From an uncultured archaeon (GTDB lineage Archaea > Iainarchaeota > Iainarchaeia > Iainarchaeales > VGJJ01), in contig CAYJRE010000001.1 of NCBI GenBank assembly GCA_964372665.1, positions 5,941 through 69,940 of the forward strand: 64,000 bases of DNA. The letters are read 5' to 3'. Positions 1 to 64,000 of the stretch are shown piece after piece. The stretch's first letter is position 1, and every line of letters starts with the position of its first letter. The notes beneath the pieces are model-generated. The model was not told the origin of the DNA, did not search any database, and saw nothing but the letters and a program-made list of their open reading frames with translations. A program made the position numbers and the translations under genes.

Positions 1-1206
1 GGGTATTTTTTGGGGCAATTCTCCTTCGTTGGGTGTTAAAATTCCGGCGAGTGTTTTCACGAATGTGGTTTTTCCGATGCCATTGGGTCCTAAAATTCCA
101 ATGCTTTGGTTGGTTTGCAGGCTTCCGACCTCCACATTCAAGGTAAAATCGCCTTGTTGGATGGTAAACTTTGGCCAATGCAGCAAGGGGGCTTGTTTTT
201 TCACGTCGCGCGCGGATTTCTCCATGAAAGTGATGGGGTGGTCACGAAAGCGAAAGTTTTCGTCTTTCGCATATCCCTCCAAATACGAATTGATTCCTTC
301 CCGCGTGTTGTGCACGGAAGAAACGACTCCGTACACGCTGGGTTCTCCAAACAGCATGTGGATGTTATCTGACAAGTAGTCCAATAGAATCAAATCATGT
401 TCCACCACCAGCACTTTTTTTTGGTCCGAAACCATGTTTCGAATGAATCCGGCCGCGCGTAATCGTTCCTTGATGTCCAAGTGGGAGGATGGTTCGTCGA
501 TGAAATAGGTTTGGGCTTCCTTTAATGCGCACGCTGCGATCGCCACTTTTTGGAGTTCTCCTCCGGAGAGTTTCTCGAGTTCGCGGTGGGCTATTTTTTC
601 CAAACCCAATTCGTGCAACACCGTGTTCGTTTTTTCTGAGTTCACCTGGTGCAATAGTTCTTTGACGCTTCCCTTGAACGCTTTGGGTATTTTTTCAACA
701 AACTGGGGTTTGACGGAAATAAAATATTTTTTTTGGGCGAGTTGGGAAAACACGTTGTATAACTCTCTCCCCCGAAAGGCTGTCACTACTTTTTGGTACG
801 CTCCTTTTTCGTCGTATTTTCCTAAGTTGGGAACGATTTGTCCGGATAAAATGGATACGGCCGTTGTTTTTCCTGTACCATTTCTTCCCACGATTCCGGT
901 TACTTTCCCCGATTGGGGGATGGGCAATTTGTACAAGCGGAATGCGTTTTTTCCGTACGAATGGATGGGTTCCCCGAAATCCACGTCTAAATTAATGATG
1001 GTGATGGCGCCAAATGGACAAATGCGTGGGCATATCCCGCAGCCCGTACATAGTTCTTCCGATATGACGGCCTTGAACTTGCTCAAGTCTTGTGTGATGC
1101 ATTCGCTGCCGCTTCGATTTACTGGGCATTTTCGTTGGCAGAGCCAATTGCACTTGTCGGGGTAGCATTTGGAGTGGTCGATGACGGCGATGCGTTTGAG
1201 GCTCAT
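1..1206 (-). CDS. abcE1: ABCE1 / RNase L inhibitor (RLI) ribosome-recycling ABC ATPase, 5' ~two-thirds (3' end runs off window start)
   Basis: Reverse translation from ~1206 gives MSLKRIAVIDHSKCYPDKCNWLCQRKCPVNRSGSECITQ...CTGCGICP, the diagnostic N-terminal 4Fe-4S ferredoxin domain of ABCE1. ABC signature and Walker motifs follow further down. There is no in-window stop, so it is absent from the ORF track. Confidence 0.7.
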   Translation of the reverse strand, partial: MSLKRIAVIDHSKCYPDKCNWLCQRKCPVNRSGSECITQDLSKFKAVISEELCTGCGICPRICPFGAITIINLDVDFGEPIHSYGKNAFRLYKLPIPQSGKVTGIVGRNGTGKTTAVSILSGQIVPNLGKYDEKGAYQKVVTAFRGRELYNVFSQLAQKKYFISVKPQFVEKIPKAFKGSVKELLHQVNSEKTNTVLHELGLEKIAHRELEKLSGGELQKVAIAACALKEAQTYFIDEPSSHLDIKERLRAAGFIRNMVSDQKKVLVVEHDLILLDYLSDNIHMLFGEPSVYGVVSSVHNTREGINSYLEGYAKDENFRFRDHPITFMEKSARDVKKQAPLLHWPKFTIQQGDFTLNVEVGSLQTNQSIGILGPNGIGKTTFVKTLAGILTPNEGELPQKIP

Positions 1207-1217
1207 ACGATTCCGTA

Positions 1218-1427
1218 CTATTCTACGCGTGACGCGTTCAAAAAGAGTAATGCCATGAGAATAATAAATAGCCCCAGCCAAAAGATACCGCCCCAAAAAG
1301 CGGCTGCCATCATCCGTAAAATGGCGGAAAGGGGATTTTCGATTCCTTGGTAGTGCCAGAACACGAAGAAAAGGCCGGCGATTCCTATGAGTAGGCAAAA
1401 CCACCCAATTTTGGAGAGCGTGGCCAT
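1218..1427 (-). CDS. small hydrophobic membrane protein (hypothetical)
   Basis: 69-aa ORF with two predicted TM helices, immediately upstream of abcE1 on the same strand. Confidence 0.25.
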   Translation of the reverse strand: MATLSKIGWFCLLIGIAGLFFVFWHYQGIENPLSAILRMMAAAFWGGIFWLGLFIILMALLFLNASRVE

Positions 1428-1486
1428 ATAGCTTATTTTCGATGGGTGCGTGTTTTAAATAAACCCCAATGCCCTGCTCTTTCGTT

Positions 1487-2536
1487 ATGAAAATTTTTTT
1501 CATTAAACCCTTGGAGAATACGTTTAAGGTGGAGTGTCATTCAGCCGAAGACATTTCGTTCATTTCTACCTTTATTCAGTCAGGGGATTTGGTTTCTGGC
1601 GAAACGGATCGAAACATTAAACCGAAGGAAGCGGGGCAGAAACCGTTTCGCCTCAAAATGTTTCTCTCAGTGAAAGCCTCTTCAATCGAAGTCGATGAAA
1701 CAATGCCCTGCTTGCACATTTCTGGAACCATGGAAGGGGGTTCTCCCGTCGAGTTTGTGGAGTTGCACGCTCAGCATTCGTTGGTTTTCAATCTGTTTCA
1801 ACCCATTCAAGTCCAGAAACAAAAATTGTTTGACCATGAGATTGGCCGCTTGCGCGAGTATGAAAAAGAAAGCAAAAAACCCTTGTATTTGGGGGTAGTA
1901 TTAGACGATGAGGAAGCGCACCTGATTCAAATTTCTTCTTCCGGATTAAAAGAGATAGGAAAAATAAATGCCCAAAAATCAGGAAAGCAATTCAAAACCG
2001 AAAACAAGGAAGGTCACTATTTTTCAAAATTGTCGGAAATCATTTTTGCTAGCCCATTGAACACGATTATTATTGCTGGACCCGGTTTTACGCGCGAGGG
2101 TTTGATTGGATTTTTGAAGGAACACAGTCCGAAAGGGAACACCAAACAATTTTTATCGGTTCCAACGAACAACATGGGCGAAAAAGGAATCCGGGAGGCG
2201 TTATCCAATGCTTCCATTTCAAAAGCGTTAGGCGAATCAAAGCTCGTGAAGGAAGAAGAGCTTATGCGAGAAGTGCTGAAGCAGTTGGGGAAAAATTCGG
2301 GCTTGGCCACGTATGGCTTTTCAGAAGTGGAGAGAGCCACGAATGCCGGAGCTGCTCACACCGTGCTCATTTCATCTTCAATTTATACGAGCCAGCGGGA
2401 AAGAGTGAATCAGTTGTTGGGGTTGTGCAAGCAAATGGGGGTCTTTTTTCACATTTTGGATGAAAAGTTTGATCCCGGAAAACAATTAGCGGGGTTAGGA
2501 GGAATTGCGGCCTTACTCCGTTATCGTTTCGAATGA
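1487..2536 (+). CDS. pelA: Pelota / Dom34-like mRNA surveillance protein (aRF1 family)
   Basis: MKIFFIKPLEN...SGDLVSGETDR N-terminal domain and central IIIAGPGFTREGL motif typical of Pelota. Start moved to the second Met of the track ORF 1469..2536. Confidence 0.7.
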   Translation: MKIFFIKPLENTFKVECHSAEDISFISTFIQSGDLVSGETDRNIKPKEAGQKPFRLKMFLSVKASSIEVDETMPCLHISGTMEGGSPVEFVELHAQHSLVFNLFQPIQVQKQKLFDHEIGRLREYEKESKKPLYLGVVLDDEEAHLIQISSSGLKEIGKINAQKSGKQFKTENKEGHYFSKLSEIIFASPLNTIIIAGPGFTREGLIGFLKEHSPKGNTKQFLSVPTNNMGEKGIREALSNASISKALGESKLVKEEELMREVLKQLGKNSGLATYGFSEVERATNAGAAHTVLISSSIYTSQRERVNQLLGLCKQMGVFFHILDEKFDPGKQLAGLGGIAALLRYRFE

Positions 2537-2540
2537 TTTT

Positions 2541-2909
2541 TCATTCATCTTCCTTGATTTTGAATTCAGCCCATTTGACTTTTTTATTTTCCACTAGCCA
2601 TTTGATGTTTTCCTGCGTGGGGGAAAGTTTTCCATTTCCGGCTTTGAATTCGCAGAACACTATTTTGTCATCCAGAAACGTGATGCCATCGATGGGATTT
2701 CCCAAAAATCGAAAGCGCGTTTTGTCATACGGAAATTTTTCCGACAAGGGAATCCAGTGCTCAGACATTTTTCCATACTTAACGGATTGGGACTGCTTGG
2801 AAAACGAAAGATCGTTGATGTATGAGCTGAGTTCTTGGATTCGACGGTAAAAGAAAAAGGCGAGGAAACCAAATACGATAATTACTCCAACCAATACCCA
2901 TTCGAGCAT
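2541..2909 (-). CDS. membrane-anchored PD-(D/E)xK-like (restriction-endonuclease fold) protein, hypothetical
   Basis: N-terminal TM helix, then IDGITFLDDKIVFCEFKAGNGK, a candidate D...ExK motif. No family assigned. Confidence 0.35.
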   Translation of the reverse strand: MLEWVLVGVIIVFGFLAFFFYRRIQELSSYINDLSFSKQSQSVKYGKMSEHWIPLSEKFPYDKTRFRFLGNPIDGITFLDDKIVFCEFKAGNGKLSPTQENIKWLVENKKVKWAEFKIKEDE

Positions 2910-2936
2910 GCCAGAGTAGACGTGCTCCTTGTTTTA

Positions 2937-3929
2937 ATGCCAATGTTTATTTATCCGAAATATCTGATTAAAGTGTATATGGTTCGGCGTCCCAGAGGGT
3001 GGTCTCGGAAATCGCCCATTCATTCCGACACCCGCTTTCAAAACAAAACGATTTCATTGGCTCTTTCAGCCGCCAGGAAGGGGAATTTATTGGTGCGGGG
3101 ACGTGACCGCTCCATACCAGGCCTTCGAACCAAGGTCCGTCTTTATCCGGTAGAGCCAGAGGATTTGCAAAAGGGGATAAAAGGGAATGAGGAGGGGGGT
3201 CGTCCCTTGTATATTCATTTCTGGGGAAAGCGGCGTCGCTTTCAAACAGTCGCTGAACGAATCCTTTCTCTGCGTCGTTGGTTGCATCTGAAAATGGCTC
3301 CCCTACAAAAGGAAGGGCACGTGTTGGAAACCCAGCTCTCCCAGGAACGCCGATTCAAGAAGAGGATGCGGTTGAACGCGGTGGAAGACATGGAGCATGT
3401 TATTCCCATTCTGTGGGGGTATGCATCTATTCGAGTGAAGCTAATTCAAAAGCGAATTGAGAAACTGGGGCTACAGCTAAAATTTTTGAGCAATTATCAA
3501 GATTTGACGCAAGACAAATTCGAACAAGTTGATCGGATTCGTGAACGTATTCATCAAATGAACCACTCCCTGAAGAGAGCTGAAGATAGGGCTCAACTAC
3601 TTGAGCGGAGCGGTTCGGAGTTAAGTGAATACCGTCGGATTCGCAATCAAAGCGCTGTTTTTCGGAAGAATTTCTTAACTCGTCAGCGCGAAATGGCTCG
3701 GTACCGCGACAAGTCGGGAATTCCGGAAAACCTGACTCAAAAGTGGGCATCGGCCGGTTTCAATTATTATGTGTGCGAAGTGGATCGGTTGACGCGTGAA
3801 TTGATTATTTTACGGCTGTTGGGTTTGCATTTTCAAGGGCGAAATAAACGAAGCATCCGTGCGGATATGAAAAAGGCTCATAAAGGAAAGCGGAAGTTCA
3901 AGAGACTAATGGAAGAGTACGAAGATTGA
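2937..3929 (+). CDS. hypothetical basic coiled-coil protein
   Basis: Long ORF (track 2835..3929), Arg/Lys/Glu-rich. Start moved to the first Met after the convergent gene end. No recognisable domain. Confidence 0.4.
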   Translation: MPMFIYPKYLIKVYMVRRPRGWSRKSPIHSDTRFQNKTISLALSAARKGNLLVRGRDRSIPGLRTKVRLYPVEPEDLQKGIKGNEEGGRPLYIHFWGKRRRFQTVAERILSLRRWLHLKMAPLQKEGHVLETQLSQERRFKKRMRLNAVEDMEHVIPILWGYASIRVKLIQKRIEKLGLQLKFLSNYQDLTQDKFEQVDRIRERIHQMNHSLKRAEDRAQLLERSGSELSEYRRIRNQSAVFRKNFLTRQREMARYRDKSGIPENLTQKWASAGFNYYVCEVDRLTRELIILRLLGLHFQGRNKRSIRADMKKAHKGKRKFKRLMEEYED

Positions 3930-3939
3930 TCCTTTTTTG

Positions 3940-5541
3940 TTACAGTTTCTTTTGCACGAACGCCCCATTCTGTTCATACCCTACCTTTTTGTAGTATTCT
4001 CTTACTCCTATTCCTGCGATGATGTTTATTTTTTCGAAACCAAACTCGTTTTTGGCTATTTGTTCGGCTTCGCTCAACAATTTTTTTCCCCATCCTTTGT
4101 GTTGGCCTGATTTTTCCATTTTTTCGCCGAGGGGGACGCTTTGTCCATACACGTGCAACTCTCGGATGTAGGCGGAATCTTGTAATTCGGGAAGCACATA
4201 GTCATGCGGGATGCGCAAGCGGATGAATCCAACCAGAATGTTCTGCTCCACATCTTCTGCAGACGCGAAGATTTCCTTTCCGTGCGAGGCTTCGTAATCC
4301 CTTCTTACCAATTCTATTTTTGCGGGTGAAATGCCTTCTTTCACGCGTTTGAATCCCATTTCTCGGCACCGAATACATCGGCATTTCTGTCCATTTTCTT
4401 TCATTCGTTCTTCGACCATTTGTCGCAAATTGGTTTTTTTGACTCCTGCTGAAATATTTTGGGTGGGAATGTCGCGTTGCACGCGCATGATTCGAACCCA
4501 TTCCGGGATTTGGGGTTTGAGTTGAGCGTAGAACTCCACGGCTTCCTCTTGCGTCATTTCCTGATATTCTCCTTTTTCCCACATTTTGTACAATGCCGTG
4601 TTTTTCACTACTGCGACGGGATAGAATTTCACCATATCTGGCGCAAAATCAGGGTTTTGGAATATTTCCAAGTGCGCGTTCATATCTCGTTTCAAATTCG
4701 AATACGGGAGCTTGCTCATCATGTGATAACCGACTTTCAAGCACGAATCTTTCAGTCGTTGCGTGGCATCAATGGTGGTTTGAATCGTGTGTTGCCGGTT
4801 GAGTTTTTCTAAAATATCATCATACACGCTTTGCACCCCTAACTCTACGCGTGTCGTGCCCCATTCGAGCATGCGTGTAATATCGCTCTTTTTGGCGACG
4901 TCCGGCCTTGTTTCCATCGTGATACCAATAACCCTATTCTCACTGGACTCGCATGCCGTTACACTTTGTCCAAAATTTTCCTGTTTTTTTCCTGCGATTC
5001 CATCCAAACACCCTTGCATGAATGCATATTGGTAATCGATTGGCATGGAGAGGAATGTTCCCCCCATGATGATGAGCTCGCATTTGTTTGTGCTTTGTCC
5101 CGTGGCTTGCAATTGTTTGATGCGGGAAGTGATTTGCTTGAATGGATCGAATTCGTTTCGGTATCCGCGTTGGGCGGCGGGTTCGTCTCCCGTATAAGCG
5201 GGTGGAGCGGGGTGATTTAGTCCTTTCGGGCAGTAGATGCATGTTCCGTGCGGGCAAAGGTGGGGTTTCACCATCGCCGCCAACACGGCCACTCCCGAAA
5301 TGTTTCGCACGGGTTTGATGGAGAATAATCCGCGTTGCTCGTCCGTGAGTCCTTCCGAAAGTAATGGTAACAAATCCGGATTCGTTGGAAGATGGGAGAG
5401 ATTCAGTCCGTCCGCCAGTGCTCGCTTGGCGGCATCCAACTGTTTTTTGGTCGTTATTTTTTCGGATTTTATTCCGTCACGGATTCGTTGGGCTAACCGG
5501 TGGTGCGGTTTTTCGACTTCTTGAATGTTTTTTTCGGCCAT
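3940..5541 (-). CDS. elp3: Elp3-type tRNA uridine(34) carboxymethyl-modification enzyme (radical SAM + GNAT)
   Basis: 533 aa. The radical-SAM Cys cluster CPHGTCIYCP, a radical SAM core and a C-terminal GNAT acetyltransferase domain match archaeal Elp3 end to end. Confidence 0.85.
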   Translation of the reverse strand: MAEKNIQEVEKPHHRLAQRIRDGIKSEKITTKKQLDAAKRALADGLNLSHLPTNPDLLPLLSEGLTDEQRGLFSIKPVRNISGVAVLAAMVKPHLCPHGTCIYCPKGLNHPAPPAYTGDEPAAQRGYRNEFDPFKQITSRIKQLQATGQSTNKCELIIMGGTFLSMPIDYQYAFMQGCLDGIAGKKQENFGQSVTACESSENRVIGITMETRPDVAKKSDITRMLEWGTTRVELGVQSVYDDILEKLNRQHTIQTTIDATQRLKDSCLKVGYHMMSKLPYSNLKRDMNAHLEIFQNPDFAPDMVKFYPVAVVKNTALYKMWEKGEYQEMTQEEAVEFYAQLKPQIPEWVRIMRVQRDIPTQNISAGVKKTNLRQMVEERMKENGQKCRCIRCREMGFKRVKEGISPAKIELVRRDYEASHGKEIFASAEDVEQNILVGFIRLRIPHDYVLPELQDSAYIRELHVYGQSVPLGEKMEKSGQHKGWGKKLLSEAEQIAKNEFGFEKINIIAGIGVREYYKKVGYEQNGAFVQKKL

Positions 5542-5599
5542 GGGTAAAGAGAAAATCCCCCAAACACCTAAAAATGAGCCGGGTTGGGATAACTATTTT

Positions 5600-6466
5600 T
5601 TAGAGCAGGTAAGAGAAAAACGCGTTCGTCAAATAGTCCGCCACCAATGAGATGGTGAAGAAGGGAAACCCATATAATCCGGCTGAATACCGGTCGGCCA
5701 GGTTGGGGTTTGCCACGAGTATTCCTTCGAGTTGGTCAACGGTTATCCCATTATCGGTTCGGATGATTTTGATGTCAAAGGTTTTGGGTCCGGCAAAACG
5801 AGGAGTTACATTGATTTTCATTTCTTCAAAAGTGTGGGGTTTCAGTTCCATATTTTTTCCTTGAGTCCATGTGAAGGGGAGGTTGGGTTCGACTCGAATC
5901 GGGACTTTGGTCGATGAATCATTCACGAGCAAAATCGTGTAAATCAAGGGTTCGTTCACTTTTCCCGTGATATGGCTGGCAGCCAGGCTTCCACTCACCA
6001 GTCTTTTTTTTATGCCGAGTTTGATGGTATATGTTTCGTTTTGAAGTAATGTTTGGTTCCCGCTCATCGTGAGGGGGATTCCGTAAATTCCTTCCGGGGT
6101 TAATGCAGAGGTTTGGACGCTTGTGATGAGGGATTTGGTTTCATATTGTGAGCTACTAACTTGGATTCCGCTTGGGGTGGGTTGTCCGAGTTCGGCCTGC
6201 AGCCAAGGGGCTTCCTTTCCATATCCGGAATCCGTGTTGAAGATGATTTCGAGTTTTTCGCCGGGAGAAATATTTCCCACGTTCAATACGGAGCCGGCTT
6301 TGGCTTTTTGGACAACGGGATCGACCAGGAAGACGTCGCCTTGGACTGGGGGAGCCAGGCTCCAGAGTAGAATCATTGCCCCAATGAGAAAAATTTTTCC
6401 CCGCATACGAGGGTAAAGGCTTTCTCTCATTAAAAATGTGGTTGTTGGGAAGCTTTTTTTCCACAT
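5600..6466 (-). CDS. secreted/surface protein with Sec signal peptide and C-terminal hydrophobic anchor (hypothetical)
   Basis: MRGKIFLIGAMILLWSLAPPVQG signal-like N-terminus, Thr/Ser/Asn-rich body, and a C-terminal ...YGFPFFTISLVADYL hydrophobic tail. Sits 4 nt downstream of the pilus-type ATPase on the same strand. Confidence 0.5.
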   Translation of the reverse strand: MWKKSFPTTTFLMRESLYPRMRGKIFLIGAMILLWSLAPPVQGDVFLVDPVVQKAKAGSVLNVGNISPGEKLEIIFNTDSGYGKEAPWLQAELGQPTPSGIQVSSSQYETKSLITSVQTSALTPEGIYGIPLTMSGNQTLLQNETYTIKLGIKKRLVSGSLAASHITGKVNEPLIYTILLVNDSSTKVPIRVEPNLPFTWTQGKNMELKPHTFEEMKINVTPRFAGPKTFDIKIIRTDNGITVDQLEGILVANPNLADRYSAGLYGFPFFTISLVADYLTNAFFSYLL

Positions 6467-6470
6467 TTCT

Positions 6471-8036
6471 TCATAATTCCTTGTTCACTTGTTCCAATAC
6501 CGAGTTGGGGTCGAAATAGTATTGTTGGATGATTTTTTCAACTGACACGGAATCCCTAATGTTGCGTTTGAGCATCCATTCCAGTATTTTTTCTCGAACA
6601 ACGAGTTCTTGGTTGATTCGATTTTTGGGTTTTCCAGAGGTGTCGGACAAGAGTTGGATGAGGTGGGAGGGGGTGTCTGTTCGCATAATCAAATCGGTTT
6701 GCGGGCTTCGTTCAAAGAGGTTGGATAGCAACACGTTTTGGTCGATGTGGGATACTTCGGCCACTTGCATGACCCGACGTTTCATTCCTTCCTTGTAATC
6801 TTGGACTTTCTGCAAAACGATGATCATATCCAATAGATGCACGATGCTTTGGGGCACGTTCATGGGTTCGGTGGTCAATCGCACGAGCATCTCTCGCGCT
6901 GTGTTCGAGTGGAGCGTTCCCAAGCATCCTTGGTGACCGGTATCCATGGCCACGAACAGGGTTTGGGCTTCTTCTCCGCGCACTTCTCCCAGGACAAGTC
7001 GGTCCGGTCGCATACGCAGCGCGTTTTTGAGCAAATCATTCATGCTTACGCCTGGGCTACTTCCTATCGCGGGTCGCGATTCCAATGATATCCAATTGTC
7101 TCGCTCCAAAAACTGGAGTTCGGTTGTATCCTCGATCGTGATGATTCGTTCGCGGTAACGTATGACGGTAGCAAGCGCGTTCAACAGGGTTGTTTTTCCG
7201 CAACCTGAACCGCCAGTAATGATGATGTTCATGGGGACCGCGTTCATTCCTTCGGTCATGAGCCATAGGAAGGCTGCCAATTCGGTGGAAAGCGTTCCAA
7301 TGGAGATGAGTTCGACTAGGGAAAGTGTCCTGGTTTGGAATTTTCGAATCGTGAGCGTGTGTCCGAAGGGAGCCACCGTTTCAAAGGTAGCGTTTAGTCG
7401 TGAACCGTCCGGGAGCCGGGCATCCAATAGTGGTTCGTGTTCGTGAAATTGTCTCCCCGCAAACTTGGCGGCTTTGGAAATGAGTCGGAGGAGGTTCATG
7501 TCATGTAAGGGGATGAACACATTGGTCTTGCACATCCCGTGTTTGTGGTGGAAAACAAAAACGTTTCGCAGGGTTCCGTTTACCATGATTTCTTCTAAGT
7601 CTTGGTCGCGCATGAGCGTACCTAAATACGAGTAACCCACCCCCTCATCCAACACTTTTTGGATGAAAGACTTTTTTCCTTTTCCGGGCGTGTTGAATTC
7701 TTCGAGCAAATTCGAAAACATTTGGCTCAATCGTTCCATGTCTTCTGGGCTGGGGAGTTTTTCGATGATTTCGGCGGCTTCGGCGTACGTGACAACGCGT
7801 GTTTTGTAGGCGGTGGAAAACCCCTTGGATAGTCCGCTGGGAAGTTTGGAGGTCCATTCTTCCGAGTGAAGGCTTCGGTTTAAACCACCGGCGAGTGCCT
7901 CCGCAAACGCAAGTTCATCCTCGTTCAAGTCGGGGGATTTTATTTCATATTGATTGTAGGGAAATCCCTCATAAAGCGTGCGGTGCTCATTTTTTTCTAA
8001 TACAACCCCTCGAACCGGGGTAATTCCTTCGCTCAT
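6471..8036 (-). CDS. type II/IV secretion family ATPase (FlaI/TadA/VirB11-like), intein-free paralog
   Basis: Walker A GGSGCGKTT, Asp box, His box TGHQGCLGTLHSNTA. 521 aa. Confidence 0.8.
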   Translation of the reverse strand: MSEGITPVRGVVLEKNEHRTLYEGFPYNQYEIKSPDLNEDELAFAEALAGGLNRSLHSEEWTSKLPSGLSKGFSTAYKTRVVTYAEAAEIIEKLPSPEDMERLSQMFSNLLEEFNTPGKGKKSFIQKVLDEGVGYSYLGTLMRDQDLEEIMVNGTLRNVFVFHHKHGMCKTNVFIPLHDMNLLRLISKAAKFAGRQFHEHEPLLDARLPDGSRLNATFETVAPFGHTLTIRKFQTRTLSLVELISIGTLSTELAAFLWLMTEGMNAVPMNIIITGGSGCGKTTLLNALATVIRYRERIITIEDTTELQFLERDNWISLESRPAIGSSPGVSMNDLLKNALRMRPDRLVLGEVRGEEAQTLFVAMDTGHQGCLGTLHSNTAREMLVRLTTEPMNVPQSIVHLLDMIIVLQKVQDYKEGMKRRVMQVAEVSHIDQNVLLSNLFERSPQTDLIMRTDTPSHLIQLLSDTSGKPKNRINQELVVREKILEWMLKRNIRDSVSVEKIIQQYYFDPNSVLEQVNKEL

Positions 8037-8096
8037 TTGGATTAAGGGAAAAGCGATGGATTATATTAAGGCGATTGCTTCCCTCTCGTTGAAAAT

Positions 8097-9476
8097 ATGC
8101 TCTCGGTGTTAACCAAGAAAGTACTGCGGGAGGTCGTTCCCACTCCGGAAGAGCGAAAGGTCGAACAACGAATGGCCCGTTTTTTGTTGCAACAAATTAA
8201 GAAAACCAAAGGCCTCCATATCGGCGTTGTTTTGGCGGGCTCGCTGGCCCGTGATACGCATTTGCGGGGAGACCGCGATTTGGATATTTTCGTTTTTTAT
8301 CCTCCGAGCTTGCCACGCGAAAAATTTGAGTCCGAGGGGCTAAAGTTAGGTCACTCCATTTTTGGTCACCATTTTCATGAAGAAGCATTTTCCGAGCACC
8401 CGTATGTGCGCGGCGTGATCGATGGATTCAATGTAGAAATCGTTCCAACGTACAAAGTGGACAAGGCCCATGAAAAGATTTCGGCCGTGGATCGAACCCC
8501 GTTTCATGCCCAATACATGAAAAAGGGGCTTTCTCCAAAACAATGCAATGAAGTCCGTTTGCTCAAGCAATTTTTCAAGGGCATCCGCGTGTATGGAGCG
8601 GACGTTCGCTTCCAAGGAGTGCCCGGATATTTGGTGGAAACCCTAGTTTTGAAGTATGAAAATTTTGAAAAATCAGTCAAAGCCATTTCGAAGTGGAGGG
8701 ATCAAACCGTTATTGATATTGAGTCCTCTTTTGCTTCGGAAAAAGAAGCCTTGCTTCACTTCAAGCACCCCTTCTTGGTGGTGGTCGACCCAACCGATTC
8801 CAATCGGAACGTGGCGGCAGCCCTATCCTATAACCAGTTTGCTCGAATGGTTCTCGCCTGCCGCGCTTTCTTAAAGAAACCAACCCTAGAGTTCTTTTTC
8901 AGTCATCGCGAGCAAGTCTTATCTGTTTCCCGAATCAAAAAATTCTTTGCAGCCGAAGAACTGATGGGGATTCATTTTCCGTATCCAAAAGAAACCTTGT
9001 CGGATGTCATGTGGGGGCAGCTCAATCGCTTAACCCAAAAACTGAGCCACGCGCTGCAACAGCACTCCTTTTCCGTCACTCGAGCCTTTTTTTGGACGGA
9101 TGGGCAAAGCAACAATTTCATCATTTTCAATGTGGAAAATCCTCGTTTGCCCCAAATCAAAACCCGCACGGGCCCGAAGGTAGTGGAAGAGAATCATACC
9201 GAGCAATTCTTGGCCGCGCATCCTCATCCCATTTCCGGTCCAAGAGTTGAAAATGGACGCGTAGTGTTGGAAGTAGAGCGAAAGATTTGGAAGTTTTACG
9301 ATGCATTGAAAATTGAAACCCAAAAAATGTCCCAAACCGAAAAAGACGATTTGAAAAGAGTCCTTTCCAAAGCTGATTTGGTGAGCGAAGAGAGATTGCT
9401 TTCCATTGTCAAAAAGGATTCTGATTTTGCGAGAGAATTGAGCGTGTTTTTAAAAGGAAGAGAACCTTTTCTCTGA
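8097..9476 (+). CDS. cca: archaeal class I CCA-adding tRNA nucleotidyltransferase
   Basis: GSLARDTHLRGDRDLDIFVFYP nucleotidyltransferase motif and an archaeal CCA architecture of 459 aa. Confidence 0.8.
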   Translation: MLSVLTKKVLREVVPTPEERKVEQRMARFLLQQIKKTKGLHIGVVLAGSLARDTHLRGDRDLDIFVFYPPSLPREKFESEGLKLGHSIFGHHFHEEAFSEHPYVRGVIDGFNVEIVPTYKVDKAHEKISAVDRTPFHAQYMKKGLSPKQCNEVRLLKQFFKGIRVYGADVRFQGVPGYLVETLVLKYENFEKSVKAISKWRDQTVIDIESSFASEKEALLHFKHPFLVVVDPTDSNRNVAAALSYNQFARMVLACRAFLKKPTLEFFFSHREQVLSVSRIKKFFAAEELMGIHFPYPKETLSDVMWGQLNRLTQKLSHALQQHSFSVTRAFFWTDGQSNNFIIFNVENPRLPQIKTRTGPKVVEENHTEQFLAAHPHPISGPRVENGRVVLEVERKIWKFYDALKIETQKMSQTEKDDLKRVLSKADLVSEERLLSIVKKDSDFARELSVFLKGREPFL

Positions 9477-9488
9477 AAAAAAGGAAAG

Positions 9489-10841
9489 ATGAAAGGTATG
9501 TCAGGAAAAACAACGCCACTTTCATTCGTGAAACGGCGGATCATCATCATGGGGGCCGCTGGACGGGATTTTTTTGATTTTTATCGAGTCTATCGAAACA
9601 ATCCCTTTTACGACGTGGTTTGTTTCACCGCTACCCAAATTCCAGGAATTGAAGGGCGAAAGTTTCCGGCGAAGCTGGCGGGAAAATTGTATCCGAGAGG
9701 AATTCCCATTTTTCCCGAGGAAAAATTAGCCGAGTTGATTCAAAAATATCGCGTGGACGAAGTCATTTTTGCCTATTCTGATGTTTCGCATGAGTATGTC
9801 ATGCACAAAGCTTCGGAATGTTTAGCCGCCGGAACCAATTTTCGGTTGCTGGGCCCCCATTCCACCATGTTGCAGTCCACCAAACCCGTGATTGCCGTGT
9901 GTGCGGTTCGCACCGGCTCTGGGAAGAGTCAAACCACGCGGAAGATTGGCCAACTGTTGAAAAAAAGGGGGAAAAAAGCGGTTGTCATTCGTCACCCCAT
10001 GCCCTATGGAAACTTGGTCAAGCAAGAAGTGCAGCGGTATGGAAAATTGTCCGATTTGAAAAAATATCGGGCGACCATTGAAGAACGGGAAGAGTATGAA
10101 ACGCATTTACGGGAAGGTTTGATTATATATGCGGGCGTTGACTATGAAAAGATTCTCCGCACCGCGGAAAAGGAAGCCGATATCATCATTTGGGATGGAG
10201 GAAACAACGACTTTTCTTTCATCAAACCCGATTTGCTGTTTGTGGTCGTGGACCCCCTGCGTGCGGGGGACGAAATGCATTATCATCCTGGGGAAACAAA
10301 CCTGCGAATGGCGGATGTGGTGATTATAAATAAGGAAAATTCGGCTCATCCCGCCCAAATCCGGGCCACGGTAAAAAATGTCACGCATTTTAATCCTGGC
10401 GCGAAAATCATTCATGCGGATTCCGTGTTGAGCAGTGAAACAAAACTAGATTTGAAAGGGAAAAGAGTGGTGTGCGTGGAAGACGGCCCCACGGTCACTC
10501 ATGGGGGAATGCCGTTTGGCGCAGGAATGGTTTTTGCCAAGCAAAAAGGCGCGTTCCTCGTGGATCCTCGCCCCTTTGCAGTGGGTTCGATCAAAAAGGC
10601 CTATGAAAAATATCACCAGTTGGAAACCGTTATTCCCGCATTGGGATACTCTCCCGAACAGGTGAAAGAATTGGAAAAGACCCTCAACGCATGCGCGTGC
10701 GATTACATCGTTTCCGGAACGCCCATCAACCTGAACAGCGCGGTAAAAGTCAACAAGCCCATTGTTCAAGTCAATTATGCTTTGAAGGAGAAAGGAAAAC
10801 TCGATTTGAGGAAAATTTTGAAGAAAAAGGGATTCTTGTAG
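9489..10841 (+). CDS. P-loop NTPase, cyclic 2,3-diphosphoglycerate synthetase-like / predicted GTPase family (tentative)
   Basis: 450 aa. N-terminal Rossmann-like IIIMGAAGRDFFDF, then P-loop CAVRTGSGKSQTT. The length and layout resemble cDPGS-family proteins. The assignment is from memory only. Confidence 0.4.
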   Translation: MKGMSGKTTPLSFVKRRIIIMGAAGRDFFDFYRVYRNNPFYDVVCFTATQIPGIEGRKFPAKLAGKLYPRGIPIFPEEKLAELIQKYRVDEVIFAYSDVSHEYVMHKASECLAAGTNFRLLGPHSTMLQSTKPVIAVCAVRTGSGKSQTTRKIGQLLKKRGKKAVVIRHPMPYGNLVKQEVQRYGKLSDLKKYRATIEEREEYETHLREGLIIYAGVDYEKILRTAEKEADIIIWDGGNNDFSFIKPDLLFVVVDPLRAGDEMHYHPGETNLRMADVVIINKENSAHPAQIRATVKNVTHFNPGAKIIHADSVLSSETKLDLKGKRVVCVEDGPTVTHGGMPFGAGMVFAKQKGAFLVDPRPFAVGSIKKAYEKYHQLETVIPALGYSPEQVKELEKTLNACACDYIVSGTPINLNSAVKVNKPIVQVNYALKEKGKLDLRKILKKKGFL

Positions 10842-10873
10842 TATTTTTCTCGGCAGTTTACCCTCAAAACGAA

Positions 10874-10895
10874 TATATATGGTAATCCATATATA
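10874..10895. promoter_or_regulatory. perfect 9-bp inverted repeat TATATATGG-TAAT-CCATATATA upstream of vapB (putative autoregulatory operator / TATA region)
   Basis: Seen directly in the sequence ~25 bp upstream of the vapB start. Confidence 0.45.
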
Positions 10896-10919
10896 CCTCC
10901 TTGCCCCATTGAATGATAT

Positions 10920-11171
10920 ATGGGCCAGATTTTACTATCTTTGAGCGAGGTGGCGGAAAACCGTTTAAGGAGACTGGCAATGATGCGCGGAGGGAAAAAA
11001 GGGGCTTTATCACAAACCGTTGAAGAAAGCCTCAGAGTGTTAGAGAAAGAAATGGCGCGCGAGTATGCGTGGCAGCGCCTGAAAGCATTTGCAGACCAAG
11101 ATATTGATTTGGGGATTGGTAAATTTGATCGAAATGAACTCTACAAAGGAAAGCGTTTTGGTAGACACTAA
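10920..11171 (+). CDS. vapB: antitoxin (VapB-like, small DNA-binding)
   Basis: 83-aa charged protein immediately upstream of, and overlapping, a PIN-domain gene. Confidence 0.5.
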   Translation: MGQILLSLSEVAENRLRRLAMMRGGKKGALSQTVEESLRVLEKEMAREYAWQRLKAFADQDIDLGIGKFDRNELYKGKRFGRH

Positions 11172-11586
11172 CATTTTGGTTTATCTTGTTGACAATAAGG
11201 ATGCTCTGAAGCATGCTTCAGCCAAACGGATTTTGGGTTTTGTGCGGCTAAATCCCGGGCAGTTCGTGCTCTCCACCCAAAATATTCGCGAGTTTGCCAA
11301 TGTTTTAGTGAACGAGCCAAGCGTTTCAATGAACATCATTCAAGACCGGATAGCAGAGTTTAGAGTTCTATTTGGCATAATAGCCGACTCCCCCGAAGAC
11401 GCAGGCGAAGCAGCCCATTTATCCCGAGCAGAAAAAGTCCCATTTTGGGATGCTTTACTCGCTTCCACAGCCAATCGTCACGGTGTTCATACGATTTACA
11501 CCGAAAACACGAAAGATTTTGCACGAATCCCTAGTGTTAAAGCAATTAATCCATTAATTGCGTATTCAAAACATCCTGCGGAATAA
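11134..11586 (+). CDS. vapC: PIN-domain ribonuclease toxin VapC
   Basis: VLVDTNILVYL with N-terminal acidic Asp and FWDALLASTA-type PIN motifs. Start placed at the internal Met of track ORF 11089..11586. Confidence 0.7.
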   Translation: MNSTKESVLVDTNILVYLVDNKDALKHASAKRILGFVRLNPGQFVLSTQNIREFANVLVNEPSVSMNIIQDRIAEFRVLFGIIADSPEDAGEAAHLSRAEKVPFWDALLASTANRHGVHTIYTENTKDFARIPSVKAINPLIAYSKHPAE

Positions 11587-11848
11587 AGTCGACTTTTACT
11601 TTAGCTTGATTTGCTCTTTCTTTAGCCGTTCGAATAGCGTTTTCTGAAATATCTACGGCAGTAACCGTACACCCTTTCTTGGCAAGCGCGATTGCCTCAT
11701 TTCCACGTCCACAACCAATGTCCAATAAACTACATGGTTCGGTGATAGTTTGCATAACGAATGGCTCAGCCGTTTGAGCATCCCACGGTGTCTGTTTGTT
11801 TTTGTAAATAGCTTCCCATTCTTCCTTAGTGCGGTGCATGATTTTCAC
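11546..11848 (-). pseudogene. truncated class I SAM-dependent methyltransferase (N-terminal ~100 aa only)
   Basis: LDIGCGRGNEA (motif I) and VDFIPQD (motif II) are present, but the ORF stops after ~100 aa. Its last codons overlap the vapC 3' end. Confidence 0.4.
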
Positions 11849-12597
11849 TTTTTCTTCTGGATGATGCTGACCCCGCCATATGTTTGAGATACTGGCATGA
11901 TTTCGATGTTATCGATGTTTACGTGAGCGGGTCTTTCGATGATCCACTGGATGGTTTCCGCGATGTCTTGGGCGGTTAATGAGCGCGTTCCTTCGTAAAC
12001 AGCATCCGCTTTCGCCCTATCTCCTTTGTAACGCACGATGGAGAATTCGGTTTCAGCCATGCCGGGCTCGATGTTGGTTACTCGAATGTTGTCTTCGGCG
12101 GTTTCGGCGCGAAGGTTTCGTGAAAAGTGTTGGACGAATGCTTTCGTGGCGCCGTATACGTTGCCACCCTTGTAGGGGACATGGCCTGCGACCGAACCCA
12201 TGTTGATGATGTGCCCTGAATTTCTTTTTTTCATTTGGGGCAATATTTCGCGCGTGAAATACAGCAACCCCTTGATGTTGGTGTCGATCATGGTTTCCCA
12301 ATCGTCGAGGTTGGATTGGTCCACTAATTCTCTTCCCAGGGCCAGTCCGGCATTGTTGATGAGAACATCTATCGGGCGGAATTCATTGGGTATCCCTTCT
12401 ATGAATTTTTCGACTTTTTTCCTGTTTCGCACGTCCACTATTCCGATGTGGTGGGGCACCTTCAGTTCGTTGGCGAGCTTTTCGAGTCTTTCTTTTCTTC
12501 GTGCGACTAGGACGAGCTTGTACTTGTGCTTGGCCAGCAATCGAGCCGTTGCCTCTCCGAATCCGGAGCTCGCGCCCGTGATCAAAACGGTTTTCAT
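11845..12597 (-). CDS. short-chain dehydrogenase/reductase (SDR family, YdfG-like)
   Basis: TGASSGFG cofactor motif, NNAG, and the YxxxK catalytic motif (YGATK). Confidence 0.8.
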   Translation of the reverse strand: MKTVLITGASSGFGEATARLLAKHKYKLVLVARRKERLEKLANELKVPHHIGIVDVRNRKKVEKFIEGIPNEFRPIDVLINNAGLALGRELVDQSNLDDWETMIDTNIKGLLYFTREILPQMKKRNSGHIINMGSVAGHVPYKGGNVYGATKAFVQHFSRNLRAETAEDNIRVTNIEPGMAETEFSIVRYKGDRAKADAVYEGTRSLTAQDIAETIQWIIERPAHVNIDNIEIMPVSQTYGGVSIIQKKK

Positions 12598-12629
12598 GGG
12601 TTATCCTCTTTCTCTTTTATTTTAAGGAG

Positions 12630-12704
12630 CGACCCCGGAGGGATTTGAACCCTCGACCTCCGGGTCCGAAGCCCGGCACTCTATCCAGACTAAGCTACGG
12701 GGCC
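12630..12704 (-). tRNA. tRNA-Arg (anticodon UCG), CCA not encoded
   Basis: Reverse complement folds as a cloverleaf: acceptor stem GGCCCCG/CGGGGTC, anticodon loop CUUCGGA, T-arm GGGTTCAAATCCC. Confidence 0.8.
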
Positions 12705-12737
12705 AACCCTGATACTATATTTGATTTATCGAGGGGT

Positions 12738-12891
12738 TGAAAACCCCTCTGCATAAGCCTTCGCAGTGGCCCGCCGAAACGGGCCAGCTACTGGGCCGTA
12801 GCACCTATTTTTCAGTTGGCGTATGTAGGGTTGCAAACCCTACGATAGTCTCTCGCAGTGGCCCGCCGAAACGGGCCAGCTACTGGGCCAA
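12738..12891. repeat. two tandem units, each a short GC hairpin followed by a conserved 37-nt element TCGCAGTGGCCCGCCGAAACGGGCCAGCTACTGGGCC
   Basis: Unit hairpins are GAGGGGTTGAAAACCCCTC and GTAGGGTTGCAAACCCTAC. The 37-mer is an exact repeat with an internal GGCCCG-CCGAAA-CGGGCC hairpin. It lies immediately 3' of the tRNA-Arg locus. Confidence 0.5.
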
Positions 12892-13017
12892 AGTTTGTTA
12901 TTCTAATGAAAATGGAAGGACAAAGGGTAATAAAATAACCCATAAAATGGGCAAAATTGGGCATTTTGCGGATGTTTACGCGTTCTTTTTTATAGGTTTG
13001 CCAGGGCTTTTTCTTCT

Positions 13018-13182
13018 ATGAAAGTCTGTTCTTCCTGCAACAAGCACGTTATTTCCGATTTTGTTGAATTCCCTTGTCCGGGTAATTTGAAAGTCAAGAT
13101 TGTGCGCTGCTCGCATTGCCGGGAGTCCGGGAAGACTTATACCTGTGTCACGGAAGATGGTTCTGTTTTCGTTGGCCCATAA
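13018..13182 (+). CDS. small Zn-ribbon protein (COG2888-like, translation-associated) upstream of aEF-1beta
   Basis: MKVCSSCNKH...CPGNLKVKIVRCSHCRESGKTYTC has two CxxC pairs. Conserved archaeal neighbour of the EF-1beta gene. 54 aa, below the track's length cutoff. Confidence 0.5.
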   Translation: MKVCSSCNKHVISDFVEFPCPGNLKVKIVRCSHCRESGKTYTCVTEDGSVFVGP

Positions 13183-13204
13183 TCCTTGCTTGAGTCGATT
13201 TTCG

Positions 13205-13465
13205 ATGGGAAAAACCTTCGTCATTTTCAAAGTGAATGCGAAGGATATGGAAAACCTCGAAGCCACCGAGCAAGAGCTTCGCGCGTGCAAGAATGGCGAG
13301 TGCAAAGACGTTCAACGTGCTCCCCTCGGTTTTGGCATTGTCGTGCTGAAAGCCGGTTTTTTGATTCCGGAGAAGAAAGACGATGCCTTGGATTTGTTGA
13401 CGAAAGAGATTGAAGCCTTGCCTTCCGTGGAAAGCGTGGAAATCGAGGGGATGACGCTCGTCTAG
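13205..13465 (+). CDS. ef1b: translation elongation factor aEF-1 beta
   Basis: MGKTFVIFKVNAKD...LGFGIVVLKAGFLIPEKKDDALDLLTKEIEALPSVESVEIEGMTLV matches the aEF-1beta pattern. Internal Met of track ORF 13100..13465. Confidence 0.6.
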   Translation: MGKTFVIFKVNAKDMENLEATEQELRACKNGECKDVQRAPLGFGIVVLKAGFLIPEKKDDALDLLTKEIEALPSVESVEIEGMTLV

Positions 13466-13526
13466 TTTTTTCTATTTTTTGACCCAGTTCTTTTATTCCA
13501 CATGGGGGTAATAGTATCGGCTTTGC

Positions 13527-15884
13527 ATGATTGAATCCATCACCTTAGAGAATTGGAAGACCCACAAACAGTCCACGCTGCACTTTGGGAAAGGCACGAA
13601 TGTGCTGGTAGGAGTCATTGGTTCGGGAAAGTCGAGTGTGATGGACGGGCTATGTTATGGGTTGTTTGGCACGTTTCCAGCGGTGCAAAATAGAAGAGTG
13701 GGCATTTCAGACTTGCTCATGCGCAAACCCGTGCAGGCGGACACCGCGAAAGTAAACGTGCAGTTTTCAGTTGGAGAGAAAAAGTTTCGTGTGGAACGCA
13801 TTTTGAAACGGAATGGCATCAATGAAGGGCGATTGTGGCTGAACAACACGCTCATTGCAGGACCCAAACCCAACCAAGTCACGGAACGAATCGAAAAGGA
13901 ATTGCAAGTCACATACGAATTGTTCACGCGCGCGGTTTATTCGGAACAGAACAACGTGGATTATTTTCTGAAACTCAATCCCGGCGATAGAAAAAAGAAG
14001 TTCGATGAACTGTTGGAATTGCAAAAGTACGAAGTTGTGCGCGCGAATGCGATGCAAGTCATTAACCAATTCAAGAAAATGGAAGAAACGCACGCCCAAT
14101 CCCTCTCTCAGCTGGATGCGTTGTTAGCGAATCAGGATTTGAACGAGCTCCGGTTAAAGTCGGCCCAGCAAAAGGAAAAGATTTTGAGATTACGGAATGA
14201 AAAAATCCGGTTGGAGGAAGAAGTTCGTTTGCTGAATCAAAAATCATTGGAATTGGAACAAAAACTCGCTACTTATTTGAAAGGGAAGGAGGGGCTTCAG
14301 AAGAAGGAATCCCAACGCGAAGCCCTGCATGCTCGCGTCGCCAAATTGGTGGAGCAATTTCCGTTGGAAATGAAAAAAAATTCTACTGAAATCCATGCGG
14401 AGAAAGAGAAAGTTTTTTCATTGTTGAGTGAATCATTAGCCAAGCAGGAATTGTTCCGTCAAAAAGAAGCAATCCAACAAAAGCTATCGGAAAGGCTCAA
14501 GTTGCTGGAGAAGAGGAGAGAGGAGCTTTCCAAGGTCTTGGGAGAAAAATCGCCCGAGTTGGTGGAAAAGGAATTGCGGGATTTGTTGGCGAAGCGCACG
14601 CACGCGGAGGGCGTTCGTTCCACGCTGCAGAAGAGTTTTCGAGACCTGCATGCTAAATTACAAGTATTGGCCGAAAAAGAAAAAATGCTGGCGGAAGAAG
14701 AGAAATCGTTGGAATCTTTGCACGCCAACTGCCCAACATGCAAGCAACAGATTTCTCCGGAGCACAAAATAAAGCTTCAATTCCAAATAGGGGGGAAAAA
14801 GGCTTCGTTGAGTAATGAGATAAAAGAGGGGCAAAAGGATTTTGTGAATGGTCAAAGCGATTTGGTGGAAACGGAAAATCTGTGCAAGGACTTTGACAAA
14901 AAGATTCTGGAAGCGGAGTTAAAGATGTCAAAGGCCGTTGAACTGAAAACCATTTTGTTTGATGTGGTGTCAGCGGAGAATGCGATTGCGTTGTGTAACG
15001 CCGAAATTTTTCAGATGGGAAAACCCATAACATTAATGGATTTGGAAAGACTTCAATCCCGTGTTCACGTGCTGGATCAGTGTTTAGAGACCCATTCTTT
15101 GCTGGAAGAAGAGAAGGTCTTACTGATGCAGATTGAAAAGGAAAAATGGGGCTTGGAGGGGCACGCGGTTACGCACGAAGAGGTTTTGTCAGCCACTCGT
15201 TTGTTTTCAGAAAAGCAATCGTATGTTTCATCGTTGAAGAAAGAAATGGAGTTGGAGGAGACGATTCAAGCCGAATGGGTGGAGCGCATCCGTTCGATTG
15301 AGCAAATTTTGGGTAAACGGACTGAAGTTCATCAGCGACAAGCACGCAGTCGTGCGATTCAAGAGTCGTTATCTGTTTTTTCAAACGTGTTGGTGGAGAC
15401 GCAGGAGCAATTGCGCGAGACCGTGGTGGAGGCTATTAATGCGGCCTTGGAGGAGCTGTGGCCGTCGGTTTACCCCTATACGGATTTTGTTTTGGCCAAG
15501 ATTTTGATTCAGGACACGGATTATGTGTTGACGGTTCAGGAAAAGAATGGGGACTGGATTTCGGCCGAATCCTCTCTTTCAGGTGGAGAGCGGAGTGCGG
15601 CGGCTTTAGCGTTGCGTATGGCGATTGCTTTTGTTTTGACTCGCCAGCTTTCGTGGATTATTTTGGATGAGCCCACGCATAATTTGGATGCTAAATCCAT
15701 CAGCATGCTTTCTTCCATGCTCAGGAACCGGTTACCCGGTTTAGTGGATCAAGTCTTCGTGATTACGCATTCTCTGGAGATAGAAAAGGCAGCCACGGGT
15801 TCGTTATACGTGTTGCAGCGGGAGAAGAATGAGGATGGGATCACGATTCCGCTGAGCAAGAAAGCGTTGCTCGAAGTGCAATGA
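13527..15884 (+). CDS. rad50: Rad50-like SMC ATPase (double-strand-break repair)
   Basis: Walker A GVIGSGKSS, a long coiled coil with the CPTCKQ zinc hook, and the signature LSGGERSAAALALR with D-loop ILDEPTHNLD. Confidence 0.8.
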   Translation: MIESITLENWKTHKQSTLHFGKGTNVLVGVIGSGKSSVMDGLCYGLFGTFPAVQNRRVGISDLLMRKPVQADTAKVNVQFSVGEKKFRVERILKRNGINEGRLWLNNTLIAGPKPNQVTERIEKELQVTYELFTRAVYSEQNNVDYFLKLNPGDRKKKFDELLELQKYEVVRANAMQVINQFKKMEETHAQSLSQLDALLANQDLNELRLKSAQQKEKILRLRNEKIRLEEEVRLLNQKSLELEQKLATYLKGKEGLQKKESQREALHARVAKLVEQFPLEMKKNSTEIHAEKEKVFSLLSESLAKQELFRQKEAIQQKLSERLKLLEKRREELSKVLGEKSPELVEKELRDLLAKRTHAEGVRSTLQKSFRDLHAKLQVLAEKEKMLAEEEKSLESLHANCPTCKQQISPEHKIKLQFQIGGKKASLSNEIKEGQKDFVNGQSDLVETENLCKDFDKKILEAELKMSKAVELKTILFDVVSAENAIALCNAEIFQMGKPITLMDLERLQSRVHVLDQCLETHSLLEEEKVLLMQIEKEKWGLEGHAVTHEEVLSATRLFSEKQSYVSSLKKEMELEETIQAEWVERIRSIEQILGKRTEVHQRQARSRAIQESLSVFSNVLVETQEQLRETVVEAINAALEELWPSVYPYTDFVLAKILIQDTDYVLTVQEKNGDWISAESSLSGGERSAAALALRMAIAFVLTRQLSWIILDEPTHNLDAKSISMLSSMLRNRLPGLVDQVFVITHSLEIEKAATGSLYVLQREKNEDGITIPLSKKALLEVQ

Positions 15885-15886
15885 GC

Positions 15887-16489
15887 TTACTTGTTCGACT
15901 TGGTTCGCAATCCTTTAATTCGCCTTCGCCGGTCGCGGATACGGTTCCTGCGTAGCAAGTATAGGCCGATTTTTCCTAATCTTCTGTGCGGGTTTTTTGG
16001 TTTATCCAACCAGGTGACGGCAGCGGGCCTTATCCCTGTTTCCAACAAAAATCCCGTTACGTGGTCCGGATGAAGAACTACGACGTCATTTTTTCCCATT
16101 TTATTTTTTCTTGTTTTGCGCGCCCAATCTTTTTCTCGTAGGTTCATCAAAACATATTTTGTCAAGCGCCAGTTTTTCCAATTCTTCCTGCCCCAATATT
16201 CAGGCTCTTGTGGGATTTTTTTCAATATTTGAATAGCCGGTCGCCGATCTAAGTAAACGATCCTCCAACCCATCTGCTTGGCCAGTCTTAAGGCAAAGGA
16301 AAATGGTTCGAATTCGTAGTCTTGGGTCTGTATAGAATCGTGCCAGCTTTTGCTGCCTTCTATGAACAATGTTCGCTCTGATGAAGCTTTACTTTTCATG
16401 GCCTTTTCGATGGCTTTTGTTTTTTGTTCGGACCACTCATTATGCCGGACGGCGAGAACAAGAGGGTCAGACTCAGCGCTATGGGGCAT
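15887..16489 (-). CDS. hypothetical basic protein
   Basis: 200-aa ORF convergent with rad50. No recognised motifs. Confidence 0.35.
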   Translation of the reverse strand: MPHSAESDPLVLAVRHNEWSEQKTKAIEKAMKSKASSERTLFIEGSKSWHDSIQTQDYEFEPFSFALRLAKQMGWRIVYLDRRPAIQILKKIPQEPEYWGRKNWKNWRLTKYVLMNLREKDWARKTRKNKMGKNDVVVLHPDHVTGFLLETGIRPAAVTWLDKPKNPHRRLGKIGLYLLRRNRIRDRRRRIKGLRTKSNK

Positions 16490-16528
16490 AGCCTTTCTGA
16501 ACGCTCATTGGATATTAACTTGCAGTAT

Positions 16529-16894
16529 TTATGCGGTTTCGGTTGGCAGATTGGTGGCGGTGAGTGTTTCGGTAACAGCGGTGCCCTCCGCCGTTTTTTC
16601 TTCTTTTTTGGTTCGCGTCCGGATTTTTCTTTCCTTGCCCATTTCTTCGGGTTTTTTCATCGCGATTTCGCGCTTGGCTTTGGCTTCTTCTTTCTTCTTT
16701 TCGGCTTTTTTTATTTTTTTGTGGTGTCGGGTCATGAATCCCGCCATGACGTTAGTGGTCCATTTGGAAAAGGGTAGTTTTAGTTCCTTGATTTTTGTTT
16801 TATTATTTTCGAATGTGTCATTGAATGATTCGGGCATCTCTTTCAGTATGATGTTGGCTTTGCTTTTGATTCCTTTTGGAACGCTTTTTCCCAT
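16529..16894 (-). CDS. rps17e: 30S ribosomal protein S17e with Lys-rich C-terminal extension
   Basis: GKSVPKGIKSKANIILKEMPESFNDTFENNKTKIKEL...AGFMTRH matches the S17e N-terminal domain. Confidence 0.65.
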   Translation of the reverse strand: MGKSVPKGIKSKANIILKEMPESFNDTFENNKTKIKELKLPFSKWTTNVMAGFMTRHHKKIKKAEKKKEEAKAKREIAMKKPEEMGKERKIRTRTKKEEKTAEGTAVTETLTATNLPTETA

Positions 16895-16912
16895 GTTTTT
16901 TTCTTCCTATTA

Positions 16913-17119
16913 TTAGTTGACTTCGATGCGAATCTGTTGCCCATTGGGTAACACGCGTATAACGGATAATGGGATCACTTTTTCTTCGAACTCGTTTTTA
17001 GCTATGAGATAGGGTTCGAGTGTTTTTTTGGTGTCCACGAGAGGGGGTGCTCCAAACGCCAGTTGCAAGGCTCTGGCTCCGATCAGTCGCGCGCGTTCAA
17101 ACCTCGTTAATTCGGTCAT
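16913..17119 (-). CDS. rpoK: DNA-directed RNA polymerase subunit K (Rpb6/omega homolog)
   Basis: MTELTRFERARLIGARALQLAFGAPPLV is the conserved RpoK core. It is the C-terminal 68 codons of track ORF 16913..17473. Confidence 0.7.
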   Translation of the reverse strand: MTELTRFERARLIGARALQLAFGAPPLVDTKKTLEPYLIAKNEFEEKVIPLSVIRVLPNGQQIRIEVN

Positions 17120-17193
17120 GGTAAGCAAAGGTCGAAAAGAAAGCATTAAAAAAGAGCCCCTCGGGGGGTGGAGATAGTGATCCTTTCGTTGGT

Positions 17194-18486
17194 TTATCCC
17201 GCGAGAAGCGTTGTGAAAGAGGTGTTTCTCCACGCCGTGGTTCCAGCCAATAACTGGTTGGGCAGCTCTTCTTTCCAAATCGAGACCTGTTTTTGGGCTG
17301 TTTCGTGGAGACGGATGGGGGCTTGGTGTTGGGCGTGAATCGTGTAAGCCAATTGATAGCGATTCAGGTAGGGTTGAACGAGCATCGCGTGGATTTGGGC
17401 ATGTTCGTGCTCGCGTTTTTCGAGCGCGGTAAATAATTTTTGGGTTTCGTTTTCGGTATGGTGACAGTTCCACGTGAGTTGGCTTGTTTCGTAGGAAATG
17501 GTTACTATTTTTTGTTTTTGGGCCTGTAGAGCCTCTTCGAGTGGTAGTTCTATTTTTTTGTTTCGGTGTAAGGGTCCGATTGGCAAATTTGGGAGCCCGA
17601 ATTCTCGGGCGCGTTCGATTCGGTTCTCTTGGTTAGGATTGTTTTCATGGTAGGTTCGACTCCTTTTCTCGTTTTGGGTTGGTAAATAGATTCCGTCCAT
17701 GGTGGGGGTGATTGTCACTACGCTTCCGGGGTGGATGTGTTTTTCCAAGATGGTTTGGGGGATGCAACACGAACAATTTTTGGTTTGGGTGAGCGGAGTT
17801 TCTTGGACCCTTTTTTTTGTTTTCTCTCTTTTTTCGAATGTCCAGTTTTCCATGGAAATGGGGTTTCCCTTTTGTATGGGTAATGGTGTTTGGCGAGAGA
17901 AAAAGTGGTTGTTCATCCACGTTTCCAGTTGTTGGCTCGTGTTCAATGGAACATCGTGGTACGGGAGGAATAGTTCGTGGCTGAGGGCAACCCGTTGCCG
18001 CCATTGTTTTTCGATGCCGGGGTTGTGGTTGGCGAGTCCGTTGAGCGTGACGTGCAGGTTTTCTATCAGTCCTTCGATTTTGGTTTCGGCAAAGGCTTCT
18101 TTGGTCGGGTTGAGTTTTTCATCAAACGTTTGGAAGTATCGCCAGTTTTGGGTGAGGAGGAATTGTCGCTCGGGTTCGATGAGCAACGGAAAATAATTTG
18201 TTTGCGAATGGATTCGTAACGCGATTTTTTTTAGCTCGATCCAATTCGGGGCGATGACTTGGATCGTGTCGGGATGGTGCACGAGTTGGATTTTTTCATT
18301 TGTCTGGGACACTAATTCCTCGAATAGGGTAGTGGAAGTGTGGGGGAGGTAAAGGGAAGGGAAAAAGGAATACGATTTCGTGACCTTTTTGCTCGTATTC
18401 GCGAACGTGACATCCACCTTTCCCTTTTCGGGCCGAGTGCAAACTGACACGAGACTGTACGCATTGGGATGCATTCCAAAGTCCAC
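17194..18486 (-). CDS. hypothetical 430-aa protein (Gln/Asn/Thr/His-rich)
   Basis: Long ORF in an operon-like arrangement with rpoK and rps17e. No confident motif. A weak PolB-N-terminal-like pattern is discussed in findings. Confidence 0.45.
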   Translation of the reverse strand: MDFGMHPNAYSLVSVCTRPEKGKVDVTFANTSKKVTKSYSFFPSLYLPHTSTTLFEELVSQTNEKIQLVHHPDTIQVIAPNWIELKKIALRIHSQTNYFPLLIEPERQFLLTQNWRYFQTFDEKLNPTKEAFAETKIEGLIENLHVTLNGLANHNPGIEKQWRQRVALSHELFLPYHDVPLNTSQQLETWMNNHFFSRQTPLPIQKGNPISMENWTFEKREKTKKRVQETPLTQTKNCSCCIPQTILEKHIHPGSVVTITPTMDGIYLPTQNEKRSRTYHENNPNQENRIERAREFGLPNLPIGPLHRNKKIELPLEEALQAQKQKIVTISYETSQLTWNCHHTENETQKLFTALEKREHEHAQIHAMLVQPYLNRYQLAYTIHAQHQAPIRLHETAQKQVSIWKEELPNQLLAGTTAWRNTSFTTLLAG

Positions 18487-18736
18487 GAAAAGTCGTTATA
18501 TAACGCGTTGGGAACCCCAAACCGCCGTAGGTTCCGCATCCTTTTTTTAGGTCAGGATTCATGGTTGCGGGATGCGGAAACAGTTTCCTTCACCTCGGCG
18601 TATCCGGTTAGCTGTTTCCCGGTGGATTCACCTCCAGATGAAACAGCGAATTTTCCATCGCCGGTGGAGGGGCGTATCGTTCCGAATCGAGGATGCGGGG
18701 GAATTTCGGGGAATTTTTCGCCCCGGGGAAAAGGTG

Positions 18737-19033
18737 ATGGAATTGCATTTTTTTTCGGCGGATCCTCGTTCGCTTGTGTTGTCGATGCGCGAGACCCTGG
18801 ACGCGATTCCGCGGTTGCGGGGGAAGGGATTCGTGGGTTTTTACGGCGACACCCCCAATGAGGCGATCATTCGGTTTTGGCGGCGTCACGGGGCGGAAAT
18901 CACGGAATCGCCCGCGCATTCGCGGCGTGCGGCGAGGCGTTTTTATGAGTCGATGATGAAGGAAGAGGGGTTCTCTCCCAAATACGCCGACACTGCTATT
19001 CGGAGAATCCTCTTTCGCTTTCCTGGAGCGTGA
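18737..19033 (+). CDS. hypothetical protein
   Basis: Internal Met of track ORF 18572..19033. Arg-rich. No motif. Confidence 0.3.
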   Translation: MELHFFSADPRSLVLSMRETLDAIPRLRGKGFVGFYGDTPNEAIIRFWRRHGAEITESPAHSRRAARRFYESMMKEEGFSPKYADTAIRRILFRFPGA

Positions 19034-19068
19034 AACGAGCGTATCAATCCTTGAATCAAGCGATGTTC

Positions 19069-19225
19069 ATTCGAACTTTTTAGAAAAAAGTTCGATCAAA
19101 AAGGTCTGATACCTCGCCCTTTAGGGCGACATTCGTCGCCCATTGTTTGGCGAGCGAGCACGCGAGCAAGTGTCGTTCATGCCCAATTGGATACCGTGGC
19201 CTTTAGGCCACGGAGGAGGTCATTC
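19069..19225. repeat. ~157-bp hairpin-rich repeat, family C, copy 1
   Basis: Identical to 30659..30816 as read by eye (no alignment was run). Contains hairpins TTCGAACTTTTTAGAAAAAAGTTCGA, CGCCCTTTAGGGCG and GTGGCCTTTAGGCCAC. Confidence 0.75.
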
Positions 19226-19648
19226 GTGTGTGCGCGGGGAAAGTTGGCGTACCAATTCTCCCACTTTTTTCTTGATTTGGTCTTTCGTCTCTTCCAACAC
19301 GTTCCCGTATCCGTGTTCCGGGTCGCGTATTTTCCAATAAATGGTTTTACCTGAATTTTCAACGAAATCCGGAACATTCTCTTTATCCGTCATCACCACT
19401 ATTTTGTCCGCGGCATGGACCATTTCTTTCGTGACCTGCTTCATTTTGTTTTTCGACAAATCGCATCCTTCTTTTTTCATCATTTCCACGATTCGGGAAG
19501 GGATTTTTTCTCCTTCGAAATACCCCACATGCGTCCCCGCGCTTGTGGCGGAATTGTTTTTGCTCATTTTGTTGAACAAGGCTTCCGCGATCTGCGAGCG
19601 CCGCATGTTCGCGCGACAGATGAACTGGATTTTTGTTTGCTGAGCCAT
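19220..19648 (-). CDS. low-molecular-weight protein-tyrosine phosphatase / ArsC-type arsenate reductase family
   Basis: CRANMRRSQ P-loop (CX5R-S) near the N-terminus. 142 aa. Confidence 0.7.
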   Translation of the reverse strand: MAQQTKIQFICRANMRRSQIAEALFNKMSKNNSATSAGTHVGYFEGEKIPSRIVEMMKKEGCDLSKNKMKQVTKEMVHAADKIVVMTDKENVPDFVENSGKTIYWKIRDPEHGYGNVLEETKDQIKKKVGELVRQLSPRTHE

Positions 19649-19649
19649 T

Positions 19650-20828
19650 TTAAATCAGCTTTCCCTTTCCGGTGCTCACAATTAGTACGCGTTTGCCTTT
19701 GGGGATATCTTTCTTGTGTTGCAATAGCCAAGCCAATCCGGCCAATGCCGAGGGTTCAAAGCGCATTCGCTGATTTAAGGCGATGTTGGCAGCGCGGAGG
19801 ATCCACTCGTCGTGTATCTCGTGGATGCCGGATTTTTCTCCTAACACACCGGCGCGTCTCATTTGGCTAATAACATGACTTTTTTGAGTTTGAGTTTCCT
19901 CTTTTACGGATTCAGGTAAGTGTGGAGCTGATAGCATGGAAGCGATGCTTCCGATAGGGGATGTGACCCCGATTAGGTTCACGCCTGATTGCAGCGTACG
20001 CGGATTTCGCAGACGTGGGTCTAATTGTCTGACTCGCTGGAGTTGATCGTAGTAATGCTCAAATAAATTATTGAATAACTGTCCAGAACCATATGGCACA
20101 ATGATGTAATCTGGTTTTGTGTTCAGTACTTCAAACGTCATCCAGTCATAGAATGTTCGGCCTAACTCGTTTGCCATTCTTCCCCGCGTTAAATCGATTC
20201 CATTCGGGTTGCGTGTCCGTTCAAGTATTTCGTCGGAAGTCAGCGCCCTTTTGGCTAAATCGGTTTCATATACATCCACATGATGTTTTCGAAGTTCGAC
20301 GATGATCTCTTCTGGGGTCCGGGTTGAAACCAAAATATGGGGTTTGGGTAATCCAAAAGCATGCATCATTTCTCCCAGTGCGATGGCAGCGTTCCCACTT
20401 GAAACCAACGAAACCGCCGGCAGTCGTCCATTGATTTTCCCTTCGGCTTTGGCTTCGAGCATTCTCCCGTACATGCGCGCGATTTCCCATGCCATTCGGT
20501 CTTTGTGAGTACCTGTGGGGTTGAGAGACTCATCCTTGACTAAGATTTCAACCCCTCGAAATTCAGGAAGCCTTAATCGTTTCGCTGGGGTTGCCGGAAA
20601 TTTGGGCCGTGCAGGTGGAAATTCAGGTCGCCGAGGGTTGAAATCGGAGTGGGTGCGTTGGACCCATTTGAGTAGTGCTCGCGCGCCTTCTTCATTGGGG
20701 GTAAGTTCGCCTTTGGGCCGTCCCATGGCTGCGCTTCGGTATCGTTCGAATCGGCGGAACTCCCGTGTCGTCATCCAAAAGGGTTTTGGTAGGGTTGCTC
20801 GACGTATTCTGCGGTGAATCGAAACCAT
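19650..20828 (-). CDS. PLP-dependent beta-family enzyme, threonine synthase-like
   Basis: ESLNPTGTHKDRMA contains the PLP-binding lysine in the tryptophan-synthase-beta / ThrC-type context. 392 aa. Confidence 0.6.
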   Translation of the reverse strand: MVSIHRRIRRATLPKPFWMTTREFRRFERYRSAAMGRPKGELTPNEEGARALLKWVQRTHSDFNPRRPEFPPARPKFPATPAKRLRLPEFRGVEILVKDESLNPTGTHKDRMAWEIARMYGRMLEAKAEGKINGRLPAVSLVSSGNAAIALGEMMHAFGLPKPHILVSTRTPEEIIVELRKHHVDVYETDLAKRALTSDEILERTRNPNGIDLTRGRMANELGRTFYDWMTFEVLNTKPDYIIVPYGSGQLFNNLFEHYYDQLQRVRQLDPRLRNPRTLQSGVNLIGVTSPIGSIASMLSAPHLPESVKEETQTQKSHVISQMRRAGVLGEKSGIHEIHDEWILRAANIALNQRMRFEPSALAGLAWLLQHKKDIPKGKRVLIVSTGKGKLI

Positions 20829-20857
20829 GGTTGGAATAATTCGTTGAGGTTAATAAG

Positions 20858-20981
20858 CCATTTTCACTGACACTCTCGCGTCCGAAGCCCCTGCCTTTCA
20901 GGCAAGGGTAAAGGCGTAGCCGTTTGTCAATCGCGCTTTCTCCAACGCCATTTCAACAGGAGCCCACGCCTTTAGGCGTGG
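20858..20981. mobile_element. MITE-like element, family A, copy 1 (~124 bp, imperfect TIR CTGACACTC...GAGTGTCAC)
   Basis: Near-identical (about one difference in ~124 bp) to 53067..53190. Internal hairpins CCCCTGCCTTTCAGGCAAGGG and CCCACGCCTTTAGGCGTGGG. Confidence 0.75.
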
Positions 20982-20991
20982 GAGTGTCACG

Positions 20992-22563
20992 TTACAGCAA
21001 GTCTTCCGTCTCTTTCCTGTTTTTCTCTTGGTTTTCTTCGAATTCGAGGCCGGCCTTTTCGAGGCTTCCTTCGTGCTTGGATGGTTGCGAGTAGCGTTGC
21101 CTGACTTTGAAGAACGTGGGAAAATTAACGGCTTCTCCCACAATCAACCCTTCTCCCACTTTCAAGGAGGTAATCATCTGCAGCGCATCGCTGGATATTC
21201 CTTCCGCGCTTTCCCCGATGTGTTTCAGGTCATTGGGGTTCGTGATGCGTAATAGAAAATGGGTGTTGCACTGTGAGAGTGTGGTCGTGTCCAAGTGCGT
21301 GGGTCGCTGGGACACGAGGCATAAGCTCACTCCGAATTTTCGTCCTTCGCGTGCGATCGTGCGCATGATGCTTTTGGTGGCGCTTTCTTCCTTGCTCGAG
21401 TATTGCGGAATGAAGTTGTGCGCTTCTTCCAAAATGATGGCGGTGGGGGGAGTTTTTTTTTCTCTTCGCGAGTAAAAGATGCGATGTGCCAAATATGCCA
21501 CAATCACTTGTTTTTTTTTCTGGTGTATGATGTCGCTTAAATCCACGATCGTTAGTGTTCCAGGTTGCACCAAATCCAAAATGGAAGGATTATCCGTTTT
21601 TCCGAAGAGTTCTAATTCGTCCAGTTCGTGCATCCAGCCGATGAGTGCTTGTATCGTGGAATCTTTCATTTTTTCTTTTTCCATTCCGGATTCGAGCAAG
21701 TGTTGTTTGATATCGTTCAAATCATAGGGTCCGTGTCCCTCTCTCATTTTGTTTTTCAGTGTGGTAATGATTTTGGCTAATTCCCTTCGCTGGGGTGCGG
21801 AAGAGTGGGGGAGTAATGCCCCGAACATCGCGCTTGTTATTTTGGGCACACCAATACGCAAATCGCGTGCCCGGATTAAGCGTGTTTTTCCGGAGAAGTC
21901 CTTGTATTTGTCGTTTGCGGGGGGCTCGGCAAAGCTCGTGTATTCTCCGTGCACATCGAATACGACGATTCCGATTCTGCCGTTTTTTTTTTGGCGTTGC
22001 AATAGTTCTTCGATTAAGCAGGAAATAAAATAGGATTTTCCCGTGCCGGACATTGCGAGGGTCGCGCAATGCTTTTGCAGCAATCGCGTCATATTCAGTT
22101 TTACTTTCACGGGATGGAATTCCAGTTCCCCCAATTCCAGTCCTTTTTCTTCGTCAAACCCGAGGAATTGGATGATGTGTTCGGGTTTGGCGTTCAATAC
22201 TTTGCTTCCTGGGGAAGGGGGAAACGTGGTTCGTTTGATTTTGTTTTCATCCGCGAATATTCCAAGCGGATTGGTTTGTGCGAGCGTGTATTCCCAGTCA
22301 TTCACGGGGAATTGTTCGAACAATTTCGTCCCTTGCGCTTCGAACTCTTTCACCGCGTCCGCGCGCTCAAAATACTTGTTTGTTTTGAGCACATTCGTGA
22401 CCATCCCGATGAGCGTTCCTTCTCCATACGGTATTTCCACGAATTGCCCGCGATGCACTTTTCCGTTGGTGATAACGAAATCCACTTGGGTGGGGGAGGG
22501 TCCTTCGGGATTCGAGACAACTGTTCCAATTTCCACTTCTTTTTCAGGCATATCGTTTATCAC
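20992..22563 (-). CDS. herA: HerA helicase (FtsK/HerA-family ATPase)
   Basis: Walker A ATLAMSGTGKS, Walker B and HerA architecture. Directly downstream of nurA. Confidence 0.8.
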   Translation of the reverse strand: MINDMPEKEVEIGTVVSNPEGPSPTQVDFVITNGKVHRGQFVEIPYGEGTLIGMVTNVLKTNKYFERADAVKEFEAQGTKLFEQFPVNDWEYTLAQTNPLGIFADENKIKRTTFPPSPGSKVLNAKPEHIIQFLGFDEEKGLELGELEFHPVKVKLNMTRLLQKHCATLAMSGTGKSYFISCLIEELLQRQKKNGRIGIVVFDVHGEYTSFAEPPANDKYKDFSGKTRLIRARDLRIGVPKITSAMFGALLPHSSAPQRRELAKIITTLKNKMREGHGPYDLNDIKQHLLESGMEKEKMKDSTIQALIGWMHELDELELFGKTDNPSILDLVQPGTLTIVDLSDIIHQKKKQVIVAYLAHRIFYSRREKKTPPTAIILEEAHNFIPQYSSKEESATKSIMRTIAREGRKFGVSLCLVSQRPTHLDTTTLSQCNTHFLLRITNPNDLKHIGESAEGISSDALQMITSLKVGEGLIVGEAVNFPTFFKVRQRYSQPSKHEGSLEKAGLEFEENQEKNRKETEDLL

Positions 22564-22615
22564 TCATGTTTTGTATTGTTTTAAGGGTTTGTTTGGGAGG
22601 GGTTTCATTTGTGGA

Positions 22616-23758
22616 TTAGAACGGTCTCCGATTCCTTCTCCGCAAGTGGACGCTGTGTCTCCCTATCTTGGAGAATATTTTGTCCGCGACAAGCTCGACT
22701 TCTTCCTGTTTCAGTCCCGCACGCAGGTCTGCTTCGATGAGCACGGAGGGGAAGGCATACTCCTTGTGCAAGTTGCTTTGCGCGTACGCGTACTTGCTTG
22801 CAGTATTCGCATTTTCTGAAATGTTTTTTCGATCCGAAAGGAATTCGATGCGTAGGGGATAATCCCATTGCGAGGGTTTCAAATAGCACGCGTGGATTTT
22901 GGTTGCCCATTCGGAAGGAAAATCCGCTAGGATGGGGTGTTTTCCTGGGTTTTCCGCGTATGGAAAGGCCATGCTGCGTTCTCCCGCGCTCAGCACGTTG
23001 TCCAATAATGGGGCGTCGTGCAATACCTCCTTTTTTTCTTTGTATTCCAGCACGTTTTCATGAATCCATTCGCTCAATCGTGTGGAGCGACTGTCTTCAA
23101 TCGCCCCAATCAGCAGGCAATCGTTTTTTTCGGCCGTTTTGTACAATTGTACAAACTCCTGAATCGTTTTTTCGTATTCTTTTTTGAGTTTGGAGTCGTT
23201 GCTCGGTTTGTCCATGGGGTGTAAGATTAGGCTCCCGTCCAAGAATAGGGCTGTTGGTTTTGTTTTTTGGATTAGCTCTATGGCATTTTGGGTTTCCGCT
23301 TGTAGGCGTGTGAGGGAAACGAATTTGTGGAACTCTTCGCGTTCCAATCCGCTCGTGTTCACAATGGGATCCGGCAGGGAAAAGCTCTCGGGGACATACT
23401 GTGTTTTCACCATTTTTCCTTTTTCGTATGTGAAGCAAACGCCGCACGAGCGGAGCATCATCAAGTCGAGTGCATAAAAGCTCTGGGAAACGAATCCAGA
23501 GTCGACTCCGGCTATTTTTTCGTTGAGCACGTGTTTTTGGATGGGGCATGAGAGCTTTTTTTCTTTCATTTCTCCATTTCCATTGTTCGCGAATTCTTTT
23601 CCGGCTTTCTCTCGGATGGCTTTCCCCATCTGGAGGTGCCTTTTCTGCGTGTTCTGGATGTGAGAAACCACATTCTCGAGTAATTGGAGGAAACCCATGC
23701 TTTCCTCATTGTTTTTGGGGGGTTTAAAACCCAACCGACGGGTCTCCGCCGCATTCAC
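22616..23758 (-). CDS. nurA: NurA 5'-3' nuclease
   Basis: IAGVDSG, ALFLDGSL and LIGAIEDS are NurA-type catalytic Asp/Glu motifs. Operon with herA. Confidence 0.7.
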   Translation of the reverse strand: MNAAETRRLGFKPPKNNEESMGFLQLLENVVSHIQNTQKRHLQMGKAIREKAGKEFANNGNGEMKEKKLSCPIQKHVLNEKIAGVDSGFVSQSFYALDLMMLRSCGVCFTYEKGKMVKTQYVPESFSLPDPIVNTSGLEREEFHKFVSLTRLQAETQNAIELIQKTKPTALFLDGSLILHPMDKPSNDSKLKKEYEKTIQEFVQLYKTAEKNDCLLIGAIEDSRSTRLSEWIHENVLEYKEKKEVLHDAPLLDNVLSAGERSMAFPYAENPGKHPILADFPSEWATKIHACYLKPSQWDYPLRIEFLSDRKNISENANTASKYAYAQSNLHKEYAFPSVLIEADLRAGLKQEEVELVADKIFSKIGRHSVHLRRRNRRPF

Positions 23759-23823
23759 ACAGCCTTAAATATGGAAAACGCATAATTCTCTCATTCAAAA
23801 ATTTTTTTGGGGATTGATTCGGT

Positions 23824-24213
23824 ATGGAAGCCATTATTGAGGTCGAAGAGTTGCGTCAGGACTGGAAGCCTCCTTTTGCCAAGAAGAGGGAAACCAAGTC
23901 TTTTACGTTGAAAGAGGGGGAAACGTTTGAAACCCTGCGGGATGGGGCTCCTTTATTCACGCTTCAATCGATTCAGGGGGACAAAGTACTGGTCCAATAT
24001 AGCCGTCATTATTCGTTGAAAGGGTTCGAGCACCCTACTGAAAGAAAGATTTGGTTGAACATTCATGACCCCAAGAAATTTTCCTCGTTGTGGGAGGATA
24101 ACGGGGTGACTAAAACGGTTACATTGAGGCAAGTCAATGGCGTTCATTCCGACCCTGCCCAATCACCGGAAAACAGAGACGTGACCGAAAACACTGAAAT
24201 CTATCGTCCCTAG
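23824..24213 (+). CDS. hypothetical protein
   Basis: 129-aa ORF with no motif. Confidence 0.35.
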   Translation: MEAIIEVEELRQDWKPPFAKKRETKSFTLKEGETFETLRDGAPLFTLQSIQGDKVLVQYSRHYSLKGFEHPTERKIWLNIHDPKKFSSLWEDNGVTKTVTLRQVNGVHSDPAQSPENRDVTENTEIYRP

Positions 24214-24597
24214 TGCTCAGCTTTAAGCAACTGTTTATTATTCATCATTCGGTCTTTATCGGCATGTATATGGCTTCTCGTCATTCTCGACTAGGGGGGC
24301 GTCGTCTTCTTTCTCCTGAGAATGTGGCTCGCACTCGATTCAGTTTGACGCAACATATTCGTGCGATTAGTCGCTCGGGATTGAAAGCAAGGGATGCGCA
24401 GCAAGCGAGAGAAAAGTCGCTCACCCTCGCAGACTGTTTTAAGGGAATATTAACGCGCTCCAGTCGTTCGCTTTCCCCTGAAAGGAAAAAAATCTACTGC
24501 ACTATTTCGAAAATTTTCGTCTCAGGTCAGAGCAGTTCGTTCGGCTTATGCGCGTACCCAACAAGCTAGCGAGGGAAAGTCGGAATATGCGGCCCAA

Positions 24598-25386
24598 TTG
24601 GTTTTTGCCCAATTTGAAAACAATGTTGTTTCGGAATTTGGCCCAGCAAGGGGGAGAAAATTGTTGGAAATTTGTTATTTTGATAAGTGGCTCGAGCGTT
24701 GGTATGCGAATCCTTCCCCCGACAAAAGCTTTTTCGTGAGCGCCCGAGAAATACTCGAAGTGCTTCATCGGAATAGGCGTCTGATTGGAAAAATCCTCAA
24801 GCGGTATCACGTGCCAGAAGAGAAATGGCAGTATTACTTGGATGAGATTCCATTAATGATGCTTAAGGATATGAAAACATACAATCCAGAAAAGGGGCGA
24901 TCTCTCACCTCTTACATTTACGAGCGGTCCCTCTTTCAATTTTTTGCTCTCCATCGGAGAGAGCGGCGGTCCAGAGAAACGGTTATTCGTGCCACACGCG
25001 TGGAAGAGGATATGAGCGTCCGTGAAGATGTGGTAACCCCTTCCATCGCCGAATTGGTGTCGAGTGCTCGCGATAGTCGACGAGTCCGTCGTGTTTTACT
25101 AGCGCTTCCAGAGCGAGAGCAATTAATCATACGGAGGATTTACTACGATGACCTCGATAACGTCACTGAAACTCCCACGCCCGAAGCCCCTGCCTTGAAG
25201 GCAGGGGTAAAGGCGTCGCAATGATTATTGCGTTTTTTCAAAGCAATCCCGGAAGAAGCCCACGCCTTTAGGCGTGGGAGTTTCACACTCTCACGGGAAA
25301 TGGGTATATCCCGTGAGCGCGTTCGGCAACTTCGAAATAACGCGGAACACCATTTTTTGGAAGCGTGGCGTAGGCAACAAGAGTAG
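24598..25386 (+). pseudogene. sigma-70-family (ECF-like) factor gene interrupted by MITE B1. Region 2-like and 4-like blocks are both present.
   Basis: YNPEKGRSLTSYIYERSLFQFF resembles sigma region 2.2-2.3, and LPEREQLIIRRIYYDDL resembles region 4.1. The ORF stops at a TGA inside the repeat (25224). In the same frame, 3' of the repeat, comes MGISRERVRQLRNNAEHHFLEAWRRQQE*, a region 4.2-like HTH, ending at 25386. Confidence 0.55.
25164..25286. mobile_element. MITE-like element, family B, copy 1 (~123 bp, TIR CTGAAACTCCCACGCC...GGCGTGGGAGTTTCAC)
   Basis: Identical to 55532..55654 as read by eye (no alignment was run). Related to family A through the shared core CCCGAAGCCCCTGCCTT-AAGGCAGGGGTAAAGGCGT...CCCACGCCTTTAGGCGTGGG. 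Confidence 0.75.
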
Positions 25387-25439
25387 CGTCTTTCGACTTG
25401 GCTCACTATTTTATAGGCGCTGTTGTTCCAGTTATCCCT

Positions 25440-25793
25440 ATGGTTTACACGCAAGTCATCGTGGTTCGCAAAGATTTGGACATGAAGAAAGGAAAAATAG
25501 GGGCCCAGTGCGCGCACGCTTCTCTTTCTTCTTTTTTGAAATCGCAAGAAAAAAAGTGGGGTTCGGGTTGGCAGGAGTGGTTGGATGAGGGCATGCAAAA
25601 AATAGTTTTGAAAGCCAAAGATGAGAATGAGCTCCTGCAGCTCTATAACGAAATCAAAAACAAATTTCCGTGCACACTCATTACCGATGCGGGCCACACG
25701 CAGGTTTCTCCCGGAACCAAAACGTGCATCGGCATCGGTCCAGCGAAGGAAAGCGAATTGAAGAAATACACGGGTCATTTAAAGCTGCTGTAG
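25440..25793 (+). CDS. pth2: peptidyl-tRNA hydrolase, archaeal type (Pth2)
   Basis: KMKKGKIGAQCAHA and downstream Pth2 pattern. Internal Met of track ORF 25398..25793. Confidence 0.75.
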   Translation: MVYTQVIVVRKDLDMKKGKIGAQCAHASLSSFLKSQEKKWGSGWQEWLDEGMQKIVLKAKDENELLQLYNEIKNKFPCTLITDAGHTQVSPGTKTCIGIGPAKESELKKYTGHLKLL

Positions 25794-25799
25794 CAAATC

Positions 25800-26570
25800 T
25801 TGCTTGCTATGTCCTCCTTTGCTCGTCATGCTTTTTCTGCCATCAATGAAGCCAATTTGGTTTTGGAAGTGGTGGATGCTCGTTTTGCTTCCGAGATGCG
25901 GAACGAGGATTTGGAAGCGATGTTGTTAGCCAAAAAAATCCCGTTTATTTTGGTGTTGAATAAAATGGATTTGGTGCGCAATAGAAATCTCGAGTGGGGG
26001 GAAGTAAAAGGAGAGAGAATCCCCATTGTTTCTATTTCGTGCACTCCTAAGAAAAATATTAATCGGTTGCGCGGCCTCATTTTTTCCAAGCTGAAAGAGG
26101 GGGGAAAGATTGCGGTGGTGGGGTACCCGAATACGGGGAAGTCCTCGGTGATTAATGCGTTGGCGGGGAGGCACGCCACTCCCACTTCCAAGCAAGCCGG
26201 CTTCACGCGGGGACGATCATTAATCCGTTTGAAGGAAGACGTGTATGTGATTGATACTCCGGGCATTTTTCCGTATGATGAGCATAATCATTTCAATCTC
26301 CTTTTGTTTAACGCCAAGTCCCCCAACCAGTTAAAAGATGTTGAAATCCTCGCCATGCAATTGTTGGAGTGGCTGCCTCTGCAGAAGGTTTGGAAGGACT
26401 GGGTTTTCCGTACCTATGGGATTTCGTTGAGCGGGGATGGCGAGGAACAATTGGGGCAGTTGGCCTTGCATTTGAATGTTCGCAAGAAAGGGGGGTTGCC
26501 GGACGTGCATACGATGTCCATCCGTTTGATTCATGATTGGCAATCCGGTTTGAAAAGCAAGAAAGGGTAA
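25800..26570 (+). CDS. circularly permuted GTPase (YlqF/RbgA/Nug1-like ribosome-biogenesis GTPase)
   Basis: G4 LNKMDL precedes G1 GYPNTGKSS and G3 DTPG, which is the cpGTPase order. Confidence 0.65.
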   Translation: MLAMSSFARHAFSAINEANLVLEVVDARFASEMRNEDLEAMLLAKKIPFILVLNKMDLVRNRNLEWGEVKGERIPIVSISCTPKKNINRLRGLIFSKLKEGGKIAVVGYPNTGKSSVINALAGRHATPTSKQAGFTRGRSLIRLKEDVYVIDTPGIFPYDEHNHFNLLLFNAKSPNQLKDVEILAMQLLEWLPLQKVWKDWVFRTYGISLSGDGEEQLGQLALHLNVRKKGGLPDVHTMSIRLIHDWQSGLKSKKG

Positions 26571-26597
26571 TAAACTCAACTCTTTTTCTCTTTTTTC

Positions 26598-27296
26598 ATG
26601 TTGGAGCCTCGTCGCGAGAAGGCATTGCGTGCCATGGTGGGCGTCTTGTTTGTTTTTGGGAGTGCGTTGATTTATTTTCTCTTCTTTAATTCCGGGTTGG
26701 AACTTTACCAGCATCCTACGTTGCCAGACGAGAAAGTGATTGTTTCCAATGTTTCGGTGCATGCGATTCGCGACATCGTGGTTTCCTACGTGAAGAACAA
26801 CGAGAAGGTTGATTTTTTTCGAATATCTGTGTTGGCTCCCGGTCAGCTAGAAGAGGTTTCCCTTTCCCCCGAGTTTGTTTGGGGTGCCAAATTCGTTATC
26901 CAGGCTTCAGCCCCTTTTCATTTGGGAAAGCAGATCGTGATGGATGCCCGGAGGTGGGATCCTGCTCGCGCCAACCTGACTTTCTCATTCAGGTATCCGG
27001 AGAAAGGGTTTGTGGGCAATCCGGTGGAGAGCGTAATCGAAGCCTGTAATCAAGATAATTTTTTGATTCAATTGGTGGCCGATGTCCAGATTGAGGATTC
27101 TTCTTTTGCGAATAATCCTCCTTCCCAAGAGTGGGTTGTTCCTCCTTTTTCGTGCCAATCGGTGAGCATTTCGTTTGTTCCAAAGCAGGCGAGTTCGACC
27201 CTCTCATTTAAAATACGCGTCTTTACTCCATCGAGCGTGATTTCGGAGAGAACCTTTTCCATTCCGATTCAAAATGCGAGTGAGGGGGGTGAGTGA
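26598..27296 (+). CDS. membrane-anchored extracytoplasmic protein (hypothetical)
   Basis: N-terminal TM helix followed by a ~200-aa domain. 4-nt overlap with the next gene. Confidence 0.4.
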   Translation: MLEPRREKALRAMVGVLFVFGSALIYFLFFNSGLELYQHPTLPDEKVIVSNVSVHAIRDIVVSYVKNNEKVDFFRISVLAPGQLEEVSLSPEFVWGAKFVIQASAPFHLGKQIVMDARRWDPARANLTFSFRYPEKGFVGNPVESVIEACNQDNFLIQLVADVQIEDSSFANNPPSQEWVVPPFSCQSVSISFVPKQASSTLSFKIRVFTPSSVISERTFSIPIQNASEGGE

Positions 27297-27976
27297 GCAT
27301 GCCTCCCCTGACTAAGAACGATTCTTCCGAGGCGGAGCCGAGCATCATTGAAATCATCCAAAACATGGTGCGAGAGGGTGAGTCGGAGGAAAATATTTTA
27401 CAAACGTTGAATCAGTTGGGGGTAGACCCCAAGAAGGCGCAGCGTTTGTTGTTGCTGGCCCAGGCAGACACGTTTGCTTTGTTGCAGAGCGAGATTTCCA
27501 AAATAGTGAGGCAGGATTTGGAGCAAGAGAAAAAAGAGTTGACTCCTTTCATCCAAAAGCAAGCCGAGGAAGCGGTAAAGTCTGCGAAAGAGGAGTTGGA
27601 AGAAGAGATGAAAAAGGAAATGAAGGGGTACGAAACAACACTTTCCAAGGAAGAAAAGACTTTTTCCGAGAAAACCTTTGATACGGTTCAAAAGTTCACG
27701 GACTTATCTGAGAGAATGCGCATTCGTTTGAACGAATTAGGAAAAGACATGGCTCAGATTAAGGTGGATCAAGATGAACTCAAATTGAGGGGCGTTTCCA
27801 CGCACAATCGGACCATTTCGCTCATACTGTTGGCGTTTGGTGTTCTGTTTGTGTTGGCGGACTTGATTTTATTCGTGACCAACTTTGGCTTGGTGTTGAC
27901 GATTGATTCCATGATTATTTTCATTGTCATTGCGTTAATCGGAGTAACGATGATGTTTGTCGCGACACTGGTGTGA
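27293..27976 (+). CDS. coiled-coil protein with C-terminal double TM anchor (hypothetical)
   Basis: Glu/Lys-rich coiled-coil body and a hydrophobic C-terminus. Confidence 0.4.
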   Translation: MSMPPLTKNDSSEAEPSIIEIIQNMVREGESEENILQTLNQLGVDPKKAQRLLLLAQADTFALLQSEISKIVRQDLEQEKKELTPFIQKQAEEAVKSAKEELEEEMKKEMKGYETTLSKEEKTFSEKTFDTVQKFTDLSERMRIRLNELGKDMAQIKVDQDELKLRGVSTHNRTISLILLAFGVLFVLADLILFVTNFGLVLTIDSMIIFIVIALIGVTMMFVATLV

Positions 27977-28083
27977 CCCCGGCATTGGCCTAATTTTTTG
28001 AAAGTAATCCTGAGAAAAAGGGCCGGGAGGTTGACGGTAGGAAACCTCCCTACGTTCGGCGCGTCCGGACGAAAACGGCCTGC

Positions 28084-28248
28084 TATTGTTTCTTGCTTCG
28101 GTTCACCACGTCTTCGTTCATTTCGATATCATGGAATTTCTTCAAATTATCGATTGCCCATTCCAAATACACGCGGGCGCGATAGGAGGGTTGTTTTTCT
28201 CGGAGTTGTTCGAGTTCTTGGATCGTGATTTCCAGTGGTTGCATACGT
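28084..28248 (-). CDS. small acidic protein (hypothetical, 53 aa)
   Basis: Reverse-strand ORF MQPLEITIQELEQLREKQPSYRARVYLEWAIDNLKKFHDIEMNEDVVNRSKKQ directly downstream of hjc. Below the track's length cutoff. Confidence 0.2.
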
Positions 28249-28268
28249 GTTTTTCCTCGGAAATGGTT

Positions 28269-28700
28269 TTAATCCTTGGGATTGAATGACAAGGCTTCGG
28301 GTAGTTTAGCATGGGTAAAGTACTCTATTTTTTTTCCTATTTCGAAGGCTCTTTTCTTGGATATGGCAAACGCTTTTCCGGTCGTGTGTAAATCCTCTTT
28401 TCGTAAAAATAACCACCCTCTGTTGGGAACCTTCCACGCAATCAACAATTCCGCGCCGGCCATTCGGCACCATTTTTCCAGATCGTTCATCTGCAATTGC
28501 GAAATGTTCAGGTTTTTGGCTTTCCAGGCCTTGCATTCGAATGCGTAAATCTTTCCATTGCGCAACGCGATCGCGTCCGGCGTGGGGATCGTGTTTTTTC
28601 CTTTTCCGCTGCCAGCGGCGCGACAGACGGCCATTCCATTCATGTATAACAATGCCAACAGTTCCCGTTCCGCGCTCGCCCCCTTGTTGTAGTGTGTCAT
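28269..28700 (-). CDS. hjc: Holliday junction resolvase Hjc
   Basis: ERELLALLYMNGMAVCRAAGSGK...DAIALRNGKIYAFECKA is the Hjc fold pattern with catalytic Asp and ExK. The track ORF extends to 28844. Start set at the internal Met. Confidence 0.65.
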   Translation of the reverse strand: MTHYNKGASAERELLALLYMNGMAVCRAAGSGKGKNTIPTPDAIALRNGKIYAFECKAWKAKNLNISQLQMNDLEKWCRMAGAELLIAWKVPNRGWLFLRKEDLHTTGKAFAISKKRAFEIGKKIEYFTHAKLPEALSFNPKD

Positions 28701-28875
28701 GCTTCCCAAGACCCGCAAAAACCACGAAAAGGGCCTATTTAATCCTGTTTTTTTTCTGCGTTTGCCGTTGGTTTGAGCTTTTGATTTATAAAAGAGTCGG
28801 CTCATAATAGGTTTGAAGAGTCCGTTTTTCGGGCTTTTGTTCAAGATTTCACGCTTAAACTTTTGGTGAATAGGA

Positions 28876-30618
28876 ATGCGGGATTCTCCTCCTTTGCGGA
28901 TGGAAATCGCCGTTCATCCGCGCAAACCATTCTTTGGTTTCACGAAAAAAGACGCGAATGGATTATGGCACCTGAACGTGCGTTCCTCGCCTCACCAAAA
29001 CAAAGCCAATGCGGAAATTGAAACGGAATGCAAACGCCTATTCAGGGCAGATGTAAAACTAATCAAGGGGCATTCCTCTTCCAAAGAAGTGTTGGAAGCC
29101 GCATTGGATCGTGAAACGCTTGAGCAACTGATTCTCGAAAACGTCGATTCGTTCAAAAAACAAAAACAAATGCAAAAGCAAATGCAAATATTGCATTGCA
29201 AAAACAAAAAAGAGTTGATACGAAATATGGCAAAGACATATGTGGACGCGGTCAAATACATGATTCGCATTCATTTTGAGATCAAAGGAATCGTAGACAA
29301 GCCCGATATTGTGGGAGCGGTGTTTGGTCAGTCGGAAGGGCTGCTTGGAGAAGAGATGGATTTGCGCGAGCTTCAAAAGAAAGGTCGCGTGGGTCGCATT
29401 GAAGTGAATGTGCGACAAGAAGGGGGAAATACGGTGGGAGAAATAATGGTTCCCACTTCCATGGATATGGCTGAAACGAGTGTATTGGCCGCCGCGATTG
29501 AAACCGTGGATAAGGTGGGTCCGTGCGAGTCCCGGTTTACTACGAAAAGCATTGAGGATGTGCGCCAAAACAAGCGCGCTGAGATTGCGAAACGGGCAAA
29601 AGAGCTTCTCGCGCGCTTGAAGATGGAGCAGAGCCCCGAAATAGACACGCTCACGGAAGAGATTCGGGCAGATGTGCGGGCGGGAAACCTGATCGAGTAC
29701 GGTCGTGATCATTTGCCCGCGGGTCCGGAAGTGGATTCCTCGGATGAAGTGATTGTTGTGGAAGGGAGGGCGGATGTTGTCAACCTCCTCAAGCATGGCA
29801 TCAAGAATGTGATTGGAATGGGCGGTTCCCGAATTTCAGGGGACATCATCAACTTGTCACGGAGGAAAACAATCGTGTTATTCGTTGATGGCGATCGGGG
29901 TGGAGAATTGAATGCGCGCAAATTGCATCAGATTGCTAACGTGCAATTCGTAGCGGTTGCGCCCGATGGAAAAGAGGTGGAAGAGCTTCCCCAAAAGGAA
30001 ATCATTCAATCCTTGCGGCGAAGGGTTCCTGTTCCGGAATTTCTTTCCTCGATTGGCGTTTCCGAACAGGAGTCGGGGAGAGGGATGCGTTTTCGTGCCG
30101 CTCGAGTGGGAATGCCTCGACCGTTTGAGCGTTCCCCACAAGGCATGCTCTCGTTTGGTCGGGGTCGGGGTCCTCGCCTGCCGCGCGAGGCCTTTTCGAG
30201 CATGACTGGAAACAGGGACCGCGGAATGATGATTCATAAGCGATTTGGGGTGGGGGGTGCTCCGGGTCGCATTTCTCCGTTTGGGGATAAAGCCTTGCCC
30301 ACGTTTGAGGCGCCGGTCGAGACCGCTGTTTTGGATTCACCCGAAAATGCCTCTGAATACGCTTCGTTTTTGGAGCGAGTGAAAGGAAAGAAGCAGGCCT
30401 TGTTTTTGGATGCCGATAAGAAGGAGATTGACCTTGTTCCAGTCAAGGATATGGTTTCTAAATTAAAGGACGCCAAGTCTGTTCATACGATTGTATGCGA
30501 TGGCATTATTACGAAGCGTTTGATTGATGCCGCTGCCAAGGCCGATGTGCAACTGGTCGTGGGAATCAAGCGGGGAAAGACTGGAGAAAGTAAAGTAAAA
30601 ACGTTGGTGGTGGGGTGA
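28876..30618 (+). CDS. dnaG: DUF167 (YggU/UPF0235)-like N-terminal domain fused in frame to an archaeal DnaG-type TOPRIM primase
   Basis: Residues ~9-90, MEIAVHPRKPFFGF...PHQNKANAEIETECKRLFRADVKLIKGHSSSKEV, match the DUF167 pattern. It continues without a stop into YMIRIHFEIKGIVDKPDIVGAVFGQSEGLLGEEMDLRELQK and the TOPRIM block VIVVEGRADVVNLLKHG...VDGDRGGE. An RG-rich C-terminal tail follows. Confidence 0.7.
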   Translation: MRDSPPLRMEIAVHPRKPFFGFTKKDANGLWHLNVRSSPHQNKANAEIETECKRLFRADVKLIKGHSSSKEVLEAALDRETLEQLILENVDSFKKQKQMQKQMQILHCKNKKELIRNMAKTYVDAVKYMIRIHFEIKGIVDKPDIVGAVFGQSEGLLGEEMDLRELQKKGRVGRIEVNVRQEGGNTVGEIMVPTSMDMAETSVLAAAIETVDKVGPCESRFTTKSIEDVRQNKRAEIAKRAKELLARLKMEQSPEIDTLTEEIRADVRAGNLIEYGRDHLPAGPEVDSSDEVIVVEGRADVVNLLKHGIKNVIGMGGSRISGDIINLSRRKTIVLFVDGDRGGELNARKLHQIANVQFVAVAPDGKEVEELPQKEIIQSLRRRVPVPEFLSSIGVSEQESGRGMRFRAARVGMPRPFERSPQGMLSFGRGRGPRLPREAFSSMTGNRDRGMMIHKRFGVGGAPGRISPFGDKALPTFEAPVETAVLDSPENASEYASFLERVKGKKQALFLDADKKEIDLVPVKDMVSKLKDAKSVHTIVCDGIITKRLIDAAAKADVQLVVGIKRGKTGESKVKTLVVG

Positions 30619-30658
30619 AGAATTCGCCCAACCTCCTTTTTTTTGTTTTAACTTTTTT

Positions 30659-30816
30659 GATTCGAACTTTTTAGAAAAAAGTTCGATCAAAAAGGTCTGA
30701 TACCTCGCCCTTTAGGGCGACATTCGTCGCCCATTGTTTGGCGAGCGAGCACGCGAGCAAGTGTCGTTCATGCCCAATTGGATACCGTGGCCTTTAGGCC
30801 ACGGAGGAGGTCATTC
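30659..30816. repeat. ~157-bp hairpin-rich repeat, family C, copy 2
   Basis: Same sequence and orientation as 19069..19225. Confidence 0.75.
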
Positions 30817-30856
30817 TTTTTTTCTAAATTTTCTTTCCTTGCCATTTCTATTTTTT

Positions 30857-31279
30857 TTATCTTTTCCGTTTCCATTTTGGGCTTTTGATGTTTAGTATGC
30901 TTTCTTCGATGGGGACCATGATTCGCCAGCTTCGGTATAATACCATTCCTACGATGAAGGTGCAGACCCAGAAGAACACCATGGCGATTTTTGGGACGAG
31001 TCCGGAAACGATTTGCAAATCGGTTAACCGGTATTGGTTAGCGTGGAGCAATACGCCAAACGCGTAGTAGGCTTGGGTTTGGCAGTCTTGTATTCGTACG
31101 GTTCCGGAATTGGATGCATCGATGCAGGCGTGGACCGCTTTCACATTTTCCCATGAGTCGAGCATGCTGGTGAGGCTTTGCACGAGCATGAGTAATGCGG
31201 CGATCATCAGGAATGCGCCGAATAGCTTGGGCAAGTGAACGTCTCGAGAGCCCAGCCGAAATAACAACACGCGTCGCAT
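30857..31279 (-). CDS. small membrane protein (hypothetical)
   Basis: 140 aa with two or three predicted TM helices. Confidence 0.35.
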   Translation of the reverse strand: MRRVLLFRLGSRDVHLPKLFGAFLMIAALLMLVQSLTSMLDSWENVKAVHACIDASNSGTVRIQDCQTQAYYAFGVLLHANQYRLTDLQIVSGLVPKIAMVFFWVCTFIVGMVLYRSWRIMVPIEESILNIKSPKWKRKR

Positions 31280-31416
31280 ACCTTTTCTCCTTGCGTGGAT
31301 GCAAAAACTCTTTCTATTTAAATCTCGTGGTGATTTGGGCGGTAAATCGGGCCTTTTTTTGAGTCTTTTTCGTTTTTCCCAAAAGGGGGCTTTATAAGGG
31401 AAAAATCGGCAGTGAA

Positions 31417-34400
31417 GTGGGTTATTGCATGGCCAAAGAGGATAGTTCCAAGTCGACGAATCGGGGTCGTGTTTCCAGGTTGGCAGAGGAGATTCCGGCC
31501 CCTTCTCCGAATGAGGATTTGTCCGAGCTCATGCGAAAGATCAATGCGCTGCAGTCCGGCACCGGTTCTTCCTCCCCTAACTTGGATGTCGAAAAGTTGG
31601 CTCATTATGAAATGCGGAAGGAGCCCCTTCCTCCGGAAACCCCTGAGCTTGTTCCAATCGGAGGAAAGGAGGGATTGTCTCCCCCTCCTTCGAGTAAAAC
31701 CCCTCCCTTGGCCACTGAGGAAGCGTATTCGTATTCGCAAGTGGTCCAAGATCTCCAGAAGGTGGGAACTGAAGCCAATGTTTCGACGTTTGAGTCGCGT
31801 ATCGCGGACAAGCCCAAGAAGTTGATTGAAGAATATGGCCAAACTCGGATTTACAAAGTGCAAGGCGAGATTTTATTGTATTACTGGGTTCCCGTCGCCC
31901 GCCCCACGGTTTCCGAGCGTGTCGTCATCAACACCCTAAAGGAAGCTACGACTCGGCTCATCAGCATAACCCCCTATCGCATTCGGGATCCGGAGCAAAA
32001 GAGGAATGTGTACGCGCAACAGGTCTTGGAGATTTTGCGGGCTTCTCCCGAGTTGAAAGTGCCTTCGAGCAAGTTTGGTTTCTATGCGACTGCGGTTGTG
32101 ACCGAGATGGTGGGGTATGGATTGGTGGACTCGTTGATTAAGGACGATAATTTAGAAGAAGTCATGATCATTGGTCCCAATGTCCCGGTGTATGTTTTTC
32201 ACCGCAAATACGATATGATGACTACCAACGTCGAGTTTACGGCGGATAATGAAATTCAGGATTTGATTAATCGGATTGCCCGTGAGATTGGAAGGAGGGT
32301 GGATATTTCTTCTCCTATGTTGGATGCGCGTCTCCCCGATGGTTCGCGTGTGAATGCCACTATCCCCCCCGCTTCCGTTTCAGGCTCCACGCTCACGGTT
32401 CGAAAGTTTCGTGCCGAACCTTTTTCGGTGGTGGATTTGATTCTGAACAAGACGATGAGTGCGGAGGTTGCGGCCTTTTTGTGGTTGTGCGTGGATGGGT
32501 TGTTGGCGCAACCGGCCAACTTATTGATTTCGGGGGGCACTAGCTCTGGAAAAACCACGCTGTTGAACGTGTTGTGTTCCTTTATTCCGCCGATGGAGCG
32601 CGTGATTTCGATTGAAGATACTTCCGAGCTCAATTTGCCGTTGAAGCACTGGATTCGGTTGGAAGGAAGGCCGCCGGGTTTGGAAGGGAAGGGAGAAATT
32701 ACGCTCGATATTCTCACCAAAAACTCGTTGCGGATGCGGCCGGATCGAATCATTGTGGGGGAAGTCCGCCACGATGAGGCCTTTTCGTTGTTCACGGCGA
32801 TGAACACGGGACACGATGGTATGGCTGCGCCGGAAACACTCGTGCAATTCGATGACGGTTCGATCAAACCGATGGGTGCGTTTTGCGAGGACTATTTTTC
32901 AGCGCTCCCCATTATCTCGAAAGGGGATATGGAAGCAGTATACTTACCTGATGATGCGCCGAGCGTGGTGGCGGTAAATAAATTCAATTTGAAGCAGGAA
33001 AAGGCAAAAGTCAAAGCAATTTGGAGAAGAAAGTGCCATAAGTCGTATCGGGTGGTGTTATCTTCGGGTCGGGAGATTAAACTCTCGCACGACCATCCTG
33101 TTTTCCGTTTGAAGGATGGTTTTCTCCAGCAAGTGCAGGCCCGCGAGGTCCGATTAGGCGATTATTTGGGAGCGATCGGTGAATTCGTTATTTCGGGGCA
33201 AGATGCGGACGAACATGCTTCCTATTTCGTGGGGTTGGTGCTGGGAGGCGGCCACCTGCGGAAAGATGTGGTGAGTTTCACGAATAGGAATGAGCGCTTG
33301 CATCGATTGTTTTTGGATTCTGCGAATAAGGCCTTTGGTGTGGTCGGGAAGACCTACCCACGAAAGAACGAGATTTCCGTGTCAATGATTAATTCTGCCT
33401 CTTTTGCAAAGAGTATTCATGAGCATTTTGGTATCCCCTTTGGAAATAAAACCAAGATTTTTGATGTTCCACTAGAAATTGAAAAGTCATCACTCAACTG
33501 TGTTGGTTTCTTTCTCCGGGGAATGTTCGATACCGGTGGGAGCGTTTCTTCGATCCGGAAAAGCATTTGTTTGTCCACCGCAAACCCAAACGTGTTGAGG
33601 AAGGTTCCGTTATTGCTCAAGCTTTTCGGAGTTGAGTCTAGGATTAATGTGCAGCAAAGAGACGGCAGAGGGAATGCGGGCCCTTATTATCGTATTTTCA
33701 TTACGGGAGAGAAAAATTTGCAGGCTTATCATGAAAACATTGGATTTGGTCATTCTGAAAAGCGGGCCAAACTGGTCTCCATTTTAGGAGTAAAATCGAA
33801 TACCAACGTGGACTTGGTACCAGATGTTGGATTGGTCATCCAAAAGGCCCGGAAAGGGTTGGACTTTACCCAAAAAGAGTTGTCGATGAAAGCGGGTCTG
33901 GGCAAAAGCCGATCGATGTTGAATGCGTATGAAGCGGGGTCGCGAAGTCCTTCGCGTGAAACACTAAGGAAGGTGGTGCGGGTTTTGATTGACCGCTTTA
34001 ATGATAAAGCGAGGGAGTTTGGTAGGTACGATTATGGCTTGGCTGATGCCAAGGAATCGGAAGGTCTAAAATCGATTCGTTCGTTGATTACCCACCTTAA
34101 CGCCCTTTCGAATGGTCATATCATATGGGATAGAGTGAAAACGATTACCGTTAATGACGAGGATTCTCTTTATTACGATTTGACGCTTGATACTATCCAC
34201 ACCTTTACCGCGAATGGAGTCGTGATTTCAAATTGTATGGGCACCATTCATGCGAATTCAGCAGAGGAAACGTTGACACGTGTTACCAATCCTCCTATGA
34301 ACGTGCCCGGAGTCATGCTTTCGGGATTGAATTTTGTGATTATCGAAAACCTTTTTCATTCCGCGACCAGGGGTTCTTATAGACGAGTCACGGAGATTGC

Positions 34401-34659
34401 AGAAGTCACCGGTGTTTTAGAAGGAAAGGCGCATACTCAACCTATTTTTTCGTGGGACGCTGTGAAGGATGAATTGGTGCGAAACAATACCCCTATCAAG
34501 TATTTGGATCGGGTGTCCGCTCTTTCGGGGAGAAGTGTTTCGGAAATCGAGATGGAATTTAAAAGGAGAGAGCGATTTTTACAGGGGTTGGTGGACCGCA
34601 ATGTGCGCAGCCTTAAGACCGTTTCCATGTTAGCTGAAGAGTTTGTGGGAGGAGAATGA
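31417..34659 (+). CDS. type IV pilus assembly ATPase (FlaI/TadA family) containing an intein
   Basis: S/P-rich N-terminus, Walker [11 protein letters not shown], Asp box [11 protein letters not shown]. The His box NTGHDG...[11 protein letters not shown] is split by a ~471-aa insertion with LAGLIDADG-like motifs. Confidence 0.8.
32821..34233 (+). mobile_element. intein with LAGLIDADG homing-endonuclease domain inside the pilus ATPase. Position 1 is Met, not the usual nucleophile (Cys/Ser/Thr)
   Basis: Block A-like [23 protein letters not shown] blocks [12 protein letters not shown] and [15 protein letters not shown]. Block [22 protein letters not shown] followed by +1 Cys. The host junction aligns with the intein-free paralog, TGHQG/CLGT. 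Confidence 0.65.
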
Positions 34660-35864
34660 TGCCGGCAGAAGATTTCTCGAGTATTAAATCTCGGATTGAA
34701 GAGAAGAAGCCCACGGACCGGAATGTTTCCTCCGCGAATTCGATGCCGGAGAAGCCTGTTGATCTGTCGGATAAGCAGATTGATTTGATTGTAGAGCGGA
34801 TGAAGCATAAGTACAAGCAGGAGGGGCTAGAGTTTAATGAAGTGGAAGGGCAATTGGGCGAGCTCAAGGATATTATTTCGGGAACCGGTCAGAAAGGCGT
34901 GGAAGTCGGAGTCGATGCCTTGCGGGAGGGGAAAAATGCGTTCATTCGTATTCTGGGTCATTTGTATTTTTCGTTGCATGGTTTTTTTGAGTGGGTGAGC
35001 AAGCGAATCGAGACGTTTCCCCAGATGAAGACCTTGAACTATTATTTGTATTCGGCGAACATGTCGTATTCGTCCAAGCAGTGGGTCGCGATTGTTTCGG
35101 TGGTTTCTGTTCTCGTTTTTATTGCTGTTTTTTCGTTTGGTGAACTTGCTTTTCTTCTGCTTCGTTTCTTTGGTCAGCAACGGGGTCTGACATTGAGCCC
35201 TTTGGTGGTTACTCTTTCGTATGTTCTTCCGGTGATCGTCGCCTTGTTTTTTTCGGTAGCGGCGGTTGTGGTGGGGTTGTTGGTTCCAAAAATGAACGCC
35301 GAGAGGCGCGGGGACGAATGCTCGACCGAGTTGCCTTTTGCATTGCGGCACATGGCCACCGAGTTGCGCGCGGGAATTGGTTTGTATAAGACGATTCAGA
35401 CGATTGCCAAAGCGGATTACGGGGTGTTGTCGGAGGAGTTTACTCGTGCGATTTCAGAGATTGAAGAGGGCACCGACACGAAGGATGCGCTGCGCCACTT
35501 TGCGGCGCGCACGCAGTCTCGCCCCCTCGCAAACGCGTTGCGGCACATTATTCGGGCGTTGCGCACAGGAGGAAATTTGTCAGAGATCATGGGCAGCATC
35601 GCAAGCGATGTGAGTTTTGATTTGCGGATGAAAGTACGCGAATACTCGGAAAAGCTTAACTTTTTCGGTGTCATTTTCATTTTTATGGGAATTGTGGCTC
35701 CTGTTTTTGTGGGGGTGATGGGCGCCATCGTGAATGGGGGGTTGCCGCTGGGTTTTTCCATTCCATTGACTCCCCCCGTGATTATGATTTTTTACTTTCT
35801 GATTATGCCCACACTCTTGGGGGGGTTGGCGTATTATTTGTATGTCACGCAACCCCGGGTGTGA
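34656..35864 (+). CDS. pilus membrane platform protein, single T2SS-F domain (TadB/TadC/FlaJ-like) #1
   Basis: About eight predicted TM segments and a central cytoplasmic T2SSF-type domain ([20 protein letters not shown]...[12 protein letters not shown]). Confidence 0.65.
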
Positions 35865-35886
35865 AGACGATGAAAAGGTGAAAAAT

Positions 35887-36822
35887 ATGGTGGTGTACGA
35901 AAAGAAAACCCTGCTCGAGCAGTACGCATACTACATGCAGCAGGCCAACCTGGACGTTCCCGCATTGTTGTGGGTGACGGGTTCCTTCGTGGCTGCATTG
36001 GCCGTTGGCTTGCTGGTCTTTTTTGGGTTGGTATTGTTGAAGGTCAATGAGCCTTTGCTCGCTTTCCTTGGTTTTGCTATCGTGTTGGATATGATGATCG
36101 GGTATCCCTACATAAAGGGGAAATCGCGTATTGATGCGATCGAGGCAAGTTTGCCGGACGCGTTGAAACAGATGGCGGACACCCTGAAAACGGGTTCCAC
36201 GTACGAGTACGCGTTGCGCGAGGTCGCGTCATCGCAATACGGTCCACTTTCGGACGAAATGAAGAAGGTATTGCGAAAGTTGGAAGAGGGGGAAAATTTT
36301 GAGAACTCGTTAGCATCATTATCCAAGTCGGTTGAATCCAAATTGATTCGGAGAGTGGTTACTATTGTCATTGACACGGTTCGCGCCGGCGCCGCATTAG
36401 CGGACATTTTGGATGACATATCTCAAGATGTTCGGGAGATGAATCGTATTGCCGCGGAACGGAGGACCAAGACTATTTTGCAGGTGATTTTCATGGTGGC
36501 AGCCGGTGTTTTCGTGGCGCCCTTCATTTTTGGCTTGGTCTCAGTCGTCGTTGAGTTTTTGATTAACACCTCTACAAAGACGGGGGCGATTTCGGGGGCA
36601 AGTGCTCAAGCCATTCAGAATGCGCGGGATTTGATTATTTTTTCGGTGAAGGGTTATTTGTTTATTCTAGCCGTGGCCACCGGCGTGATTATGGGTGCCA
36701 TGCGCGACGGTAAGCTATCCAAAAGCCTTTTATATATCCCTTTGCTGCTATTGCTCGCTTATGCGGTGTTCTTCATTTCGCAAGTGTTGGTAGGATCGCT
36801 TGTGGGGTCTGGTAGCCTATGA
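35887..36822 (+). CDS. pilus membrane platform protein, single T2SS-F domain #2
   Basis: Second T2SSF-like domain (ALKQMADTLKTGSTYEYALREVAS...) plus TM segments. Start at the internal Met preceded by GGTGA. Confidence 0.65.
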   Translation: MVVYEKKTLLEQYAYYMQQANLDVPALLWVTGSFVAALAVGLLVFFGLVLLKVNEPLLAFLGFAIVLDMMIGYPYIKGKSRIDAIEASLPDALKQMADTLKTGSTYEYALREVASSQYGPLSDEMKKVLRKLEEGENFENSLASLSKSVESKLIRRVVTIVIDTVRAGAALADILDDISQDVREMNRIAAERRTKTILQVIFMVAAGVFVAPFIFGLVSVVVEFLINTSTKTGAISGASAQAIQNARDLIIFSVKGYLFILAVATGVIMGAMRDGKLSKSLLYIPLLLLLAYAVFFISQVLVGSLVGSGSL

Positions 36823-36986
36823 TGGTAGAAGATAATCACGGCCAAGGTTCCATCGACTTGTTGTTGGTGGTTGGCATCGTGATTGTGCTTGCCACGGTTG
36901 CGGGCTTGATTCTCAAGGGGTTGACTAACACGCTGCAAGGGAATGCGGCGAATTTGACGAACACGCTCATAAATAAAACGAACTAA
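36819..36986 (+). CDS. Flp/DUF361-type type IV pilin (class III signal peptide), 55 aa
   Basis: MMVEDNHGQGSIDLLLVVGIVIVLATVAGLIL. ATGA overlap with the preceding gene. Below the track's length cutoff. Confidence 0.6.
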   Translation: MMVEDNHGQGSIDLLLVVGIVIVLATVAGLILKGLTNTLQGNAANLTNTLINKTN

Positions 36987-37006
36987 CTGTTCGAAGGAGG
37001 GAACGT

Positions 37007-37177
37007 ATGGATAACCGAGGACAAGGAGCCCTGGAGTATTTGTTGTTGATTGGTGGTGCAGTGCTCATTGCCACGATCGTGTTGTTGATCATCATTGGCT
37101 CGTCTCAGACAACCAACGGAATCATCAACCAAAACCTCAACACCTATGTGCACAAGCTCGGCAACAATGTCCCATAA
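37007..37177 (+). CDS. Flp/DUF361-type type IV pilin, 56 aa
   Basis: MDNRGQGALEYLLLIGGAVLIATIVLLIII, a G-x-x-x-E-Y Flp-like motif. GGAGG Shine-Dalgarno-like sequence 6 nt upstream. Confidence 0.65.
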   Translation: MDNRGQGALEYLLLIGGAVLIATIVLLIIIGSSQTTNGIINQNLNTYVHKLGNNVP

Positions 37178-37206
37178 CGGAATCTCTACATTTGATTGGG
37201 ATTATT

Positions 37207-37380
37207 ATGGAGACGCGGGCCCAGGTAGGTTTGGAGTACTTGTTGACAGTGGCGTTTGGAGTGATTCTTGCCACTGTCGCGGCATTGTTAGCCTTGCAAG
37301 TCGTGGGCATTGCGCAGGTTGCGGAGAAAAACATTGAGCAGTATCGCCAGGAAACGGTTTTGAGCTTTTTGGGAGACTAG
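37207..37380 (+). CDS. Flp/DUF361-type type IV pilin, 57 aa
   Basis: METRAQVGLEYLLTVAFGVILATVAALLAL. Internal ATG of track ORF 37192..37380. Confidence 0.6.
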   Translation: METRAQVGLEYLLTVAFGVILATVAALLALQVVGIAQVAEKNIEQYRQETVLSFLGD

Positions 37381-37388
37381 TCTATTCC

Positions 37389-38522
37389 ATGATGTTCCCC
37401 CTGGCCTCTTTCCTTTTTTCATTCGTTGGGCTCGTTTTAGCCACGTATACGGATTTCAGGGACCGCACGATTCCTAATTGGATTTCGGTTGGATTAGGAG
37501 TCATGGGGTTGGGGTTGGCCGCCTTTGAGTACGTACAAACCCAAAATCTATCCAATTTGGTTTTGGTGGTGGGGGTGACGCTCGTTACATATATTGTGGC
37601 GTATTTGTTTTGGCGGTTGGGCGCGTGGTCGGGAGGAGATGTTAAATTGTTCGCGGGTTTGGGAGCGTTGAATCCCGTGAATCCGTTTGTGTTGGGTTCG
37701 TTCTTTTCGGTTTCGTGGATTTGGGGCAATCAGGAATTGTTTCGTCCGAGCATGTTGCCTTTTTTCATGCTGAATTTGTTTATTCTTTCGGTAATCATGC
37801 TTTTGCCCTATACGGCTTTTCTTTCTGTTTCGGTATTGAGAAACAACGAAAGAAGGAACGAGTTCTTCTCAATAACCAAGAAAAGTGTAGTTGAATCGTT
37901 TGCCTACGGCCTCTTGGTTTTGCTTTTCACTCGATTGGTGGAGGGGGTGGGGCTTCCCATTTGGATGATTGTTTTGTTGATGGTCGTTTCCGCGTTTCTT
38001 CCGCGAATGGCACGGATTTTTTTGGTTCTTCTCACTGTCTTGCTTGGTTTTTTTTCCATTGTTTCATTTTCCTCGTTTCCTTTTTTGTTTGCTACCTTTC
38101 TCATTATTGGTCTTATTTTTTCCTGGTACAAGTTTGCGCAGCGTCACGTTTTAACGCGGATAAAAAAAATTTCGGATTTGCAGGAAGGAGACATTGTGGG
38201 AGAGATTTTTCGTGTCCGGGGGGATAAAATCGTGCGCGAGGAACCCGTTTCGTTCAAAAACATTATTAAGGCCGGGCTCCAGCGGGATGTACCGGGGTTG
38301 ATGTCCGTGTTCCATGCCCAAAATGATATCGTCGCGTCACCTCGTCAGGCGGCGGGGTTGTATTCCGAGCAAGTTGCGCGATTGCAGGGGGAAGTGAAAA
38401 AAGGGAGTTTGGAGGACAGGGTGGTGGTGAAGGCCTCCTCCCCCTTTGCGCCGGCCGTATTATTGGCCTATGGGGTATTGAATTTGGTGGGGGATATTCC
38501 TCTCGTGTGGTGGTTTGGGTGA
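37389..38522 (+). CDS. A24-family prepilin peptidase (PibD/FlaK/TadV-like) with long C-terminal extension
   Basis: First catalytic Asp in TYTDFRDRTIPN and second in the conserved GGGDVKLFAGLGA block. About six TM segments plus a ~140-aa soluble C-terminal region. Confidence 0.7.
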   Translation: MMFPLASFLFSFVGLVLATYTDFRDRTIPNWISVGLGVMGLGLAAFEYVQTQNLSNLVLVVGVTLVTYIVAYLFWRLGAWSGGDVKLFAGLGALNPVNPFVLGSFFSVSWIWGNQELFRPSMLPFFMLNLFILSVIMLLPYTAFLSVSVLRNNERRNEFFSITKKSVVESFAYGLLVLLFTRLVEGVGLPIWMIVLLMVVSAFLPRMARIFLVLLTVLLGFFSIVSFSSFPFLFATFLIIGLIFSWYKFAQRHVLTRIKKISDLQEGDIVGEIFRVRGDKIVREEPVSFKNIIKAGLQRDVPGLMSVFHAQNDIVASPRQAAGLYSEQVARLQGEVKKGSLEDRVVVKASSPFAPAVLLAYGVLNLVGDIPLVWWFG

Positions 38523-39076
38523 ATAAGTTTTTTTCTTGTGAGTCGGGACAGGCAAGCATTGAGTTTATCTTAGTCCTCATTTTCATGTTGATTGTAGTCA
38601 CGGGGATTATATTGCCTTTAGGTCAGCGTCTCCAAATGGCGTTGGACGATGTTTCTAAAATTGGTTCGGTTTCGACTGGGTTGAAACGATTGTCTGGAAA
38701 TTTTGATGCGGCTCTGGCAACGAATGGGGATTCGAAACAGTTTTTGGATTTTTTCTTGCCGAAAGGGACGAGTTTGACGTGCGACCCGGTCGCGAAAACC
38801 GTTTCAGTCGATGTTCCAATCCATACTCCCGTGTATAATTTGGATGGAACCGAGATAAGCGAGTGCCAGCCTTATAATACCCCGCCCGCGGATCCGGCCA
38901 TGATTTGTACCAAAACGTATGCGGTTCCAACTAGCGTCACATTCAAATGCCAAGGAAGTTTGCAGAATTCATTTGCGCTTGAGGCGGGCGCGGCAGGTTT
39001 TTCGCAACGTCTCCGGGTCACCGCGAATTACGGCGGTAGCCCCCCCACGTACACAATCAATTTTTCGACGGTCTGA
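38519..39076 (+). CDS. minor pilin / pseudopilin (TadE- or DUF361-like)
   Basis: (GTG)MNKFFSCESGQASIEFILVLIFMLIVVTGIIL is a class III signal peptide. A Cys-containing globular domain follows. Confidence 0.55.
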   Translation: MNKFFSCESGQASIEFILVLIFMLIVVTGIILPLGQRLQMALDDVSKIGSVSTGLKRLSGNFDAALATNGDSKQFLDFFLPKGTSLTCDPVAKTVSVDVPIHTPVYNLDGTEISECQPYNTPPADPAMICTKTYAVPTSVTFKCQGSLQNSFALEAGAAGFSQRLRVTANYGGSPPTYTINFSTV

Positions 39077-39519
39077 TGGTCATGTTCTCGCGTGGACAAA
39101 CCAGCTTGGAGGTTTTGTTGGTGGTGGCTTTTTCTATTTTGCTTTCGCTCGTGATTGGTTTGCCGTATCTGGAAGCGCAGGCCAAGACGAATGCCTCGGT
39201 TAATACCAAACTAGCGATTCTCGTGCTCTTGGAGAATGGACAGAAATTGGGGAAAATTACTCAAATTCAACCAGAAGTTACCTTTTCAGGGGGTTCCCTG
39301 GACTTGAAAATGCTCGTTCACACCAAAGGGGTTTTGGATGGGAATATTGTGAGCACCCCCTCCTGCTTTGAAGTTTGTGACCAAATAGACCCCACCGATT
39401 TTTATGGCACTGTCACCCTGGATTGGACGCACACCCCGACTGGTTTGGGAACCCCCGGGGTAGTGATTTATGACCCATGCGACCCTAATAACTTGGGGAT
39501 ACTCCTTTCGTGCACCTAA
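39076..39519 (+). CDS. minor pilin / pseudopilin
   Basis: MVMFSRGQTSLEVLLVVAFSILLSLVIGL. TGATG overlap with the previous gene. Confidence 0.55.
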   Translation: MVMFSRGQTSLEVLLVVAFSILLSLVIGLPYLEAQAKTNASVNTKLAILVLLENGQKLGKITQIQPEVTFSGGSLDLKMLVHTKGVLDGNIVSTPSCFEVCDQIDPTDFYGTVTLDWTHTPTGLGTPGVVIYDPCDPNNLGILLSCT

Positions 39520-39545
39520 TTTTTTTCCCTAGGTTTTAACCCTTT

Positions 39546-39929
39546 TTGGTGGGGCTTTCCTCCCTTACTATGGTTTTGGATTCGTTTACCCTTAGCCGGA
39601 TTTTTTTTATTTTGATTTTAGGTTTTTTTCTGGAGTGGTATTCAAGTGAAAGTGTTCAGGTGGTTTCATCCGTTCTCGAACTGCGTTCGTTTTCTTCATT
39701 GCCTGTTGCATTTGAGCTAGTGGGTATTGTTTCGAATGTTCATTATTCGGGGGGTGCCCTCGTATTCGAGTTGGAGAAAGAGGGGGTATTGACATGCTAT
39801 TTTCGCCATCCCCCGTCCAACTTGTTTGTTTTCAACCAGGAAATCTTTTTGGTTCGGGGTAGGTTGGAGCAAACTCCCAAGGGGCTGCTCTGCATTGTCG
39901 AGAAGATGGTTTTTTTTCCAGAGGAATAA
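39546..39929 (+). CDS. membrane-anchored OB-fold protein (hypothetical, possibly nucleic-acid binding)
   Basis: N-terminal TM helix, then VGIVSNVHYSGGALVFELEKEGVLTCYF...EIFLVRGRLEQTPKGLLCIVEKM, the alternating-strand pattern of an anticodon-binding-type OB fold. Confidence 0.4.
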   Translation: MVGLSSLTMVLDSFTLSRIFFILILGFFLEWYSSESVQVVSSVLELRSFSSLPVAFELVGIVSNVHYSGGALVFELEKEGVLTCYFRHPPSNLFVFNQEIFLVRGRLEQTPKGLLCIVEKMVFFPEE

Positions 39930-39934
39930 TCCTG

Positions 39935-40903
39935 ATGTTAGCAGCAGTTTTGGTTGGCGGGTTTTTCTCTTTTTTGTTGTTTAAGTCAGGTTTACCGAAT
40001 CTTGTTCCTGTCTTGTTATGGGTTCCCGTTCTTTCTTTTTTGGATGATGGTGGAATCCTTTTGGGAATGATTGGAGGATCGCTTTTTTTTCTTGTGAATC
40101 AAGATCAATCGCCTGGCCCTTTTTCTTTTTTGGATTTGGTGATGGGTTTTGCGGCGGGCTTTGGTGGCCTATTCGTTTTTTCTTTTTTTCCCTTTTCAGG
40201 AGTTTTAGATGCTGTTATTTTCCCTCTTCTAGTGCTCTCTTTTCTTTGGTTGGTTTATTCGACTCGCCACTCTCTTTTAGCATTTTTGGGGGGGAGCGCG
40301 CTCTGTTTGTTGATTGGGTGGTTTGCCTTGCACGTTTGGGTTATTCCGCTCGCGTTGCCAGCCTTGTTGGGTGGTTTTTTCCTTTCCGCAAACGCGGAGT
40401 TTTCCATTTATCGGCCCACTCGTCTTTGGGATCGAGCTCGCGATTCGATTATTGGCGTTTTTTCAGGAGTTTTGCCTGGTTTGGGTCCTGGTCTTGTTGG
40501 TTTGTTTTGGTTTTCTTCTCGGGCGTCTCCTTCGCTTTTGATTGCCAACCTCGTTTTCACGACTGGTTTTGTTTCGTTGTCGGGTCGCATTCGCAGTTTT
40601 GCGGCTGCGGCATTAAATTATCAATCTCTTCCGGATTGGCCGTATGTGCTAGCTTGGCTATTTTTTTCGGTTTTGGTTTCATTTACGTTAAACCAGTTTT
40701 TTTCTAAGCCGTTGGCCATTCTCCCATTGGAAGGGTGGGTGCTTTTGCATGCGTTTTCATTCGTTTGGCTGGGGGGTCATTCTACTCTTTTGTTGTTTTG
40801 CCTTTCGTTTTGCAGCCGTTCGCTCTTGGTCCACCACCAGTTGCCTCTTTCGTTGGGTTTGTTAACGCTTTTTCTTCCTATTTTGTGGTTTTATGGAGGC
40901 TGA
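39935..40903 (+). CDS. polytopic integral membrane protein (~9 TM, Gly/Phe/Leu-rich), unknown function
   Basis: 322 aa, almost entirely hydrophobic. Embedded in the pilus locus. Confidence 0.5.
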   Translation: MLAAVLVGGFFSFLLFKSGLPNLVPVLLWVPVLSFLDDGGILLGMIGGSLFFLVNQDQSPGPFSFLDLVMGFAAGFGGLFVFSFFPFSGVLDAVIFPLLVLSFLWLVYSTRHSLLAFLGGSALCLLIGWFALHVWVIPLALPALLGGFFLSANAEFSIYRPTRLWDRARDSIIGVFSGVLPGLGPGLVGLFWFSSRASPSLLIANLVFTTGFVSLSGRIRSFAAAALNYQSLPDWPYVLAWLFFSVLVSFTLNQFFSKPLAILPLEGWVLLHAFSFVWLGGHSTLLLFCLSFCSRSLLVHHQLPLSLGLLTLFLPILWFYGG

Positions 40904-40917
40904 CTTATATTTTTTCT

Positions 40918-41316
40918 ATGGTTTTATTGAAGCGCATGCCCGATTCTTGGAAAATCAAGCGGAGTCTTTTGTCGGATTTGATGAGCGCGGCTCGAAAAGT
41001 TTATCCGGATGAGTTTATTGCGATGCTGGGGGTTTCCACCCCCCTATCCATGGTGTTGTCAGAGATGGTTGTTTTTCCAGCTGAGTTCGGGAAGACACAC
41101 TCTCAATTGCGATGGGACTTGGTGCCGTTTGATCCATTGATTGTTGGGAGTGTTCATTCGCATCCTTCGCATTCGGCTTCTCCTTCTTCAGCCGATTTGA
41201 ATGCTTTTTCTCGAATGGGGAAAATTCATTTGATTCTGGCTTACCCTTTTTCGTTAGCGAGTTTTCGTGCGTATTCCGTGAGAGGAAAGTTGGTTTCTAT
41301 TGAAATCGTGCCTTGA
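40918..41316 (+). CDS. JAMM/MPN+ metalloprotease
   Basis: E...HSHPSHSASPSSAD is an HxHx7Sx2D JAMM motif. Internal Met of track ORF 40735..41316. Confidence 0.6.
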   Translation: MVLLKRMPDSWKIKRSLLSDLMSAARKVYPDEFIAMLGVSTPLSMVLSEMVVFPAEFGKTHSQLRWDLVPFDPLIVGSVHSHPSHSASPSSADLNAFSRMGKIHLILAYPFSLASFRAYSVRGKLVSIEIVP

Positions 41317-41640
41317 TTTGGTTTGTTTTTACGCAGCAATTAAAAACGATGAATGGGTGGCCATACCATGCGTTTACCTTTTGAAAACAAAGGCCTATTT
41401 GGGGATTCGCGGAGTGAACCCCCACGCATAGTCCGCCCGGCCGGCCGCAGGTTCAGCGGCCGAGGGCAGTCGGCCAACCTTTTTCAGGGAAAAAGCTTGA
41501 CCAAAAAGCCCTACTTTGGGATTTGTTTTGGGCAAATCCCCGATAGTAGTGCCGCGCAGCGGTCCGCGAACCTTTTGGGAAAAGGTTCATCAAAAACCGG
41601 TGCGGCCGGACTGAACCGGCCCGAAACTGGCCGAGGGCAG

Positions 41641-42150
41641 ATGGCGATTGATTTGGTTTTCGCGTTGATTTTGATTCTTTTGGCTTTGCAGGGTTTTTCG
41701 AGCGTGATGACTCACTTTCAGGATGTGCAAAAAGAGATTAGCCTTCGTCAACAACTCCGGGAAAACACGCGTGTGAGCGCTATTTTTATTCAGGTTTCCA
41801 ACCTCTATTTTCATCGTCCTTTCGATTACATTACTGAATATCTTACTCAGAACCCTGCCTCTGACGGTAAGCGCCTTTCGATTCAAACAGGCTGGTTTTC
41901 CAGGGCGACGGGAACGATTCCCTTGAATCCAGTTCGCTTTGTGGAAACCCCTCAAGGGTTTGATTGCAACATTTGGTCGGATTTGCAAGATGCGAATCTG
42001 CTTTTCTTCACTATTTTTTCTAGCGATTCTGGCCTTAGCAAGGATGTGAATGTGTCGCGTCGATTGACGGTGGTTTCCAATTACGATGATAATCACCTGG
42101 TTTTGTTTGATTCGTGCGGCGGCCCCTTTCACATTCGGGGGAAACCATGA
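41641..42150 (+). CDS. pilin-like protein. The true start probably lies upstream (no ATG/GTG/TTG in frame).
   Basis: ...TGRGQMAIDLVFALILILLALQGF. The RGQ + hydrophobic helix is a class III signal but sits 5' of the first in-frame Met. Track ORF begins at 41353. Confidence 0.45.
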   Translation: MAIDLVFALILILLALQGFSSVMTHFQDVQKEISLRQQLRENTRVSAIFIQVSNLYFHRPFDYITEYLTQNPASDGKRLSIQTGWFSRATGTIPLNPVRFVETPQGFDCNIWSDLQDANLLFFTIFSSDSGLSKDVNVSRRLTVVSNYDDNHLVLFDSCGGPFHIRGKP

Positions 42151-42845
42151 TGGATGCGAGGGGCCAATTGTGGTCGTTAGATGTGGTGCTCGCGGCTGTT
42201 GTTTTTACGTTGGCGATTGGTCTCATTATTAGCCAATCGGAATTGGCCACGTATTATGGTCAGCAAGACCGCTCGACTCGCGCGCTATGGATTTATGCTT
42301 TGTTGGCCTCGAATGGGGTGACGAGCAAGGCCGAGATTACGATACCTCAAATTTACCCGTTGTGCGTGGCGGACATTAATCAGGTGGGCGGGGGGCCGTT
42401 TGTATCCGTTGCTTGTCCGTTTGTCCAAGGTTCCCCGACGATCGTTACGGTGGCGGAAAACGTACGTTGCGGCCCCAATCAAGAGCATATTGTCGAAACA
42501 CAGCCAGTTGTGGTAACATTTCTTCGTCCGTGGGGTTGGTCGTTCGATAATGAGCTTTCGTGGATGGAGAATTGCATTATTAGTCGAGAGTCTCGTCCCC
42601 GCCCGCAGGTTTTTGGAATAACGGATGATTTTGGTTTAGATATGAATGCGGAAATTTATCCGAGTGGGTGGCTTCGCCTTGTTGGGTTTCCTCCGCCAAT
42701 CGGCAAGCAGTATTTTTCGTTTACGCGCAAGATGATTGTGTTCGCGGACCATAATTGGACAGGGGCCTGGATTTATCGTCAATGCATGGATGGGAATTGT
42801 GGTCTTTATTTGACGGATATGAATGTCACCGTGTGGAGGCCATGA
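42147..42845 (+). CDS. pilin-like protein (class III signal peptide)
   Basis: MMDARGQLWSLDVVLAAVVFTLAIGLII. ATGA overlap with the upstream gene. Confidence 0.55.
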   Translation: MMDARGQLWSLDVVLAAVVFTLAIGLIISQSELATYYGQQDRSTRALWIYALLASNGVTSKAEITIPQIYPLCVADINQVGGGPFVSVACPFVQGSPTIVTVAENVRCGPNQEHIVETQPVVVTFLRPWGWSFDNELSWMENCIISRESRPRPQVFGITDDFGLDMNAEIYPSGWLRLVGFPPPIGKQYFSFTRKMIVFADHNWTGAWIYRQCMDGNCGLYLTDMNVTVWRP

Positions 42846-42846
42846 G

Positions 42847-43185
42847 ATGCGCGGGTTTGTTTTTACCATCGATATGCTTTACGGTGCTCTCGCCGCGCTG
42901 TTGCTACTGTCTCTTTTTTCGCAGGCGTTTCAACACCCCCCCATTTCAAAGTATACCCTGTTGCAAATCCAAGCCAAGGACAAAGTCATCGAGTGGTTTT
43001 ACACGAGTCCGACAACCGTTTCTCTTCCCCAATGCGAGCAACCCAATCCGCCCGCCCCTCCTATTTGCCCGGATAAGGCGTTTTCGTGCGATTTTGGTTT
43101 TCGTCCCAAAGTAACAACGACTTTTCTTGATCCGACTCTTTCAAGCAGTTGGGTATACCAGGTCCAATGTGCGGTGGAACCATGA
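42847..43185 (+). CDS. pilin-like protein
   Basis: MRGFVFTIDMLYGALAALLLLSLF. A Cys-rich C-terminal domain. Confidence 0.5.
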   Translation: MRGFVFTIDMLYGALAALLLLSLFSQAFQHPPISKYTLLQIQAKDKVIEWFYTSPTTVSLPQCEQPNPPAPPICPDKAFSCDFGFRPKVTTTFLDPTLSSSWVYQVQCAVEP

Positions 43186-43823
43186 ATCGCGGATTTTTTT
43201 CTGTTTTTGTGGCGACGTTCGCCATTGTTTTCCTTATTGGGTTAACGTACACGCAGTCCTCTCGTTTTCCCACTGAATCCACGGAGGAGCGAATATTGGT
43301 TTTGCAGCAACAGTTGTCGAAAGAGTGGTTTATGGCGCGCAATGCGTATGTTAATTTTTCTTCGGATGCCATTTTCGAACAGGTGGCCTCCAATAATCCG
43401 AACAGCTCGGGAGATGCGGATTGTGATCCTGCATGGGTTGATCCTGCGGTTGATTTTGGTCCTTCGGTCCAATCGTACTGGGACTCAGTGTATGGTTACC
43501 TCCGGACTAATTATGGGGTGGATTGTCGAGCGGTCTTGGATGTGGATGTGCACAACAAACTCGAATCCACCAATCTTTCGGGGCCAGAGACAGTGACGAA
43601 TGGGTCTCGTGCGTATGCTCGGTTAACCTGCTTGAAGAATGGGGGGGGCATCGATTTGAATTTGACGCACCCCTTCGTGATCAAAAAGAAAATGGAAATA
43701 TCTTTGAATACTGGCGTTCAATGCGATGTCAACGTTTTCGATATAATGGGGGATATTCCTCAATTAGGTGTTTTTCCTCCGGTTCCCTATAAGGAATTGG
43801 ATGTGAATCAGGCATTCCCGTAA
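43182..43823 (+). CDS. pilin-like protein
   Basis: MNRGFFSVFVATFAIVFLIGL. ATGA overlap with the upstream gene. Confidence 0.5.
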   Translation: MNRGFFSVFVATFAIVFLIGLTYTQSSRFPTESTEERILVLQQQLSKEWFMARNAYVNFSSDAIFEQVASNNPNSSGDADCDPAWVDPAVDFGPSVQSYWDSVYGYLRTNYGVDCRAVLDVDVHNKLESTNLSGPETVTNGSRAYARLTCLKNGGGIDLNLTHPFVIKKKMEISLNTGVQCDVNVFDIMGDIPQLGVFPPVPYKELDVNQAFP

Positions 43824-44619
43824 AGCTTTTCACGATTTTTGCCACACCGCTCCCGTACTGCATGGCTTTTTTGGGGGCTTGGATGATTTCCTTATCAACG
43901 CGCATTTTTTCACCCAACGTGCGTAAGGCCGCTTTTCGGAGGTGGCCATATTTTCCTTGCAAGTTTTGGATGGCTGGGATTTGGAGGGCGCGTCGGCTAA
44001 ACTCAGGGTTCAAATAAGGGGCTTGGAGGGTGATTCCATAGTATTTTCCGCATTTTTTTTCTCGCTTAACATCGTGTTCTTCCACATTTTCCACTTTTTT
44101 GGCGCGCAATCGTTCGCATTCGATTGGTTTGTCGCGACATTTCTCGAATGAGGCGTACCCGCAAAACAATTCATCGGCCCCTGACCCAACAAACACGGTT
44201 TTGATTCCGTTTTCCTTGGCTAGTTTTGCCACGGCCAAATTAACCACTCCAATCGTTTGTTGCAAATGGTCCTTTGTTTTCAATATTTTTCCGGCGGTTT
44301 CGTAGTTTGAAACGATTTCGTTTTCCTTCAACTCTTTTTTGAGTATTTTCATTTTCCATTTTTTGGCAAGATGAATGGCGCGATCGAAATCCGTGCTTCC
44401 CGGGACTCCTACCACTAATAAGGCCGCTTTAGGAGAATATTTTTTGGTGCTGAAGGCCAATATGCCGGAATCCAATCCTCCGGAGAATGCAATCCCTATG
44501 CCCTGATTTTCTGGGATGGCCTTTCGAACAGCTCCCTCAAGACTCTCTTGAAGCCCCCTGTAGTCTATTTTTCGTTCTGCTTCCCCTTCCGATTGGGAAA
44601 CCCTTGTAATGGAACCCAT
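43729..44619 (-). CDS. asparagine-synthetase-type PP-loop ATP pyrophosphatase (synthetase domain only)
   Basis: PP-loop AFSGGLDSG and GSGADELFCGY (AsnB C-domain motif). No glutaminase domain. Confidence 0.65.
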   Translation of the reverse strand: MGSITRVSQSEGEAERKIDYRGLQESLEGAVRKAIPENQGIGIAFSGGLDSGILAFSTKKYSPKAALLVVGVPGSTDFDRAIHLAKKWKMKILKKELKENEIVSNYETAGKILKTKDHLQQTIGVVNLAVAKLAKENGIKTVFVGSGADELFCGYASFEKCRDKPIECERLRAKKVENVEEHDVKREKKCGKYYGITLQAPYLNPEFSRRALQIPAIQNLQGKYGHLRKAALRTLGEKMRVDKEIIQAPKKAMQYGSGVAKIVKSFTGMPDSHPIPYREPEEKHLIEEYPPLYRKR

Positions 44620-44762
44620 ATTCCATTGTTGTAATGGGTTAATTTTTTTATTGAGAGCTCGGCCTACTGCGGGACTGCGAAGCAGGCCCCGTCAACGTAG
44701 TCCCTCGTTGCCGCGGCGCGAAACCCGCGGTTTGGAATCCGAACCATTTTTATAGGGGGGTT

Positions 44763-45248
44763 GTGATAGTGTTGGCCATGGTGTCCTTGGATCGCGTGGA
44801 TTTGTTGTTGCTTCGTCGGTTGCTTGAAGATGGAAGGGCTTCTTTTTCTCAATTGGCGCGTGAAACGAATTTGACGGATGTGGCCATCAAGAAGCGGTTT
44901 GAGCGGTTAAAGAGACAAGGGGTTATTCATTCGGTTACGGCAGATTTGAATCTGGATGTGTTGGGTTTTTCGAAACCCGTGTATGTGTTGATGAAAACAG
45001 ACCCGGGAAAAAATAAGCAGATTTCCAAGCGTTTGGGGGAGATGGAGCATGTGGTCGAGTTTCATGAATTGATGGGCGAGCACAATTTTTTGCTCAAAAT
45101 GATTTCTCCTGATTTAGGTCATACGAAGCAGTATTTGGATGACTTGGGTTTTATTGATGGCGTGAGGGAAATCCGTTCGCTGCCCGTGCTTTCAGAGATC
45201 AAGAAGACGAATGCGTTGCCTCCCACCCCTTTTCAGAAGCGGTTTTAG
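44763..45248 (+). CDS. lrp: Lrp/AsnC-family transcriptional regulator
   Basis: N-terminal HTH (DLLLLRRLLEDGRASFSQLARETNLTDVAIKKRFERL) plus a C-terminal RAM domain. Confidence 0.7.
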   Translation: MIVLAMVSLDRVDLLLLRRLLEDGRASFSQLARETNLTDVAIKKRFERLKRQGVIHSVTADLNLDVLGFSKPVYVLMKTDPGKNKQISKRLGEMEHVVEFHELMGEHNFLLKMISPDLGHTKQYLDDLGFIDGVREIRSLPVLSEIKKTNALPPTPFQKRF

Positions 45249-45308
45249 TTTTTTTATCCTACCGCCCCCCTTAAATTTCGTTCACTCTTCATGGGTGGTT
45301 AGTCGTAT

Positions 45309-47480
45309 ATGATTCTCATCATTGCCGAAAAAAACCTTGCCGGGGAACGGATTGCGTATATTTTGGGTGGGAAGAGTGTTAAACTCCAATCGCGCGGAAC
45401 CTCCAAATATTACTCATTCTCCCGCAATGGGAAAGAACACACCGTTGTTCCCCTGCGCGGGCACATCGTGGAAGTCGATTTTCCCAAGGAATATAGTTAT
45501 TGGAAAGGTACCGATTTGAAACAACTCGTGACTGCGCCCATTCTGTATAATCCAAGCGAACCTGGGATTGCTCATTTATTGAGGGAAATTGGGAAACTAG
45601 CAACGCAAGTAATCATTGCCACGGATGCGGATCGAGAGGGGGAAAGCATTGGTGTGGAGGCCTTGCGGATTATTCAGGAGGCAAACCCCCATGTCCCGAC
45701 TTCGCGTTCGTATTTTTCGGCTATGACTCCTAAGGAAATAGTGAAAAGCTTTGATGAACTTGTTAAAGTGGATTACAATTTGTCCGATTCCGCGGATTCG
45801 CGAAGAGAAATAGATTTGATTTGGGGAGCGGTGCTCACGCGCTATGTTTCCTTGATGGCCAACCGCATGGGAAAAGAATTCATCTCCGTGGGGCGTGTTC
45901 AAACACCCGTTCTGAGATTGATCGTTGACAAAGAAAAGGAGCGCTTGGCTTTCGTGGTGAAACCCTATTGGGAAATAATCGCGGATTGTGAGAAAGACAA
46001 GAAAAGATTCGAGGCATTTCATAAGGGCGGGAAAATTTTCGAGGAAAAGAAAGCGAAGGAAATTTTTGAAAAAGTGAAAGATGAAAAGAAAGCCATCGTA
46101 AAAAAGGTCTCCACGCGAAAAAAAAATATTGCGCGACCGATTCCATTTGATACCACTTCCCTGTTGCGTGCCGCTTCCGCATTGGGTCTTACCGCTAGTC
46201 AAGCCATGAATGTGGCAGAAAGTTTGTATATGGCGGGTTACATTTCGTATCCCCGCACCGACAACCAGACCTACCCCTCGAGCATGAACCTTTCCGAGCA
46301 GTTGGAAGAACTCAAAAACGATTCGGATTATGCTCCATTTGTCGATCCTATTTTGTCCAAGCCCCTGAATCCTTCTCGGGGCGGAAAGAATACGACGGAT
46401 CACCCTCCCGTACACCCAACAAAGGTTCCAGACCGCAAGAAAATCGATTCCAAAGAATGGAAATTGTTCGATTTGGTCGCGCGTCGCTTTTTGGCCACTT
46501 TTATGCCCGACGCGCAAACCGAAAACGTAAATGTGGAACTTGAAATAAAGAAAGAGCCTTTCATCGCGACCGGGCAAACCATCCTATCTGCAGGATGGAA
46601 AGCGGTTTACCCCTTTTCCGCGCTGCAAGAATTCATTTTGCCGAAGTTGAAAGAAGGAGAGTACGTGGACGTGAAAAAAATAACCATTCCGAGGAAGGAG
46701 ACGCAGCCTCCCAGTCGTTATTCACAGAGCGCGTTGCTGAAAGTCATGCAAGACTTGAATCTCGGTACGAAAGCCACACGTGCGGATACAATCCAAAAGC
46801 TCTATGCTCGAAAATACATTTCGGGAATAAAGTCTATCGTGCCCAACCAAATTGCATTCGCGGTGATCGAATCACTCGAAAAGCACTGTGCGATTGTAAC
46901 GGAGTCCAAGATGACGGCCGAGTTGGAGTTGGAAATGGATGAGGTGGCTGCAGGAAAGAAAGAGAAACCAACAGTTGTAAATGATTCCCGGGAAATGCTG
47001 AGGGGGGTATTGGACCAATTGCTCGTCCATAAGAATGTGGTTTCCCTCGAACTCAAAAAAGCCTTAATTCATCAAGAAGTGATGGGGATTTGTCCGAATG
47101 ACAATGGAAACCTGGTGATGCGAAAAGCCGGTGCGACTGGAAAGCGATTTTTGGGTTGTTCTAATTATCCCAATTGTAAAACTACGTTTCCACTGCCTCA
47201 AAAGGGAACGTTGCATGCGACCAATCAAATATGCTCGGTATGCCATGCCGCTCCGCTCATCACGCTTTTAGGTCAACGCTATAAGATGGAGATTTGCGTG
47301 AACTATAATTGTCCGTCCAAGGATGTGTGGAAGAGGGAGCAGGAGGAGAAGGCTAAAGCGGCTGCTGCCTCGTTCGCGACCAACCAATCGATAATGCCTT
47401 CTCGGCAACCTGCTTTGTCAACCGAAAAGCCAAAGCCCTCTAAAAAATCCGCTTTGGTAAAGAGGGAGAGTCTCTCATGA
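45309..47480 (+). CDS. topA: DNA topoisomerase I (type IA) with C-terminal Zn ribbons
   Basis: TOPRIM N-terminus (IIAEKNLAGERIA, DADREGE), catalytic GYISYPRTDN Tyr motif, and C4 zinc-ribbon repeats at the C-terminus. Confidence 0.85.
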   Translation: MILIIAEKNLAGERIAYILGGKSVKLQSRGTSKYYSFSRNGKEHTVVPLRGHIVEVDFPKEYSYWKGTDLKQLVTAPILYNPSEPGIAHLLREIGKLATQVIIATDADREGESIGVEALRIIQEANPHVPTSRSYFSAMTPKEIVKSFDELVKVDYNLSDSADSRREIDLIWGAVLTRYVSLMANRMGKEFISVGRVQTPVLRLIVDKEKERLAFVVKPYWEIIADCEKDKKRFEAFHKGGKIFEEKKAKEIFEKVKDEKKAIVKKVSTRKKNIARPIPFDTTSLLRAASALGLTASQAMNVAESLYMAGYISYPRTDNQTYPSSMNLSEQLEELKNDSDYAPFVDPILSKPLNPSRGGKNTTDHPPVHPTKVPDRKKIDSKEWKLFDLVARRFLATFMPDAQTENVNVELEIKKEPFIATGQTILSAGWKAVYPFSALQEFILPKLKEGEYVDVKKITIPRKETQPPSRYSQSALLKVMQDLNLGTKATRADTIQKLYARKYISGIKSIVPNQIAFAVIESLEKHCAIVTESKMTAELELEMDEVAAGKKEKPTVVNDSREMLRGVLDQLLVHKNVVSLELKKALIHQEVMGICPNDNGNLVMRKAGATGKRFLGCSNYPNCKTTFPLPQKGTLHATNQICSVCHAAPLITLLGQRYKMEICVNYNCPSKDVWKREQEEKAKAAAASFATNQSIMPSRQPALSTEKPKPSKKSALVKRESLS

Positions 47481-48292
47481 ATCTCGTTCTGGATACCCGT
47501 AAGACCGCGCAACAGAATGCCCAGCACTTTTTTGATGAAGCCAAAAAGCTCAAGCAGAAAGTAAAGGGGGCTGAGCAAGGCATGAAGGATGTCCAAGCCA
47601 AAATAGAAAAACTGGAAAAACAATCCACTCTTGAAACCACAAAGGTTACGCGGCCGACTCCCAGGCGCTCCAAAGAATGGTTCGAAAGGTTTCGCTGGTG
47701 CCTGACTCGGAATGGATTGGTGGTGGTGGGGGGCAAGGATGCTCATTCGAACGAGGCTCTTGTAAAAAGGTATTTGGAGGAGAAGGACTGGTATTTCCAT
47801 GCCGATTTGTATGGAGCGCCGCACTGTATTCTGAGAGAGGGAAAAACAAAAGCGCGTAGAGAAGATTTGGAGGACGCGGCGAGCTTTGCGGGGTTGTTCT
47901 CAAGTGTTTGGAAGAAAGGTCTGTTTTCCGTGCGAGTTTACAAGGTTTCGCATGAGCAAGTTTCCAAAAAAGCCCCTTCGGGTGAAAGTTTAGGTCGAGG
48001 GGCATTCATGATTTATGGGCAACGAGAATGGTTCGAGCCCCGTTTGAAATTAGGGTGGGGGATCCAAGAAACCAAGGGCGGTTTTCGCATCATGTGCGGT
48101 CCGCTGGCCTGCGTGGAAGAACATTGTTTCCACGCGATGGAACTTTTTCCCGGTGAAAAATCCAAAACCGATGTGGCCAAATCCTATCTTCGTTATCTCC
48201 AAAGGCAACCCCGCCCCATTTCTATTTCGTTAGACGAGTTGGTGGCCTCCCTCCCGAGCGGAAAATTTTCCATGAAACCAATTGTTTCTTGA
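47477..48292 (+). CDS. NFACT-R (DUF814) domain protein, Rqc2/FbpA C-terminal-half-only homolog
   Basis: Coiled coil followed by RFRWCLTRNGLVVVGGKDAHSNEALVKRYLEEKDWYFHADLYGAPHCIL, the NFACT-R core. ATGA overlap with the topA stop. Confidence 0.55.
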   Translation: MNLVLDTRKTAQQNAQHFFDEAKKLKQKVKGAEQGMKDVQAKIEKLEKQSTLETTKVTRPTPRRSKEWFERFRWCLTRNGLVVVGGKDAHSNEALVKRYLEEKDWYFHADLYGAPHCILREGKTKARREDLEDAASFAGLFSSVWKKGLFSVRVYKVSHEQVSKKAPSGESLGRGAFMIYGQREWFEPRLKLGWGIQETKGGFRIMCGPLACVEEHCFHAMELFPGEKSKTDVAKSYLRYLQRQPRPISISLDELVASLPSGKFSMKPIVS

Positions 48293-48349
48293 TGAAAAAA
48301 GGCCTCCTTTTTGAAGGGTTTATAAAATTAGTTTGTTCTGATAATACGT

Positions 48350-51300
48350 ATGGCTCCCCTTCCCAATCCATCCCCGAGTCAGAATGCCAGTTCTGTGCCG
48401 GGCCCCAAACGATCCGTCGTGTTAAAGGTCCAGGAGCCTTCTCCTACCCACGTGGGAAGAAACATTGTCACGTTGGATCGAAAGTCCAAGCAATTGTTGG
48501 GGATTACTTCCGGGGACATTGTTGAGATTGAAGGATCAAAAAAAACAGCCGCGATTGTGTGGCCGGCTCGTACGGAGGATGAGGGGAAGGACACGATTCG
48601 CATGGACAACTTAATCCGTCACAATGCGGGGATAAACTTAGGTGAAAAGGTTTCAGTGAGACCAGCAGTGTTCAAAGAGGCCCAGAAAGTGGTGCTAGCT
48701 CCCACACAGGACGTGCATATTATTGCATCCGGGTATGAGCGGATTCTCAAAAAAACATTTATTGGAAGGCCGTTGACGCGGGGAGACAATGTTTGGATTA
48801 CTGTTTTTGGTTCGGGTTTCATTTACCGTGTGGTGGAAGCCAATCCGCGCGGCATTGTTAAAGTCACGGATTTTACTCAATTCATCCTCAAGGACGAACC
48901 AATCAAGGGAGAATTGGAAGGGGTTCCTCGAATCGCCTACGAAGATGTGGGTGGATTGGGTTCCCAAGTTCAAAAAGTTCGCGAAATGATTGAACTGCCC
49001 ATGCGTCATCCCGAATTGTTCCGAAAACTGGGAATCGAGCCTCCCAAAGGAGTATTGTTGCACGGTCCTCCGGGAACCGGAAAAACGTTGCTCGCGAAAG
49101 CGGTCGCGAATGAGACGCAAGCGCACTTCATTTCGGTTTCCGCGCCGAGCATCATGTGTGTAGGAGAAGACACTCCCATTTTGACGAATCCGAGGGGGGC
49201 TAAAACAGCTAAACTGTTGTTTGATGAAGCTAAATCGAAAGGAAAAGTTGTTCAAGATGGAAGATATGAAGTGGTGGAGTTGCAGGAGCCTTTGTCCGTA
49301 TTCGGTCTAGATGCTGACCTGAAAATAAAGAAGGGGCGCATTACTCACCTCACAAAACTCAAAGCACCTGCTTTGCGCGTGCGAAATAATTTAGGAGATG
49401 AAATCGTTGTTTCGAGCAACCAGCCCTTTGCCATGCTGGACGCATTCGGAAATTTGTCATGGAAAACGGCAGGGAACATGGTGGAAGGGGAATACGTTGC
49501 GTGCGCGAGCGAACTTCCGGGAGGAAAATCGCATTCATTTGATTTAGGGGGCATAGAAAATAATCCGAAGGCAAGCGTGAAGCGAACAGGAGACGGTTAT
49601 TCCGTGAGAATTTTTGGTGGGCAGCCCGTTCATAATGCGGGTTTTGTATCTTTTCCTGTTTCCACTTCTCCCCAATTCATGCGTGTGATGGGATTAATGT
49701 ATTCGAAAGGGTGTCTTTCGAAGGATGGGCTCGATTTTTCAAACCAAGATTTGGTACTCAAAAAAGAGTTTAATGTCCTTGTAAAGCAACTCTTTGGACT
49801 TGAAGGGGTCATCAAGAAAGACAGGGTTGCGGTTTATTCACGAACATTGCGTGAGCTGTTTGTTAGAGTATTGGGATACCCCGTGGGCCCGAAGAAAAAC
49901 TATCATTTACCTTTATGGATGTTTGGTTTAACGAAAAAGGAAACGGCTGGTTTTATTCAGGGCTATTTTGAGGGAGATGGAACAGTTGGGTTGTCAGGTA
50001 ATGAGTATCCGACCATCCGTTTGTATGCAAAAGCAAAAACAGCGCTGGGAGATATTAATATTTTACTCCGAAAGATGGGGCTTATAGCCAAGCTCGTCCC
50101 GTGGAAGACTCCATTAGGATTGATGCACTGCCTGGAGCTTTTAGGCAGCCAATCGCGGGAGCTTTTTGCTCAACAAATGGATTCTACCACTCCAAAGTTC
50201 GCTCGCTTGAAAAAGTGGTTGAACCAAAGGAAGAAATCGGGGGATGACTTGCATATCCCCTCAATTGGGCCACTTCTGCAATCAGTCAAGAAAGCAAAAG
50301 GTCTTATTTACGGTAAAACCCTTCCAGAAGGTCCGACTGAAAGATATATTTCGGGCAGAGACCCTTTGACGTATCGAAAGCTCGAAGAAATAGATGGATT
50401 GATGGGGCACGATCCTGCCTTACAAAAGATAATGCGCGCCAATATTCGTTGGGCCCGGATTGAATCGATTCAAGATGAAGGAGAAAAAGAGCTATACGAT
50501 TTAACCGTTGAACCTTTCAGCAATTTTTTAGGCGGATCAAGCCTGATGGTGCTTCACAATTCCAAATTCGTTGGGGAGGCCGAAGAAAGAGTTCGGCAAA
50601 TTTTTAAGGAGGCTGAAGAGAATGCCCCGAGCATTATTTTCATCGATGAGATTGATGCGATTGCCCCGAAGAGGGAAGAAGTGATTGGAGAAGTCGAGCG
50701 TAGAGTCGTGGCGCAATTGCTTTCCTTGATGGATGGAATGGAAGCGCGGGGAAATACTATTGTGATTGCGGCCACGAACCGCGTGAATTCTATTGATGAG
50801 GCATTACGGAGGCCGGGACGATTCGATCGCGAAATTGAGATTGGCGTTCCGGATAAGGAGGGTCGGAAAGAGATCCTGCAGATTCACACACGGGGAATGC
50901 CTCTGGGAAAGGTTGGGGATAGGACAGTGGATCTGGATTATTTTGCAGGTATTACTCATGGTTTTGTTGGTGCAGACTTGACTGCGCTGGCCAAAGAATC
51001 CGCCATGAAAGCCCTGCGGAGATATTTGCCTGAAATTAACTTACAGGAAGAGACTATTCCGGAAGAAGTCTTGGAGAAGATGGAAGTTACCCGATCAGAT
51101 TTTGAAGATGCATTAAAGGAAATTCAGCCATCTGCCTTGCGTGAGGTAACCGTGGAAATTCCAAACGTGAAGTGGGAAGACATTGGGGCATTAGAAGATG
51201 TCAAAGCCCAGTTGCGGCAGGCCGTTGAGTGGCCACTGAAAAATCCAGGGATGTTTAAGGAGATGGGTGTCCGGCCCACGCGAGGAATTCTATTATATGG

Positions 51301-51997
51301 CCCCCCCGGCACGGGGAAAACACTTTTAGCTAAGGCAATTGCCACTGAAAGTCAAGCTAATTTCATTTCAATTAAAGGGCCGGAGTTATTCAGCAAGTGG
51401 GTGGGGGATAGCGAAAAGGGTATTAGACAAGTGTTCAAACGCGCGCGTCAGGTTGCCCCGTGTATCGTTTTCTTTGATGAATTCGATTCCATTGCTTCAT
51501 ATCGTGGAAGCAGCGCTGACTTTGGAGTGGGGGAGAGAGTGGTTAATCAATTATTGACGGAGTTGGACGGGATTGAGTCATTGAAAGATGTTGTGTTTGT
51601 CGCGGCTACGAATCGTCCGGATTTGATCGATCCCGGATTGTTGCGTCCGGGTCGGATCGACAAACAGGTTGAAGTAAAGATGCCAGATGAGAAAGCTCGA
51701 TTAAAGATTTTGGATATCCAGACACGTGGTGTCAGAATGGAAAAAGGCATCTCCCTGAATGAATTAGCCAAACGAACGCCAAACTTTTCAGGGGCCGATT
51801 TATCATGTTTAGTGCGCGAAGCTGCCATGTTTGCATTGGAGAAAAATAAACTTAAACCAACCCCCATCACGATGAAACATTTTGAGGAAGTGTTGGAACG
51901 CATGATTGGCAGTGTTAGCCCGGAAGCCGTCGAATCGTTCGCAGAATATCGTAAAAGCAAAACATCCGAAGGGTTCAAGCCCAATTATGTGCGCTGA
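48350..51997 (+). CDS. cdc48: Cdc48/VCP AAA+ ATPase (two AAA domains) containing an intein in D1
   Basis: N-domain, then D1 Walker [16 protein letters not shown]. The host sequence [10 protein letters not shown] / [15 protein letters not shown] is interrupted. A complete D2 follows ([15 protein letters not shown] ... SIAS ...). Confidence 0.9.
49157..50560 (+). mobile_element. canonical intein with LAGLIDADG endonuclease domain in Cdc48 D1 (468 aa)
   Basis: Starts with Cys ([10 protein letters not shown]). LAGLIDADG block [15 protein letters not shown]. Ends SSLMVLHN, followed by +1 Ser. Confidence 0.8.
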
Positions 51998-52001
51998 GCT
52001 A

Positions 52002-52388
52002 TCACTGCATCGCACGCTTTTCTTTTTCTTGGCCGTTTCGGCCACGAACGAATTTGGACATTTCCTTTCTCGCGGCATCGGTGTGGTATTCTAATGCCAA
52101 TCGTGCCTCTACTTTTTCGATTCGTTTGAGCTCATTTCCCACGTTTAAATAGTGCAAAACCGCCAAGCTTGCTAAAATGATTCCACCAAAAACAAAACCC
52201 GATTCCACGATTCGGAACGGAAGGGCAGTATCATCAAACACTTTTAATAGAGTGAATCCCGTGGCGAACAGCCCGAGCCCGATGCCCGCAGTGCTGAGTT
52301 GGGTACGCTGTTCCGCCAAAAGCGTTCGTTCTTTGGCGAGAATGGTGCGCATGTCCACCGAATAGTCTTCCAGGTCCCCCCGAATCAT
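52002..52388 (-). CDS. DUF202 (YidH-like) small membrane protein
   Basis: ILAKERTLLAEQRTQLSTAGI motif plus two TM helices. Confidence 0.6.
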   Translation of the reverse strand: MIRGDLEDYSVDMRTILAKERTLLAEQRTQLSTAGIGLGLFATGFTLLKVFDDTALPFRIVESGFVFGGIILASLAVLHYLNVGNELKRIEKVEARLALEYHTDAARKEMSKFVRGRNGQEKEKRAMQ

Positions 52389-52430
52389 GCAAGGGGTAAT
52401 GTTTTTAGGATTTTTAAGGTTGGTGATTTT

Positions 52431-53003
52431 TTAGATTATGAAAAGGATGAGAAACAAAGGGATGAACATAATAGCCCAAATCCCTTTGTTCCAAGCAAAA
52501 ACTTTGCTTCCGTCCAAAATGAAAAAGGGCAATAGATTGAATAAGGCTAAATACAAGTTAATGGTTCCAACGATTCCCGCGGCTTGTCCAATGTAGGAGG
52601 TTTGGTAAAGCAATGCCACCCCCATCGCCAACAATCCAATCACGATATTCATGAGCGGCCCGGCCGCAGAAATGATCCCGTTCTCTGTCAAGGAAACGCG
52701 TTTTCCGTAAATATAAACCGCTCCCGGCGCCGCAAAGATGAAGCGAAAAAAGAAGGCGACCGCCAACGCAAAAATCAACCCCAAATTCCATGCCCGGTAT
52801 TCGGCCTTGGCACCGAAATAAATCGCCACATATTTATGGGCCAATTCATGTAATAGGAACCCGGTCCCCACCGCCAACGCGGCAATGGCGAGGGCGTTTG
52901 AAAATCCAGTCACGTTTGCCCCTCGTTCGGAGAAGACGAAGGCAAAGGCGGCTGACAACGATATCCAACTGATTAACAAATCGGTTAGCTCTTGGTTGTT
53001 CAT
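52431..53003 (-). CDS. M50/site-2-protease-family membrane zinc metalloprotease (short form)
   Basis: HELAH zinc site in TM context and LDGS (second metal-ligand motif). Confidence 0.6.
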   Translation of the reverse strand: MNNQELTDLLISWISLSAAFAFVFSERGANVTGFSNALAIAALAVGTGFLLHELAHKYVAIYFGAKAEYRAWNLGLIFALAVAFFFRFIFAAPGAVYIYGKRVSLTENGIISAAGPLMNIVIGLLAMGVALLYQTSYIGQAAGIVGTINLYLALFNLLPFFILDGSKVFAWNKGIWAIMFIPLFLILFII

Positions 53004-53066
53004 CCACCAATCAACCAGGAAGCGTTATTTAAGGGTATTATCCTCCGAAAGCGTTCTACATACTTT

Positions 53067-53190
53067 ACTGACACTCTCGCGCCCGAAGCCCCTGCCTTTC
53101 AGGCAAGGGTAAAGGCGTAGCCGTTTGTCAATCGCGCTTTCTCCAACGCCATTTCAACAGGAGCCCACGCCTTTAGGCGTGGGAGTGTCA
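53067..53190. mobile_element. MITE-like element, family A, copy 2
   Basis: Same sequence and orientation as 20858..20981. Confidence 0.75.
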
Positions 53191-53249
53191 CCTGAAAATT
53201 TTACCTAGTTTTAATTGTTTTTCGGTTACCTTGTGAAGCAGGTGAGAAC

Positions 53250-53432
53250 ATGCGTTGGCATCTAGAAGAATCCCGTGCCCAAATTTCGATTGAAATGATT
53301 TTGGTCATGGCTGCGGTCGTGGCAGTTGTTTTGTTATTGGTCACGCAGCTCCAATCCTCGAGCGAGAAGGGCGTCAACAAACTCAAGCAGAAAACCGATG
53401 ACATTTTTCGCGAAATCGAGGAAATCGATTGA
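53250..53432 (+). CDS. DUF361-type pilin (class III signal peptide), 60 aa
   Basis: MRWHLEESRAQISIEMILVMAAVVAVVLLLV. Confidence 0.55.
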   Translation: MRWHLEESRAQISIEMILVMAAVVAVVLLLVTQLQSSSEKGVNKLKQKTDDIFREIEEID

Positions 53433-53444
53433 GGGATAATAAAA

Positions 53445-53846
53445 ATGAATTCATCCGGTCAAATATCGCTCGAAGCTTTGCTTTTATGGGCCGGTTTGGC
53501 TAGTTCGATGGCCTTCTTTCTACCTATCTTTTCACAAGTAATGCACGCTCAAGCCTTGCTGGTTCACGTTCGCATGGTTGATTCTCTCGGAGCGGAGGTT
53601 TCGCATTCCATCAACGAGCTCTCTTTTTTAGCGGAAGGGAGCGTTCGTATAGTAAAAATTCCTTCTATTACGAATGCAAGCATCGAGATTTTTCCTCAAG
53701 GGATGGTTTTGTTTTTGGAGGATGATTCCTTTTTGCTTCCGAAAGAATGGAGAATTGAAAGTCCAGTTCCATTAGAGGGGAATCCTTCCTTCAACAAGAA
53801 GGAATGGGTTTTTACTCGAACGGAAAATGGGATTGGGGTTCAATAA
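53445..53846 (+). CDS. DUF361-type pilin-like protein
   Basis: MNSSGQISLEALLLWAGLASSMAFFL. Confidence 0.5.
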   Translation: MNSSGQISLEALLLWAGLASSMAFFLPIFSQVMHAQALLVHVRMVDSLGAEVSHSINELSFLAEGSVRIVKIPSITNASIEIFPQGMVLFLEDDSFLLPKEWRIESPVPLEGNPSFNKKEWVFTRTENGIGVQ

Positions 53847-54147
53847 TAATACTAATTTCCTCTAGTTTGTTTTTTTTGATTCGCTGAGCGTGGCATGTGA
53901 CGCTATTTTTTTCGTGCGAATGTGTTTCGTCCCCCCACCGTATTTTTGCTATGTTTCCAGAAACAGCAACAATTTCATCCATTTCGTTTCCATATGTCCA
54001 GACTCCTGCCAAATTGTGACAAAGATCACGAGCTAACTCTATTTGATTTTTTACCGATTGACCAAAATTTGTTTCCTGAACCAGGGTGGATGTGATAAGG
54101 AGTCCAATCAGCAATTCGAATAGGAAAAAGAATCCTCTAGGCTTCAC
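53812..54147 (-). CDS. pilin-like protein (KG/RG-F type class III signal)
   Basis: MKPRGFFFLFELLIGLLITSTLV. The 3' end overlaps the convergent gene by ~35 nt. Confidence 0.45.
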   Translation of the reverse strand: MKPRGFFFLFELLIGLLITSTLVQETNFGQSVKNQIELARDLCHNLAGVWTYGNEMDEIVAVSGNIAKIRWGDETHSHEKNSVTCHAQRIKKNKLEEISIIIEPQSHFPFE

Positions 54148-54601
54148 AGGTCGTCACCTCTAATCGAGCGATTGTTTGGGTTTCCTCCAATATGACTATT
54201 TTTTCTATTCCCGAGCATATGGCGTCCGCAACGATGGGTTTTTCCCACAATATCTTCTTTTCGCTTGGAGTCAGCATGGCCACCCGATAAACAAAATTCG
54301 ATGGATCGTATTGGGACAATTTTTCCAAGCAGGTTTGGCTCACCACATACTCTTTCACGCGTCTTTTCTCAGGTGAATAAACTGCACATCCAAACCAAGG
54401 GTTGGCGTGATGCTGTCGAACAAGGGTTTCGCTTTGGATTAAACTTAGTCCAAGAGTCTTCTGGTTTTTCCATTGCATGTTTTTTTCGTGGGCGATTTGT
54501 TGACTCACTTGCCAGACGAGGAGTAGAATGAATAGCCATGCAGTGAAAACGAGCAGTGTTTCGAGCGAGAAAATGAACCCTTTAGTCATAGTGGTTGGCA
54601 T
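54137..54601 (-). CDS. pilin-like protein
   Basis: MPTTMTKGFIFSLETLLVFTAWLFILLLV. Confidence 0.45.
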   Translation of the reverse strand: MPTTMTKGFIFSLETLLVFTAWLFILLLVWQVSQQIAHEKNMQWKNQKTLGLSLIQSETLVRQHHANPWFGCAVYSPEKRRVKEYVVSQTCLEKLSQYDPSNFVYRVAMLTPSEKKILWEKPIVADAICSGIEKIVILEETQTIARLEVTTCEA

Positions 54602-54860
54602 CCATCCCTACGTATAGCTCAAACGGGCCCGTAGGCGAATGAATCGCATACGGATAAAAAAAACAATCTTGGGCAGTGATGCGCGCATAGTGGGTCAGTG
54701 CCTTTTCGTGGCGGATGCTGCAATCCAATCCGTGTTGTTTCTCGGTCCATGTTAGGATGCTTTTTTGGATTTGCTGGATGTGTTCTTGAATGGGAGTCGA
54801 GAGGATCAATAGGCAGGTCAAAAGCGCGGAATACACGAGCATCCATTCGAAGGTTTGCAT
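54582..54860 (-). CDS. small hydrophobic N-terminus protein, possibly pilin-related
   Basis: MQTFEWMLVYSALLTCLLIL. Internal Met of track ORF 54582..55073. The upstream part overlaps the next gene. Confidence 0.35.
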   Translation of the reverse strand: MQTFEWMLVYSALLTCLLILSTPIQEHIQQIQKSILTWTEKQHGLDCSIRHEKALTHYARITAQDCFFYPYAIHSPTGPFELYVGMDANHYD

Positions 54861-54865
54861 CTTTT

Positions 54866-55450
54866 TTACTCCTTTTTTTGGAATTGGCAGGGCATTTTTC
54901 CAGTAATCGTAGTCGCGCACGCGTGATATCCGATTGGTAGCGCGAATAAGGTTTGGGTTCGAGGAGCATGGATTTTGGAGAGGAAAACCGTGCTTCCAAA
55001 TGCGCAGCCGGTGTACGTGTATTCGCCGTACCAATTTGTTCCGTCGATAGGCAAAACGAGCACGTGCGAACACTCATTGAGATAAGAAAGCGAAACCGGA
55101 ATCGTATTCGTATCTAAGAGTGCCAAATACTGGGTCTGTTGGAGCAGAGAAAAACCGGTTTGGTAAACGATGGGGGTGTTTTGTTTTCGGGTTAGGTCAT
55201 CAATGATTCCGATGATGCGGGAATTGATTCTGTTTTTGATTAGCTCGGGTTTCTCATGCAGTATCAGTCCCTCATGCAATCCCGAATCAATCACTTCATC
55301 TACCAAATTTTCCATTTCGAGTCGCTTGAGGGAAATAGCACTGGAATGGATGCTGTCTTCGAATCCGGGCAATGTTTGGAACTGATGGATAGTAACGAGG
55401 AGTTGCCCCACGAGAAAAAGAAAGAGGAAACTTGAAAACCCTTTAGTCAT
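54866..55450 (-). CDS. pilin-like protein
   Basis: MTKGFSSFLFLFLVGQLLV. Confidence 0.45.
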   Translation of the reverse strand: MTKGFSSFLFLFLVGQLLVTIHQFQTLPGFEDSIHSSAISLKRLEMENLVDEVIDSGLHEGLILHEKPELIKNRINSRIIGIIDDLTRKQNTPIVYQTGFSLLQQTQYLALLDTNTIPVSLSYLNECSHVLVLPIDGTNWYGEYTYTGCAFGSTVFLSKIHAPRTQTLFALPIGYHACATTITGKMPCQFQKKE

Positions 55451-55531
55451 GCCCGAGTTTGTTTTTTGGAAGAGGTTAAAAAGCTAGGCAAAATTTTTTG
55501 GGGTGAGGGAGGGGGTGATGATTTTTTTTTT

Positions 55532-55654
55532 CACTGAAACTCCCACGCCCGAAGCCCCTGCCTTGAAGGCAGGGGTAAAGGCGTCGCAATGATTATTGCG
55601 TTTTTTCAAAGCAATCCCGGAAGAAGCCCACGCCTTTAGGCGTGGGAGTTTCAC
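55532..55654. mobile_element. MITE-like element, family B, copy 2
   Basis: Same sequence and orientation as 25164..25286. Confidence 0.75.
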
Positions 55655-55689
55655 CACCCCCGCTAGAGGGGAAGCCAATGCTGCAAGGG

Positions 55690-55902
55690 TCAAGCGACCA
55701 TGGGGACGCCGTGTTTGAATGGCGTTTCATTCAATATCCCGCGCTCCTCGTGTTCGATGCGGGACAATAGTTTGTATAATTCGGCCCGCGCCGCGTGAAA
55801 ATCAGGCGTGCGGGGGAGCGTTTGAAACAATTTTTCTTTTTTTTCTTTCAACAGGATTATTTTTCGTGTTTCCATCCAATTTTCCAAACTCATTCCTTTC
55901 AC
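55690..55902 (-). CDS. small hypothetical protein
   Basis: 70-aa ORF with no motif. Confidence 0.25.
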   Translation of the reverse strand: MKGMSLENWMETRKIILLKEKKEKLFQTLPRTPDFHAARAELYKLLSRIEHEERGILNETPFKHGVPMVA

Positions 55903-55984
55903 CCTCCTTTTTTGAGAAAGAAAGTGGAGAAACCGAGGCTATTAACATTTGGAAAGGGGGTGAACCGCCGAGAAAAAAGAGTGG

Positions 55985-56008
55985 GAAAGGGGATTTTATC
56001 CCCTTTCC
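55985..56008 (-). terminator. hairpin GGAAAGGGGAT-TTT-ATCCCCTTTCC followed on the minus strand by a T-run, just 3' of the large secreted-protein gene
   Basis: Perfect 11-bp stem seen in the sequence. The minus strand reads ...CTCTTTTTTTC after the stem. Confidence 0.45.
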
Positions 56009-56014
56009 TTAAAA

Positions 56015-58225
56015 TTATGTTTCGATTTCGGCTGCAGCGGCTGTTTCGATTTCGGCTTTGGTCGCGGCTCCACCTAGGATTCCGCCCGCACTTTGGGCGG
56101 TTTCATCCACTTTTTTTTCTAATTCTTCGGCTCGTTCCTCGAGTTCTTGGGCTTGTTTTTCTATTTCGGCTTGGGCTTGTCGGTCTTGGGTTCCCTTTCC
56201 GGCTTCCCGCAATAGTCGAGCGGTTCGGTCGAGTTTGTGGGCCGCATGCCTCCATTTGGCAATGTTTTGGACTTCTTGTCCCTTATTGAATCCGAGGACT
56301 TTTCCAATTCCGTAGAAGAAATCATTCTTTTTCTCTTCTTCAAATTGGTCTGCCGCTTGGGCTTTTTCAGCCGCCGTGACTAATTCATCGGTCGCCGTGC
56401 CCACGATGGCCACTCCTTCTGCATCCTCCAAATAGTCGGATAACCTGGAAATGTCATCGATGGCATCTACTTCGATCGCTTGTTTTCGGGCTTTGCTGAG
56501 CTTGTCTTTCACCACTTCGAGCCGGCACACCCGTTCCACGTGTTCCGTAATGTGTTCTCGGATTTTTTCTCCGGTTGTTTGGCTTTGGCATTGGCTCCAT
56601 TGGCGCCGCGCAAACTTGAGGGTGCGCTCCGCGTGCTCGGAACATTGATTCTGTCCCTCTTCCATTTGTTCGCAAATCTGTTCGAATTGGTCTAATTGGA
56701 ATTGGGCTTGTAATTCGCACATCGTGCTCACTTTTTCTTCGATGTCTTCGAACGGATTGAACTCGGATTGTTGGCTTTGGCAATCGCTTTTGTATTTGGT
56801 TGAGTCAAAGGAGCCGGTTTCGCGGTCGCAATAATCCATGGGTTCCAAGTGTCCCCCGCCTCCAAATCCGGGCCCTCCCCCAAATCCTCCTCCGAACCCA
56901 CCGGGTCCGCCGGGAAATCCGCCGGGTCCCCCACCGTATTGTTCAGGTCTCCCCCCTCCGAAACCACTGGGTCCACTTGGATAGGGTTGGGGTCCTTCAT
57001 ACGGTCCAGGTCCAAATCCTGGGGGGGGATATTGTTGCTGACCTGGGTAAGGTTGAGGTCCGCTTGGATATTGTCCGGGTTGCGATACCCCTGGGAATCC
57101 TCCACTCGGATAATTGGGGTCGTAGGTTTGGTAAATCGTCACGCCTCCTGTTCCCGGGCTTCCTCCGCTTCCTCCATCGGGCGGAGGCTCTCCGCCACCG
57201 CCGCTTCCTCCTTCGGGCGGGTAATAAGGGCGTTGGGGATAATTGTTCTGCCAGTCTTGTTGATTCCATTGTTGGTTTTGTTCCCATTGTTTTTTTTCCC
57301 ATTCTTTTCGTTGCGCCTCGTTTTTGACTTCGCGCTCGCAGATGCGCTGCGCGTCATCGATTCGGTTATTGCACTGGTTGCTCATTTGTTTTTCGAATCG
57401 TTCTTTTTCCTTTCCCAATTGCTCTTGGGCGCGTTCCTTACATAATGCAATCACGTTCTCTTCGGAGGGCGGACAGCTGAATGGGGCATCCTTGGGTTTG
57501 AATCTACCAAAGAGCTCAGGCAGCTTTCCACAGAATTCCTTCACTTTTTCTGCCCGCGAAACCATTTTCTCGAAGCGCTTGCACACTTTCGAGAAGTTCA
57601 CGTTGGTTCCAATCCGCGAAAAGATGTCCTGAACAATCTCGTCCTCTTGGTTATCTAAGCATTTTTGGGTGTATCCGGATAATGTCTCGGGTTCGATCTC
57701 GCTGAACATGGCGCTTCCCACTTGTCCGCGAATGCTGGCGTTGATTACATCATCTTCCCTCAAACCAAAATCGCTGAAGGTAATACTGTTTTCTCTCGGC
57801 AATTCCACTCCCAAATCGCGCTCGTTAAATCCGCCGATTTCTTCAAACGGGTCTTGTCCAAATCCCGGTCCTCCAAATGGGTCTCCGCCAAATCCGGGTC
57901 CCCTGCCAAAACCACCAGGTCCAAAGTCTTGGGGTCCGCCGAATCCGCCGGGCCCGCTTGGGCCAAATCCTTGTCCGCCTTGTCCAGAATCATTCGGTCC
58001 TCCGAATGGTTGTTCTTGCGGGGGAAATCCCCCTTGTTGATTCGGGTCGCTCGGGAAACCGAAGGGGCTTCCCGCGGTTTGCAAACCAGTCGCGGGACTT
58101 TTTCCTTTGTACCAACCAAAGTCGGCAAAGGCAATGGGGATGGCGCTCGCTAATACAGCAAAAACAATCGCCAGCGAAGAGATCTTTTGGAAAGAGTATT
58201 GGGGGTGTTTCATGAGCAAACGCAA
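56015..58225 (-). CDS. large secreted protein with Gly/Phe/Pro/Gln-rich repeats, Cys-rich modules and C-terminal coiled coil (unknown function)
   Basis: Sec-type signal peptide (ISSLAIVFAVLASAIPIAFA). Repeated GGFGGPGFG / GPGGFGGG tracts. More than 20 Cys in paired patterns. Glu/Lys/Ala-rich tail. 736 aa. Confidence 0.6.
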   Translation of the reverse strand: MRLLMKHPQYSFQKISSLAIVFAVLASAIPIAFADFGWYKGKSPATGLQTAGSPFGFPSDPNQQGGFPPQEQPFGGPNDSGQGGQGFGPSGPGGFGGPQDFGPGGFGRGPGFGGDPFGGPGFGQDPFEEIGGFNERDLGVELPRENSITFSDFGLREDDVINASIRGQVGSAMFSEIEPETLSGYTQKCLDNQEDEIVQDIFSRIGTNVNFSKVCKRFEKMVSRAEKVKEFCGKLPELFGRFKPKDAPFSCPPSEENVIALCKERAQEQLGKEKERFEKQMSNQCNNRIDDAQRICEREVKNEAQRKEWEKKQWEQNQQWNQQDWQNNYPQRPYYPPEGGSGGGGEPPPDGGSGGSPGTGGVTIYQTYDPNYPSGGFPGVSQPGQYPSGPQPYPGQQQYPPPGFGPGPYEGPQPYPSGPSGFGGGRPEQYGGGPGGFPGGPGGFGGGFGGGPGFGGGGHLEPMDYCDRETGSFDSTKYKSDCQSQQSEFNPFEDIEEKVSTMCELQAQFQLDQFEQICEQMEEGQNQCSEHAERTLKFARRQWSQCQSQTTGEKIREHITEHVERVCRLEVVKDKLSKARKQAIEVDAIDDISRLSDYLEDAEGVAIVGTATDELVTAAEKAQAADQFEEEKKNDFFYGIGKVLGFNKGQEVQNIAKWRHAAHKLDRTARLLREAGKGTQDRQAQAEIEKQAQELEERAEELEKKVDETAQSAGGILGGAATKAEIETAAAAEIET

Positions 58226-58331
58226 CTTTTCCCCTATATATAAGATTTTTTGTTTGGATTTTGAAGAGAGCCCCCCTCGCCGCCGAGAAAAAAGAGGTAT
58301 TATAACCTATGGAGGCCATTTTTTGGTGGGT

Positions 58332-59444
58332 ATGGCTCTCGAGAACGTTTTTGCCCGTATTGCGCGGGACCAAGGCATCTTCAAGGATGAGCGCGTATTG
58401 TCTCCCGAGTATGTTCCAGACGTATTGCCGCATCGTGAGAATCAGATAAATTCGCTCGTGTATGCATTACGCCCGCTCGCGGATGGAGGAAAAGCGAGCA
58501 ACGTGTTTGTTTTTGGTCCGCCCGGAACAGGAAAAACGGTGACGTTGAAGTATGTCGTAGACCAATTGAAGGAGTATTCGTCGCGCGTCAAACCGGTTTA
58601 CTTGAATTGTTTTGCGTACAACTCGCGGCAAGCGGTTTTGTCGGAATTAACGCGAGTCGTTGAGCGTCCGGTTCCGGGAAGGGGGATGAGCACGCATGAG
58701 TTGTATGAGAAAGTGTTGGAGGGATTGAAGTTTGCCAAGTTTGTTCCCGTACTCGTGTTCGACGAGTTTGACCAGTTGATGGACCATGATGGCAACGAAT
58801 TGTTGTATGATATTCTTCGCATTCCCGAACAGGGAAGGCCCTTTGTTCCTGTGATTCTCATTTCGAATGATTCTACTATCCTTTCGCAATTGGATGGTCG
58901 CGTGCGCAGTTCGTTTTCTCACGAGCTCGCGGAATTCCAACCCTACACTCCACACCAATTGAAGGGCATTCTCAAAGATCGGGCGAATTTGTCCTTGTTT
59001 CCAAATGTGTTATCGGCCGACACCTTGGGATTGATTGCCGCTCACGCCTCCAAACGGGGAGGCGATGCCCGCGTGGCGATCGAAACCCTTCGAAAGGCCG
59101 CTCGGAACGCGGAGAAGCACAATTCGCATGAGATTTTGCCCGAGCATGCACGCGAAGCCTTTGAAGATAATGAAACTTCGGCAGTATTGAAAGCGGTCCC
59201 CTATTTGTCGGACTCGCACAAGCAAGTCCTAAACGCTCTCTTTTCACTCGGCGGAAAAAATATTCCATCGTTGGACTTGTACTCTCGTTTAGCGTCGCAA
59301 GGCGTGAACATGAGCGACCGGAGAGTACGGGAAATAATCACCGAGCTCGAAAAGAAAAAAGCCATCGCCACGCTCACGGATGCGACCGGAAGAGGGAGGA
59401 CCAAGCGCATTACTGTCAATTTTTCCCAAGAGGCGATGAAATGA
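58332..59444 (+). CDS. cdc6: Orc1/Cdc6 replication initiator
   Basis: LSPEYVPDVLPHRENQINSLV, Walker A GPPGTGKT, Walker B VLVFDEFD, and a C-terminal winged helix. Start at the internal Met of track ORF 58107..59444. Confidence 0.8.
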   Translation: MALENVFARIARDQGIFKDERVLSPEYVPDVLPHRENQINSLVYALRPLADGGKASNVFVFGPPGTGKTVTLKYVVDQLKEYSSRVKPVYLNCFAYNSRQAVLSELTRVVERPVPGRGMSTHELYEKVLEGLKFAKFVPVLVFDEFDQLMDHDGNELLYDILRIPEQGRPFVPVILISNDSTILSQLDGRVRSSFSHELAEFQPYTPHQLKGILKDRANLSLFPNVLSADTLGLIAAHASKRGGDARVAIETLRKAARNAEKHNSHEILPEHAREAFEDNETSAVLKAVPYLSDSHKQVLNALFSLGGKNIPSLDLYSRLASQGVNMSDRRVREIITELEKKKAIATLTDATGRGRTKRITVNFSQEAMK

Positions 59445-59770
59445 AAACAAAAAATACTTTAATCGACATTTACATCACCAACCCTTCCAAAGCGGGGGCT
59501 AAGCGAATCGCCACACATTTGTTAAAGAAAAAGCTCATCGCGTGCGCCAACATTTTTGACAACGTGAACAGCTTGTATAAGTGGAAAGGAAAAGTAGTGG
59601 ATGAAAACGAAACGATTCTCGTCGCCAAAACAGTCGAAAGCAAATGGAGCAAAGTCAAATCCGAGGTCGAGAAGATTCACCCGTATTCGATTCCGTGCAT
59701 CATCAAAATTTCCGTGGAAAGCAACAAAAAGTATTTTGATTGGGTCAAACGCGAAGTGAGGACAAAATAG
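59441..59770 (+). CDS. cutA: CutA1 divalent-cation tolerance protein
   Basis: Length and LIACANIF...YKWKGKV...E pattern of the CutA family. Confidence 0.7.
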   Translation: MKTKNTLIDIYITNPSKAGAKRIATHLLKKKLIACANIFDNVNSLYKWKGKVVDENETILVAKTVESKWSKVKSEVEKIHPYSIPCIIKISVESNKKYFDWVKREVRTK

Positions 59771-60398
59771 TTTCATCCAGTTGTTCGAATTCGGCAATAT
59801 CTTTGGGTGAGTTGAGCGCTTTCCAAAACCCTTCGTGTTTGTGCACGCGCAGCTTTATTTTTGGGAAAACATCGTATTCCAGGCTTCCTTTTTTTGGGAG
59901 TTTTTCCAACAACTCTCGTCGGTTGAAGACATACCATCCACAGGAGACCCATTCATCCAGAACGGGCTTTTCCACGAATGTGGCGTATCCTTTTTTTTCT
60001 TTGATTAACCCGAAAGGCAATCGCGGATGAGCGACAAAAATCGTGTGCTCTTTTTTTTCTTGCATGGCAGAAAAAGGGATGTCGGTGATGTCGTCGCCGT
60101 TCAGGGCTAAAACAAATTCCGAGCTTGTTTTTTTCATGGCCAGCTTCAATCCCCCTGCTGTTCCCAATGGGTCTTTTTCCACGGCAAATTCTATTTTTTT
60201 GTTTCCGTATTTTTGGTTCACGTGCGTGATGATTTCGTTGGCACCATAACCAATGGACAGAATGATTTTGTCCGCGTGAGGAATGAAATAGTCGAGTTGC
60301 CAATCCAAGATGGGTTTTCCTCGTGCTAGCACAAGGGGTTTAGGGAGCGGATTTTCCATGCGTTGCCCTTTTCCGCCGATGAGAAGGATGGCGTCCAT
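59745..60398 (-). CDS. sugar-phosphate nucleotidyltransferase (NTP_transferase family)
   Basis: LLIGGKGQRM (G-x-G-T/Q-R-L-type loop), LKLAMKK, and an NGDDI active-site region. Confidence 0.7.
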   Translation of the reverse strand: MDAILLIGGKGQRMENPLPKPLVLARGKPILDWQLDYFIPHADKIILSIGYGANEIITHVNQKYGNKKIEFAVEKDPLGTAGGLKLAMKKTSSEFVLALNGDDITDIPFSAMQEKKEHTIFVAHPRLPFGLIKEKKGYATFVEKPVLDEWVSCGWYVFNRRELLEKLPKKGSLEYDVFPKIKLRVHKHEGFWKALNSPKDIAEFEQLDETILSSLRV

Positions 60399-60756
60399 TT
60401 TGTTAGGGCGTGTTTTGGTTATTAACGTGTTTTTGGTTCATTGCTCGGGTTGTTTTTCTGCCTTTTTTGATCCGAATAGTCGTCGAGCCCGTGCCCGGAA
60501 CGTTTTTTTTGCTTCTTTTTGAATCGGCCAGTCGTCTCATTTCCTCCCGGTGTCTTTCTCGACCTTCCGGGAATCGCTAAAAATCGATGTCCGGTTGCCG
60601 CCGGCGTGCGGCTTCTTTGAAACCGTGCCCTCTCCTTCGCTGCTCGGCTACGAAGGTCTGGCAGGGCGTACGTCTGCTTGAGGCGGGCATGTTTTCGTTC
60701 AAGGAGGCCGGCTTTAAATAATGTCATCAGGGGTTTCCGCGTTGTCCTCAGATAAC

Positions 60757-60876
60757 TCAGAACAAGTCGCTGCAATCCATTTTTCTCCCGCAGTTGGGGC
60801 AGATGGTTTTGCATTTGTTTTCGTGCATTTTTGTTCCGCAAGTCAGGCACGTATGAGTGGTTTCGTTTCGAATCAT
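60757..60876 (-). CDS. small Zn-ribbon protein (39 aa)
   Basis: MIRNETTHTCLTCGTKMHENKCKTICPNCGEKMDCSDLF has two CxxC pairs. Its start overlaps the purD stop by 4 nt. Below the track's length cutoff. Confidence 0.35.
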   Translation of the reverse strand: MIRNETTHTCLTCGTKMHENKCKTICPNCGRKMDCSDLF

Positions 60877-62195
60877 TTTTTTACCCGATTCAAGTCTCTC
60901 CACCCGATGTCGGTGCGGTAGTGCAAATTGTTTCCTTCGATGTGGATGAGGGAAATGGCGGCATACGCATTTTGGCGTGCTTCCTGAACATTTTTTCCTG
61001 CTCCCACGATATTGAACAATCTTCCTCCATTCGCAAAAAATTTTTCTTCTTTTATTGAAATGCCTGCTCCATAAATAGTCACATTTTTCATTTCGTTGGC
61101 TTCATCCAATCCAAAAATCTGTTTTCCTTTCGCAAGAGAATAGTCTCCGGGGTATCCGCGCGAAGCCCCCACGACGCAAACCCGGTGAACATCATCCAAT
61201 TTTAATTCTGCATTTTCTAATTTTCCTTCCATGCATTTCAAAATGAGTTCCGCGTAATCGTTTTGGATTTTGGGCAAAACGACTTGGCATTCGGGGTCGC
61301 CCCATCGTGAGTTGTATTCGATTGTGCTTATTCCACTTTGCGTGACGATTCCTCCCACGTAAATGATTCCCCGATAGGGGTTTCCTTCCTTCTTCATTCC
61401 TTCGGTGACGGGTTTGATTTGTTGGTTTTCTATTTCTTCTTCGTATCCTTTTGTGATTTGTACTGGCGAAACGGTTCCCATTCCTCCGGTTTGGTTTCCT
61501 TCATCAAAGTTGTTGGCTGTTTTGTGGTCTTGGGCGGAGGAAACGATTTGGTGGGTTTTTCCATCGCTGATCGCGTAATGGGAGTATTCTTCTCCGATTA
61601 ATCCTTCTTCGATCAAAAACTCTTTTCCCGCTTCGCCAAAATTTTTCATGAATTCAATGTTGGTGTGGGCTTGGTTCACGCTCGTGGTTTTGAGTGCTCC
61701 TTTTCCCGCGCACAAGCCCGTGGCTTTGACAAAAAGCAATTGATTGGGGTTTTGTTGGTAAAGTTGAGTCGCGTACTCTTTTCCTTTTTCGATTGAATCA
61801 AAATACCGGTATTCCGGCGTTGGAATCCTGTTTCGGGTCATGAATTCGCGGGACCATCTTTTGTCCCATTCTAATCGCGCCGCGTTGCGTGTGGGTCCGA
61901 ACGCCATGAATCCGTTTTTTTGAAGCAAATCAACCGTTCCTGCCGCGAGCGCATCATCCTGGGCCACGTCGATTATGTCCGGTCGGTGTTTTTGGGCGAT
62001 GCGAAGGAGGCTTTCGGCATCGTTTAATTTGCTTTCTTTTTCAATTACGATTTCTTTCTTCCGATTCCATTTCATGAAATCGTTTCCGGGCGTGACAATT
62101 ATTTTTTGGATGCGCGAGCTTTTCTCGTATGCCGTGGAGAGTGCGTGTTCTCTTCCCCCGGATCCGATGATCATGACGCTCAAACTTTCGCTCAT
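60873..62195 (-). CDS. purD: phosphoribosylamine--glycine ligase (GAR synthetase)
   Basis: MIIGSGGREHAL N-terminus and an ATP-grasp core. Confidence 0.85.
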   Translation of the reverse strand: MSESLSVMIIGSGGREHALSTAYEKSSRIQKIIVTPGNDFMKWNRKKEIVIEKESKLNDAESLLRIAQKHRPDIIDVAQDDALAAGTVDLLQKNGFMAFGPTRNAARLEWDKRWSREFMTRNRIPTPEYRYFDSIEKGKEYATQLYQQNPNQLLFVKATGLCAGKGALKTTSVNQAHTNIEFMKNFGEAGKEFLIEEGLIGEEYSHYAISDGKTHQIVSSAQDHKTANNFDEGNQTGGMGTVSPVQITKGYEEEIENQQIKPVTEGMKKEGNPYRGIIYVGGIVTQSGISTIEYNSRWGDPECQVVLPKIQNDYAELILKCMEGKLENAELKLDDVHRVCVVGASRGYPGDYSLAKGKQIFGLDEANEMKNVTIYGAGISIKEEKFFANGGRLFNIVGAGKNVQEARQNAYAAISLIHIEGNNLHYRTDIGWRDLNRVKK

Positions 62196-62277
62196 TTCTA
62201 AAGTATAGGAATGGGGCTATTAAAGCCGTCTCGCACGCATTGGTTTAAAAGTATCGGATTTCGTTATTCGGTGTTAG

Positions 62278-62790
62278 GTGGGTAGAATGGTGGCTAAAAA
62301 GAGAGCAAAGAAAGGGCCCGGGAATATTGCGGGAAAGCAGATTCGGAAGCAGGTCAAAGGGGCCAAGACTGAATCGAAGCCAGTAAAGAAGGAAAAGGTT
62401 TCAGTATCGGCTTTCAACCCCAAACCCCAATCGTCTCTGCGGGGAATCATGAAAGAATTACAATCATTAAAAACGGAAGTTTCGGATTTGGAAAAGGAGG
62501 CAGCGCCTATGGCGAAAGGAAGTATGCGAAAACCAATGGAAATGGAGAATGGTGATTCTCTAGCTCCAGAGGAAGTGGCGGTAAGACTGACGCGTTTGTA
62601 TTTTGAGGAAATCGCTCGCTTGGGTTTCAAGCGGAGATTGGATTTCGATGCCATTATCAACGCATATTATTATTGCTTGCAGCGCTTGCAGAACAAGGAA
62701 AAGGAACTGGAAATCATGCGTAAAGTAGTCGAGCGGGAAGAAAACAAGTTGTCAGGCGAGAGCAAGACGCAATTGTTTCCCGAAATGTAA
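62278..62790 (+). CDS. hypothetical protein with Lys-rich N-terminal tail
   Basis: 170 aa with a basic N-terminus (KKRAKKGPGNIAGKQIRKQVKGAK). Confidence 0.4.
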   Translation: MGRMVAKKRAKKGPGNIAGKQIRKQVKGAKTESKPVKKEKVSVSAFNPKPQSSLRGIMKELQSLKTEVSDLEKEAAPMAKGSMRKPMEMENGDSLAPEEVAVRLTRLYFEEIARLGFKRRLDFDAIINAYYYCLQRLQNKEKELEIMRKVVEREENKLSGESKTQLFPEM

Positions 62791-62811
62791 TGTAGAGTAG
62801 CGGTCGCAAAG

Positions 62812-63084
62812 GTGAAACTATTTATGCAACTCAAGTATTGTCCGCAATGCGGTAACATGGATTTCGTGTCGGCTGCCAATGGATTGGTCTGCACCCTTTG
62901 TCATTTTGGGGGGCCGATGGCCGAGGGCCCGATGGACAAAATCAATGAGGTTCGAAAAAAGGCCCGGTCCAACCTCCAAAATATACCCAAACTCATTCCC
63001 TCGACGAGCCAATCCATGAAGGAATTGGCTGAAAAACTAAAGTCTTTAAAGGGAAAATCCTCCGAGGATGCAGAATTCTTGTGA
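62812..63084 (+). CDS. Zn-ribbon protein (hypothetical)
   Basis: CPQCG...CTLCHFGG is a four-Cys ribbon. Confidence 0.4.
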   Translation: MKLFMQLKYCPQCGNMDFVSAANGLVCTLCHFGGPMAEGPMDKINEVRKKARSNLQNIPKLIPSTSQSMKELAEKLKSLKGKSSEDAEFL

Positions 63085-63100
63085 GCGGGGAAGGGAAGGC

Positions 63101-63505
63101 ATGAAAAAAGAATTGGCGGACTGGTTAATGGTCGGACTCATTTTCCTTGTTTTGATCGGGTTGTTCATGTTTGTTCAAGCCCGTTCTCCCATCGTTACTG
63201 GGAGGGTTTTGGATTATTCTTTTTTTGAGCAAACCCCTTGTGTCTCGTATTCGGAAGGAAAACCCGTTGCCGTGAATGGTCGCACCCTCAATTTGTGTGG
63301 CAATCAAACCCACTCCGTGGATTATTTTGAACTCTTTTCGAACGAGACCACTATTCGGTGCAACGGTTCCACTATTTCAGGGAATGGGGGCGCGTTGTTT
63401 GTGGCACGAATTCCAAATCCAAAAGTTAGCCTCCAAAATTGTGTAGTCGAAAATTTTGATGGGTTCTACCAAAACAAAAACCCCGTGGATGTGCGAATCG
63501 AGTAG
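63101..63505 (+). CDS. membrane-anchored secreted protein (hypothetical)
   Basis: MKKELADWLMVGLIFLVLIGLFMFV TM anchor, then a Cys-containing domain. Confidence 0.35.
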   Translation: MKKELADWLMVGLIFLVLIGLFMFVQARSPIVTGRVLDYSFFEQTPCVSYSEGKPVAVNGRTLNLCGNQTHSVDYFELFSNETTIRCNGSTISGNGGALFVARIPNPKVSLQNCVVENFDGFYQNKNPVDVRIE

Positions 63506-63507
63506 CG

Positions 63508-63921
63508 TCACGAGGCGAGCAGCAAATCTGTTAATGTCTGGAAAGCGGATTGCCCGGTTTCGTGGAAAAGAACTTTGACGGCTTCTGGGTTCGTGGTCAG
63601 ATTGGCAGCGAGGATGACGGACCAATCCCTTTTTCTTCCAACCCTTTTTCGTAAGGATTCGTATTGTTCCAGATTTAAGCGCATGTTCCGCCGCGCGCCT
63701 GTTCGGGTTTGGGTGATGGTGAGATACACCCATTCTTTTTTGGTTCCCACCTTGTGGAAATGGCGAACGGTTATTTCATACGGTTTCTGAGGCGTGGGTC
63801 GGATGCGGGCGGAGCGCACCAAGCGAATGGCAGTGCGCGGCACTGCTTTCGTAGATATGCGTCCCGGTCTGCGGACCAGTCGCCTGCTTACTCGGGGTCG
63901 TTCTCGCATTGCGGAGGCCAT
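63508..63921 (-). CDS. hypothetical basic protein
   Basis: 137 aa, Arg-rich. No motif recognised. Confidence 0.35.
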   Translation of the reverse strand: MASAMRERPRVSRRLVRRPGRISTKAVPRTAIRLVRSARIRPTPQKPYEITVRHFHKVGTKKEWVYLTITQTRTGARRNMRLNLEQYESLRKRVGRKRDWSVILAANLTTNPEAVKVLFHETGQSAFQTLTDLLLAS

Positions 63922-64000
63922 ACCCTCTTTTATGGTTCTCGGCTTTTAATTCTTGCATATGTGGTTGGAAAGGTATGCCCCCAAGTCCTTGTCTGAATTG

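Follow-up and report, generated by a model that had tools for sequence, protein, structure and literature searches.

How can an insert that opens with methionine leave the catalytic His box of an archaeal pilus-type ATPase, given that neither Met1 nor Ala1 is capable of an N-S acyl shift? The locus lies in the window, that is, the whole 64,000-nucleotide stretch of DNA from an uncultured archaeon that was analyzed. The sequence-only reading had described the insert as an intein and left a choice between a class-2-like attack by the +1 Cys, a splicing-dead element within an inactive ATPase copy, and a sequence error or shifted junction. From homology, we assign the insert with a probability of roughly 0.7 as a KlbA-type class 2 intein that carries Met1 in place of Ala1 in a type IV pilus-type ATPase and that would splice by direct Cys+1 attack.

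Host gene and placement of the junctions

The host is a T2SSE/FlaI-like (KlbA-family) ATPase encoded by an open reading frame at 31417..34659 on the forward strand (1080 aa), which matches Pfam T2SSE (E 8e-38) together with Intein_splicing, LAGLIDADG_3 and HTH_3. The true start of the ATPase is probably the ATG at 31429, from which the gene is called in an independent assembly. The stop codon of the ATPase gene and the ATG of the gene that follows overlap, and the ATPase heads a complete and syntenically conserved pilus operon with the following features.

31417..32820, forward strand: N-extein, with Walker A GGTSSGKT at 32533..32556 and C-terminal AMNTGHDG at 32797..32820
32821..34233, forward strand: whole intein, Met1 to Asn471 (1413 nt, 471 aa, in frame)
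34234..34659, forward strand: C-extein, with Cys+1 (TGT 34234..34236), the second half of the His box and the C-terminal domain
34656..38522, forward strand: rest of the pilus-type operon, from Pfam and gene calls on identical contig L010 and syntenic ortholog locus L011
34656..35864 and 35842..36822, forward strand: two T2SSF membrane proteins (Pfam)
within 34656..38522, forward strand: small class III signal-peptide (pilin-like) genes (Pfam, gene calls)
37389..38522, forward strand: archaeal A24 prepilin peptidase (Pfam)

The insert separates NTGHDG from CMGTIHANS of the His box. Codon 469 is the ATG of Met1 (32821..32823), directly 3' of the GAT GGT (Asp-Gly) of AMNTGHDG, and the insert closes with TCA AAT (Ser-Asn) at 34228..34233 ahead of the TGT (Cys) of CMGTIHANS. 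The intein-free paralog at 6471..8036 on the reverse strand reads AMDTGHQGCLGTLHSNT at its His box, and orthologs P0018 and P0017 likewise carry intein-free sequence across this site (GHxG-C). Because the paralog and orthologs read uninterrupted there, both junctions can be placed to the residue. Identity to orthologs P0016 and P0018 amounts to 75-83% for the N-extein and 68-69% for the C-extein. The sequence-only reading was therefore accurate to the base in splitting the His box at 32821..34233; its match of the host boundaries to the paralog is joined by the orthologs, and its ATG first codon and VVISN end with a +1 Cys are likewise borne out. G+C is 0.42-0.51 in the intein and about 0.49-0.53 in the exteins, too small a difference to indicate that the intein came in recently from a source of foreign composition.

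Architecture, class and recurrence of the intein

Sequence and structure comparisons place the insert firmly among inteins. Its top PDB match is 2jmz, the KlbA intein of Methanococcus jannaschii (phmmer E 3e-16), and an AF2 model of the intein (pLDDT 83.8) finds TliVMA, PI-PfuI and the KlbA intein in Foldseek, with an rmsd of 2.2 A over 133 columns on 2jmz. As in PI-PfuI (1dq3) and TliVMA (7qss), a HINT domain holds an inserted two-motif LAGLIDADG region (Foldseek E 1e-27 to 4e-24, phmmer E 6e-9); both the phmmer match to 2jmz and the Foldseek match at 1e-27 to intein-endonucleases are far above chance. The HMMER alignment to 2jmz sets Met1 on Ala1 without gaps, next to an identical N-extein MNTGHDG. 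Among the tabulated relatives, residue 1 stands at a constant distance from the D/N/E-G of block A with one exception, P0007, which has D-T there. The blocks and inserted domains are as follows.

32821..32862, forward strand: block A, Met1 homologous to Ala1 of M. jannaschii KlbA
33067..33108, forward strand: block B, Ser at B:7 and His at B:10, Val rather than Trp at B:12
33223..33258, forward strand: first LAGLIDADG motif (block C), catalytic Asp position occupied by Gly (GGC 33247..33249)
33508..33546, forward strand: second LAGLIDADG motif (block E), catalytic Asp/Glu position occupied by Gly (GGT 33535..33537)
33838..33987, forward strand: Xre-type helix-turn-helix (HTH_3; Pfam E 1e-9, residues 808-857), after the endonuclease core
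34168..34233, forward strand: blocks F and G, Asp F:4 (LYYDLT), His F:13, and NGVVISN with Ile G:5, Ser G:6 and Asn G:7

Inspection of the endonuclease region reveals that the two LAGLIDADG blocks claimed earlier are both present, but in degenerate form. The Pfam match (LAGLIDADG_3, E 3e-18) and the fold are retained, while block C reads GGG in the window intein versus GDGH in relatives and GDG in PI-PfuI, and the acidic residue of block E, seen in relatives as FDSDG or FDCEA and in PI-PfuI as FDAEG, is also Gly. Judged from these two losses, the homing endonuclease is probably dead. Homologs P0001 and P0023, in contrast, retain Asp. The window endonuclease differs from PI-PfuI and TliVMA in both of these positions and in the additional HTH domain, which also occurs in related inteins P0001, P0002 and P0005. 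Having lost the acidic residues, the element can probably no longer move and would owe its persistence to continued splicing.

Class 2 inteins have been described as KlbA orthologs throughout, with Ala1, Ser G:6 and Cys+1 and with Cys+1 attacking directly, and some reviews term them 'alanine inteins' (PMC4031507; PMC7765530). Residues at B:7 (Thr/Ser/Asn), B:10 (His) and F:4 (Asp) assist the junction reactions (PMC2807308). The window intein has Ser B:7, His B:10, Asp F:4, Ser G:6, Asn G:7 and Cys+1, sits between flanks (AMNTGHDG / CMGTIHANS) identical to those of M. jannaschii KlbA in 2jmz, and groups in the tree with Ala1 inteins of the KlbA site, apart from Cys1 inteins. Position 1 is not Cys, Ser or Thr, which agrees with class 2 and departs from class 1, where such a residue serves the N-S/N-O acyl shift; it is also not Ala. 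Met for Ala at residue 1 is thus the only unusual class 2 feature of this element, and it is a real, recurrent and modest variation. Of the 27 non-Cys1 inteins in the KlbA-site table, 26 share the Ser G:6, Asn G:7 and Cys+1 of VVISN/C. The Ser reported in place of the penultimate His is there but is no anomaly, being the norm of the KlbA-site class 2 family. Since a non-nucleophilic residue 1 is equally normal at this site, the earlier remark that either outcome would be unusual for an essential pilus motor was overstated.

M. jannaschii KlbA (MJ0781; 2jmz/2jnq) is the class 2 prototype, alongside the Pyrococcus KlbA orthologs. It shares with the window intein the T2SSE/KlbA host family, the insertion point (after NTGHDG, before Cys), a homologous splicing domain, the lack of an N-terminal nucleophile, and Ser G:6, Asn G:7, Cys+1, His B:10 and Asp F:4. 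The two differ in that the prototype has Ala1 and Thr B:7, where the window intein has Met1 and Ser B:7, and the prototype is a mini-intein whereas the window intein is large (degenerate LAGLIDADG plus HTH). The hosts differ as well, a DPANN archaeon here, probably a Micrarchaeota-like one, as opposed to Methanococcales and Thermococcales for the KlbA prototypes. The same KlbA insertion site also holds class 1 inteins (P0016, P0072 and P0087), of which P0016 resides in the syntenic ortholog of the window gene, with 75% extein identity and the same operon order. In contrast to the window intein, these three have Cys1, end in Gly-Asn, are followed by Ser+1 and branch off as a clade of their own (split at bootstrap 100); the standard four-step pathway is open to them. 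Class 3 inteins, such as that of mycobacteriophage Bethlehem DnaB, resemble the window intein in lacking an N-terminal nucleophile, residue 1 being Pro in the prototype and other non-nucleophilic residues elsewhere (PMC2807308). They are defined by Trp B:12, Cys F:4 and Thr G:5 (the WCT triplet), usually precede Ser or Thr and lie mainly in helicase P-loops (PMC2807308). The window intein instead has Val, Asp and Ile at the three positions, Cys+1 and a location in an ATPase His box, and, with no WCT triplet, it was rejected as a member of class 3.

Met1 is not confined to the window. DNA scans of GTDB species genomes and metagenome contigs for T-A-x-N-T-G-H-D-G-M recovered six further distinct archaeal (DPANN) Met1 inteins at the KlbA site, all ending SN/C (L001, identical to L009; L002; L003; L006; L007; L008), and ATG stands at intein position 1 in six other genomes. 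Two bacterial matches, the unrelated protein L004 and the ATPase L005, which reads NTGHDGMLSTGHANS, were set aside, as neither contains an intein. Residues other than Ala at position 1 of KlbA-site inteins comprise Met (six more), Val (two) and Arg (one). A neighbor-joining tree was built from Kimura-corrected distances with 100 resamplings, and only its well-supported clades were used, deep nodes being weak. Met1 appears in two separate clades, one at bootstrap 100 and the second nested among Ala1 inteins inside a bootstrap-90 clade; the tree also displays a Val1 clade and one Arg1 sequence. The Met1 inteins, at least seven in these two clades, all lie in intact 1000-codon ORFs. One is a 183-aa mini-intein (P0009/L001) that has Met1 and lacks an endonuclease. 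A second, word-indexed homolog search, run with the N-domain alignment, yielded nothing beyond two short proteins. In a literature search of searchable papers, no description of a non-Ala class 2 intein was found.

Predicted splicing and rival explanations

Splicing and its chemistry are deduced here from homology, with indirect support from conservation and absence of decay. The Cys+1 thiol would make a direct attack on the peptide bond between Gly(-1) and Met1 to give a branched thioester at block G, cyclization of Asn471 would release the intein, and an S-to-N shift would seal the exteins into the junction found in intein-free orthologs. If the side chain of residue 1 takes no chemical part in this pathway, the tolerance of Ala, Met, Val and Arg in nature would be explained.

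Two alternatives concern the ATG itself. The codon could stem from an error in sequencing or assembly, or the junction could lie one residue off with the intein starting at Ala2, which directly follows Met1 and would supply the Ala expected at the start of a class 2 intein. A Thr codon (ACG) is a single base from ATG, while any Cys, Ser or Ala codon is at least two base changes away. Against this, the Logan assembly of run ERR4904390 matches over 6873 bases without a difference and encodes the same 1076-aa protein; as it may share reads with the window, it speaks against assembly error better than against systematic read error. The recurrence of ATG at the same position in six other archaeal genomes speaks against both, and an error at Met1 is very unlikely. 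Nor does a shifted junction fit the data: Ala2 is not conserved, other Met1 inteins having Val or Thr as residue 2 (MVVGK, MTRGD), an intein beginning with Ala2 would put a surplus Met into the His box (NTGHDGMCMGT) that occurs in no intein-free homolog, and residue 1 lies as far from the D-G of block A as in Ala1 inteins. We accordingly reject a junction one residue away on the intein-free paralog and orthologs and on the variation at residue 2. It is about as improbable that translation also begins internally at the Met1 codon to make a separate intein-endonuclease, which would account for the conserved ATG in the first Met1 clade (clade I), whose members all have endonuclease domains. The endonuclease-free mini-intein also begins with Met1, no obvious ribosome-binding sequence is visible by eye in the 15 bases upstream (GGACACGATGGT), and the endonuclease of the window is probably dead.

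The remaining alternatives accept Met1 but doubt the reaction. Met1 might disable splicing and leave this ATPase copy as an inactive precursor or young pseudogene, its function covered by another ATPase such as the 6471..8036 paralog, a second T2SSE ATPase in the same window. Class 1 inteins are indeed blocked when residue 1 is changed non-conservatively (PMC3196547), the endonuclease has already degenerated, and unique substitutions are slightly more numerous in the window extein than in its two closest orthologs (e.g. 38 vs 27; p 0.008 to 0.89 across outgroups). Within the family at the KlbA site, however, residue 1 is never a nucleophile, and Met1 is kept across two clades in intact reading frames. 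The window exteins differ at 10 of 205 otherwise invariant columns, and all 10 changes are conservative and within the range of other lineages. In the Met1 pair L003/L006, to which the substitution analysis applies (the nearest intein relative of the window intein being ~51-52% identical), pS is 0.75-0.82 and pN is 0.11 for the splicing domains and 0.24-0.25 for both exteins, values given in place of a ratio since synonymous sites are saturated in most partitions; in the splicing domains and the C-extein alike, pN falls far short of pS. The paralog is only 41% identical and lies at a different locus, whereas the intein-bearing gene heads the intact operon. Conservation of the extein columns and of the Met1 pair therefore disfavors an inactivated intein, which we regard as unlikely. 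Somewhat more doubtful still is splicing by another route, either through an internal nucleophile as in class 3 or through hydrolytic N-cleavage and a further step. The clade I Met1 inteins and their Ala1 neighbor P0002 do share a Cys22 (FCEDYF / FCNEQF) that M. jannaschii KlbA lacks. But the WCT triplet is missing with Asp at F:4, neither the second Met1 clade nor the Val1 and Arg1 inteins have Cys22, and in the model this residue falls in a helix after block A, outside the known active-site blocks. Of the options that had been listed for this locus, the class-2-like attack by Cys+1 is the one favored by the KlbA orthology, the shared site, Ser G:6, Asn and Cys+1, and the lack of WCT.

Meaning of Met1 for class 2 inteins

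To our knowledge, class 2 consists of one orthologous family in which a single prototype has been characterized biochemically and structurally. The published steric account of class 2 is based on an Ala1 intein and not on one with a bulky Met beside the scissile bond. How the unactivated amide bond is opened to direct attack has been described as unresolved (PMC4031507). It is conceivable, though rather unlikely, that Met1 has a real role, either by packing against and straining the scissile Gly-Met bond or as an oxidation-sensitive switch on maturation of the pilus ATPase, and either would mark a distinct sub-class of class 2. Such a role would fit the pattern in which Met1 arose at least two times and was kept as a single-codon residue in a clade diverged to ~50% identity, and, if true, it would contradict the small-residue, steric view of class 2.

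For the reading of a class 2 intein with Met1, the natural Met1, Val1 and Arg1 relatives with otherwise the same catalytic residues indicate that the Ala1 definition is too narrow. They provide ready test cases for the effect of a bulky or charged side chain on rate, side reactions and regulation, and a Met-initial intein with no requirement for an N-terminal nucleophile may be of interest in protein engineering. For annotation, a Met-initial, Ser-Asn-terminal insert in a KlbA-type ATPase is an expected element and not a broken gene.

Junctions and family of the insert

31417..34659, + strand: ATPase open reading frame, 1080 aa
34656..38522, + strand: genes 3' of the ATPase, comprising T2SSF x2, class III (pilin-type) signal-peptide genes and an A24 peptidase

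An independent gene call starts the ATPase at the ATG at 31429, giving 1076 aa, and Pfam matches to Intein_splicing, LAGLIDADG_3 and HTH_3 break up its T2SSE ATPase domain (E 8e-38). Reading of the DNA ends the N-extein (AMNTGHDG) at 32820, where the next codon, 469, is ATG (32821..32823). The insert spans 471 codons, the last two of which, TCA AAT (Ser-Asn), end at 34233; directly 3' lies TGT ATG GGC ACC ATT CAT ..., encoding CMGTIHANS. At the insertion site the intein-free paralog at 6471..8036 (- strand) reads AMDTGHQGCLGTLHSNT, and two database orthologs lacking the intein give uninterrupted sequence across it. Together these comparisons bear out the coordinates and junctions proposed in the sequence-only reading, and the DNA agrees with its Met1, penultimate Ser and Cys+1. 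G+C content across the intein region (32850..34350) is 0.42-0.51, slightly below that of the flanking extein DNA (about 0.49-0.53).

A phmmer search of all PDB sequences with the insert, extended at either end by ten residues, ranked first MJ0781, the precursor of the Methanococcus jannaschii KlbA intein (2jmz, E 3e-16), whose N-extein MNTGHDG is identical and whose Ala1 pairs with Met1 in an ungapped alignment. An AlphaFold2 model of the insert (mean pLDDT 83.8) leads in Foldseek to intein-homing endonucleases (TliVMA, E 1e-27; PI-PfuI, E 4e-24), and its splicing domain superposes on 2jmz with an rmsd of 2.2 Å. KlbA inteins constitute class 2, with no others known (PMC4031507), and a 2020 review names them 'Alanine-inteins' (PMC7765530). 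Inspection of the conserved blocks reveals Ser at B:7 and His at B:10, Asp at F:4 and His at F:13, and Ile, Ser and Asn at G:5, G:6 and G:7 followed by Cys at +1, while the residues at the class 3 triplet positions are not the Trp/Cys/Thr set. Ala1 is the sole defining class 2 feature that the intein fails. On its sequence, the element is orthologous to the KlbA class 2 intein and would work alike, this one textbook criterion aside. The penultimate Ser and missing N-terminal nucleophile, both flagged earlier, are the family signature at this exact site; it is unwarranted to treat the insert as anomalous in a pilus motor.

Alternatives to a probably functional Met1 intein

Three lines of sequence evidence argue that Met1 is genuine: a separate assembly, relatives from protein searches and DNA scans. 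The identical 1076-aa protein is on record in the Logan assembly of run ERR4904390, whose contig equals the window over all 6873 bases available (window 30787..37659). Among the relatives, Micrarchaeota P0001/P0004 inteins begin MACPDS, Diapherotrites P0009-P0011 inteins MVVGK, and the P0023 intein MASYDS. The motif T-A-x-N-T-G-H-D-G-M was scanned against one genome per GTDB species and, separately, metagenome contigs. The GTDB scan returned Met1 inteins in five archaeal genomes:

L001: Diapherotrites CG10
L002: Micrarchaeota
L003 and L007: 'Iainarchaeum'
L006: uncultured archaeon

Metagenomes added L008 (an 844-kb contig, the source of P0023) and L009 (a repeat of the L001 sequence), and at all seven loci every KlbA-site intein begins ATG and ends SN/C. 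Given the identical Logan DNA and this recurrence in other archaeal genomes, the sequence error offered as one explanation is unlikely. A junction shifted by one residue, with the intein starting at Ala2, had been named as a refutation; it is excluded since other Met1 inteins have Val or Thr as residue 2, residue 1 lies as far from the block A D-G as it does in Ala1 inteins, and intein-free homologs carry no extra residue.

The remaining proposal, a splicing-dead intein, is judged unlikely from selection in L003 and L006, the lack of extein decay in the window and the complete operon. Comparison of the Met1 inteins L003 and L006 shows saturation at synonymous sites (pS 0.75-0.82); the nonsynonymous differences amount to 0.11 in either splicing domain, 0.15 across the endonuclease/HTH part and 0.24-0.25 in each of the two exteins. 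By these values, both the splicing domains and the extein 3' of the intein are under purifying selection, which is sensible only if the precursor matures. For the window, extein identity to the nearest orthologs is 75-83% (N) and 68-69% (C). It departs at 10 of 205 columns invariant in eight other lineages (other lineages, 0-21), all ten changes being conservative (V/I/L/M, A/T, D/E, S/T), and relative-rate tests indicate at most mild excess change on its branch (p 0.008-0.89 by outgroup). The ATPase gene heads a complete and compact operon, archaeal type IV pilus-like, in which two T2SSF genes come next, then small pilin-like genes and then an archaeal A24 prepilin peptidase; its stop overlaps the next start codon (ATGA), and gene order is kept around the ortholog P0016. 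Indirectly, the sequence evidence favours an intein that still splices.

Residue 1 variation and the proposed mechanism

Residue 1 of 30 non-identical KlbA-site inteins (counts, not frequencies, because two of the searches targeted the window or Met)
Ala1: 17 of 30; SN/C endings, except P0027 with HN/C
Met1: 7 of 30; SN/C endings
Val1: 2 of 30; SN/C endings
Arg1: 1 of 30; SN/C ending
Cys1: 3 of 30; GN/S endings

A single unbiased profile search, clustered at 50% identity, gave 17 hits at the KlbA site, with clusters of Ala (12), Val (2), Met (1) and Cys (2 complete plus the partial P0127). In a neighbour-joining tree of concatenated splicing domains, Cys1 inteins split from all others at the site (bootstrap 100). 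Met1 occurs in two clades: the window, P0023, P0001, L003 and L006 (bootstrap 100), with the window as earliest branch, and P0009 plus L007, which group with Ala1 P0007 (bootstrap 90) inside a wider set of Ala1 inteins. Ala1 P0006 is sister to Arg1 P0008 (bootstrap 100). Met is encoded by ATG, Ala in neighbouring inteins by GCG or GCA and Arg by AGA, so each switch needed at least two base changes, possibly by way of Thr or of Val (GTG), which P0031 and P0055 have.

Individual inteins show further variation. The Arg1 intein of P0008, seen on just one contig (L013, Diapherotrites, GCA_016186855.1), begins RLSNDALIQL and ends SN/C; those of P0031 and P0055 begin VEMATEQ and VELATEP and end SN/C. 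Ala1 P0027 ends His-Asn/Cys (MIVHNC), although class 2 has been described as uniformly Ser-Asn. Cys22 (32884..32886, GAFCEDYF) is kept in the first Met1 clade and its Ala1 neighbour P0002 (FCEDYF / FCNEQF) and is missing from M. jannaschii KlbA and other clades.

The class-2-like direct attack suggested earlier gains support from KlbA orthology, Ser at G:6, Asn at G:7, Cys+1 and the absent class 3 triplet. By analogy with the family, Cys+1 would attack the Gly468-Met469 amide directly to give the block G branched thioester, cyclisation of Asn939 (intein Asn471) would release the intein, and an S-to-N acyl shift would join the exteins, restoring the His box. Since residue 1 would contribute no chemistry, its side chain would be free to vary. 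The KlbA intein with Ala1 changed to Cys or Ser still splices, as cited from Southworth 2000, although PMC2807308 describes splicing as reduced by these replacements; a 'slightly widened active site' has been put forward for M. jannaschii KlbA (PMC2807308, PMC4031507).

Endonuclease, site turnover and significance

33223..33258 and 33508..33546, + strand: two LAGLIDADG motifs, both with Gly at the catalytic acidic position

The Gly codons, GGC (33247..33249) and GGT (33535..33537), are each one base from an Asp codon. Relatives have GDGH and FD(S/T)DG or FDCEA at these positions, and PI-PfuI, in contrast to the window, has GDG and FDAEG (phmmer alignment), so Gly has replaced both metal-binding acidic residues here. 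From this alignment, the homing endonuclease is very probably inactive and the intein probably immobile, consistent with a late homing-cycle stage at which nothing but the need to splice keeps the intein in place. Still within the intein, 3' of the endonuclease core, is an Xre-type HTH_3 domain (33838..33987). Related KlbA-site inteins share this domain, among them that of P. yayanosii P0005, which lacks a LAGLIDADG domain; the HTH might provide extra DNA recognition or act as a regulator.

In the syntenic ortholog P0016 (L011 4001..6403, GCA_964363635.1; 75% extein identity) this site is occupied by a class 1 mini-intein of 182 aa (Cys1 ... Gly-Asn/Ser+1), in contrast to the class 2 type of the window, and P0018, another close ortholog, has none. 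Within one host lineage the site therefore turns over among three states: no intein, class 1 and class 2. The P0031, P0072 and P0017 ATPases hold a second intein elsewhere, inside IED|TAELNLP, that ends HN before Thr+1 and begins with Ser in P0031 and P0072 (P0017 lacks its N-terminal part); P0031 thus combines class 1 and Val1 class-2-type inteins in one protein. P0025 has a class 2 Ala1 mini-intein in a DTGHQG-type ATPase, the subtype of the window's intein-free paralog, so the intein family crosses ATPase paralog groups.

In the searchable literature collection, we found no paper mentioning a Met1 intein. Reviews of 2014 (PMC4031507) and 2020 (PMC7765530) equate class 2 with Ala1 inteins, and a 2023 review describes class 2 only as lacking a position 1 nucleophile. 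Met1 sequences are already public, annotated just as ATPases.
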